Shown: in pieces, positions 1 through 19,119 of the stretch
How the letters are laid out: each line of letters opens with the position of its first letter
Numbering within the stretch: position 1 is the stretch's first letter
Source: Armatimonadota bacterium
GTDB lineage: Bacteria; Armatimonadota; UBA5829; DTLH01
Assembly (NCBI GenBank): GCA_038207085.1
Contig: JBBRAE010000046.1
Location: 1-19,119 of the forward strand
Direction: 5' to 3'
Length of the DNA stretch: 19,119 nucleotides
Translations under genes and position numbers: made by a program
The notes under the pieces: generated by a model
Seen by the model: the letters and a program-made list of their open reading frames with translations, nothing else
The model's database searches: none
Told to the model about the DNA's origin: nothing

Positions 1-114
1 TATGTAGAAACTACCTTACAACAAAATATAATCAGGCTCTGCGAAAATTATTTGCATCAGATTGAAGGTATTTGCATGCTCGGGGGACTAATCTAAGTGA
101 GGAGGATAACTACA

Positions 115-1563
115 ATGAAAAGGTTATCAGCAATTTTCATAGCGGCCGCATTTGTCGCCGCGCCACTTGGGGCAGTTGAAGGGGTTTCTCAGTCCAAGTC
201 TGTCCAACTGACTGTATATAATGGTAACTTCGCGCTTGTCAAAGACGTGAGGACGATTAATCTTAGGGCTGGAATAAATACGATCGATGTCGAGGATGTC
301 GCAGCACAGATCGACCCTACGAGCGTGCTCTTCAAGTCGCTCACAAGTATAGGTTCTGTCGGCATTCTTGAACAAAATTATCAATATGACCTTATCAGCC
401 CGGACAATATTCTGGACAAGAGCGTCGGGCAGCGCATTACGTTTACACGTTTTGACGAGTCCGGCCAGCCCCACACCGAAAGCGGGATACTGCTTTCGCC
501 GCCCAAGAACGGCGGAATCGTGGTCAAGACCGACGACGGGCGCGTGGTGCTCTACCCGCAGGGGCAGATATCGCTCCTCGGCATGCCCGAAGGTTTGCAT
601 CCCAGGCCGACACTGAGCTGGATGCTTCAGGCTACCCAGGCAGGCCCGCAGGACGCGGTGATCAGCTACATTACAAACGGGATCAACTGGAACGCCGACT
701 ACGTCGCACTCGTTAGCGCCGACGACTCATCCCTCGACCTCACGGGCTGGGTGACCCTGAACAACCAGAGCGGCGCAACCTACAACAACGCCAAACTCAC
801 CCTGATGGCCGGGGACGTGCGCCGCGTAAATAGTTCACCGATGCGCTATGATGGGCGTGCAAGAGACGTGATATTGGAGATGGCCGCAGCTCCTCAGTTC
901 GAAGAGAAAAGCTTCTTCGAGTATCACCTCTACACGATGGAACGACCAACGACCATTCGCCAGAGCGAAACCAAGCAGCTTTCGCTCCTGAACGCAGCGA
1001 ACGTGCCTGTAACCAAAGAGATGATCTACGACGGGCGCGGCGACTGGTGGAGAGGCTGGTGGTATCCGGGCAGGACAAGCTTCGACCCCGGCGGCGGCTA
1101 CGACACATCTAACTATCACAAGGTAAACGTCGTCCTGCAGGTGATGAACTCCAAGCAAAACCGCATGGGTATGCCGCTTCCCAAGGGCAAAATCCGGGTC
1201 TACAAGCTCGACGACACCGGCAGCCAGCAGTTCATCGGGGAAGATATGATCGACCATACCCCCAAGGACGAGAAGATCAGGCTCTACCTCGGAGACGCCT
1301 TCGATGTGGTCGGTGATTACAAGAAAGTGAACTTTAAAAAGATCAGCGACAACGTGATCGAAGAGAGCTTTGAGGTATCGGTCCGCAACCACAAAGACAA
1401 GGCAGTCAATGTGAAGGTGGTCGACCACGTCTGGAGCGACTGGAAGATGACGGTCAAGAGCCATGCGTTCACCAAGAAAGACGCCCACACCATCGAGTTC
1501 CCCGTAAGCGTCCCAGCAAACGGCGAAATCAAGGTGACCTACACCATCAGGACTCAGTGGTAA
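115..1563 (+). CDS. Secreted DUF4139/DUF4140-like protein (TIGR02231-like, MuiA family candidate); start moved to ATG 115 downstream of GAGGAGG RBS
   Basis: Long ORF. Cleavable-looking signal peptide MKRLSAIFIAAAFVAAPLGA. N-terminal block VQLTVYNGNFALVKDVRTINLRAGINTIDVEDV resembles the DUF4140 N-domain. Strong SD GAGGAGG at 98-104, about 10 nt before ATG 115; the ORF track begins at GTG 97 inside the SD. Confidence 0.8.
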   Translation: MKRLSAIFIAAAFVAAPLGAVEGVSQSKSVQLTVYNGNFALVKDVRTINLRAGINTIDVEDVAAQIDPTSVLFKSLTSIGSVGILEQNYQYDLISPDNILDKSVGQRITFTRFDESGQPHTESGILLSPPKNGGIVVKTDDGRVVLYPQGQISLLGMPEGLHPRPTLSWMLQATQAGPQDAVISYITNGINWNADYVALVSADDSSLDLTGWVTLNNQSGATYNNAKLTLMAGDVRRVNSSPMRYDGRARDVILEMAAAPQFEEKSFFEYHLYTMERPTTIRQSETKQLSLLNAANVPVTKEMIYDGRGDWWRGWWYPGRTSFDPGGGYDTSNYHKVNVVLQVMNSKQNRMGMPLPKGKIRVYKLDDTGSQQFIGEDMIDHTPKDEKIRLYLGDAFDVVGDYKKVNFKKISDNVIEESFEVSVRNHKDKAVNVKVVDHVWSDWKMTVKSHAFTKKDAHTIEFPVSVPANGEIKVTYTIRTQW

Positions 1564-1577
1564 ACTGACCAAGCGTT

Positions 1578-1613
1578 GTATCGGGGAGCTCTCTCCCCGA
1601 TACTTTCTTCTCT
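1578..1613 (+). terminator. Rho-independent terminator. Stem gtatcggggag / ctccccgatac (11 bp, 1578-1588 / 1593-1603), loop ctct (1589-1592), then tttcttctct (1604-1613). Lies between convergent genes.
   Basis: Perfect 11-bp inverted repeat followed by a T-rich tract on the + strand. Sits directly after the DUF4139 stop and abuts the stop (1612-1614) of the minus-strand AAA gene. Confidence 0.7.
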
Positions 1614-3171
1614 ACGGAGCGTCGTTTTCGGAGACAGGGGTCCCCGAAATAACATTGAAGATATCCAGGCCCTCGGGCGGGATGCTGCTCGCCATTCGGC
1701 AGCGTCGGACGGCCCAGCGGCGAAGCGCGTTGATCTTCTCGCGCACCGTCATCGAAAGCGGGACCGATGCCCCAGCGCAGGCGGCGAGGTCGTCCTGGGT
1801 GAGATCACCCCCATTCCCAAACGCGGCGTACAGGCCGTCGATCACCACCTGCTCGATCTCCGCGCCGCTGAAACCGACCGTCATCGCCGCAAGCGCGTCA
1901 AGATCAAACGAGCCCGGCTCGCGCCTGCGCTTCTTCAGGTGAATCTCGAATATCTCGCGCCGATCATCGACGGCGGGCAGGTCTACAAAGAAAATCTCGT
2001 CAAAGCGTCCCTTTCGCACGAACTCCGGTGGGATCTGGGAGATGTCGTTTGCGGTCGCGACCACGAACACGGGTGCGGTCTTCTCCTGAAGCCAGGTGAT
2101 AAACGAGCCAAAGACCCGCGCGGTCGTTCCGGCGTCGCTGTAGGCCGAACTCTGCGCACCGGCGAATCCCTTTTCGACCTCATCGACCCAGAGGACGCAC
2201 GGCGCGACCGACTCGGCGATCGATATCGCCCGGCGCACGTTTTCTTCTGATGAGCCGACGATGCCGCTGAATATCTTGCCCGCATCGAGCTTGAGGAGCG
2301 GGAGCCTCCAGAGCGAAGCAATCGCCTTGCAGCAGAGCGACTTGCCGCAGCCCTGCACCCCCATCAGCATCACGCCTTTGGGCTGCGGCAGGCCAAACTC
2401 CCGCGCGCGGGTGGTGAAGGAATTGGTGCGCATCTCAAGCCAGCTTTTGAGCGAATCCATCCCGCCGACATCTGCGAACGCCTCGGTCGCGGGGTAGTAC
2501 TCGAGCATCCCCGACTTTCGGATGATCTGCTCTTTTTCGCTCACGATCACATCAAGATCAAGCTGCCTGCGTTCTACCAGAGACTTGGCAAAAACGTTCT
2601 CCGCCTCACCAGCTGTCAGCCCTTGCGCGGCTTTCACGATCACCTCGCGCTCGTCGGGCGCGATATCGGTCTTCACCTGGGAGTTGTCCCGAAGCGACTC
2701 GATGATTCCCTCAAGGAGCGCGTCAAGTTCGGCGACATCGGGGAGCGGGTAGTCGACGACGGTGATCTCTTTTTCAAGCTCGGAGGGAATCTTCAGCACG
2801 GGGGATAGAATCACCAGAGTCTTGCCGCTGGTCTTGAGCGAAACCGCGAGGTCCCGCAGCCGCCGGGTCACCATCTTGTCTGAGACGAACGCGTGGAGGT
2901 CTTTCAAGACAAAGATCGCGTCGCCCCGAAAGTCCATGACGTAATCGAGCGCGGCAATCGGCTCTTTGGTGGAGTCGTCACGCGTCCTCGCTTCAGAGGC
3001 AACCCCGGAGGTCGCCGTCCAAGTATACATCCGAGTCCCGCGCCCCTGCGCGATCCCTCGAATAGCCTCCTCCACCCGTTCCTCCTCAAAAGAAACGACG
3101 TAGATGATCGGGTAGCGCGCGCGGATCAGGGTTTCTATGGTCGAATTAGCCTTGCTGCTGCCGTTTGGCAA
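1612..3171 (-). CDS. ycf46: Ycf46-like AAA+ ATPase (classic AAA clade: Walker A GVQGCGKS, Walker [41 protein letters not shown]) with ~250-aa N-terminal domain
   Basis: 519-aa ORF. N-terminus [17 protein letters not shown] and C-terminal AAA module match the Ycf46 architecture known from cyanobacteria and plastids. SD-like GGAGA sits 4 nt before the ATG. Confidence 0.85.
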
Positions 3172-3223
3172 TGGTATGCTCTCCTATGCACCTGACCCTA
3201 AAGGATCAGGCTTGCAAAGCATC

Positions 3224-3278
3224 AAGCAAGCTAAAGCAAGCTTGACGGTATATTCCCCCAGCTTGCTTCAGCTTGCTT
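3224..3278. repeat. Long imperfect hairpin: 18-bp arms agcaagctaaagcaagct (3225-3242) / agcttgcttcagcttgct (3260-3277), 1 mismatch, 17-nt loop (3243-3259)
   Basis: Inverted repeat read directly from sequence. Lies in the 325-nt spacer between the flotillin stop and the ycf46 start. Confidence 0.55.
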
Positions 3279-3292
3279 TCTGGTCTCTTAGG

Positions 3293-3429
3293 GCGTGTCT
3301 GAGAAATCCCGATTGTAGTGGCCGGTCGCCGTGCCAGCCATCAGCGCCATAGGCGCTGCCCTACGGCTTTCCGGCTCCTTCGGAGCCGATGGCCATCAGG
3401 CGGACGGCCACTACACTTCTCAGACACGC
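3293..3429. repeat. ~137-bp nested palindromic element. Outer stem gcgtgtctgagaa (3293-3305) / ttctcagacacgc (3417-3429), 13 bp. Second stem tgtagtggccg (3314-3324) / cggccactaca (3405-3415), 11 bp. Encloses small hairpins agcgcc-ata-ggcgct (3343-3357) and cggctcc-ttcg-gagccg (3372-3388, UUCG tetraloop on the + strand).
   Basis: Seen directly in sequence. Candidate structured RNA, attenuator, or MITE-like element with terminal inverted repeats. Confidence 0.5.
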
Positions 3430-3496
3430 ACTTAGCGTGATGCTTTAGCGTCACGTGCGGCCGGTTGGGAGGTGTCTCCCCACCGATCACTTGCTC

Positions 3497-5398
3497 TTAC
3501 TTCTCAGCCTTATTCACAGCGCCGTCATGCACCGGCTCGGCTTTGGGCTTCTCGGTAGACTGCGCCTGGATCACGGGGAGGTTGGATTTCACCATGCCAG
3601 CGATCGTTTCGGCCATCTCCGGGGAGATGTTGATCTCCTTGCCGGTTACTTTCTTCACGACCTGACCGAGCATCGTGGCGAGGTCGTCGACGGTCTGGCT
3701 CGGGGTGCGGTCGCTGTCGCTTCCGAGGACGCTTTTGCCGACGCCGTCGAGGAACGCGCCGATTCCGAGGCCCTGCGAGAGCTTGGTGAGCATGTCGGCC
3801 ATCGTCTCGGGCGTGCCATAGACGGTGTAGTTGCCCTGCTGGGCGAAGTTGCCGACGGCCCCTGCAAGAGCGATCTGGATCTCTTTCTTCGCCTGAATCT
3901 CAAGCTTGGAAACCTCAAACTCGATCGCCGACTTCTCAAACTGCTGCTTGAACTCGGCGGTAGACTTGTCGACCTCCATCTGCTTGCGGGAGACCTCTAC
4001 GCGCTCAGCCTCAACCAGCACAGGAACGAACTGGATCGCCTTCTCGCCTTCAGCTAGTCTAGTCTTAGCCTGAGAATCGGCCTCCGCCATTGTAAGCGTG
4101 GCTTTTGCACGGTTTTCGGCGGCGCGGAGATCGCCTTCGGCTTCCTTCTGCTTCTGGTAAGCGAACGAGTCGGCTTCCCTCTGTTTCCGAACAAGCGCCT
4201 GCTCGGCCTCGTTCTGAGCGCCTATCAGCTTCTGCCTGGCTTCTCGCTCTGCTCCGGAGACGACTTCGACCGTCTTCACGTCCTGGTTCGCCTGCTCCCT
4301 TGCGGCCTCGGCCTCAAGCCGTGCCTGCTCAGCCGCGGCGCGCTCCGCTTCCTTCTGAGCGATGGCGATCTGCTGGTCGCGAGTCGCAACCTCAACCGCC
4401 CGAACCTTGTCTACCTCAGTAGTCTGAATCGACTGCTCGCGGGCGATATCGGCCTGCTTCACCGACTGATCTGCGACGATCTGCGCCTGCTGGGTCTGCC
4501 GTTCCTGCTCGATGCGGTAGACATCGGCCTCGCGCAGCTTTTCGCTCTGAACGCGCGCCACCTGCATGTGCTGCTCGGCCTCGGCAAACGCCTGGTCCTG
4601 CTGCATTGTAAGCACGCTCTTGCGGGTCGAGACGTTCTTCAGCGTAGTCGCCTGCTCAGCTGTTCTCTCAAGTTCGTTTCGGGCGACCAGAGCAGCAGTC
4701 GTAATCTCGGTGATCTTGCGCTTGCCCTGGGCGTCAAATACGTTGTTGTCGTTCAGGTGCGACGGGTCGGTCTGGTCGAGCCTTGAGATCGTCACGGTTT
4801 CAAGTATAAGACCGTTTGGCTCGATTTCCTTTGCGACTTGCTCCTGGACCGAGCTTGCGAAGCTCTCGCGATCGCTGTGCAGCTCGGCAAGCTCATGCTT
4901 TGCCGCAACCGAACGAAGCGCGGAGGTCAGTTTTTCACCGACCTTGTTGTCGATCGCGTCCTCGGTGCCGGACTGGTCGCCAAACGACCTCGCCGCGTTC
5001 AGCACCTGCTCCGGTGTCGCCCCTACCCTCATATAGAACTCTGAGTGAACATCCGCGCGCAAGTAGTCCCGAGTGATAAGCGCATCGGGCCCTTCACGGA
5101 CACATGTGAGCTTGATCACTCTAAGCGATACCCGAGTCATCCTGTGCAAAACCGGCCAGACGACGATACCGCCGTCGATTATCACCTTGCTGCCGCCCGC
5201 ACCTGTGCGGACGAGCGCCTCTTCAGCCGACGCCTTCTGGTAAAGCGTCGTGATGATCAAGAAGATCATTCCAATCGCGGTCGTGATTGCGCCGATTATC
5301 AAGAATACGAACTGTCCGACTGTGCTCATGTCCGGGAAGAACCACGGACCGATCACCATCGCCAGTCCAAGCAGAGTCATTAATGCAAACCCCATCAT
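3497..5398 (-). CDS. Flotillin/SPFH (band 7) family protein, YqiK/FloT-like: N-terminal membrane anchor, SPFH domain, long Glu/Ala/Gln-rich coiled coil
   Basis: MMGFALMTLLGLAMVIGPWFF TM segment, followed by ...YQKASAEEALVRTGAGGSKVIIDGGIVVWPV... (SPFH start), then an extended EA-rich heptad region. Start placed at the ATGATG (5398/5395) after GAAAGGAG. The ORF-track start GTG 5494 adds 32 hydrophilic residues and is judged unlikely. Confidence 0.85.
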   Translation of the reverse strand: MMGFALMTLLGLAMVIGPWFFPDMSTVGQFVFLIIGAITTAIGMIFLIITTLYQKASAEEALVRTGAGGSKVIIDGGIVVWPVLHRMTRVSLRVIKLTCVREGPDALITRDYLRADVHSEFYMRVGATPEQVLNAARSFGDQSGTEDAIDNKVGEKLTSALRSVAAKHELAELHSDRESFASSVQEQVAKEIEPNGLILETVTISRLDQTDPSHLNDNNVFDAQGKRKITEITTAALVARNELERTAEQATTLKNVSTRKSVLTMQQDQAFAEAEQHMQVARVQSEKLREADVYRIEQERQTQQAQIVADQSVKQADIAREQSIQTTEVDKVRAVEVATRDQQIAIAQKEAERAAAEQARLEAEAAREQANQDVKTVEVVSGAEREARQKLIGAQNEAEQALVRKQREADSFAYQKQKEAEGDLRAAENRAKATLTMAEADSQAKTRLAEGEKAIQFVPVLVEAERVEVSRKQMEVDKSTAEFKQQFEKSAIEFEVSKLEIQAKKEIQIALAGAVGNFAQQGNYTVYGTPETMADMLTKLSQGLGIGAFLDGVGKSVLGSDSDRTPSQTVDDLATMLGQVVKKVTGKEINISPEMAETIAGMVKSNLPVIQAQSTEKPKAEPVHDGAVNKAEK

Positions 5399-5505
5399 TT
5401 GCTCCTTTCGAAAATGGCGGTTTGTGCCATTTTGATTCCCGTTGTGGTAAAGACGGCAGTAGCGCGGGCTTTGCGCTGCGAGAATCTTTATCACAACTCC
5501 TTTCG

Positions 5506-6135
5506 TTATAACAGATCACTTTTCCGGACTACAAAGCGCTTCTCGTCTTCGTCGTAATCGATCACCACCACGTCCGTACCCGGTGCGATCACACTTTCCC
5601 CCTCCTGAACTTTCGCCTGGACCCGATGCACGGTGCCGTACTGGTCCCGGACGTTGATGGTGCCGGACTTCTCGGTGGCTTGATACACGGTATGACCGAG
5701 AAGTCCAACGAGTTGGCGGCGCTCGACGCCGAAAGTCTCATCCCTTGGGGTGATCCGCCCGACGATCTCAGCCACGGCGCGAGTCACAGTGAAACTCGCG
5801 ACAAGCGTAATGAGTATCGATGGCAGGATAAGCGCGCTCGGATGGTCGAGAATCCCCATAACACGGTTGATGAGCATACCAATCGAGCCCCATGTAAGCA
5901 TCAGCAAGCCGACGAGCATGGATATAGAAACATCTCCCGCGCCTACAAAGGCAAGAAACCTGCTCATCCCGTGTCCGTCGCCGAGGTCAGCGTCTGAGTC
6001 GGCCCCGTCACCGAGGTCGTCCCCCGAGCTCTCCTGCATCCCACCGACGACGCTTATCAGAATCCAAAGCACCGATACAGCCAGCGGAAGCGTGTATATC
6101 AGGTTCCACCAGTTGAGAAGGTAGTGGTAAGACAT
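5506..6135 (-). CDS. NfeD/YqiJ-like flotillin-associated membrane protein (paralog 1). Asp/Gly-rich acidic insert, C-terminal OB-fold-like beta domain.
   Basis: Layout is TM helix, then DDLGDGADSDADLGDGHG insert, then 2-3 TM helices, then C-terminal GTVHRVQAKVQEGESVIAPGTDVVVIDYDEDEKRFVVRKSDL typical of short NfeD/YqiJ proteins encoded beside flotillins. SD GAGGGGA before the ATG. 9-nt gap to the upstream paralog. Confidence 0.75.
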   Translation of the reverse strand: MSYHYLLNWWNLIYTLPLAVSVLWILISVVGGMQESSGDDLGDGADSDADLGDGHGMSRFLAFVGAGDVSISMLVGLLMLTWGSIGMLINRVMGILDHPSALILPSILITLVASFTVTRAVAEIVGRITPRDETFGVERRQLVGLLGHTVYQATEKSGTINVRDQYGTVHRVQAKVQEGESVIAPGTDVVVIDYDEDEKRFVVRKSDLL

Positions 6136-6144
6136 GTTATCCCC

Positions 6145-6906
6145 TCAAATATCGCTTTTTCGGACGATAAAGCGCTTGTCTTCGTCGTCGTAGTCGACGA
6201 CAATCACCTCAGTCCCGGCGGCGATGCTCTCATTGGCGTCCTCGCTCTTGGCCTGGACGCGGTGGACAGTGCCGGAATGGTCTTTGATATCGATCGTCCC
6301 GGTGGTCTCGCTTACTGTGAAGACGCTTCGTCCAAGCGAGCCGACGAGTTCCAGTAGTGAAACCCCAAAGGTCTCGTCCCGGGGCATAATCCGTCCGACG
6401 ATCTCCGCAATCGCCCGCGTCACCGTCGCACTTACGACAAACGCGACAGCCATCGAAGGCCAGATGAAAAGCGACGGATAGTGAAGCACCCCGAAGAGCT
6501 TGTTGGCAAGCAGACCAAACGACCCCCAGCACAGCAGGAACATTGCGACCATAAGGCTGAGCGGTGCTTCGTCAAGGCCGAGGACCATCATAAACTTGCT
6601 CGCGCCGCTCGACGACTCACCATCGTGATGTTGCGCGTGCCCATCGTGTGAGGCATGTGAGGCGTGCGCATGCGCGCCGTCGTGTGCTACTGAAGTGTGG
6701 GCATGGGCGTGCAATTGGGCGTGGATGCGATCCCCCGCGTGGTGCAGAGCGTGGCTCACGGAGTGTCCCCCACCATGTCCGTGCGCGTGACCCTGCCCGT
6801 GTCCGTGGCCCCCGGCGAGCGCTGTAGAGACAATCCACAGCACCGAGAGCGCAAGCGGAAGCGCGTAGATCAGGTTCCACCATTGCAGCAAATCAGTTAC
6901 CGACAT
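6145..6906 (-). CDS. NfeD/YqiJ-like flotillin-associated membrane protein (paralog 2) with ~70-aa histidine-rich insert
   Basis: N- and C-termini are paralogous to 5506..6135 (MSVTDLLQWWNLIYALPLALSVLW... / ...GTVHRVQAKSEDANESIAAGTEVIVVDYDDEDKRFIVRKSDI). Insert is GHGHGQGHAHGHGGGHSVSHALHHAGDRIHAQLHAHAHTSVAHDGAHAHASHASHDGHAQHHDGESS. Strong SD GGGGAGGA 8 nt before the ATG. Confidence 0.8.
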   Translation of the reverse strand: MSVTDLLQWWNLIYALPLALSVLWIVSTALAGGHGHGQGHAHGHGGGHSVSHALHHAGDRIHAQLHAHAHTSVAHDGAHAHASHASHDGHAQHHDGESSSGASKFMMVLGLDEAPLSLMVAMFLLCWGSFGLLANKLFGVLHYPSLFIWPSMAVAFVVSATVTRAIAEIVGRIMPRDETFGVSLLELVGSLGRSVFTVSETTGTIDIKDHSGTVHRVQAKSEDANESIAAGTEVIVVDYDDEDKRFIVRKSDI

Positions 6907-6950
6907 TTTATTATCCTCCCCTCAGAGGAATGAACCACGTCCGGGCGCAA

Positions 6951-7766
6951 TTACTGCTCGGTTGTCTCACCGGACGACTTGTCTCCGGCGTTTCCCTGCT
7001 GAACCTGCTGCTCTTGCGCGACTTCTTCGGTCGATTCGGCCACGTGGCCGTTTCCGATCTCCGCGGAGAGCTTTTTGAACCGTTTTTCTGTGTCAGATAG
7101 CCCCATCTCGGCCTTTAGCTCGGACAGCGCTTGGTTTGCCCTGGCCTGACGCGCCGCCTGACGCACCTGATGAAGCTTTTGCTCGTCGCCGAGCTGCGCG
7201 ATGTCACCAATCGCCTGACTCTCGGCGTAGGCATGGTCTGCGCGCTCCTCAAGTCGCTCAAGCGCCTTCATGTCCTCGTCTAGCGACGGCGACATGGCGA
7301 ACTTCTGCACCTGTGCGCGCATTGTCGCGAGCTGATAGCGCATCTGAGCGTTTCGAGCGCGATCGGCAGCCTCTTTCAGCTCGTCCTGAAACATCTCGAT
7401 CTGACCTTTGGCCTCGGCGGCGTGCAGCCTTGCAGCCTCAAGCTGGGTTTTCAGGTCGTCGACACGGGCCTGACAGGACTCCATCTGAAGCAAAAGGTTC
7501 CCCGCAAGCTCATCTTCGTTCTGGGTGACAGCCGCGCGGGCGTCGCCGTCAAGCTGCGCGAGTTTCTTCTCCTCCGCCTCAAGCATCCGCTCGATCCTGT
7601 ACTGGTTCGCGATCACCGGGACCGCTGACGTTTTGAGATCGGCGAGCTTCTGCTTCATGCTTTCGATCACATAAGGACCGATGACGGCGGGATTCTCGTA
7701 CTTGATCAGGCCGAAACTGATAGTGGACAGTATTATTCTTTTGACCCTTTGGAGAATATCTCCCAT
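6951..7766 (-). CDS. pspA: PspA/IM30 (Vipp1/LiaH) family membrane-stress protein, bacterial ESCRT-III superfamily
   Basis: 271 aa. N-terminal amphipathic helix MGDILQRVKRIILSTISFGL, then ...IKYENPAVIGPYVIESMKQKLADLKTSAV... aligning to the PspA EDPxKMLxQ region. Continuous coiled coil and an acidic/Gln-rich tail. SD GGGGGTG 6 nt before the ATG. Confidence 0.85.
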   Translation of the reverse strand: MGDILQRVKRIILSTISFGLIKYENPAVIGPYVIESMKQKLADLKTSAVPVIANQYRIERMLEAEEKKLAQLDGDARAAVTQNEDELAGNLLLQMESCQARVDDLKTQLEAARLHAAEAKGQIEMFQDELKEAADRARNAQMRYQLATMRAQVQKFAMSPSLDEDMKALERLEERADHAYAESQAIGDIAQLGDEQKLHQVRQAARQARANQALSELKAEMGLSDTEKRFKKLSAEIGNGHVAESTEEVAQEQQVQQGNAGDKSSGETTEQ

Positions 7767-7787
7767 TGTTCACACCCCCGACCAAGC

Positions 7788-7818
7788 ATATATACAGCCC
7801 AGTGCCTAGTTGCCACAA
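7788..7818 (-). promoter_or_regulatory. Candidate sigma70-type promoter for pspA (minus-strand -10 TATATA at ~7788-7793; weak -35 TTGTGG at 7813-7818; 19-nt spacer). Direct repeats ATTGTGCCA / ATTGTGGCA lie just upstream.
   Basis: Hexamers read on the minus strand. No sigma54 -24/-12 (TGGCAC-N5-TTGCA) match was found despite the PspA context. Confidence 0.3.
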
Positions 7819-7888
7819 TCATAGCATAATACCCATTTTGGCACAATAGTTATTGGTTGGGAGTTTTTGAGCCCGTGAATGATGAAAG

Positions 7889-8680
7889 TTAGTACGTTGG
7901 GTTGGCCATCCGAGCGTTGTACTTGGAGACGTACCAGGGATAGCGGTCGGCGTAAGCGGGGAGTTCGCGTCCTTGATAGCGGGTAGGCGCTGAGGGGGCG
8001 ACGTGCCCATCACAGTAGAGATAGTTGTTCCGCCGGTCGTGCCAGGGAAACTCGGCGTTGGGCATATGTTCGTGCTTCGACCAGCCCCGCACGCATGTCC
8101 AGTCGCCGCATCTGTAGATGTAGTCTCCGGGATAGCTGTAGAAGCTGTCTGGGGTAGCCCCTTCATACAGCAAAATAGTCTTCTTTGGAATCTCGATGAG
8201 CCCCTCCGGGCAGCCAAACAAGTGCCAGGACCCCGAAAGATTTCTCAAGGTAATATTATAGGACTTGTCGTGAAACCCGCCGCCTCTGATATAGGAGTTC
8301 ATGGAATAAGTGCGGGCGGCGTATCTTCCGTCCCACCGATGCAGATCCGGGCAGCACCAGACACTCCCCACCCCACCTTTGCTTCTGACGTATCTCACGA
8401 GCCCCCCGTTGCCGGACTGGTTCCATGCGTTGTAATCGCCGAGCTTACCACCGGGCGAAGGATAAACCCTGTTCCAATCGTCCAAGTACATCTGAAACGC
8501 TATGCCGAGCTGCTTTAGATTCGAAGCACACTTCACAAGATTCGCTTGACGCTTCGAGCTCACGATCACAGGAAAGAGTATCGCGGCAAGAAGCGCAATA
8601 ATACCAATAACCAAAAGCAGCTCGGCAAGCGTAAAGCCTCTGCAACAACATTTCAGACGTACCAAAGCCTCACCCCACAC
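7889..8680 (-). CDS. DUF1559 (H-X9-DG) protein with type IV prepilin-like N-terminal cleavage/methylation domain
   Basis: Prepilin motif RG|FTLAELLLVIGIIALLAAILFPV. C-terminal ...NYLYCDGHV... fits the DUF1559 H-X9-DG family typical of Planctomycetota, Verrucomicrobiota and Armatimonadota. A short leader implies an internal start (GTG 8680 or TTG 8665, after a GGGGTGAGG SD-like stretch) rather than ATG 8737. Confidence 0.7.
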   Translation of the reverse strand: MWGEALVRLKCCCRGFTLAELLLVIGIIALLAAILFPVIVSSKRQANLVKCASNLKQLGIAFQMYLDDWNRVYPSPGGKLGDYNAWNQSGNGGLVRYVRSKGGVGSVWCCPDLHRWDGRYAARTYSMNSYIRGGGFHDKSYNITLRNLSGSWHLFGCPEGLIEIPKKTILLYEGATPDSFYSYPGDYIYRCGDWTCVRGWSKHEHMPNAEFPWHDRRNNYLYCDGHVAPSAPTRYQGRELPAYADRYPWYVSKYNARMANPTY

Positions 8681-8816
8681 ACCGGTGGCGCATAGCGCCA
8701 GCCCTTTCGCAGCCTTTGGCTGCTGTCGGACTGTCATTTTCTGACATCACTGTATTGAGTTTAGCTTCACTATGCCTGCTCGTCAAGCCCTGGCTGTGAA
8801 CAAAGGCAAGTTTCTG

Positions 8817-9203
8817 TTACCGCCTTGGGCCGTACTGGTACCCCGGAAGCGGACCAAACCTCGGCTGGTTGTACTGATAGGACTGCCTCGGATAGTAGTA
8901 TCCTCTATAGTAAGGATGGTTAGGATAATACGGTCTGTACATCGGGTATGGTTGGACGATGACTACATTCGGATAGCCTCCGTAGTAGCGATTTCCATAG
9001 CCCCCACGGCCGTAGTAACCTCGCCCATAGTAGCCGTGACCGTATCCGGATCCGACGCCAATCGACACGCCTCCCCCTCCACCGTGGCCCCAGCTTCCGG
9101 CTCCAATTGACACGCCTACATAGGCAAATGCTGTGCCTGCGATCAGAAGCGCTCCCATCGCAGCGGCGACTAATATTATAAGAAGAACTCTTCTTGTGTT
9201 CAT
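8817..9203 (-). CDS. Secreted Gly/Tyr-rich low-complexity protein (YGHGYYGRGYYGRGGYGNRYYGGY...PYYRGYYYP)
   Basis: Start moved to ATG 9203 (MNTRRVLLIILVAAAMGALLIAGTAFA signal/anchor). The rest is G/Y/R/P-rich. The ORF-track start at 9296 adds a non-signal extension. Confidence 0.7.
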   Translation of the reverse strand: MNTRRVLLIILVAAAMGALLIAGTAFAYVGVSIGAGSWGHGGGGGVSIGVGSGYGHGYYGRGYYGRGGYGNRYYGGYPNVVIVQPYPMYRPYYPNHPYYRGYYYPRQSYQYNQPRFGPLPGYQYGPRR

Positions 9204-9346
9204 TTTCAGGCCTTCACCAGTGCGGCTGAGAGACTCAGCCGGCGATTTGGAGAGGTGAACTCTCCGTAATATGTTTTTACCCGGATATTTCCACATCCTT
9301 GCATGCTCGCATGTTTAGGCATCGTGGCTATATGTGAAAAACATGC

Positions 9347-9375
9347 TTGCCATTGGAATATTACCAATGTACACT
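9347..9375 (+). promoter_or_regulatory. Sigma70-like promoter TTGCCA-17-TACACT for the RRM gene. The 17-nt spacer contains palindrome CCATTGG-aatatta-CCAATG (9350-9369).
   Basis: -35 at 9347-9352 and -10 at 9370-9375 with 17-nt spacing. The inverted repeat overlapping the spacer is operator-like. Predicts a ~135-nt 5' UTR. Confidence 0.5.
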
Positions 9376-9518
9376 GAGTTACTTACGAATCAACGAGCGA
9401 ATCGGTAAGAGTCTGGCGTGGATTGCGTTGCCTTCCCCGACCGATCGAATCCCGACGCGGTAATTTCGCGTGCGCCCGTTGAGCACCCGGGACTGGGTCC
9501 CAGAAAGAAGGCAAGCAA

Positions 9519-9878
9519 TTGGCTAACAAATCTCTTTATGTAGGCAATATGCCCTACAACACCACCGAAGACGATCTTCGCGGCATCTTCAACGAGTTCG
9601 GACCGATCGCCGACGTGCGAATCATCGGCGACAAGGGTTTCGGGTTCGTTGAGATCCCTGAGGAGAACGTCGCAGCAGCCATCGAATCGACCAACGGTCG
9701 CGACGTAGGCGGCAGACCCCTCACCGTCAACGAAGCTCGCCCGAAGACTGAAGGCGGCGGACGAAGCGGTGGCGGCGGTGGTCGTGGCGGCTACGGTGGC
9801 GGCGGTGGTGGCCGAAGCGGCGGTGGTGGTGGCGGTGGCTACGGTGGTGGTGGCGGTGGCGGCAGAAGCCGCTGGTAG
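9519..9878 (+). CDS. Glycine-rich RNA-binding protein: single RRM (RNP-2 LYVGNM, RNP-1 KGFGFVEI) plus C-terminal GGX/RGG tail
   Basis: TTG start at 9519 with GAAGG SD 7 nt upstream. The downstream ATG 9549 would delete the beta1/RNP-2 strand. The tail is GGGRSGGGGGRGGYGGGGGG... Confidence 0.85.
   Translation: MANKSLYVGNMPYNTTEDDLRGIFNEFGPIADVRIIGDKGFGFVEIPEENVAAAIESTNGRDVGGRPLTVNEARPKTEGGGRSGGGGGRGGYGGGGGGRSGGGGGGGYGGGGGGGRSRW
9753..9866 (+). repeat. GGN/GGY codon tandem repeat (simple sequence) encoding the Gly-rich tail
   Basis: ggcggcggtggt... periodicity read directly. It generates spurious His/Arg-rich antisense ORFs. Confidence 0.6.
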
Positions 9879-9903
9879 ACCCATCAACTAAGTAAAATAT
9901 ATC

Positions 9904-9937
9904 AGGCGTCTGGGAGAATATCCCCGACGCCTTTTTG
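9904..9937 (+). terminator. Rho-independent terminator. Stem aggcgtctggg / ccccgacgcct (1 mismatch), loop agaatat, then TTTTT.
   Basis: Hairpin 9904-9932 followed by t9932-t9936. Lies directly downstream of the RRM gene stop. Confidence 0.7.
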
Positions 9938-9967
9938 GTGTACGGGCGAGTTAGGGCTTTCGTGTAG

Positions 9968-9996
9968 GGGCGGACCAATGTGTCCGCCCTTTTTCT
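9968..9996 (+). terminator. Second tandem rho-independent terminator. Stem gggcggac / gtccgccc, loop caatgt, then TTTTTCT.
   Basis: Perfect 8-bp GC-rich stem plus T-tract, 30 nt after the first terminator. Confidence 0.6.
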
Positions 9997-10083
9997 GATT
10001 ACGGTAGATGCCTGCTGATGCGGAACGGCAGAAAACGGTAGTGGCCGTATGTGGTCATAGGCTGTTTCGATAGTACGGATTGC

Positions 10084-10112
10084 TTGACAGTGATCCTGCG
10101 AGCCTGTACAAT
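10084..10112 (+). promoter_or_regulatory. Consensus sigma70 promoter TTGACA-17-TACAAT for the abiE operon
   Basis: TTGACA at 10084-10089, 17-nt spacer, TACAAT at 10107-10112. Predicted TSS ~10119. Confidence 0.6.
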
Positions 10113-10115
10113 TCA

Positions 10116-10139
10116 TAGGCACTTATCAACATGTGCCTA
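10116..10139 (+). promoter_or_regulatory. Operator-like inverted repeat TAGGCAC-ttatcaacat-GTGCCTA between the -10 and the abiEi start
   Basis: 7-bp perfect arms (10116-10122 / 10133-10139). AbiEi antitoxins are established autorepressors that bind inverted repeats in their own promoter. Confidence 0.4.
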
Positions 10140-10162
10140 CGTTTTGTACACGGGGAAATCCA

Positions 10163-10765
10163 GTGAAATCTGAAAGAACAGAGCAGGCGCTTGAGATAAT
10201 CAAAACAAAGGGACTTGTGCGCACCAGGGACTTGACAGCCTTGGGCATCCGCAGAGATTATCTGGCCACACTTCTTCGAGAAGGTCTAATCGAGCGTGTC
10301 AGTCGAGGCATATACATTCTGCCTGGACTGGATACGACCGAGCATCACAGCCTCGCAGAAGCATCAAAGAGAGTTTCTAAAGGAATAGTGTGCCTTCTCT
10401 CTGCGCTCAGATTCCACGGACTGACAACACAGAATCCTTCCAGAGTCTGGATGGCAATAGATCGAAAGGCATGGCTACCGGAACTTGACACACCACTCGT
10501 CCAGCTCGTGCGATTTTCAGGAAAAGCTCTGGAATACGGAATCGAAGAACACACAATCGAAGGTGTGAACGTTCGTGTCTATAACCCAGCTAAAACCGTC
10601 GCCGACTGCTTCAAATACCGCAACAAGATAGGCCAGGACGTAGCTCTTGAAGCGCTCCGGGACTGCTGGAAACAGCGTAGAGCCACGATGGATCACCTCT
10701 GGGAAGCAGCAGAGGCTTGCCGAGTGGCGAGGATAATGCGTCCGTACTTGGAGTCGCTTGTATGA
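10163..10765 (+). CDS. abiEi: AbiEi-family antitoxin / transcriptional regulator (type IV TA)
   Basis: ...ALEIIKTKGLVRTRDLTALGIRRDYLATLLREGLIERVSRGIYIL... matches the AbiEi winged-helix N-domain. Start chosen at GTG 10163 (GGGGA SD 7 nt upstream). The in-frame ATG 10133 lacks an SD and overlaps the operator. The stop overlaps the abiEii start (ATGA). Confidence 0.8.
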   Translation: MKSERTEQALEIIKTKGLVRTRDLTALGIRRDYLATLLREGLIERVSRGIYILPGLDTTEHHSLAEASKRVSKGIVCLLSALRFHGLTTQNPSRVWMAIDRKAWLPELDTPLVQLVRFSGKALEYGIEEHTIEGVNVRVYNPAKTVADCFKYRNKIGQDVALEALRDCWKQRRATMDHLWEAAEACRVARIMRPYLESLV

Positions 10766-11676
10766 GCGACAAAGAGATAAAGAATCTGCCCGGCTCCGTA
10801 CGCCAGCGCCTTCTGAACATCGCCAAGGATAAGGGTGAGGACTTTCAGCTATTCCTGGATCGTTACGCCGCCGAAAGATTCCTTTACCGCCTGAGCAAGT
10901 CCGAATACAGCAGTGGCTTCGCACTGAAGGGTGCAACACTATTTGCTATTTGGTCGGAAGCCCCCTACAGATCAACAAGAGATATTGATCTCCTCGTGTG
11001 GGGCAACAACTCCGTGAGCCAACTGGAGGAGCTGTTTCGCCATGTCTGCAATATGGACGTGGAAGACGATGGTCTGGTATTCGACAGAAACACTCTCAAA
11101 GCTACGGAGATAAACGAGGACGAGGAATATACGGGAGTGCGGGTCAATCTAATCACCCTTCTCGGTGTCGCAAAGGCAAACGTTCAGATTGATGTCGGTT
11201 TTGGCGACGTAATCACTCCCAAAGCCGTGGAAGTCCAGTGCCCGAGCATTCTCGGATTCCCGTCAGCCGTGATGCTGGCTTATCCTATGGAAACAGTCAT
11301 AGCCGAAAAGGTCCAGGCTATGGTGATGCTTGGCATGGTCAACAGCAGGCTGAAGGACTTTTCGGATATTCATCACCTTGCCAGCAAGTTTGAGTTTCAA
11401 GGCTCGACGCTTTGCGAGGCGCTCAGAACTACTTTTGCACGAAGGCAGACGGAACTGCCAAAGGACATTCCTACAGCGCTCACAGAGCGTTATTATGGAA
11501 GTGGCGAACGAGAAGCGCAGTGGAAAGCATTCAAGAAGAAGACCGCCGTGAAGTCTCCGCTGACTTTTGCGGAAACGTGCCTGTCCCTGCAGCAGTTTCT
11601 GATGCCCCCGTTGACGGCCGTCGGTGCTGACGAGCCTTTCACCAAGACTTGGCGGCCAAGCGGCCCATGTCAGTAA
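10762..11676 (+). CDS. abiEii: AbiEii/AbiGii-family nucleotidyltransferase toxin (type IV TA)
   Basis: MSDKEIKNLPGSVRQRLLNIAKDKGEDFQLFLDRYAAERFLYRLS... and ...YRSTRDIDLL... (NTase motif). ATG 10762-10764 overlaps the abiEi TGA 10763-10765. The ORF-track start 10717 is an upstream extension. Confidence 0.85.
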   Translation: MSDKEIKNLPGSVRQRLLNIAKDKGEDFQLFLDRYAAERFLYRLSKSEYSSGFALKGATLFAIWSEAPYRSTRDIDLLVWGNNSVSQLEELFRHVCNMDVEDDGLVFDRNTLKATEINEDEEYTGVRVNLITLLGVAKANVQIDVGFGDVITPKAVEVQCPSILGFPSAVMLAYPMETVIAEKVQAMVMLGMVNSRLKDFSDIHHLASKFEFQGSTLCEALRTTFARRQTELPKDIPTALTERYYGSGEREAQWKAFKKKTAVKSPLTFAETCLSLQQFLMPPLTAVGADEPFTKTWRPSGPCQ

Positions 11677-11686
11677 TGAACGAAAA

Positions 11687-11710
11687 GCCGACCCTTTCGG
11701 ATCGGCTTCT
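11687..11710. terminator. Hairpin aagccga-N10-tcggctt between the abiEii stop and the tRNA 3' end; possible bidirectional or tRNA transcript terminator
   Basis: 7-bp stem. On the minus strand it is followed by TTCGTT. No strong T-tract. Confidence 0.3.
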
Positions 11711-11715
11711 CTAAG

Positions 11716-11792
<77 letters not shown>

Positions 11793-11871
11793 TCGACATT
11801 GATAGTATAGCAGCTTGGGCGGTCGTTGTAAACACTTTTGATGAAATATTTTACGGATACTTGCTAACTTC

Positions 11872-11901
11872 TTGCAGATCGGTAACACTTGGTGCTATAT
11901 T
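11872..11901 (+). promoter_or_regulatory. Sigma70-like promoter TTGCAG-18-TATATT placed to give a leaderless transcript starting at or near ATG 11908
   Basis: -35 at 11872-11877, -10 at 11896-11901. ATG 11908 is 7 nt downstream of the -10. There is no SD before ATG 11908. Confidence 0.4.
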
Positions 11902-11907
11902 CTCGCT

Positions 11908-12813
11908 ATGGATAACACTCAGCGTAGGACTGTGCCTGTGCCGCTTCGGACGATTATTGACGCACGGGCGCTTGCCGAACAGAAAAGCTACGACGGTATC
12001 GTCGCGCTCGGGTCGTTCTGGACAAGGGGCGACAACCTCGACCTTCAGAGCCGGATCGTCAAGTGCTTCAAGACGCCCGGCGTAGACGCGCTTGAGGTTC
12101 CCGGTGTCGGGGAGATTACGCGAGCCTATGCGGAATTGGTCGCAGGTGCGGCAAAGAGGTGGTCGCCGGAGGCTGTGGTCAGGGTGCTGTCATCGGGGGA
12201 AACACGTGTCGATGAGGGTAGGCCGCATTCTCTGCTTGCGACGATGGTCGCGCAGGCGCTTGGGGCCGCCCAGGCAAGCGACGTCTTCTTTCGGACCGAA
12301 CCACGCAAACCTATGAGGATGATCGATCGGTTCTCAGGCACTGATATGCTCCGCCAGAGAATCCACTACGTGACCCAGGATCTGTTCATCCTGCCCAGGA
12401 AACTTCCGGACACTGTGCTATTGATCGATGACATCTTCAACCTCGGGGCAACTGCTCGTGTCTACGCACAAGCCCTGAAGAGCTGCTGCGGGGTTAGGTG
12501 GGTCTACTCGGCCAACCTCGCGGCCACGCGTTTTGACGGTGGAAAAGACGGATGGGGAACGCTCAAACTCGATATAAACCTATTCTTGTCGATAGCCCGG
12601 ACTCTCAATGCGGGTGGATTCTTTGAAGACGCTTGGACAGAGCGCGCTACCAACGTCTTTCATAACAGAGCAGACTGCCCAAGAATTGAACAGAGCGCCC
12701 TGCGTTCTATAATGCTCTTCGCCACCGAAGATAGAGTCCCCTGCCCCTCCTGCGCGGTTCTTCAGGAGCCGCGAAGCGCCATTCGGCGACTACTTGAAAA
12801 TATGCAGCCGTGA
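11908..12813 (+). CDS. Phosphoribosyltransferase (PRTase) type I fold domain protein, ComF-like C-terminal half, unknown N-terminal domain
   Basis: PRTase PRPP-binding signature ...LPRKLPDTVLLIDDIFNLGATARVYAQAL... C-terminal Cys cluster DCPRIE...VPCPSC. Start at ATG 11908 (MDNTQRR...). The ORF-track TTG 11872 coincides with the -35 hexamer. Confidence 0.75.
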   Translation: MDNTQRRTVPVPLRTIIDARALAEQKSYDGIVALGSFWTRGDNLDLQSRIVKCFKTPGVDALEVPGVGEITRAYAELVAGAAKRWSPEAVVRVLSSGETRVDEGRPHSLLATMVAQALGAAQASDVFFRTEPRKPMRMIDRFSGTDMLRQRIHYVTQDLFILPRKLPDTVLLIDDIFNLGATARVYAQALKSCCGVRWVYSANLAATRFDGGKDGWGTLKLDINLFLSIARTLNAGGFFEDAWTERATNVFHNRADCPRIEQSALRSIMLFATEDRVPCPSCAVLQEPRSAIRRLLENMQP

Positions 12814-12840
12814 GCCCCATGTCAGGACTCACGGCTGCAT
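12802..12840. terminator. Perfect 13-bp hairpin atgcagccgtgag / ctcacggctgcat (loop 13 nt) between the convergent PRTase and cyclophilin genes; includes the PRTase stop codon
   Basis: Inverted repeat read directly. No clear U-tract on either strand, so it is a structural terminator or stabiliser candidate only. Confidence 0.4.
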
Positions 12841-12854
12841 AACTCTGACTGTAA

Positions 12855-13445
12855 CTATTTGGCGGGCTTTTCTGCCGGCTTCTCGGTTGCAACGATGCGG
12901 ACGGTTTTCATTACGTCGCCCATCTCGATCTTCTTGACTACGTCGAGCCCCTCGGTCACTCGACCGAACACGGCGTACTGCATGTCAAGAAACGGAGTGG
13001 CGTCCAGTGTTACATAGAACTGGCTTGTCGCACTGTTGGGATCGTTGGTCCTGGCCATCGCAACCACCCCTGCGGCGTCATGCTTCAGCTTGGGGCTCAC
13101 CTCAAGCGGGATCGTCTTCTCGGAACCCCCTGTGCCGTCGCCTCTCGGGTCCCCACCCTGGATGACAAACCCAGGCACAACCCTGTGAAACTTCAGGCCA
13201 TCGTAAAACTTCTTGTTGGCAAGCTCGATGAAGTTCTTGCTCGTAATAGGGGCGTCCTTTTCGTAAAGGCTGATCTTGAACGTTCCCTTGTTTGTCTCGA
13301 CTACAGCGATATGCTCAACCGCTAGTTTCTCTTGCACTGGTTTCTTCTCCTTAGCCGGTTTGGCTTTCGGCTTAGCCGCTGTGGCTGCGGACGCTGCCAC
13401 GGCAAAAGCCATTGCGAAAACAACACACTTACTGACCAATTTCAT
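12855..13445 (-). CDS. Secreted cyclophilin-type peptidyl-prolyl cis-trans isomerase
   Basis: Signal peptide [23 protein letters not shown]. Cyclophilin signature [37 protein letters not shown] 7 nt before the ATG. Confidence 0.9.
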
Positions 13446-13482
13446 ATTTCTACCTCGTGTGATAAAGCGCTGATATAATCAA

Positions 13483-14121
13483 CTACCACTTTAGCTTCTT
13501 GATCTGCTCAAGGTCTTTTGCAGTCGGCTTGGATACTGACACAGTCTTCATAACGTCGCCGGGCATAATGGCGTCGACGACTTTCTGACCTGCAAACACC
13601 CGGCCAAATGAGGCGTAACTGCCGGTCCAGTCCGGATACGGATACTTGTTGATGAAGAACTGGCTCGTAGCGCTGTTGGGATCGTTGGTCCTCGCCATTC
13701 CGACCATATATACCTGATCAAACCCAAGGCCTGACTTGATCTCAAGCGGGATCGTCTTCTCCGAACCACCGGTGCCGTCACCCTTGGGGTCGCCGCCCTG
13801 GATCACAATCTCCTCAACTCGGTGGAACTTCAGTCCGTTGTAGAACTTTCGGTTGGCGAGCTGAATGAAGTTCTTGGTGGTCGTAGGCACGTCCTTCTCA
13901 AAGAGGACAAACTTGATATCGCCCCACTTGGTCGAAACTGTCACTATGCTGCCGGGCTCAAAGCTTGCCGACGGAACCGCTTTCGGCTTCTGCGCCTGTT
14001 CCTGCTTCTGGTCCTTGGCGTGCGATTCTTCGCCCTCGTCAGTGCTGGTCTGCCGGTTAAGCGCCATTCCGACGCCTACGAGCGCCGCAAGTACGAAAAA
14101 GAATAGGAGCTTTGTTTTCAT
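13483..14121 (-). CDS. Secreted or membrane-anchored cyclophilin-type PPIase (paralog) with ~50-aa acidic/Gln-rich N-terminal linker
   Basis: [29 protein letters not shown]. Start moved to ATG 14121 (MKTKLLFFFVLAALVGVGMAL). The ORF-track start 14172 runs into the upstream hairpin. Confidence 0.85.
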   Translation of the reverse strand: MKTKLLFFFVLAALVGVGMALNRQTSTDEGEESHAKDQKQEQAQKPKAVPSASFEPGSIVTVSTKWGDIKFVLFEKDVPTTTKNFIQLANRKFYNGLKFHRVEEIVIQGGDPKGDGTGGSEKTIPLEIKSGLGFDQVYMVGMARTNDPNSATSQFFINKYPYPDWTGSYASFGRVFAGQKVVDAIMPGDVMKTVSVSKPTAKDLEQIKKLKW

Positions 14122-14142
14122 ATCTCCCCCGATGTAATAAGA

Positions 14143-14172
14143 ATGTGGGGCAAGCCTGGGCAAGCCCCACAT
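14143..14172 (-). terminator. Hairpin atgtggggc-N12-gccccacat between the thioredoxin-like gene and cyclophilin 2; possible attenuator or partial terminator
   Basis: 9-bp perfect stem. On the minus strand it is followed by TCTTATTACAT, which is only moderately U-rich. Confidence 0.3.
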
Positions 14173-14220
14173 CGTATGGTACCAGATGTTTGCGCGGAGT
14201 TCAATAGTATAGAAGAGTAA

Positions 14221-15318
14221 TCAGTCAGCTTCTTCGCAAGAACCGAATGTAAAGGCATATATGGCGAAGGAATCCGAGTTGGAAGAGAGCTTCAACTCGT
14301 GGGTTCCAAACTCGCGGTTCTCGACGATCTTGTACATCCGAGGCTGGTCTACGGTTATGCGACTCTGCCCCTCGGCCAGGAACACATCCGGGCCTGCGTC
14401 GGCGGGGTCGATCGGGTGGCCGTCCTGAGTTACGATCACCTCATACTCGCCGCCTTCGGGACGCATCACGGCGTTTACGTCGAGCGCGTGGTAGCGGATG
14501 GCGATATAGTCCTCGGGTTGCACGGTCTTGTCCGCGTGTCTCAGGCACTCGGCATCGTTGTAGAATAGCCCGCTTGCGTAGATTTTGCCGTCGATGTGGC
14601 CACCGGGGTCGGTGTAGTCGACGATCTCGTCGTCGCGATAGCCCTCCGGGCTGCCCATGTTGCCTCGCCGATAGCCAACGTAAAGTTCAGGGGTCATGGG
14701 GTAGCAGACCGCACCCGGTTTGTTGGCCCCTGTCGCGGGAGTCATAGGCTTCGGCAGTTTGACTGTGGGGTTGATCTCCCGAAGCGCCTGCTGGATCATC
14801 GCCTCAGTTTCTCCGTAAGCGCCCTCTCCGGCGTGATCATAGATAATCTTGCCGTCTGGCCCGACCAGGAACTTGTGCGGCCAGTAGCGGTTGGCATAGA
14901 CGTTCCAGTTTTCATAGTCCGGGTCTAACAATACAGGATAATCTATAGCAAACATATCCACAGCCTCCTGTACAACTTCGTGCTTTTTCGCGAAGCCGAA
15001 CTCAGGTGTGTGGATGCCTACGACCACCAGACCCTTGTCTTTGTAACGGTCGTGCCACTCTCGGACGTAGGGAAGCGTCCTTATGCAGTTGACGCATGTA
15101 TAGTCCCAGAAGTCTATCAGATAGACAACACCTGTCCTCGCATCAAGGGACTTCCCGCCGGTGTTCATCCAACTCTCAGGCCCGCCTATCAACGGAGGCA
15201 TGTTCTTCAGCTTGCGCTGGGACTCTGCCGCTTTATCTGCCGAGCCACCGCGTCCGATCATACCTACTAAAAGCGGCGATGCCAGCATCGCTATAGTGGA
15301 GATTGTGATTATTGGCAT
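14221..15318 (-). CDS. TlpA/ResA-like thioredoxin-fold thiol-disulfide oxidoreductase (CVNC active site) with ~230-aa C-terminal extension of unknown function; membrane-anchored
   Basis: Start at ATG 15318 (MPIITISTIAMLASPLLVGMIG) with GAGGTG SD 6 nt upstream. ...VYLIDFWDYTCVNCIRTLPYVREWHDRYKDKGLVVVGIHTPEF... is a redoxin CxxC motif. Confidence 0.8.
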   Translation of the reverse strand: MPIITISTIAMLASPLLVGMIGRGGSADKAAESQRKLKNMPPLIGGPESWMNTGGKSLDARTGVVYLIDFWDYTCVNCIRTLPYVREWHDRYKDKGLVVVGIHTPEFGFAKKHEVVQEAVDMFAIDYPVLLDPDYENWNVYANRYWPHKFLVGPDGKIIYDHAGEGAYGETEAMIQQALREINPTVKLPKPMTPATGANKPGAVCYPMTPELYVGYRRGNMGSPEGYRDDEIVDYTDPGGHIDGKIYASGLFYNDAECLRHADKTVQPEDYIAIRYHALDVNAVMRPEGGEYEVIVTQDGHPIDPADAGPDVFLAEGQSRITVDQPRMYKIVENREFGTHELKLSSNSDSFAIYAFTFGSCEEAD

Positions 15319-15347
15319 AGCGGTCACCTCAGTTCTTGTTGTCATAC

Positions 15348-15367
15348 CCATTGGGTAGAGCCAATGG
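15348..15367. promoter_or_regulatory. Perfect palindrome CCATTGG-gtagag-CCAATGG, 30-50 nt upstream of the thioredoxin-like gene start; same half-sites as the RRM-gene promoter palindrome
   Basis: Read directly. The second copy is at 9350-9369 (CCATTGG-N7-CCAATG). Confidence 0.35.
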
Positions 15368-15589
15368 TATTTTATCCAAGGAGACGCAACTAGCAAGTCC
15401 AAGAGCCGAAAGCAGGGGTATAGCCGGGGTCGGTCAGAGTTGGGTTTCGCCGACAATTGTCATGCCGCAAATCAGCAAGCAGAAACTAGTAGGTGAGGTA
15501 GTTGGCAGGCGCACAATGAGATGCTCCGCGTTCCACCACGGCCCACAGGGGACTTGCACCCATTAGGCGCAGGAACTTCTGACGTACAC

Positions 15590-15622
15590 AAAAAAGGGCT
15601 GCTCGAGTGAACGGACAGCCCT
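15590..15622 (-). terminator. Rho-independent terminator for the PEP-CTERM gene (minus strand): stem agggctg / cagccct, 14-nt loop, then TTTTTTGTG
   Basis: Stem 15616-15622 / 15595-15601. The A-run 15590-15595 on the + strand is the T-tract on the minus strand. Sits 19 nt after the stop. Confidence 0.65.
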
Positions 15623-15640
15623 GTCACGTCTTCTGATAAT

Positions 15641-16204
15641 CTATTTGCGTCTAAGCTTCAGTCCAACAAGTCCCATAAGACCCGTTGCGAGCGCCAAAAC
15701 GCTAGCAGGCTCAGGAACAGGGGAAGGACCGAACGTCTGGCCACTGTATCCATAGCTGTCCTGCGAAGATGCAAAGGCAGTCTTGGACGTGTCGGGAGCG
15801 AGGGTGCTGCGGAAGGACACGATAATGGGTGTGCCGCCAACCGAGACCGGTCGCAGAGCGCTGCCCTCACCCTGGGCGACCCACCAGATCATGTTCTCTT
15901 CGCCGGCCCACACGCTGTGCGACCAACCAGTGGGATCGGTGATGGCGGTGAAGCCAGTAACTGGCGTTTCATTCGCAAATGTCAGACTGAACCCGACAAT
16001 GCTGTCGCGCTGAGTGTCGTTTGCGAGGGTGTATGAGTAGATGTACCCCCCCCCGTCTGCCACGCAGTCAGGCGTGATACTGAGAGTTCCAGTTGACCCT
16101 GCTGCGTACATCGTCGTTGCTACCCATCCCGCAGGCGCGGCAAAGGCAACACACGAAAGAGCAACTAGAACGACCGCTGCGATACTTACAACAATCCTAT
16201 TCAT
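15641..16204 (-). CDS. PEP-CTERM sorting-domain secreted protein
   Basis: Start ATG 16204 (MNRIVVSIAAVVLVALSCVAFA) with AAGGAGG SD. C-terminus ...PSPVPEPASVLALATGLMGLVGLKLRRK is the PEP motif plus TM plus basic tail. Confidence 0.85.
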   Translation of the reverse strand: MNRIVVSIAAVVLVALSCVAFAAPAGWVATTMYAAGSTGTLSITPDCVADGGGYIYSYTLANDTQRDSIVGFSLTFANETPVTGFTAITDPTGWSHSVWAGEENMIWWVAQGEGSALRPVSVGGTPIIVSFRSTLAPDTSKTAFASSQDSYGYSGQTFGPSPVPEPASVLALATGLMGLVGLKLRRK

Positions 16205-16285
16205 TAATCTATTTCCTCCTTTACTTGTGTTATGGGTTTGGATTAGAACATTGAGCACGTAGACTCAATTCAAAGTTCGTGTAAG

Positions 16286-17101
16286 TTAGGCTGTCCGCCG
16301 CTTTCGCAAAACACACGGCCCCAGCAACCGGACAAGTCCAAGTATTCCAGTCGATGATAGCCAAGTAGGCAATTCAGGCACCACGGTGTCAGCACCGTTG
16401 ATATTGTGTCCATTTGCTACTATCTCAGGCCCATAGGTGTGTCCGGATAGACTCATTGATGCATCGATAACATACTGATTGAAGATATCCGGAGAGAGAT
16501 TACTGATGTAGCTAAACTCAACAGCAGTCCCTGGACGCAGCCCCGGATTGCCAGTGGATTGGGCAACACCATCAGCGTTCAACACTGTGTTTGTCCACCA
16601 TATCTCATCCCTTACTGGATGTCCAAGAGTAGTAAGTTTTTTGGAGTCCCACTCTTCATGACGCCATGTGTATACAGCGACTGGGTTGGTACTCGAACTA
16701 TTGAATGGCTGTTTCAGATCTATGGGTTCAAACCTCGTGACCTGATCACTAATCGTCCAGCCACTAAAATTCAGCAGACCGTTAAACGTCATGCTGAACG
16801 AGTGAAGCGGCCGGATGTCCTGCCCGGCGTAAAAGTCTGTTGGCATATACAGACAGTATCGGTAATCATACCCTGAGCCCACTTGAGTATATTTAGCACC
16901 CAGAGACAACCATCTGCTCGTATCAATAGTATTTTCGTTTATTCTGGAGTATAGATTTGCGCCCAACCAAGTATTCGGAGCCCACGTGTCACAGTAGCCA
17001 TTCCTTGCGACTGCTAGTGTGAGCAACGTTACCGCCAACGCGACCAGCGCTGCGCGCAGTGTTAAGCATCGGTATAAACGGTTGTCTCTTTCACCTAACA
17101 T
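16286..17101 (-). CDS. Secreted hypothetical protein with degenerate PEP-CTERM-like C-terminal anchor (VPELPTW...TM...RKRR)
   Basis: N-terminal signal-like LRAALVALAVTLLTLAVA. C-terminus VVPELPTWLSSTGILGLVRLLGPCVLRKRRTA. SD GGGGGA before the ATG. Confidence 0.7.
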   Translation of the reverse strand: MLGERDNRLYRCLTLRAALVALAVTLLTLAVARNGYCDTWAPNTWLGANLYSRINENTIDTSRWLSLGAKYTQVGSGYDYRYCLYMPTDFYAGQDIRPLHSFSMTFNGLLNFSGWTISDQVTRFEPIDLKQPFNSSSTNPVAVYTWRHEEWDSKKLTTLGHPVRDEIWWTNTVLNADGVAQSTGNPGLRPGTAVEFSYISNLSPDIFNQYVIDASMSLSGHTYGPEIVANGHNINGADTVVPELPTWLSSTGILGLVRLLGPCVLRKRRTA

Positions 17102-17181
17102 CTAATTCCCCCTTCACAACGACACGTCAGCGCTGTCGGAAACGAGCATACCTCCGCGGGCCAGTCTCGATGGTTACAAAC

Positions 17182-17739
17182 TTACTTTCTTCGCCGAATC
17201 ATCGGCAGGCCAATACCAGCGATGCCGGCGAAAAGCGCGGCAAGAGTTCCAGGCTCAGGAGCCGCCGGGCCGTAGGTGTTTCCACTGAAACCATAGTAGG
17301 TGCCCTGCGAAGACACATTCACATTCTGCACCGGTGACGGGCCGTAGACCGAGGTAAACCCGAAGGTCTTTGTCTGGCCGACGGCGATTCGGTCAACTGA
17401 CGTAGCGCTAGGGCCCAAGCTCCATCCGATCTTGTTGTCTCCGTTGGTGGTTCGCACAACAAACGTCCAGTTGGACGGAGCGACAATGTAGGTCAACTCC
17501 GACACCGGAACATCTGCCGAGAACACCAGAGTAAAGCCGTACACGGACCCACGCGACCCGAGGTTGGTCAGATCGTAGGAGTAGGCGTAACCACCGGTGA
17601 TCTGGGTGCAGTGAGGCGTTACCTGAAGTGAATCAGCGGTTCCGATAGCAGTCAATGTTGATGTATCCCAAACAGGAACATCGGCGTGCGCTGCGCACGC
17701 AACCACGAGCAGAGCGAGTAAGACAACCATTCTTTTCAA
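17182..17739 (-). CDS. PEP-CTERM sorting-domain secreted protein (paralog of 15641..16204)
   Basis: TTG start 17739 with GGAGG SD 8 nt upstream (MKRMVVLLALLVVACAAHA). C-terminus ...GPAAPEPGTLAALFAGIAGIGLPMIRRRK. Shares TP(D/H)C...GGY(I/A)YSY(T/D)L and G(Y/F)SG(Q/N)T(F/Y)GP blocks with the paralog. Confidence 0.85.
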   Translation of the reverse strand: MKRMVVLLALLVVACAAHADVPVWDTSTLTAIGTADSLQVTPHCTQITGGYAYSYDLTNLGSRGSVYGFTLVFSADVPVSELTYIVAPSNWTFVVRTTNGDNKIGWSLGPSATSVDRIAVGQTKTFGFTSVYGPSPVQNVNVSSQGTYYGFSGNTYGPAAPEPGTLAALFAGIAGIGLPMIRRRK

Positions 17740-18101
17740 AACTGTTTTCCTCCGTTCCGTTAATGCGTAGTGAATGGGGCTTTTATTGTTACCTGCTCCG
17801 TAGCGTTGACCTAGCCCCTGGTCCGCCGCAGTTATTGCCTTTATTCTGGGTCTTGCCCGCAGACTGAAGCAAGGCTTCAGTTTGCATTGTGTGAATTGTA
17901 CCAGTATGCCGAAGGATCCTATGCTTGCTCACATTCACACACTTGCAGTATACACGGTAATATTCACAAAGTGATATATGACAAGGTGCCAATTATGGCC
18001 GATTTATTATGACTGAGATCAGTGATACCGGCTGCCAAGCCTGGACTAGCACCCAAATTGGATGCTTCTGCGGCAAGAGCGACCGCAGGTGAGGTGCTGA
18101 G

Positions 18102-18818
18102 CTATCCCACACCCCATCGGGACCGGTTGATAGCCTCAGCGAGATCATTGTATCTCGGCATCAACTCGCACCGGGATGACACTTTCAGGTGCCGGAAGAT
18201 ATTTCCCACGTGGGTCTTCACAGTGCTTACAGACACACAAAGCTGGTCGCCAATCTCTTTGTTTGTCAGCCCCTTCACCAGTAGCTCGAGCACCTGAGAC
18301 TCCCGCCTGGACAGGTCCTTACGCCCCTCGACCGCCTGGCTGTCATCTACCATGCCCGGCATTCCATCATCAACCAGAAGCTTGAGAGCAGAACAGCATA
18401 CGCGCTGGTCGTAGACAACCTCGCCATCTATTACGGCCCGGATAGTTCGCAGGAGGTGAGCAAGGGACCTGGTCTTGACGATATAGCCATCAGCACCAGA
18501 CTTGATGGCGTAGATAAGCATGAGCTCGTCTTCTGATGGGGAGATTACCACGACTTTCGTCTCAGGAGAGGACTTCTTGAGGTCGCTTACCAACTGTATA
18601 CCAGAATCGTCGTCTGGCGCTATCGCCACAACGACCATACTTATGTCGTTTTCCGAAACCATCTGCCTCGCGGTCTGAACGCAGCCAACGTCAGCGACTA
18701 TATCGATATCAGGCTGTTCAGAGAGCACGCGGGCAGCGCTTTCTCTGAACATAGTCTCACCGTCGACTAACATGACCTTGGTAGTCGAGATCAGCTCAAT
18801 CGCAGCATCAATTACCAT
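18102..18818 (-). CDS. LuxR/NarL-family response regulator (REC plus HTH_LuxR) with atypical receiver domain
   Basis: [51 protein letters not shown]-like N-domain KVMLVDGET...VVVISPSED...GADGYIVK. Start set at ATG 18818 ([20 protein letters not shown]) with GGGGGA SD. The ORF-track start 18911 adds 31 residues. Confidence 0.8.
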
Positions 18819-19119
18819 TTTATTGGGGTCCCCCTTCGCGCACTGTTCTGCTACGATCCACCACTGCATTGTCGACAGTAGACACGAGCACTCCAGCTTG
18901 AGACACACCATTTCGCATGGTGCACATCTGGAGTATACATAGTGTGTGCTTGTTTGTCAATTGCAAGTATTGCCAGGTCAGGAGCATCGTTTTTAGCTGA
19001 GTTTTGGGGAGAATTCGTCGGTCGATGTGTGCCGAGCAGAGATGGAAGGGTGTTTGGCGGGGTGCATTGAGCGTGTTTGGGTATAGAATGGGGATTTGGT
19101 GTGTGCGATCGCAGTCCTT

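Follow-up and report, generated by a model that had tools for sequence, protein, structure and literature searches.

A PspA-NfeD-flotillin operon and its neighbouring Ycf46-type AAA+ ATPase in an Armatimonadota subclade

Results

Gene organization of the locus

Here we describe a gene cluster in an Armatimonadota bacterium (GCA_038207085.1), contained in a stretch of 19,119 nucleotides (JBBRAE010000046.1:1-19119) that is referred to below as the window. Five co-directional genes on the minus strand were all confirmed at the coordinates given in Table 1, and encode, in order of transcription, PspA, two NfeD-like proteins, a flotillin, and an AAA+ ATPase. The initial annotation had assigned these genes to the same families from the sequence, and the Pfam models PspA_IM30, Band_7, and AAA agree with it; the YqiJ_N model exceeds its 23-bit cutoff for NfeD-like 1 alone, with NfeD-like 2 scoring below. 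From pspA to the ATPase gene the intergenic gaps measure 44, 9, 107, and 325 nt. Each of the five starts has a Shine-Dalgarno-like motif ahead of it, and the three short gaps together with these motifs bear out the earlier view that pspA through flotillin are arranged as an operon. The ATPase gene begins with a TTG codon preceded by the ribosome-binding site AGGAGAG, while for the flotillin an ATG at 5398/5395 is a likelier start than the GTG upstream at 5494, and the NCBI flotillin protein for the same contig is 632 amino acids long. The hairpin beyond the ATPase gene, picked up by a terminator-like scan, has a stem of 11 bp that is followed by TTTCTTCTCT on the plus strand. Elsewhere in the window, an AbiEi/AbiEii pair occupies positions 10133-11676.

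Table 1. Features of the cluster and their positions in the window
Feature	Position	Strand	Evidence
PspA/IM30 family protein, 271 aa, heads the cluster	6951-7766	-	PF04012, 88.8 bits
YqiJ/YuaF-type NfeD-like membrane protein 1, 253 aa	6145-6906	-	YqiJ_N, 26.2 bits
YqiJ/YuaF-type NfeD-like membrane protein 2, 209 aa, tandem paralogue	5506-6135	-	YqiJ_N, 17.9 bits
SPFH/Band_7 flotillin (YqiK-like), 632-633 aa	3497-5398	-	Band_7, 72.7 bits
Structured spacer, flotillin to AAA+ gene	3172-3496	-	MFE -179.6 kcal/mol
Ycf46-type AAA+ ATPase, 519 aa	1612-3171	-	PF00004, 92.8 bits, and AAA_lid_3
GC-rich palindromic hairpin, probable terminator, between convergent AAA+ and DUF4139 genes	1578-1603	.	terminator-like scan

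PspA, the NfeD-like paralogues, and the flotillin

The Pfam match of PspA spans residues 4-221 and stands well above the 33.9-bit cutoff, while the score against the proteobacterial equivalog TIGR02977 (74.9 bits) lies under the 243 bits that would place the protein in it. None of the scanned ORFs of the window matched the PspB, PspC, or sigma-54-activator families. Orthologues of PspA with 73-76% identity head the same cluster in three relative loci (L003, L168, and L169), and of the 13 loci of the close clade that were inspected, the window included, 9 have a PspA gene ahead of the NfeD-flotillin genes. Two PspA types occur beside this flotillin clade, one 73-76% and the other 26-37% identical to the PspA of the window, and therefore the association of PspA with flotillin recurs.

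The two NfeD-like proteins are 52% identical, and their genes are connected by the DNA repeats D4 and D6. NfeD-like 1 carries a His-rich loop, roughly 45 residues more than NfeD-like 2, and is the better match to the single NfeD-like gene that relatives have upstream of flotillin. Across the wider family, the YqiJ-type N-terminal domain is matched by 17 of 25 members at E<=0.01 and YqiJ_OB by 2 of 25; the NfeD domain PF01957 has no match in the NfeD-like proteins. A profile of the family matches the OB domain of YuaF (2k14) weakly (E = 0.027) and in the C-terminal part, where this domain should lie, and an AF2 model of NfeD-like 2, of low confidence (pLDDT ~50), predicts three long helices and then five C-terminal strands.

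The Band_7 score of the flotillin is far over the cutoff of 23.6, placing an SPFH domain in the protein; reading of the sequence points to two N-terminal hydrophobic segments that would serve as an anchor, and to a long C-terminal region rich in Ala, Glu, and Gln. Since it reaches 53 bits against the FloT equivalog model, whose cutoff is 700, the protein is flotillin-like and not FloT. Its relatives comprise about 30 proteins at 71-81% identity, followed by hundreds at 40-51%. Of 80 related flotillin loci, all from metagenomes, 74 have an NfeD-like gene immediately before the flotillin gene, as do all of the close relatives inspected, and so the flotillin/NfeD pair is conserved, as had been proposed.

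The ATPase belongs to a widespread family

The ATPase has an N-terminal part (approximately residues 1-200) that forms a degenerate AAA-like domain without a Walker A motif and is predicted to be alpha/beta, followed at residues 267-457 by a classic AAA domain with its lid, which is predicted from sequence to be active. Because the nearest solved AAA domains are those of Cdc48/p97 D2, NVL, and Afg2, the label of classic-clade AAA+ given in the initial annotation is correct. Vps4 does not appear among the best 60 PDB matches, Pfam finds no MIT domain in the protein, and the score against the CdvC model NF041006 is 75.8 bits with a cutoff of 650. In the sequence, pore-loop 1 is G-I-V-G and lacks an aromatic residue. 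The ATPase is likewise far from NCBIfam IteA (71.9 bits with a cutoff of 510, placing it outside that family), and the PADLOC IetA models reach 71 bits on the AAA core alone.

Single-copy genes that are 48-64% identical to the ATPase are found in Cyanobacteria, where the gene is Ycf46, in Myxococcota, in Chloroflexota, and in other phyla; in 12 cyanobacterial genomes the identity is 48-50% over residues 4-500. The designation Ycf46-type fits this end-to-end identity; as a name, it is taken from orthology and from the generic label given by JGI. The ATPase is thus a member of a widespread, highly conserved family and not a dedicated component.

The spacer between flotillin and ATPase

That the ATPase gene follows a structured spacer of 325 nt was also verified: the folding energy in Table 1 compares with -117 +/- 5.6 kcal/mol for shuffled sequences, giving z = -11.2. 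The structure includes a compound hairpin of 147 nt (-90 kcal/mol), another whose stem is ~21 bp long (-38 kcal/mol), and smaller hairpins. Searches of the spacer gave no significant Rfam family, no convincing small ORF, no sigma-70-like promoter, and no T-run after any of its hairpins, and no copies of it were seen elsewhere in the window or among 173 loci. The spacer is probably an attenuator or an mRNA-stability element.

In the relatives, the flotillin-AAA spacer is only 81-186 nt long, and in three of four (L168, L169, and L170) it contains hairpins followed by T-rich tails, with a terminator-like hairpin ending 20-36 nt ahead of the AAA start. A separate promoter would not fit in the distance left between this last hairpin and the start codon, which makes it likely that operon and ATPase gene are transcribed together. 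A hairpin so close to the AAA start suggests attenuated read-through.

ATPase neighbourhoods across genomes

A survey centred on the ATPase covered 10 kb around the gene in 80 GTDB species loci with orthologues of 48-64% identity. Even with phmmer at E<=1e-3, no locus out of the 80 had PspA, NfeD, or flotillin in that range, while 29 had DUF1257 on the same strand as the orthologue and no more than ~2.5 kb from it; neither the window nor any of the flotillin-linked loci has DUF1257. The usual neighbour of the Ycf46-type family is DUF1257/DUF2997, not PspA. Full-length homologues borne on plasmids of Clostridium, Bacillus, and Treponema also have no PspA nearby, and plasmid-borne full-length homologues adjoin genes for WYL, 4Fe-4S, DUF2997, and "baseplate V" proteins.

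The adjacency of flotillin and ATPase genes occurs only in one subclade of Armatimonadota. The ATPases with a flotillin upstream form a single clade in 191 of 200 neighbour-joining (NJ) bootstraps, and those known to be unlinked are left outside that clade in 195 of 200. Within the subclade, the junction is present in all five loci of known context (the window, L003/L084, L168, L169, and L170), while the outer flanks differ in 5/5 cases downstream and in 3/3 known cases upstream, and the G+C content of the loci ranges from 47 to 63%. This retention exceeds the expectation for neutral synteny. Survey of the neighbourhood had been proposed earlier as a check on a unified system: the five-gene order is not unique to the window and recurs in four other loci with unrelated flanks, with one NfeD-like gene where the window has two, and the 80 orthologues from other lineages show no linkage within 10 kb.

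The three modules are separate in the related MAG GCA_054604175.1: its PspA orthologue (79% identical) is isolated, the NfeD-flotillin pair is found ~35 kb from it on one and the same contig, and a different contig carries the AAA gene, next to an NHL-repeat gene. In Armatimonadota, the usual downstream partner of the AAA gene is an NHL beta-propeller gene, which is missing from the linked clade.

Discussion

The PspA-NfeD-NfeD-flotillin genes form a real operon, and one that is an already described kind of membrane-stress and microdomain module. In E. coli yqiJK and B. subtilis yuaFG, as in the window, the gene for a long SPFH flotillin directly follows that for a YqiJ/YuaF-type protein with multiple predicted transmembrane segments; the window differs in its duplicated NfeD-like gene, in having a PspA gene first, and in a flotillin that scores far below the FloT model. 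Neighbourhoods of PspA with band 7/FloT and NfeD have been reported in Acidobacteriota (Popp et al. 2022, PMC9239133), and in the pspA-ydjGHI operon of B. subtilis the SPFH protein is proposed to connect PspA with the membrane (Scholz et al. 2021, as cited in PMC7619361). These resemble our locus in that PspA shares its neighbourhood with genes for an SPFH protein and for membrane partners, although the window lacks the YdjG/YdjH-type (zinc-ribbon, TPM) partners of pspA-ydjGHI, has a YqiJ/NfeD-type partner instead, and belongs to Armatimonadota. Closest in content are operons of CesT/Tir-PspA with Band-7/flotillin, YqiJ/YuaF, and AAA+ (Ravi et al. 2024, PMC11237479), which likewise unite an AAA+ ATPase gene with those for PspA, flotillin, and a YqiJ/YuaF-type protein in a single cluster, but no CesT/Tir protein was detected in the window. 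With such operons described, some of them with an AAA+ protein (PMC9239133, PMC11237479), the initial suggestion that the combination is not a textbook arrangement overstated its novelty.

On balance we favour, with some reserve, a known PspA-NfeD-flotillin module that has acquired a lineage-specific ATPase neighbour, the latter not being an integral Vps4-like component. By analogy with yqiJK/yuaFG and pspA-ydjGHI, the flotillin and its YqiJ/YuaF-type partner would form membrane-anchored SPFH assemblies, and these may help to place PspA, of presumed ESCRT-III fold, on stressed membrane. A Ycf46-type gene would have come to lie 3' of the flotillin operon on a single occasion, in one subclade of Armatimonadota, and then stayed there, probably transcribed by attenuated read-through across the structured spacer. 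Some functional coupling between ATPase and operon is conceivable, though we consider it unlikely.

The ATPase had originally been seen as dedicated to the cluster and as taking a Vps4-like role in disassembly. The first of these ideas does not survive a widespread family, the lack of linkage in 80 orthologous loci, and close relatives that encode the three modules separately. For the second, there is a likeness to archaeal and eukaryotic ESCRT-III-Vps4 (CdvB-CdvC) in that a gene of the ESCRT-III superfamily has a classic-clade AAA+ gene close by; unlike Vps4/CdvC, however, the ATPase is without an MIT domain, has two AAA-like domains rather than one, scores far under the CdvC/Vps4 model, and has an AAA domain nearer to those of Cdc48 D2, NVL, and Afg2. 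Nor do its orthologous loci hold PspA within 10 kb (0/80), and the adjacency, unlike that of CdvB-CdvC, is confined to one subclade. With a non-dedicated ATPase, no MIT domain, and a low CdvC score, what argues for a Vps4-like role is the adjacency within that subclade; since the family is widespread and sits beside the cluster only in one small Armatimonadota group, a "bacterial Vps4" is a lead and not a finding.

The strongest rival to a mere neighbour is a true fifth component, recruited in the subclade, that would remodel or disassemble PspA polymers, flotillin cages, or both as a Vps4 analogue, expressed at a lower level through the attenuating spacer. The junction kept in 5/5 clade members despite scrambled flanks speaks for this, as do co-directionality with the operon, the short spacers of the relatives whose hairpin positions make co-transcription likely, an AAA domain that resembles unfoldases such as Cdc48 D2, the absence of the NHL partner gene from the linked clade, and the precedents of PspA/Snf7 adjoining "inactive-AAA+AAA" proteins. 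Yet the adjacency arose once, none of the 80 orthologues in other lineages is linked, DUF1257 is the family-wide partner, and sister genomes hold the three modules apart; the protein also lacks an MIT-like recognition domain and an aromatic residue in its G-I-V-G pore loop, and 50% identity across phyla suggests a substrate that is conserved rather than clade-specific. We therefore hold a fifth component to be doubtful, if still the leading alternative. Pure chance, with the spacer acting as full terminator and independent promoter and the ATPase as a separate unit, is a good deal less probable again: a spacer of 325 nt full of very stable hairpins could fit both elements, and the T-rich tails in L168, L169, and L170 look like terminators, but the spacer of the window yielded neither a sigma-70-like promoter nor a T-run behind any hairpin, the relatives leave no promoter space, and the junction persists throughout the subclade. 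Least credible by far is a mobile or anti-phage defence island that includes the cluster, or at least an IetA/IteA-like ATPase, with the AbiE pair marking a hotspot. The IetA and IteA matches and the gene company of the plasmid homologues hint at it; those scores, however, reflect generic AAA similarity, an IetS-like partner protease is absent, PADLOC matches none of PspA, NfeD, and flotillin, the ATPase is single-copy and vertically inherited across phyla, and the AbiE pair sits 2.4 kb off on the opposite strand, past two unrelated genes.

A neighbour of the known module thus being our preferred reading, the more ambitious idea, in which an Armatimonadota lineage took a Ycf46-type double-AAA ATPase into the operon to supply the ATP-driven remodelling otherwise missing for bacterial ESCRT-III (PspA) polymers or SPFH cages, appears improbable; if true, it would hint at the substrate class of cyanobacterial and plastid Ycf46 proteins. 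The cyanobacterial orthologues resemble the ATPase along its full length. The cyanobacterial ycf46 operon has three genes, Synpcc7942_0416-0418 (bioRxiv 10.1101/2025.07.21.665879), and the cyanobacterial orthologues have a small gene upstream on one side and DUF1257 on the other, whereas the window has neither of these and places the ATPase gene behind a flotillin operon. Independent dyads of PspA with an "inactive-AAA+AAA" protein are recorded in Firmicutes and Handelsmanbacteria (Ravi et al. 2024, PMC11237479 supplement, Table S3 and Text S2.2). In BNL1100 Clo1100_0028 and the Handelsmanbacteria loci, an ATPase of the same domain architecture, by description, adjoins PspA or Snf7; unlike the window, their neighbourhood strings list no flotillin or NfeD. 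Should these "inactive-AAA+AAA" proteins and the ATPase of the window be of one family, then association with PspA recurs across phyla.

The gene cluster and its membrane-stress module

ORF calls and a Pfam search confirmed the five consecutive minus-strand genes between 1612 and 7766 described in the initial annotation, with the families it had assigned to them. Close homologues with taxon names assign the window, which appears to be a complete NCBI contig of 19,119 nt, to Armatimonadota. NCBIfam matches were sub-threshold and hold at the family level only: to PspA, to FloT and, for the ATPase, to CDC48, PAN, FtsH, CdvC and IteA. From pspA to the ATPase gene the intergenic gaps measure 44, 9, 107 and 325 nt, and a Shine-Dalgarno-like motif precedes every start; for the flotillin this is most likely the ATG at 5398/5395, with an AAAGGAG motif ahead of it, and the public protein record is 632 aa long. 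A gene for a prepilin-type N-methylation (DUF1559-like) protein lies immediately upstream of pspA.

Features of the window
Feature	Position	Strand	Match or description
AAA+ ATPase	1612-3171	-	AAA, 92.8 bits, and AAA_lid_3 (Pfam)
Spacer	3172-3496		325 nt
Flotillin	3497-5398	-	Band_7, 72.7 bits (Pfam)
NfeD-like 2	5506-6135	-	YqiJ_N, 17.9 bits, below 23-bit cutoff (Pfam)
NfeD-like 1	6145-6906	-	YqiJ_N, 26.2 bits, above 23-bit cutoff (Pfam)
PspA	6951-7766	-	PspA_IM30, 88.8 bits (Pfam)
Prepilin-type protein	7889-8737		DUF1559-like
RRM-type protein	9519-9878	+	small, RNA-binding
AbiEi antitoxin	10133-10765	+	type IV TA / abortive infection
AbiEii toxin	10717-11676	+	nucleotidyltransferase
tRNA gene	11719-11792	-	Rfam
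Cyclophilin-type paralogue	12855-13445	-	peptidyl-prolyl isomerase
Cyclophilin-type paralogue	13483-14172	-	peptidyl-prolyl isomerase
Secreted paralogues and LuxR-type response regulator (four genes)	15641-16258		
	16286-17101		
	17182-17739	-	
	18102-18911	-	

A flotillin-centred scan of metagenome contigs (80 loci, 39-76% identity) placed an NfeD/YqiJ-like ORF immediately upstream of the flotillin gene in 74 loci, which is the known yqiJK/yuaFG pairing. With moderate confidence, the NfeD-like partner appears to be of the YqiJ/YuaF type: 17 of 25 members of its family match YqiJ_N, and the YuaF OB domain matches the family profile weakly (E = 0.027). A low-confidence AF2 model of NfeD-like 2 has three long helices and then five strands at the C-terminus; with a pLDDT of 50, from a two-sequence alignment, it was rejected for a fold search. 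The two NfeD-like genes of the window are tandem paralogues, 52% identical, whereas relatives of the same clade carry a single copy. NfeD-like 1 has a His-rich loop (residues ~33-100) between its first two transmembrane helices, which may bind metal; the broader YqiJ-like family has a His-rich segment in its consensus too, with a compositional match to the His-loop of the zinc transporter ZnT7.

The presence of PspA upstream of NfeD and flotillin is restricted to the closest flotillin clade (71-81% identity), where 9 of 13 examined loci, the window among them, have it. Two types of PspA occur beside these flotillins, one 73-76% and the other 26-37% identical to that of the window; the association therefore recurs, and its recurrence supports a putative functional link. 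Two loci of close relatives, L165 and L085, carry a doubled unit in the order PspA, NfeD, a short (~211 aa) Band_7 protein, NfeD and flotillin, and in L165 a convergent gene with a spermine-synthase domain lies downstream of it, recalling the PspA-polyamine link of Ravi et al. The combination of PspA, SPFH and NfeD proteins is already known, and our findings on it agree with published work: band 7/FloT and NfeD genes have been found around PspA genes, in Acidobacteriota for instance at 58% of the PspA loci (Popp et al. 2022, PMC9239133), and PspA operons that also encode Band-7/flotillin, YqiJ/YuaF and an AAA+ ATPase have been reported (Ravi et al. 2024, PMC11237479). The SPFH protein YdjI of B. 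subtilis is believed to bring PspA to the membrane (PMC9239133, PMC7619361); by analogy, membrane SPFH/NfeD assemblies would position PspA polymers at stressed sites.

The ATPase and its usual neighbours

By its motifs, the C-terminal AAA module of the ATPase is active (Walker A GVQGCGKS, Walker B VDEVE and an arginine region, from reading the sequence), and it is preceded by an N-terminal region of ~200 residues without a P-loop. The closest solved structures to the AAA domain are Cdc48/p97 D2, NVL and Afg2, and the match to the CdvC/Vps4 model, at 75.8 bits, is far below the 650-bit cutoff. In typical threading unfoldases pore-loop 1 is an aromatic-hydrophobic-Gly motif; at this position (residues 300-310) the active domain reads G-I-V-G, Ile replaces the aromatic residue throughout the family, and G303, V305 and G306 are invariant across an alignment of 14 sequences. 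A reading of the ATPase as part of a defence system was rejected, as PADLOC returned generic AAA similarity only.

More than 8000 database proteins (E<1e-20) make this a very large family, and it is also very conserved: among GTDB species representatives the ATPase has relatives of 48-64% identity end to end in Armatimonadota, Chloroflexota, Myxococcota, Omnitrophota, Planctomycetota, Sumerlaeota and Cyanobacteria. The cyanobacterial members are of the Ycf46 type; their genes are flanked by a small upstream gene and by DUF1257, an order that matches the three-gene ycf46 operon described for Synechococcus. We surveyed the best 80 GTDB loci, out of roughly at least 595 hits, for the company that the ATPase keeps. 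Homologues of PspA, NfeD and flotillin were found within 10 kb on either side in none of these 80 (phmmer, E<=1e-3, a search sensitive to PspAs down to 26% identity), and a same-strand DUF1257 gene stood within ~2.5 kb in 29 of them, including all cyanobacteria and many Myxococcota, Omnitrophota, Planctomycetota and KSB1. This neighbour was found by inspecting individual loci and by iterative search; all-against-all clustering for a universal neighbour gave only overlapping-frame artefacts and lineage-specific genes.

The small DUF1257 protein accompanies Ycf46-type ATPases across phyla (loci in L015-L083, also L172 and L175), sometimes together with DUF2997. Three plasmid-borne homologues, from Clostridium, Bacillus and Treponema, had no PspA nearby and adjoin 4Fe-4S-domain, WYL and 'baseplate V' genes. 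Such neighbourhoods hint at a conserved module, so far uncharacterised, that may have ties to mobile elements or conflict systems. In five Armatimonadota loci in which the ATPase is not linked to flotillin (L001, L172, L171, L008 and L006), the gene 3' of it encodes an NHL-repeat beta-propeller of ~320 aa, which in L001 (11539-12501) overlaps the ATPase gene by 4 nt; the NHL gene is absent from the clade with the ATPase 3' of flotillin.

A junction of single origin

The ATPase gene directly follows that of flotillin in only one of the 80 loci of the metagenome scan. A targeted look-up found this junction in the relatives' loci L003/L084, L168, L169 and L170, where the spacer measures 104, 186, 81 and 96 nt, respectively. 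Four other close flotillin loci (L164-L167), the close-clade metagenome loci L086-L088 and three close ATPase loci (L001, L171 and L172) lack it; L085 ends at the flotillin gene, its downstream side unread. In one related MAG (GCA_054604175.1), PspA, NfeD-flotillin and the ATPase lie at three separate places. In a neighbour-joining (NJ) tree of the ATPases the linked copies formed one clade in 191 of 200 bootstraps, and the copies known to be unlinked fell outside it in 195 of 200, so that the adjacency has a single origin. Within the close clade the flotillin NJ tree is star-like, and neither backs nor contradicts monophyly of the linked loci. All five linked-clade loci of known context keep the junction, and their outer flanks are unrelated (5/5 downstream, 3/3 known upstream), with a locus G+C of 47-63%; we only infer a sixth case, P0027 and P0253. 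The combination of PspA, a YqiJ-type NfeD, flotillin and a Ycf46-type ATPase is limited to this one Armatimonadota subclade.

The spacer and transcription

The spacers of L168, L169 and L170 hold a GC-rich hairpin (-19 to -22 kcal/mol) followed by a T-rich tail, and since this tail ends 20-36 nt 5' of the ATPase start, there is no room for a separate promoter. A simple terminator scanner flagged the hairpin of L168 only; those of L169 and L170, called from RNAfold and from reading the sequence, were missed probably because the extended stem took in the T-run or because it contains a bulge. We read the hairpin-bearing spacers as putative sites of attenuated read-through into the ATPase gene, which would make the structural proteins abundant and the ATPase less so. 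The spacer of the window has very stable hairpins (folding z = -11.2), no T-run and no promoter-like site that we could find, and it may do the same attenuating job, much as REP-like elements do. At gathering thresholds Rfam matched only the tRNA gene in the whole window, and at E<=1 the spacer gave a chance SmY match and no known RNA family. No convincing small ORF was found in the spacer, and the possibility of a repeated mobile element was rejected, as neither the window nor the 173 loci compared contained another copy.

Role of the ATPase

The locus is probably a known membrane-stress module joined by a lineage-specific Ycf46-type neighbour, itself probably transcribed by read-through. The initial annotation had gone further, proposing a unified PspA-flotillin-ATPase system with the ATPase as a Vps4-like disassembly factor; its membrane-stress module stands, and the neighbourhood is conserved as far as the five linked-clade loci, but the ATPase as an integral part fares poorly against 80 orthologous loci that lack these partners. 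The main alternative, that the ATPase was recruited to remodel assemblies of PspA or flotillin, seems to us less likely, even though the junction has outlasted scrambled flanks and the want of promoter room makes co-transcription probable, for the adjacency has a single origin, and co-transcription alone would explain its retention, which is therefore no proof of shared function.

A Vps4-like disassembly ATPase appears to be absent from bacterial PspA/Vipp1 systems (review PMC7619361), and among the papers that we found to mention Ycf46, none connects it with PspA or Vipp1. Published listings from Clostridium sp. BNL1100 and from a Handelsmanbacteria genome already place an "inactive classical AAA + classical AAA" protein next to PspA (PMC11237479 supplement); these ATPases (AEY64320.1 in Clostridium) may belong to the same family as that of the window. 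With a lineage-specific neighbour as the preferred reading, the locus is a reasonable experimental lead, unsurprising given the surveys of Ravi/Aravind and Popp/Mascher. A clade in which a Ycf46-type ATPase has stayed joined to a PspA-flotillin operon, probably sharing its transcript, is a testable lead and a concrete, cheap way in. If the ATPase remodels nothing, what remains is one more catalogued PspA-SPFH-NfeD module and a caution on single-contig adjacency.

Other genes in the window

The AbiEi/AbiEii pair directly adjoins the tRNA gene, a typical integration-hotspot layout. The RRM-type protein has a Gly/Arg-rich tail, which explains the GGY/GGC tandem repeats at 9753-9875; a longer ORF opposite it (9390-9887, minus strand) is probably spurious. 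Among the secreted paralogues encoded near the LuxR-type response regulator, one carries the PEP-CTERM motif of Pfam, another lacks a Pfam match but ends in a similar C-terminal tail, and a third related ORF has no match. The tandem cyclophilin paralogues have signal-like N-termini, and stretches of their DNA remain 74-86% identical.

Follow-up and report, generated by a model that had tools for sequence, protein, structure and literature searches.

A Ycf46-family tandem AAA+ ATPase gene beside a PspA-YqiJ-flotillin cluster in a small Armatimonadota clade

An AAA+ ATPase gene was examined in a 19,119-nucleotide stretch of an Armatimonadota contig (the whole stretch analysed, hereafter the window), where it lies downstream of genes for PspA, two YqiJ/NfeD-like membrane proteins and flotillin. 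It is likely that the product is a tandem AAA+ remodeller of the Ycf46 family, and that its adjacency to the PspA and flotillin genes is a lineage-specific event and not a statement on the family. The general theme of a PspA-flotillin-ATPase operon is already in the literature (PMC11237479), and the window gene is a further member of a known, poorly understood family.

The ATPase gene and its predicted protein

The gene and the parts of its product are as follows.

1612..3171, minus strand: Ycf46-family AAA+ ATPase gene, 519 aa (open reading frame and translation, 47% end-to-end identity to a named Ycf46, AlphaFold2 model)
2497..3171, minus strand: degenerate D1-like AAA domain (alpha/beta core and helical lid), residues 1-225, predicted to lack a P-loop and arginine fingers
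3073..3123, minus strand: Ycf46 family signature YP-x-IY...S/T-x-EE-x-R, residues 17-33, with S-x-E-E-x-R at the AAA P-loop position
1672..2496, minus strand: predicted active classical AAA module (D2) with lid and conserved C-terminal helix, residues 226-500
2338..2361, minus strand: Walker A GVQGCGKS, residues 271-278 (G271, G274, G276 and K277 invariant in a 35-member alignment)
2179..2199, minus strand: Walker B strand ...VLWVDE, residues 325-331 (D330 and E331; columns nearly invariant)
1996..2022, minus strand: second region of homology (SRH) FVRKGRFDE, residues 384-392 (R386 and R389 nearly invariant)

A sequence-only reading of this DNA had placed the ATPase at 1612-3171; the open reading frame was confirmed, on the minus strand, which that reading had left unsaid. 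The start codon is TTG, with an AGGAG-like sequence a few bases 5' of it, and the start position (M-A/P-N-G-S) is shared by relatives. Sequence composition is unremarkable.

Pfam placed an AAA domain at residues 267-397 (E 3e-26) and AAA_lid_3 at residues 422-457, and returned no domain for residues 1-230. An AlphaFold2 model built on the alignment of 35 diverse family members (mean pLDDT 90, pTM 0.84) contains an AAA-like unit N-terminal to the catalytic AAA, with a beta-alpha-beta core at residues 20-160 and a helical bundle at residues 170-220. A single helix (residues 4-17) runs directly into this D1-like alpha/beta core. As modelled, the N-terminal half is a decayed duplicate of a classical AAA domain. 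The family signature follows the strand formed by residues 22-26 in the model; within it, E29 and E30 are nearly invariant and R32 is invariant across the alignment. S-x-EE-x-R stands in place of the P-loop, the arginine fingers are gone, and D1 is predicted to be incapable of normal ATP binding. The comparison with type II AAA proteins suggests that it probably acts as a non-catalytic ring holding the hexamer together.

The C-terminal half has the features expected of a complete classical AAA motor, namely Walker A and Walker B, sensor 1 (the conserved N375 in the alignment), two arginines in the SRH and a hydrophobic pore loop. R386 and R389 are presumably the arginine fingers, by analogy with classical AAA proteins. 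Further towards the C-terminus, residues P471, L472, W486 and A494 are conserved. In a sequence search of the PDB the C-terminal module matched the D2 domains of Cdc48/p97 (E 1e-50); the AAA core alone was matched in that search, and the N-domain was covered by no solved relative. The fold resembles those of substrate-threading remodellers, including Vps4, spastin and NVL. Fold and motifs taken together suggest that D2 would pull on client proteins, or unfold and thread them, at the expense of ATP.

Relationship to Ycf46

Curated profile libraries gave no answer on Ycf46, so the ATPase was tied to the name by direct comparison. In a BLASTP alignment with the Nostoc protein P0428 it was 47% identical over 494 aligned residues (E 2e-163), with residues 12-496 of the window protein aligned to residues 5-493 of the Nostoc protein. 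P0428 is named "stress-responsive protein Ycf46" in UniRef, a name that NCBI also gives to a number of proteins in its cluster; related clusters go by "AAA domain-containing protein ycf46". UniRef gives the same name to the products of three cyanobacterial loci from the genome scan described below (L060, L077 and L088), whose cluster mates are called either this or "AAA domain-containing protein ycf46" at NCBI/UniRef. Searches of Pfam-A and NCBIfam returned no Ycf46-specific model, either for the window ATPase or for the named Ycf46, and the NCBIfam matches of the named Ycf46 (generic, sub-threshold CDC48, PAN and FtsH) were identical to those of the window ATPase. A subfamily profile test is therefore uninformative here.

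The proposal that this is a Ycf46-type AAA+ ATPase was upheld by the end-to-end identity with a named Ycf46, the N-terminal signature and the classical C-terminal AAA, and both motifs that had been quoted for it are present (the N-terminal motif as residues 17-33 and FVRKGRFDE as residues 384-392). Sequence comparison thus supports assignment of the window ATPase as a full-length Ycf46-type protein with the tandem-AAA layout common to Ycf46. In a neighbour-joining tree, built without an outgroup and without support values, it fell in an Armatimonadota clade within the family radiation, apart from the cyanobacterial clade.

Several other AAA+ families were considered as assignments and rejected. 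FtsH (89 bits against a cut-off of 600), CDC48 (98 bits against 803) and PAN (92 bits against 500) aligned with the AAA core alone, and not over the protease, N-domain or coiled-coil parts that also mark those families. The NCBIfam CdvC model scored 75.8 bits against a cut-off of 650, and the MIT domain expected of Vps4/CdvC was not found in the ATPase (Pfam over residues 1-230, and the model). Pfam found neither the Sigma54_activat domain nor the HTH domain expected of enhancer-binding AAA+ proteins of the PspF type. The anti-phage ATPase IetA/IteA scored 71.9 bits against a cut-off of 510, and no protease gene adjoins the ATPase gene.

The PspA-YqiJ-flotillin genes and the spacer

Upstream of the ATPase gene the window contains the following features; the terminator-like hairpin lies on its other side.

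6951..7766, minus strand: PspA/IM30 (ESCRT-III superfamily) gene (Pfam PspA_IM30 E 5e-25; NCBIfam PspA match below cut-off)
6145..6906, minus strand: YqiJ/NfeD-like membrane protein, copy 1, with a His-rich insert (YqiJ_N E 1e-5)
5506..6135, minus strand: YqiJ/NfeD-like membrane protein, copy 2 (weak YqiJ_N match; paralogue of the 6145-6906 gene)
3497..5494, minus strand: flotillin (SPFH/Band_7) gene (Pfam Band_7 E 5e-20)
3172..3496, minus strand: hyper-structured spacer of 325 nt from flotillin to the ATPase (folding against shuffles)
1578..1603, no strand assigned: palindromic GC-rich hairpin, terminator-like by consensus match only, between the convergent ATPase and DUF4139 genes

The flotillin product has 632 aa in the public record of the contig. 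Within the block from PspA to flotillin the genes are 9-44 nt apart, but 325 nt (3172-3496) lie between flotillin and the ATPase gene. The ATPase had been described as lying directly downstream of the flotillin/NfeD/PspA genes; it is downstream of them and on the same strand, but "directly" glossed over this gap.

The spacer folds with a minimum free energy of -179.6 kcal/mol (z -11.2), a value reached by 0 of 100 shuffles. An Rfam search of the window returned one tRNA and no match for the spacer, and neither the window nor 183 searched loci yielded a second copy of it. The corresponding gaps in relatives (96-186 nt) hold no sequence similar to it, and a consensus promoter/terminator scan of positions 1400-8000 placed no site in the flotillin-ATPase gap, with counts at shuffle level. 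It has the look of inserted sequence or of an RNA element of local character, and it makes simple read-through from flotillin into the ATPase less certain.

On the other side of the ATPase gene, the DUF4139 gene is downstream and convergent with it, and the stem of the hairpin between the two is 11 bp long, 7 of its pairs being G-C; a T-run is present on the plus strand. Inspection of the window's open reading frames and Pfam results identified no partner protease or mobile-element gene adjoining the ATPase gene. An AbiE toxin-antitoxin pair is present in the window, 7 kb from the ATPase gene.

Occurrence of the block among close relatives

The nearest homologues of the ATPase belong to Armatimonadota metagenome-assembled genomes, and the neighbourhoods of close relatives were examined one by one. 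The PspA-YqiJ-flotillin-AAA block was found with P0006 (73% identity) and P0007 (71%), and the contig of P0003 (79%) carries the flotillin end of the block alone. Together with P0002, these proteins and the window ATPase form one clade in the neighbour-joining tree, so that the block is present in four of the five sampled lineages of this small clade (the window, P0003, P0006 and P0007) and in no other lineage sampled. P0002 is the closest relative (82% identity) and has no block; a gene that does not encode flotillin ends 6 nt upstream of its ATPase gene. The adjacency is thus lost or absent in the closest relative. Nor was the block seen in P0010, P0011, P0013 or L092, which are sister lineages, or further out in P0047 and P0049.

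Within the clade, the order and strand of the block are constant and the flanks on both sides vary by lineage: the window has a pilin-like gene and, on the other side, DUF4139, locus L008 has an M17 peptidase and a methyltransferase, and locus L176 has FTCD_C and a PAS protein. In each lineage the widest gap of the block is the one between flotillin and the ATPase, which measures 325 nt in the window against 96-186 nt in relatives. Since the block is confined to one small clade, the adjacency of the ATPase to PspA and flotillin was counted as a single evolutionary event. Flotillin orthologues (76-78% identity) lie in PspA-YqiJ-flotillin or YqiJ-flotillin clusters with no ATPase at the end, which indicates that the adjacency arose beside an operon that works without the ATPase; it has probably since been lost on one or more occasions.

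Distribution and gene neighbourhoods of the family

In an exhaustive search, more than 150 clusters at 50% identity aligned over residues 10-497 of the ATPase. A scan of species-representative genomes yielded 80 Ycf46-family loci, 26 of them cyanobacterial at 46-50% full-length identity. Members of the family were found in Myxococcota, Chloroflexota, Planctomycetota, Sumerlaeota, Nitrospinota, Firmicutes, Actinobacteria, Spirochaetes and archaea, on 86 plasmids (of Treponema, Bacillus, Paenibacillus, Clostridium, Arthrobacter, Rhodococcus and cyanobacteria) and, at full length, in 41 phage genomes. Given this spread over many phyla, plasmids and phages, a non-photosynthetic host is the norm, and the view that the setting in the window is unusual is not supported. 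Some members contain inteins or are fused to a trypsin-like protease, and TerD fusions also occur; the fusions to the protease and to TerD are consistent with an unfoldase of variable clients. Copies in Firmicutes are 79-98% identical across genera and lie close to WYL regulators. In Clostridia (C. perfringens and C. butyricum), a cassette of a 294-aa protein, the AAA protein and a protein of ~506-515 aa was found by WYL regulators, and Pfam detected no PspA at the Ycf46-family loci inspected in these two species.

Gene neighbours were surveyed at 160 loci, drawn from genomes and metagenomes, that included as much as 10 kb of flanking sequence per side; their six-frame ORFs were searched with DUF1257 and DUF2997 seeds and with the PspA, flotillin and NfeD of the window. 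In this sample, which covered relatives at ~45-70% identity plus a few plasmids from Firmicutes, actinobacteria and spirochaetes and not the whole family, PspA or flotillin was found near the ATPase at 0 of the 112 loci whose upstream sequence is 3 kb or longer. Run over up to 171 loci, phmmer (to E 10) and jackhmmer gave no PspA, flotillin or NfeD outside the small clade. The sequence-only reading had taken the neighbourhood as a functional clue for the whole Ycf46 family and had proposed that co-occurrence with PspA and flotillin be examined. At the level of gene neighbourhood no co-occurrence was seen at any of the 112 informative loci, and with the block confined to one clade the family-wide claim is not supported.

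The frequent neighbours are of another kind. Among the 123 loci whose downstream sequence is 1 kb or longer, 65 carry DUF1257; DUF2997 was found at 36 of all 160. Annotated plasmids from Bacillus, Paenibacillus and Rhodococcus also carry the AAA gene with the DUF1257/DUF2997 module, in many cases together with genes for 4Fe-4S and helix-hairpin-helix proteins. At all 26 cyanobacterial loci the ATPase gene is flanked by a small gene and a DUF1257 gene, a layout that agrees with the published three-gene stress operons slr0373-slr0374(Ycf46)-slr0376 and Synpcc7942_0416-0418. The product of the small gene may provisionally be called a ribbon-helix-helix/zinc-ribbon protein from its sequence, without Pfam support. 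Operons that include DUF1257 were likewise found in numerous further phyla. The window ATPase gene has neither a DUF1257 nor a DUF2997 neighbour and is not part of such a three-gene operon. DUF1257 and DUF2997 are frequent associates, not a defining feature, of a Ycf46 protein.

Comparison with known systems

The cyanobacterial/plastid Ycf46 proteins (Slr0374 of Synechocystis PCC 6803 and Synpcc7942_0417) are collinear with the window ATPase throughout, at 47% identity, and have in common with it the N-terminal motif, a degenerate D1 with an active AAA, and the conserved C-terminal helix. They differ in setting, the cyanobacterial gene being in the three-gene stress operon and the window gene outside any such operon. 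Phenotypes reported for cyanobacterial Ycf46 (CO2 utilisation, stress induction and KaiC interaction) do not carry over to a non-photosynthetic host.

Operons of PspA, YqiJ/YuaF, a Band-7/flotillin protein and an AAA+ ATPase have been described in other phyla, for example Dokdonia ANH61663.1 (Ravi et al. 2024, mSystems, PMC11237479). These operons and the window share the same order on one strand. However, the ATPase of the published operons has beta-propeller and coiled-coil domains and belongs to an unrelated family, whereas the last gene in the window is of the Ycf46 type and follows a long gap; moreover, an ATPase of the window type is missing from the PspA-YqiJ-flotillin operons of close relatives. 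The same paper reports a dyad of PspA with an "inactive classical AAA + classical AAA" protein in Clostridium sp. BNL1100 (AEY64320.1/AEY64321.1) and other bacteria. An inactive N-terminal AAA and an active AAA beside PspA resemble the window arrangement, a likeness that is one of described architecture only, and unlike the BNL1100 dyad the Clostridium Ycf46-family members examined do not adjoin PspA. Among the papers searched, none named both Ycf46 and PspA.

Vps4/CdvC carries an MIT domain, whereas the window ATPase has none and has an extra degenerate D1. Kept linkage to an ESCRT-III-family gene, by which Vps4/CdvC may be recognised, was seen at 0 of 112 other loci of the window ATPase family. 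Compared with type II AAA proteins (NVL/Rix7, Pex1/Pex6 and p97), the window ATPase has a D1 predicted to be nucleotide-blind, no N-domain and a length ~300 residues shorter, and sequence similarity to them is confined to D2.

Discussion

A functional reading of the adjacency would make the Ycf46-type ATPase a working part of the clade's PspA-YqiJ-flotillin system, co-expressed with it and disassembling or recycling PspA (ESCRT-III-like) polymers or flotillin/NfeD cages as an analogue of Vps4. This is considered unlikely. The genes do lie on one strand in a fixed order in four lineages despite different flanks, yet the link amounts to one evolutionary event, does not occur in P0002, the nearest relative, whether through loss or for want of it from the start, and is dispensed with by the flotillin operons of close relatives, which run without the ATPase. 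The operons with another ATPase family argue that an ATPase "slot" exists, other bacteria are reported to have PspA beside an "inactive AAA + AAA" protein (both PMC11237479), and a review in which a Vps4-like partner appears absent in bacteria leaves the role vacant; PspA and flotillin are nevertheless found at none of the 112 other loci. Likeness in fold to threading remodellers such as Vps4, spastin and NVL also fits, but no MIT or other substrate-recognition domain precedes D1, and the ATPase gene always follows the widest gap of the block, which in the window holds a very stable 325-nt structure. An extended proposal holds that the Ycf46-type ATPase was recruited in this clade as a disassembly or recycling factor for PspA (the bacterial ESCRT-III) or flotillin/NfeD, as a Vps4 counterpart replacing the unrelated operon ATPase, and that by extension cyanobacterial Ycf46 might act on Vipp1/IM30; we regard this as quite improbable. 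A link to PspA or flotillin is in any case much less likely as a statement on Ycf46 in general than for the clade.

It is highly improbable that the ATPase gene is cargo of a mobile or conflict system (phage, plasmid or defence island; IetA/IteA-like) that came to lie beside the psp cluster by chance. Family members are indeed found at full length in phage records (41) and on plasmids (86), some with inteins or a trypsin-like protease fusion, and Firmicutes copies near WYL regulators are 79-98% identical across genera; the Armatimonadota copies, however, follow a coherent clade, and composition is unremarkable. The AbiE pair 7 kb off would suit such cargo, but neither a partner protease nor a mobile-element gene adjoins the ATPase. 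The IetA/IteA matches are weak: that of PADLOC IetA covers residues 256-487 only, and that of IteA (~72 bits, with the cut-off at 510) is confined to the generic AAA core and is given equally by a named Ycf46.

In the preferred, lineage-specific reading, the recurring gene partners of the family are the small proteins DUF1257 (Ycf35-like) and DUF2997, the cyanobacterial gene lies in a general stress operon, and in the ancestor of the small Armatimonadota clade the ATPase gene would have come to lie behind a self-sufficient PspA-YqiJ/NfeD-flotillin operon. The adjacency would then imply at most that in that clade the ATPase is co-regulated with membrane stress or has a client locally. Three observations count against the lineage-specific reading: the four-gene block has been kept intact while the flanks differ, as selection for linkage would produce; the operons of PMC11237479 end in an AAA+ ATPase of another family at the same position; and PspA beside an "inactive AAA + AAA" protein has been reported in Clostridium and others (PMC11237479). 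A single origin of the adjacency in a small uncultured Armatimonadota group means that it says little about general Ycf46 function.

Conclusions

To our knowledge, Ycf46 has no known mechanism. The disassembly of bacterial ESCRT-III-like polymers (PspA and Vipp1) is an open question. According to a recent review, bacteria appear to lack any ATPase of the Vps4 kind, and a dedicated AAA+ partner of PspA/Vipp1 would therefore matter. A clade-specific functional link of the ATPase to PspA or flotillin is possible, and the small, defined Armatimonadota clade offers a cheap testing ground for the PspA hypothesis. For the family, the corrected picture of Ycf46 is that of a two-domain AAA+ protein with a wide distribution, frequently mobile, and usually partnered by DUF1257 and DUF2997.

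Spacer and flotillin gene

The spacer that separates the flotillin gene and the Ycf46-family ATPase gene of the window is predicted to be extremely structured (MFE −179.6 kcal/mol, z −11.2), with several long nested hairpins making up the fold.

3172–3496 (−): intergenic spacer, 325 nt

This spacer was present as a single copy within the window, was not matched by an Rfam search, and had no counterpart in the relatives. Candidate identities are an inserted inverted-repeat element and an unknown RNA. In a near-identical pair of metagenome contigs (L007, 7529–9460, versus L008, 7965–9896), the flotillin gene of one was split into ORFs of 102 aa and 522 aa, the result of a frameshift or else of misassembly.

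Other features of the window

8817–9296 (−): small secreted Gly/Tyr/Arg-rich protein
9753–9875: degenerate GGC/GGT-rich tandem repeat, seven overlapping copies
10133–10765 and 10717–11676 (+): complete AbiEi/AbiEii toxin-antitoxin (abortive infection) pair
11719–11792 (−): tRNA gene
12855–13445 and 13483–14172 (−): tandem paralogous secreted proteins with a cyclophilin-type signature (FHRV...IQGGDP)
15641–16258, 16286–17101 and 17182–17739 (−): three neighboring secreted proteins

The AbiEi/AbiEii pair was identified using PADLOC with very strong matches (E = 1e-88 and 6e-107) and, together with the adjoining tRNA gene, may form a small integrated island. Within the DNA of the two paralogues with the cyclophilin-type signature, repeat blocks were 74–86% identical and roughly 640 nt apart. 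Judging from translations, at least two of the three neighboring secreted proteins terminate in a PEP-CTERM-like sorting signal (VPEP or APEP, a hydrophobic stretch and then RRK). The Gly/Tyr/Arg-rich protein, encoded near the tandem repeat, had no Pfam match.

Ycf46-family members elsewhere

The family is also carried as a mobile module by large plasmids or phage-plasmids (plasmid loci L011 and L180–L183), where its partners were DUF1257, DUF2997, a 4Fe-4S protein and a helix-hairpin-helix protein. Members were additionally present in phages (matches H31–H50), including Catdawg-like mycobacteriophages (annotated as AAA-ATPase) and a Streptococcus satellite phage.

Some family genes contained inteins, both with a homing endonuclease and lacking one. 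In two proteins (P0121 and P0122) the intein interrupts the AAA module just past the Walker B strand (near residue 328 of the window ATPase), and in a third (P0166) a Hint/homing-endonuclease insert precedes the post-P-loop portion of the AAA domain (near residue 277). Two domain fusions were also observed (P0133 and P0161), one of TerD and the other of a trypsin-like peptidase with the Ycf46 module; the peptidase fusion hints that the motor is used in an AAA+ protease-like manner in some lineages.

Across Clostridium, Lysinibacillus, Bacillus and Psychrobacillus, the Firmicutes copies shared 79–98% identity. At the inspected Clostridium loci (L010 and L172–L174), the AAA gene was the center of a three-gene cassette (294 aa/AAA/~506–515 aa) with WYL regulators nearby, and neither outer protein contained an above-threshold Pfam domain. 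Recent horizontal spread of the Firmicutes copies is suggested, and these copies possibly constitute a conflict system.

Follow-up and report, generated by a model that had tools for sequence, protein, structure and literature searches.

The spacer between the genes of a flotillin-like protein and an AAA+ ATPase in a 19,119-nt stretch of Armatimonadota DNA (hereafter, the window) raises the question of why an intergenic region should be so long and fold back on itself so extensively. The spacer covers positions 3172-3496, and the length of 325 nt given for it in an earlier note was confirmed. That note had left two explanations side by side, a locus-specific structured RNA and a miniature inverted-repeat element (MITE). 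The analysis described here favors the second for the 137-bp palindromic part of the spacer: most likely, this part is a MITE, presumably mobilized by a transposase of the IS5-family type, and the spacer is a nested insertion of two non-autonomous foldback elements.

Both genes that border the spacer are located on the minus strand, the gene for the AAA+ ATPase of the SpoVK/Ycf46/Vps4 type at 1612-3171 and the SPFH/Band-7 (flotillin-like) gene at 3497-5494, so that any mRNA crossing the spacer runs from 3496 down to 3172. The TTG start of the ATPase gene at 3171 is the same gene call as in an identical public protein (P0001), and the closest named homologues of the ATPase come from Armatimonadota and Chthonomonadaceae metagenome-assembled genomes (MAGs). 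An exact-product look-up of the flotillin returned no record, probably because the gene is cut by the Logan contigs. The gene order pspA (PspA_IM30), a protein of 253-273 aa, a YqiJ_N-like protein, SPFH/flotillin and AAA ATPase is found both in the window (the genes preceding flotillin at 5506-7766) and in a relative (L070, 208-5530). This order from pspA to the ATPase is kept between the window and relatives with 73% identity, and suggests a membrane-stress module. Elsewhere in the window, a tRNA gene with a CAU anticodon (11719-11792, minus strand, 61 bits) is the only Rfam match at gathering thresholds, and a 19-nt inverted repeat (8503-8521/8609-8627, 89% complementary, with 87 nt between the arms) falls within or on the border of an open reading frame (ORF) at 7889-8737.

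The strong self-complementarity reported for the spacer was borne out on both strands. Compared with shuffled sequences, the whole spacer folds at -179.6 kcal/mol (z -11.2) on the minus strand and at -163.8 kcal/mol (z -9.5) on the plus strand; the 141-nt element described below, taken alone, yields a z-score of -9.8 and the hairpin with 19-nt arms one of -7.6, and none of the shuffles equaled the native fold. Three arm pairs in the spacer are the top-listed inverted repeats of the 19-kb window, namely, 3224-3242/3260-3278 (19 nt with 18 pairs, previously listed as a hairpin with 18-bp arms), 3293-3305/3417-3429 (13 perfect pairs) and 3314-3324/3405-3415 (11 perfect pairs), the latter two being the outer stems that had been proposed for the 137-bp element. 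One detail of the original description has to be corrected. A cUUCGg tetraloop had been proposed on the plus strand, and the string CTTCGG is indeed present at 3378-3383, but it is out of register with the stem: a 7-bp stem CGGCTCC/GGAGCCG (3372-3378/3382-3388) closes a 3-nt TTC loop, and ViennaRNA predicts the triloop on both strands. Moreover, with the two neighboring genes encoded on the minus strand, the UUCG reading is antisense to them.

The stability of the fold, which is extreme and greater by about 16 kcal/mol on the minus strand that would be transcribed (-179.6 vs -163.8 kcal/mol), is an argument for a locus-specific structured RNA, whether an sRNA, an attenuator or an element governing processing or stability, that selection would have favored for separating the expression of flotillin from that of the AAA ATPase; the position between two co-oriented genes of the conserved pspA-flotillin-ATPase cluster speaks for the same reading. 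The searches for RNA signals point the other way. The covariance-model comparison against Rfam yielded only noise in 3100-3560 even at E<=10 (SmY, MIR169 and RRE at 8-15 bits, with the best score of 14.8 to be set against thresholds of at least 39), and a consensus scan of 3100-3600 detected neither promoter-like nor terminator-like sites. None of the stems is followed by a U-tract, as had been noticed before, and the combination of a GC-rich stem and a U-tract that defines an intrinsic terminator is absent from both strands of 3100-3600. The UUCG loop, which does not fit the stem and would be read antisense to both genes, does not help the RNA interpretation either.

The boundaries of the palindromes are more readily understood as those of a mobile element. 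The 137-bp nested palindrome corresponds to a 141-bp non-coding foldback at 3291-3431, with two small GC hairpins at its center, in which the 13-bp outer stem extends to 15-nt terminal inverted repeats (TIRs). The left TIR (3291-3305, plus strand) reads GGGCGTGTCTGAGAA, and the reverse complement of the right TIR (3417-3431, minus strand) is GTGCGTGTCTGAGAA; the two are identical at 14 of 15 positions, with the consensus G(G/T)GCGTGTCTGAGAA. Immediately adjacent to the TIRs are two direct copies of TTA, at 3288-3290 on the left and at 3432-3434 on the right, which were not mentioned in the earlier note and which, as a target-site duplication (TSD), define the limits of the MITE; the original target is C|TTA|G. 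The element has no coding capacity, given that the only overlapping ORF (3137-3352, plus strand, 71 aa) is a mechanical six-frame call. It combines features by which MITEs are recognized: a non-coding sequence of less than about 300 bp, TIRs, a flush TSD, TIRs that match those of an autonomous insertion sequence (IS), in this case in other organisms, and absence from the corresponding site of relatives.

The same terminus bounds short elements in many other genomes. The pattern GTGTCTGAGAA-N95-125-TTCTCAGACAC, which comprises 22 fixed bases and 31 gap lengths, was found at 15 loci in contigs representing one genome per species (596 Gb), compared with about one expected by chance according to our estimate, and at 46 further loci in JGI metagenome contigs. 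These 61 other public loci are non-coding elements of 120-146 nt bounded by the window terminus GTGTCTGAGAA, and they form families with unrelated interiors, common ends and differing flanks. Several families are multicopy within a single source: MAG CAYYHI01 has five copies, sample Ga0247727 has four that are near-identical, and the Ga01263xx samples have dozens of 133-135 nt. Conservation extends beyond the searched pattern: G occupies position -4 in 95 of 108 element ends, A position -5 in 86 and T position -6 in 75. The first G of the left TIR in the window likewise lies 4 nt outside GTGTC, and the three conserved positions translate into a TA or TNA flank, a rule to which the window conforms. 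Among 54 distinct elements, a TA duplication was observed in 26 (mostly C|TA|G) and a 3-nt duplication (TTA, TAA, TGA, TCA or TAC) in 7, and other copies carry TA, TTA, TAA, TGA or TCA at the same offset as the TTA in the window. A duplication of 2-4 bp, typically TA or TNA, is a mark of the IS427/IS1031 type, and the TTA of the window is of this kind.

Two variations on this theme were observed. The five copies in MAG CAYYHI01 (L006-L009 and L020), which is AT-rich, are 145 nt long and have inverted repeats that continue for about 20 nt past the shared terminus (TGTCATTCCC...CAGT|GTGTCTGAGAA); the real element in this MAG is about 185 nt long and may belong to a different subgroup. At another locus (L017, 6536-6700), a 129-nt element is followed at once by another start, TAA|GAGCGTGTCTGAGGAATCC, which resembles the left end in the window, GGGCGTGTCTGAGAAATCC; the sequence beyond runs into an ORF similar to carbon-nitrogen hydrolases, which makes the second copy a solo end.

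A likely type of parent for these elements could be recognized as well. One of the public loci (L036, 2177-3103) contains a complete IS of about 930 bp that starts with CTA|GAGGGTGTCTGAGAAG, ends with CTTTCAGATACCCTC|TA and encodes two overlapping transposase ORFs with the Pfam domains DUF4096, DDE_Tnp_1 and DDE_Tnp_1_2 and the NCBIfam model NF033580 (IS5 family transposase). This IS directly adjoins a 135-nt MITE with the same end (2177-3243 for the two together), a single TA being common to both, and its DNA matches annotated IS5-family transposase genes on plasmids. Furthermore, an annotated IS5-family IS on a plasmid of Deinococcus sp. NW-56 has the ends AGTGCGTCTGAAAA, close to GTGCGTGTCTGAGAA of the window, with TAA and TTA as flanks. 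Members of the IS427 group are 832-865 bp long, generate duplications of 2-4 bp and mostly possess two frameshifted ORFs (PMC3281130). The 19-kb window itself contains no transposase genes, and a BLAST search of the spacer against plasmids returned only noise at E=1. Literature searches for the TIR string brought up only unrelated primer sequences, and those for IS5-family MITEs with CTAG produced no match.

The window MITE resembles IS5-derived bacterial MITEs with IS427/IS1031-type ends in being a 141-bp non-coding element, in its 15-nt TIRs matching the end of the IS at L036, in the 3-bp TNA duplication at a CTNAG-like site and in having sister elements that are multicopy in other genomes. 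It also differs from them. Its interior is unique among everything retrieved: global alignment to the 61 pattern loci, which come from collections that do not include the host genome, identified no second copy, the identities of 0.63-0.73 being background. In addition, it is almost fully self-complementary, whereas most of the soil copies are so only at the TIRs. Similar targets are known from eukaryotes, where the PIF/Harbinger superfamily of transposases, which is related to IS5, prefers palindromic targets centered on TTA. The PIF/Harbinger-Tourist MITEs produce 3-bp TTA/TAA duplications (PMC2213677); with their eukaryotic hosts and other TIR sequences, they provide only a mechanistic analogy to the window MITE.

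The target into which this element was inserted appears to be a foldback in its own right. Two 25-nt hairpins resembling repetitive extragenic palindromes (REPs), both absent from the earlier note, flank the palindromic region, the left arm at 3188-3212 (plus strand, GCACCTGACCCTAAAGGATCAGGCT) and the right arm at 3434-3458 (minus strand, reverse complement GCACGTGACGCTAAAGCATCACGCT), the first base of the latter, 3434, being the A of the duplicated TTA. When 3291-3434 is excised in silico, the remaining segments, 3188-3290 and 3435-3458, make up a sequence of 127 nt, here denoted element A, that forms one end-to-end hairpin with a folding energy of -70.4 kcal/mol (z -9.4 as RNA and -6.0 as DNA). 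The 25-nt units are the base of this hairpin. Its tip is the previously noticed palindrome at 3224-3278, in which each of the 19-nt arms (18 pairs) is a 10-nt tandem of AAGCAAGCT, and around the tip the inner part of the element (3213-3290) contributes the lower stem segments 3213-3223 and 3279-3290. The MITE target site, C|TTA|G, belongs to this inner part and falls in the right arm of element A. The two palindromes, which had been described as lying side by side, are accordingly better regarded as nested, the MITE having split a 127-nt foldback whose tip is the hairpin; the insertion of the MITE into element A is well supported.

REPINs are REP doublets that form hairpins and are mobilized by RAYT (Y1 HUH) transposases, and the REPs of Escherichia coli carry a conserved 5' tetranucleotide of the GTAG type. 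Element A has the corresponding layout, with two inverted imperfect palindromes of about 25 nt joined in one hairpin, the lack of a detectable TSD and compensatory changes; it departs from REPINs in that the GTAG-type tetranucleotide is absent and the spacer between the units is a long hairpin of tandem 9-mers. The two 25-nt arms are inverted copies of the motif GCACSTGACSCTAAAGSATCASGCT, identical at 21 of 25 positions, and the four differences amount to two compensatory swaps of C-G to G-C pairs in the local stem, an outcome with an estimated chance probability of a few in 10,000. Such swaps imply that the local hairpins are under some constraint, as in REP sequences. The interpretation of the arms as a long TSD was rejected given that they are inverted rather than direct repeats and differ by compensatory pairs, and a CRISPR-like or tandem-repeat origin was rejected on account of there being only two 10-nt units per arm. 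From the architecture of element A and its absence from relatives, we infer that it, too, may be mobile.

An alternative that retains the MITE holds that only the 141-bp unit is mobile, and that the outer hairpins (3188-3212 and 3434-3458) together with the hairpin with 19-nt arms are native, for example, as protein-binding sites or operators composed of the four AAGCAAGCT 9-mers. These 9-mers are indeed in 10-nt phase and symmetric, as in an operator; the sequence GCCTGACCTAA in a relative (L004) is located at a distance from the start codon similar to that of GCCTGATCCTTTA in the window; and no second copy of element A accompanies the missing TSD. Specifically, the search for the hairpin arm AAGCAAGCTNAAGCAAGCT and the REP-like motif gave zero matches in viral contigs, a fuzzy search for both across all fetched loci recovered the window only, and the REP-like pair is the only one within the 19 kb. 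On the other side, the spacers of the relatives lack all these parts, the end-to-end pairing of 127 nt after removal of the MITE is unusual for native spacers here, and the compensatory changes preserve the hairpin in either 25-nt arm, as is seen in REP sequences. A contig of a near-identical strain (L002) also halts 30-32 nt into the element, the behavior anticipated when a k=31 graph runs into a repeat. On balance, native outer hairpins appear unlikely, and the nested insertion of two foldback elements is preferred. Comparably doubtful, and going well beyond this preferred reading, is the idea that element A is the first recognized member of an undescribed REPIN-like family in Armatimonadota, the nested pair having been recruited to insulate flotillin from the AAA ATPase or to serve for RNase III processing between them.

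Removal of both elements leaves a native spacer of about 54 nt, which fits the other spacers of the window. It consists of the ATPase leader (3172-3187, minus strand), with the ribosome-binding site GGAGAG at 3179-3184 upstream of the TTG at 3171 and the sequence GAGAGCATAC conserved in L004, and of a further, previously unreported hairpin just past the flotillin stop codon (3459-3490, minus strand, CGGTGGGGAG-ACAC-CTCCCAACCG), which is outside both insertions. A hairpin after flotillin is present in relatives as well, an observation that might be taken in favor of a regulatory RNA: a counterpart of 3459-3490 follows 'tgatcGG' past the flotillin stop codon in L073, and hairpins occupy the equivalent position in L004 and L067. 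The spacer shared by L004 and L005 includes a classic terminator, which in L004 is at the window-equivalent position.

Comparison of the flotillin-ATPase junctions themselves bears directly on the RNA interpretation. In four related genomes, the spacers are 96 nt (L004 and L005, 79% ATPase identity), 126 nt (L067, 77%) and 104 nt (L070 and L072, 73%) long and mutually unalignable, and contain neither MITE nor element A sequences, at a distance of only 73-79% identity in the ATPase. With spacers that cannot be aligned, covariation offers no way to test for a conserved RNA, and there is nothing conserved to explain. The search for a near-identical strain with an empty site through the flotillin C-terminus retrieved only relatives with 76% and 57% identity, the former with the native post-stop hairpin and a different downstream gene, and the relevant flanks are absent from another ATPase relative (P0004). 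Considering that the orthologous spacers of 96-126 nt lack these elements, that the long stems of the window coincide exactly with the TIRs and the TSD, and that Rfam matches, promoter-like signals and terminator-like signals are missing, a selected, locus-specific RNA is very unlikely, and this reading of the spacer is unsupported. Of the two alternatives originally offered, the miniature inverted-repeat element therefore stands for the 137-bp part, with its TIRs, TTA repeats and shared terminus, and the locus-specific RNA does not.

The spacer of L067 (1100-1225) has its own unrelated 18-bp perfect hairpin (GGTAGATACCTCCAGGAA...TTCCTGGAGGTATCTACC), accompanied by tandem repeats of GGGAATAGG and by an incomplete duplicate of its loop region; the flotillin-ATPase junction seems to acquire long hairpins repeatedly.

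Foldback structures in metagenomic contigs also call for a check on the assembly. A chimeric or fold-back join might account for the structure, and the Logan assembly of SRR19962012 does not cross 3220-3859. Its contigs L002 and L001, from a near-identical strain, nevertheless match window positions 1-3219 and 3860-8711 with one mismatch each, such that both flanks are confirmed independently, and L002 contains the first 32 nt of element A before it halts, at a point where a repeat would be expected to break a k=31 graph. Assembly errors would not produce clean ends with TIRs and a TSD such as the 61 other loci also show, and an artefact is extremely improbable. The Logan assembly also breaks inside the flotillin gene, and the other end of L002 coincides with base 1 of the window, where both assemblies break.

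Some hints of further copies come from the contig ends of relatives. Three independent Logan contigs of the relative with 77% identity (L067, 2890-2912; L068, 2115-2137; L069, 2034-2056) all end in GATGGCCGGCACGGCGACCGGCC, which is identical at 22 of 23 positions to the inner arm of the window MITE (3320-3342, minus strand), and is located about 115 nt downstream of the ATPase stop codon; a small GC hairpin, GTGTCCGACGGACAC, precedes it. This stretch probably belongs to a related element that is multicopy and sits at another site. Together, the stop of L002 and the shared 23-nt ends in the relatives hint weakly at a multicopy status in the lineage.

The following course of events would account for the locus. 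A short native spacer of about 54 nt would have grown through the insertion of two non-autonomous foldback elements, one after the other. The first insertion would have placed the 127-nt element A between the hairpin that follows flotillin and the ribosome-binding site of the ATPase gene; in the second, the 141-bp MITE would have entered the right arm of element A at C|TTA|G, with duplication of TTA. The MITE would owe its mobility to a trans-acting DDE transposase, an IS5-family enzyme of the IS427/IS1031 type that presumably recognizes G-N-G-N-GTGTCTGAGAA and cuts at CT(N)AG. The self-complementarity of the spacer would then stem from the architecture of the elements, that is, TIRs for transposase binding and an interior inverted duplication, rather than from selection for a regulatory RNA.

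If transcription on the minus strand runs from flotillin through the spacer into the ATPase gene, duplexes of about 20-25 bp would form in the mRNA. Precedents exist in Correia elements, in which RNase III cleaves the hairpins at the TIRs, and in ERIC, which alters transcript levels (PMC10969869). Like the window MITE, Correia elements of Neisseria and the ERIC/IRU elements of enterobacteria are TIR elements, of 100-155 bp, at TA-containing intergenic sites, and they are co-transcribed with neighboring genes into long hairpins; unlike the window MITE, they come from another phylum (the window being Armatimonadota-like), depend on another transposase family and share no sequence similarity with the window. 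By analogy with these elements, one might speculate that the 13+11-bp and 19-bp duplexes lead to RNase III cuts or to altered stability of the transcript halves.

The oversized, hyper-structured spacer is thus explained without a new RNA, most likely by the nested insertion of an ordinary kind of genomic parasite rather than by a dedicated regulatory RNA. The nesting also tells which of the two insertions at this site came first. For genome-wide searches, the locus calls for caution, as z-scores of -10 can stem from transposon architecture alone. The terminus G-N-G-N-GTGTCTGAGAA with TA/TNA duplications characterizes a group of short non-autonomous IS5-type elements, found in MAGs labelled Eisenbacteria, Chloroflexota, Lachnospiraceae, Chlamydiae and Saprospiraceae as well as in soil metagenomes, and could serve as a masking criterion for them in searches for non-coding RNAs. 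For the host, the hairpins, if transcribed, would be candidate RNase III substrates in a membrane-stress cluster.

What the first reader, a model, noticed from the sequence alone, without database searches (positions are those of the whole stretch)
5506..6906. Tandem NfeD/YqiJ paralogs differing by a His-rich versus Asp/Gly-rich insert at the same position
The two adjacent paralogs share N-terminal (LL(N/Q)WWNLIY(T/A)LPLA(V/L)SVLWI) and C-terminal OB-like domains. After the first TM helix, one carries a ~70-residue insert with about 30 His (GHGHGQGHAHGHGGGH...HAHAHTSVAHDGAHAHASHASHDGHAQHHDG). The other carries an acidic DDLGDGADSDADLGDGHG insert. These look like metal-binding (Ni/Zn/Co/Cu-type His clusters versus a Ca/Mg-type acidic cluster) loops placed on the periplasmic or cytoplasmic face. 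That suggests metal-responsive tuning of the flotillin/PspA assembly, or metal buffering at membrane microdomains. Not a feature described for YqiJ/YuaF.
Basis: seen in the sequence. Interest (0 to 1): 0.55.

Follow-up and report, generated by a model that had tools for sequence, protein, structure and literature searches.

The report
Twin flotillin-partner genes, His versus Asp loops
Two neighbouring copies of a known flotillin-partner membrane protein (YqiJ/NfeD type) differ in one floppy loop, histidine-rich in one and aspartate/glycine-rich in the other; such loops are the norm across this protein family rather than a special insert, though nobody seems to have described them or tested what they bind.

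Summary

The "inserts" are the same TM1-TM2 loop. In one copy it has 21 His in 63 residues, not about 30. In the other it has 8 acidic and 6 Gly residues in 26.

The His run is not an artefact. An independent assembly gives the identical protein, and all close orthologs carry 53-83-residue loops with 11-26 His.

The loop is not unique either. In 228 homologs it is 21-133 residues long, with D 16%, H 14%, G 14%, A 14% and K+R 1.8%. Acidic residues alternate strictly (DxDxD, z about +30). The window holds the two extremes of that range.

The duplication is rare: only two further loci among about 70. That other lineage independently produced, and kept, a His-rich plus Asp/Gly-rich pair.

Topology inference puts the loop in the cytoplasm beside the OB domain. 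Cation binding is plausible by analogy with (HX)n transporter loops but is untested, and no metal genes lie nearby.

Verdict: a new variant of a known system, of moderate interest.

The parts
6951..7766 (-). PspA/IM30 homolog (271 aa), first gene of the cluster
   Evidence: Pfam PF04012 88.8 bits, E 5e-25. TIGR02977 74.9 bits, below the equivalog cut-off. 44-nt gap to the next gene.
6145..6906 (-). YqiJ-type (NfeD2-like) paralog 1, 253 aa, His-rich loop 1
6808..6900 (-). TM1 of paralog 1 (residues 3-33), with the conserved WWNLIY..P motif
   Evidence: AF2 helix 3-33, pLDDT 88-94. W9, W10, N11 and P17 are nearly invariant in alignment A1.
6619..6807 (-). His-rich part of loop 1 of paralog 1 (residues 34-96): 21 His, 4 Asp, 1 Arg
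   Evidence: Counts. pLDDT below 55, with one weak helix at 51-67. Period-2 (HX)n pattern, z 3.2. A weak 6-nt repeat lies at 6779-6807.
6157..6378 (-). C-terminal NfeD-type OB-like beta barrel of paralog 1 (residues 177-250)
5506..6135 (-). YqiJ-type paralog 2, 209 aa, short Asp/Gly-rich loop 1
   Evidence: 43% identical to paralog 1. YqiJ_N 17.9 bits, below the cut-off on its own. AF2 model pLDDT 83.6 with the same 3-TM plus barrel architecture. Absent from the syntenic nearest relative L030.
5962..6039 (-). Acidic loop 1 of paralog 2 (residues 33-58: MQESSGDDLGDGADSDADLGDGHGMS)
   Evidence: 7 D, 1 E, 6 G, 1 H. pLDDT below 50 for residues 36-54.
3497..5494 (-). Flotillin-like SPFH protein. 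The true start is probably the Met pair at 5398/5395, not the GTG at 5494
   Evidence: Pfam Band_7 72.7 bits. NF058507 FloT 53.4 bits, below cut-off. The Logan gene call starts 110 nt after the paralog-2 stop. Homologs directly follow the YqiJ-like gene on every contig long enough to show it.
1612..3171 (-). AAA+ ATPase downstream of flotillin, probably part of the same system
   Evidence: Pfam AAA 92.8 bits plus AAA_lid_3. The same gene follows flotillin in the nearest relative L030, phmmer 4e-236. This kind of association is described in PMC11237479.

Best explanation
These are two tandem paralogs of the YqiJ-type (NfeD2-like) membrane partner of bacterial flotillin. They sit in a PspA / YqiJ / YqiJ / flotillin / AAA+ membrane-stress cluster of an uncultured bacterium. 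The nearest named relatives are Armatimonadota MAGs.

Each protein has an N-out TM1, a disordered loop 1, a TM2-TM3 hairpin and a C-terminal OB barrel. By homology the barrel docks on the flotillin coiled coil on the cytoplasmic side.

The His-rich and Asp/Gly-rich 'inserts' are loop 1 itself. Across the family this loop varies greatly in length and sequence but is constrained in composition. Chelating residues (His, Asp, Glu) alternate with small or aliphatic ones, and Lys/Arg are nearly absent.

The loop most likely lies in the cytoplasm next to the OB domain, under or inside the flotillin assembly. There it most likely acts as a flexible, multidentate cation-binding segment for divalent metals and/or protons.

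The window's pair splits between two proteins the two chemistries (imidazole and carboxylate) that most single-copy relatives mix in one loop. The two copies probably co-assemble on the one flotillin.

Shown: identity, architecture, fold, family-wide loop statistics, conservation in orthologs, and an independent recurrence of a His plus Asp/Gly pair. Inferred: cytoplasmic placement (about 0.75), cation binding (about 0.45), co-assembly (about 0.5).
For: Identity and architecture:
- Pfam and profile evidence.
- AF2 models.
- Fold matches to NfeD OB domains and to YbbJ.

Gene context:
- A flotillin gene directly follows the YqiJ-like gene on every contig long enough to show it.
- PspA lies upstream in the window, L001/L002/L005, L008, L030 and L032.
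- This operon type is described in PMC11237479.

The loop is a family trait:
- 228 homologs; median length 58 aa, range 21-133.
- Composition D 16.3%, H 14.4%, A 14.0%, G 13.8%, K+R 1.8%.
- 120 loops are mixed His+acid, 39 His-dominant, 27 acid-dominant.

The loop is patterned, not random:
- Acidic residues at spacing 2 have z +30; adjacent acidic residues have z -27.
- His at spacing 4 and 8 is enriched in the mixed loops.

Conservation in the closest clade:
- Loops carry 11-26 His.
- An amphipathic His-striped helix sits at a homologous position.

Maintenance of loop chemistry:
- Between the L008 and L032 orthologs, the DG loops are 69% identical and the His loops 56%, against about 75% for the core.

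Convergence:
- The four L008/L032 paralogs form a clade with 100% bootstrap that excludes both window proteins.
- Even so, that lineage also consists of one His-rich and one Asp/Gly-rich copy.

Topology:
- With three helices, loop 1 lies on the same side as the OB domain.
- K/R density is highest after TM3: 14.4 per 100 aa, against 7.9 in loop 2.
- The NfeD OB domain is cytoplasmic and binds flotillin (PMC11222466).
- The QmcA-YbbJ cage protrudes into the cytoplasm (PMC13086221).
- YqiK and QmcA face the opposite way from periplasmic HflKC (PMC10434171).

Analogy (established knowledge): (HX)n loops on the cytoplasmic side of ZIP and CDF transporters bind metal. Reviews on this were listed.
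Against: - No direct evidence of metal or proton binding exists for any family member.
- No metal homeostasis gene lies in the window.
- The extreme variability of length and sequence fits weak constraint equally well.
- A cytoplasmic loop with almost no Lys/Arg and a strong negative charge is unusual under the positive-inside rule. Acidic loops are the kind that get translocated, so the topology inference could be wrong.
- A small subgroup (5 of 228) has basic His+Arg/Lys loops, so acidity is not obligatory.
- The sister relationship of the two window paralogs has only 53-59% bootstrap support and one exclusive shared residue.
- AF2 confidence in the loop is below 55, so the helix at 51-67 is tentative.
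Confidence: 0.6

Rival explanations
1. The loop is a spacer constrained only in composition. It needs only to be disordered, soluble and free of Lys/Arg, for example to keep TM1 apart from the TM2-TM3 hairpin or to be repelled by the anionic membrane. Its His/Asp/Gly content reflects repeat expansion and contraction and mutational drift. On this view the His-versus-Asp difference between the paralogs has no specific meaning.
For: - Loop length runs from 21 to 133 aa, and the sequence is unalignable across the family.
- Obvious internal repeats such as (DHDLDHDV)n point to slippage or duplication.
- AF2 predicts disorder.
- A weak DNA repeat lies in the window loop.
Against: - The strict alternation of acidic residues (z about +30) and the avoidance of adjacent acidic or His residues go beyond a pure composition effect.
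- Loop chemistry is retained between the L008 and L032 orthologs at 56-69% identity.
- The same His plus Asp/Gly split arose twice.
- The closest clade keeps a positionally conserved His-striped helix, with H66 present in at least 90% of sequences.
Confidence: 0.25
2. The loop is a proton (pH) sensor. In the closest clade the His-striped amphipathic helix sits at the cytoplasmic membrane surface. When a leaky membrane lets the local cytoplasm acidify, the helix changes its charge and its membrane association (His pKa is about 6-7). This signals to flotillin and PspA.
For: - The amphipathic helix with an all-His polar face shows 3-4 residue His spacing, z 2-3.8 at 100 degrees, in most clade members.
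- Weak AF2 helix at 51-67.
- PspA systems respond to membrane and pmf damage, and the B. subtilis pspA-ydjGHI system responds to alkaline shock (PMC8581546).
Against: - Most family members have Asp-dominated or HDxD loops, whose carboxylates do not titrate near neutral pH.
- The window's own His loop is mainly period-2 (HX)n, and its helical signal is weak, z 1.6.
- The Asp/Gly paralog could not work this way.
Confidence: 0.12
3. The loops face the periplasm, and the proteins bind or buffer periplasmic metals, as the His/Asp-rich loop of ZnuA does.
For: - Loop 1 is almost free of Lys/Arg (1.8%) and is strongly acidic. That is typical of translocated segments.
- The N-tail is short and carries some Lys/Arg in part of the family.
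Against: - Three TM helices put loop 1 on the same side as the OB domain.
- The OB domain is the cytoplasmic flotillin-binding module in characterised NfeD proteins.
- Lys/Arg cluster after TM3.
- PspA and the SPFH/flotillin domain are cytoplasmic partners.
Confidence: 0.06
4. The His run is a sequencing or assembly artefact, or the second copy is a decaying pseudogene.
For: One ortholog contig (L009) carries a frameshift just after its His-rich loop.
Against: - An independent assembly encodes the identical protein.
- Both ORFs are intact and have Shine-Dalgarno-like sequences.
- All orthologs carry the loop.
- Paralog 2 gives a confident AF2 fold, pLDDT 83.6.
Confidence: 0.01

Closest known systems
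E. coli YqiJ (DUF1449; Pfam YqiJ_N + YqiJ_OB), encoded upstream of the flotillin gene yqiK
   Same: - Three TM helices plus a C-terminal OB barrel.
- The gene lies directly upstream of a flotillin gene.
- The family profile aligns to YqiJ at 95.5% probability.
- The YqiJ loop 1 is also His/Asp-flavoured.
   Different: - Only about 21% identity.
- The Pfam YqiJ_OB and NfeD models score below threshold for the window proteins.
- The window has two copies with far more extreme loops, plus PspA and an AAA+ ATPase in the cluster.
B. subtilis YuaF (NfeD2) with FloT, S. aureus NfeD with FloA, and the E. coli YbbJ-QmcA cage (PDB 8z5g)
   Same: - The expected role as a cytoplasmic OB partner of an SPFH coiled coil.
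   Different: - No detectable sequence similarity by phmmer against PDB chains.
- None of the papers I read on these proteins mentions a His/Asp low-complexity loop.
- None of them is described as a tandem pair.
PspA / Band-7-flotillin / YqiJ-YuaF 3TM / AAA+ operons described by Ravi et al. 2024 (PMC11237479)
   Same: The gene content PspA, 3TM YqiJ-like, TM-Band7-flotillin and AAA+ ATPase.
   Different: - No CesT/Tir-like gene is evident next to PspA. The upstream gene is a prepilin/DUF1559-like protein.
- The YqiJ component is duplicated.
- The passages of that paper I read do not discuss loop composition.
(HX)n histidine-rich cytoplasmic loops of ZIP and CDF/ZnT metal transporters, and the His-rich loop of RcnA (from general knowledge; reviews listed)
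   Same: A disordered, variable-length loop between TM helices, built from alternating His-X or Asp-X units and inferred to face the cytoplasm.
   Different: The host protein is not a transporter. There is no conserved intramembrane metal site and no metal-related gene context. Binding is untested.

Membership tests
YqiJ family (Pfam PF21001 YqiJ_N + PF07290 YqiJ_OB) | Match to the YqiJ_N membrane domain at or above the gathering score | tested here: met
   Paralog 1 scores 26.2 bits against a cut-off of 23. Paralog 2 scores only 17.9 bits alone, but it is 43% identical to paralog 1 over its full length.
YqiJ family (Pfam PF21001 YqiJ_N + PF07290 YqiJ_OB) | Homologous C-terminal YqiJ OB domain | tested here: inconclusive
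   Pfam YqiJ_OB scores 15.4 and 15.1 bits, below the 25.4 cut-off. However, hhalign of the family profile against E. coli YqiJ covers TM2 through the OB domain with probability 95.5%, E 1.6e-8.
YqiJ family (Pfam PF21001 YqiJ_N + PF07290 YqiJ_OB) | Gene immediately upstream of a flotillin (yqiK-like) gene | tested here: met
   True for the window and for every related contig long enough to show the downstream gene. The E. coli yqiJ-yqiK arrangement was checked.
NfeD superfamily (SPFH partner proteins) | Hydrophobic N-terminal region followed by a membrane-anchored five-stranded OB-like barrel | tested here: met
   [not shown]
NfeD superfamily (SPFH partner proteins) | Match to Pfam NfeD PF01957 at the gathering score | tested here: not met
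   12.6 bits against a cut-off of 29.1 for paralog 1, and no hit for paralog 2. YuaF-type NfeD2 proteins are known to be very divergent in sequence. Membership therefore rests on fold and context.
NfeD superfamily (SPFH partner proteins) | Physical binding of the OB domain to the SPFH/flotillin partner | not testable with these tools
   Inferred only from operon linkage and from S. aureus and E. coli data.
PspA / flotillin / YqiJ / AAA+ membrane-stress operon (Ravi et al. 2024) | Co-directional PspA, TM-Band7-flotillin, 3TM YqiJ-like and AAA+ ATPase genes | tested here: met
   PF04012 88.8 bits, PF01145 72.7 bits, PF00004 92.8 bits, all on the minus strand with gaps of 44, 9, about 11-110 and 325 nt. 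The same order occurs in L030.
PspA / flotillin / YqiJ / AAA+ membrane-stress operon (Ravi et al. 2024) | CesT/Tir-like chaperone gene paired with PspA | tested here: not met
   The gene upstream of PspA (7889-8737) matches N_methyl and DUF1559, not CesT. No profile-profile search for CesT/Tir was run. The abbreviated forms described in the paper lack this gene.
(HX)n-type metal-binding loops (ZIP / CDF / RcnA-like) | Run of at least 3 alternating His-X units in a loop between TM helices | tested here: met
   HGHGQGHAHGHGGGH and HAHAHT...HAHASHASH in paralog 1. Period-2 signal z 3.2.
(HX)n-type metal-binding loops (ZIP / CDF / RcnA-like) | Demonstrated metal binding | not testable with these tools
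DxDxDG calcium-binding motif | The pattern D-x-[DN]-x-[DN]-G in the acidic loop | tested here: not met
   A regular-expression search finds no match in either paralog.

The most novel reading that the evidence does not exclude
The His/Asp-alternating loops of YqiJ-type proteins are lesion sensors on the cytoplasmic face. When the membrane is breached, inflowing divalent cations and/or protons bind the many loops gathered under a flotillin assembly. That switches the assembly so that it recruits or releases PspA, the bacterial ESCRT-III homolog. This would be a bacterial counterpart of calcium-triggered ESCRT-III wound repair in eukaryotes. Paralog pairs with separate His and carboxylate loops would widen the range of ions sensed.
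Probability: 0.08. Interest if true: 0.8.

Novelty: new variant of a known kind. Interest (0 to 1): 0.4.

Why it matters
NfeD/YqiJ proteins are the near-universal operon partners of bacterial flotillins, yet their function is unknown beyond helping flotillin oligomerise.

This finding, followed across the family, shows that the YqiJ branch carries a strongly patterned loop that appears not to have been described. The loop alternates His/Asp/Glu with small residues and is almost free of Lys/Arg. It is a concrete, testable handle on what these proteins sense or bind at the membrane.

A His-rich plus Asp/Gly-rich paralog pair arose independently in two lineages. This suggests that loop chemistry is under selection rather than being mere filler.

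If the loops bind cations or protons, that would link flotillin/PspA membrane-stress machinery to ion leakage. If they do not, the loops are an instructive case of composition-only constraint.

Tried and rejected
- Sequence search of PDB chains with paralog 2 and with the flotillin found nothing.
- NCBIfam has no model matching either paralog.
- Pfam NfeD and YqiJ_OB score only below threshold, so fold comparison was used instead.
- A count of residues shared exclusively by the two window paralogs gave only one. It therefore cannot confirm a recent window-specific duplication. Support for that comes from synteny with L030 and a weak 53-59% bootstrap.
- A DxDxDG calcium motif was looked for and is absent.
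- Metal-related neighbours were looked for and are absent.
- Literature searches linking NfeD, YqiJ or DUF1449 with histidine-rich loops or metals returned nothing.
- A slippage or assembly artefact was considered and rejected.
- Habitat correlation (metal-rich sites) could not be tested, because the collections carry no usable environmental metadata.
Full report
**What is there.** The minus strand of the window carries a compact co-directional cluster:
- a PspA/IM30 gene (6951-7766; PF04012, 88.8 bits);
- a 253-aa ORF (6145-6906);
- a 209-aa ORF (5506-6135), 9 nt downstream of the previous one;
- a flotillin-like SPFH gene (3497-5494; Band_7, 72.7 bits);
- after a 325-nt gap, an AAA+ ATPase gene (1612-3171).

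The two middle ORFs are 43% identical (E 9e-70). Their single large alignment gap, 45 residues, falls between the first and second hydrophobic helices. One correction applies: the His-rich stretch has 21 His in 63 residues (24 in the whole protein), not about 30. The acidic stretch has 7 Asp, 1 Glu and 6 Gly in 26 residues.

**Family and fold.**
- Paralog 1 passes the Pfam YqiJ_N gathering score (26.2 against 23). Paralog 2 alone does not (17.9).
- The Pfam YqiJ_OB and NfeD models score only below threshold.
- A profile of the clade aligns to E. coli YqiJ from TM2 through the C-terminal domain with hhalign probability 95.5%, E 1.6e-8.
- The AF2 model of paralog 1 (pLDDT 76.8) shows helix 3-33, a disordered segment 34 to about 100, a short helix 101-108, a helical hairpin 116-139/144-173, and a confident beta barrel.
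- The AF2 model of paralog 2 (pLDDT 83.6) has the same architecture.
- Foldseek also finds YbbJ in the QmcA-YbbJ cryo-EM complex, E 9e-5.

Both proteins are therefore divergent members of the YqiJ/YuaF (NfeD2-like) branch of flotillin partner proteins. The combination of PspA, TM-Band7-flotillin, a YqiJ/YuaF 3TM protein and an AAA+ ATPase has been described by comparative genomics (PMC11237479).

**Is the His-rich loop real and conserved?** Yes.
- Tandem Repeats Finder sees only a weak 6-nt x 4.8 repeat at 6779-6807.
- An independent Logan assembly of run SRR19962012 encodes the identical 253-aa protein, followed by a called 209-aa gene at the position of the second paralog.
- The word-indexed search found 31 homologs. 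Several are named as Armatimonadota MAG proteins.
- Every full-length close relative has a 53-83-residue loop with 11-26 His and 0-3 Lys/Arg.
- Within this clade the middle of the loop can be aligned. One His (H66) is present in at least 90% of sequences.
- His residues recur at spacings of 3, 4, 7 and 8.
- The most amphipathic 18-mer at 100 degrees lies at a homologous position in most members, for example DIGHAVHHVGHTIEHAIH, z 2-3.8 against shuffles. This suggests a helix with one hydrophobic face and one all-His face.
- In the window's own protein this helical signal is weak (z 1.6). The dominant pattern there is period-2 (HX)n (z 3.2).

**The loop is a family trait, not an insert.** An exhaustive HMMER search with the Asp/Gly paralog found 1,116 representatives at E <= 1e-3. 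I took the best 150, added the ORFs from fetched loci, and delimited loop 1 in 228 sequences through a common alignment.
- Median length is 58 residues, range 21-133.
- Composition is D 16.3%, H 14.4%, A 14.0%, G 13.8% and K+R 1.8%.
- By simple thresholds, 120 loops mix His and acid (many are HDxD-type repeats), 39 are His-dominant, 27 are acid-dominant with few His, 37 are other, and 5 are basic His+Arg/Lys.
- The patterning is striking. Acidic residues occur at spacing 2, 4, 6 and 8 with z about +30. Adjacent acidic residues are avoided with z about -27. In the mixed loops His recurs at spacing 4 and 8.
- E. coli YqiJ has a mild version, [22 protein letters not shown].

The window's two loops are therefore the two ends of a family-wide range. 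I found no paper in the searchable library that connects NfeD, YqiJ or DUF1449 with histidine-rich loops or metals. The trait seems to be undescribed rather than unusual.

**The duplication.**
- Across about 70 related loci from genomes and metagenomes, the YqiJ-like gene is single-copy. It is directly followed by flotillin wherever the contig is long enough.
- The nearest relative, L030, has YqiJ 50% identical, PspA at 2e-120 and the AAA+ at 4e-236. Its gene order is PspA, YqiJ (His-rich, single), flotillin, AAA+. The Asp/Gly paralog is thus an extra gene in the window.
- In neighbour-joining trees of about 215 core columns, the two window paralogs are sisters with only 53-59% bootstrap.
- They share just one exclusive residue. 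A lineage-specific duplication with faster divergence of the second copy is therefore likely but not proven.

Only two other loci have two copies: L008 (an 8.2-Mb chromosome from a metagenome assembly) and L032.
- Their order is PspA, YqiJ with an Asp/Gly loop, a truncated SPFH-only gene, YqiJ with a His-rich loop, then full flotillin.
- Their four YqiJ proteins form a clade with 100% bootstrap that excludes the window proteins.
- Within that clade the two His copies pair at 100% and the two Asp/Gly copies pair at 100%.
- The split into one His-rich and one Asp/Gly-rich copy therefore arose independently of the window's pair. It predates the L008/L032 divergence and was kept in both.
- Loop identity between these orthologs is 69% for the Asp/Gly loops and 56% for the His loops, against about 75% for the core.
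- Two occurrences are too few for statistics, but they argue that loop chemistry matters.

**Topology (inferred).**
- With three membrane helices, loop 1 must lie on the same side as the C-terminal barrel.
- Lys/Arg density across 228 homologs is highest just after TM3: 14.4 per 100 residues, against 7.9 in the short TM2-TM3 loop.
- The NfeD OB domain is cytoplasmic and binds the flotillin coiled coil in S. aureus (PMC11222466).
- The QmcA-YbbJ cage of 26 heterodimers protrudes into the cytoplasm (PMC13086221, citing Tan et al. 2024).
- YqiK and QmcA face the opposite way from periplasmic HflKC (PMC10434171).
- This gives an N-out, loop-1-in, C-in topology.
- The caveat is that a long, acidic loop nearly free of Lys/Arg is atypical for the cytoplasmic side, so this needs an experimental check.

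**How it most likely works.** The shown facts are these: a disordered loop, alternating chelating and small residues, Lys/Arg depletion, conservation of chemistry among orthologs, and a repeated His/carboxylate partition after duplication. The best-supported reading is a flexible multidentate cation-binding segment held at the cytoplasmic membrane surface, next to the OB domain under the flotillin assembly.
- The closest functional analogy is the (HX)n loops on the cytoplasmic side of ZIP and CDF transporters. This analogy comes from general knowledge; reviews were listed.
- Most single-copy relatives mix His and Asp in one loop. The window's pair may therefore divide the two ligand types between two subunits that co-assemble on one flotillin.
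- All of this is inference, and I put cation binding at about 0.45.

Rivals:
- a composition-only spacer (0.25);
- a His-based proton sensor (0.12);
- a periplasmic metal-binding loop (0.06);
- an artefact (0.01).

No metal-related gene lies in the window. The neighbours are an AbiEi/AbiEii pair, two cyclophilins, a thioredoxin-like protein, a PEP-CTERM protein and a LuxR-type response regulator. No DxDxDG calcium motif is present.

**Verdict.**
- the loops are real, conserved and plausibly cation-binding;
- they are the family norm rather than a special insert;
- they most likely face the cytoplasm;
- binding is untested.

The genes are new, divergent members of a known family in a known operon type. 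The duplicated His / Asp-Gly arrangement, and the strongly patterned loop that seems never to have been described, make this a new variant of a known kind. Interest is moderate (0.4).

Noticed in passing
window 1612-3171 (-): An AAA+ ATPase (519 aa; AAA plus AAA_lid_3) lies 325 nt downstream of the flotillin gene. The same gene follows flotillin in the nearest relative L030 (phmmer 4e-236). This fits the PspA / flotillin / YqiJ / AAA+ association reported by Ravi et al. 2024. Its N-terminal 260 residues have no Pfam match.
   Followed up: partly
L008 4089-4724 and L032 3094-3726: In the other lineage with two YqiJ copies, a truncated SPFH-only gene (about 210 aa: a TM hairpin plus Band_7, with no coiled coil or flotillin tail) sits between the Asp/Gly copy and the His copy. 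The whole YqiJ-flotillin module was duplicated there, and one flotillin copy was then shortened.
   Followed up: partly
P0093, P0101, P0147, P0153, P0177 (homologs): A small subgroup of YqiJ homologs has a basic loop 1 rich in His, Gly and Arg/Lys (up to 17 K+R) instead of an acidic one. This is the opposite charge at the same position.
   Followed up: no
L009 94-880: A 49%-identical ortholog on a MAG contig is split into two overlapping ORFs by a frameshift just after its His-rich loop. This is probably a sequencing or assembly error, but it could be a real disruption.
   Followed up: no
window 3497-5494 (-): The mechanical ORF start (GTG at 5494) adds 32 residues ahead of the hydrophobic hairpin. 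Homologs and an independent gene call start at the Met pair at 5398/5395. That leaves an intergenic gap of about 110 nt after the second YqiJ paralog.
   Followed up: partly
window 8817-9296 (-): A 159-aa ORF with one hydrophobic N-terminal segment followed by an extremely Gly/Tyr/Arg/Pro-rich low-complexity tail (GYGHGYYGRGYYGRGGYGNRYYGGYP...). It has no Pfam match.
   Followed up: no
window 10133-11676 (+): An AbiEi antitoxin / AbiEii nucleotidyltransferase toxin pair (type IV toxin-antitoxin or abortive-infection module). The two ORFs overlap.
   Followed up: no
window 12855-14172 (-): Two adjacent cyclophilin-type peptidyl-prolyl isomerase genes (196 and 229 aa), followed by a thioredoxin-like/redoxin protein (14221-15456).
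   Followed up: no
window 7889-8737 (-): A protein with a prepilin-type N-terminal methylation motif and a weak DUF1559 match lies directly upstream of PspA. Several nearest named homologs of the YqiJ paralogs are labelled as Armatimonadota MAG proteins. The window's own taxon was not established.
   Followed up: no
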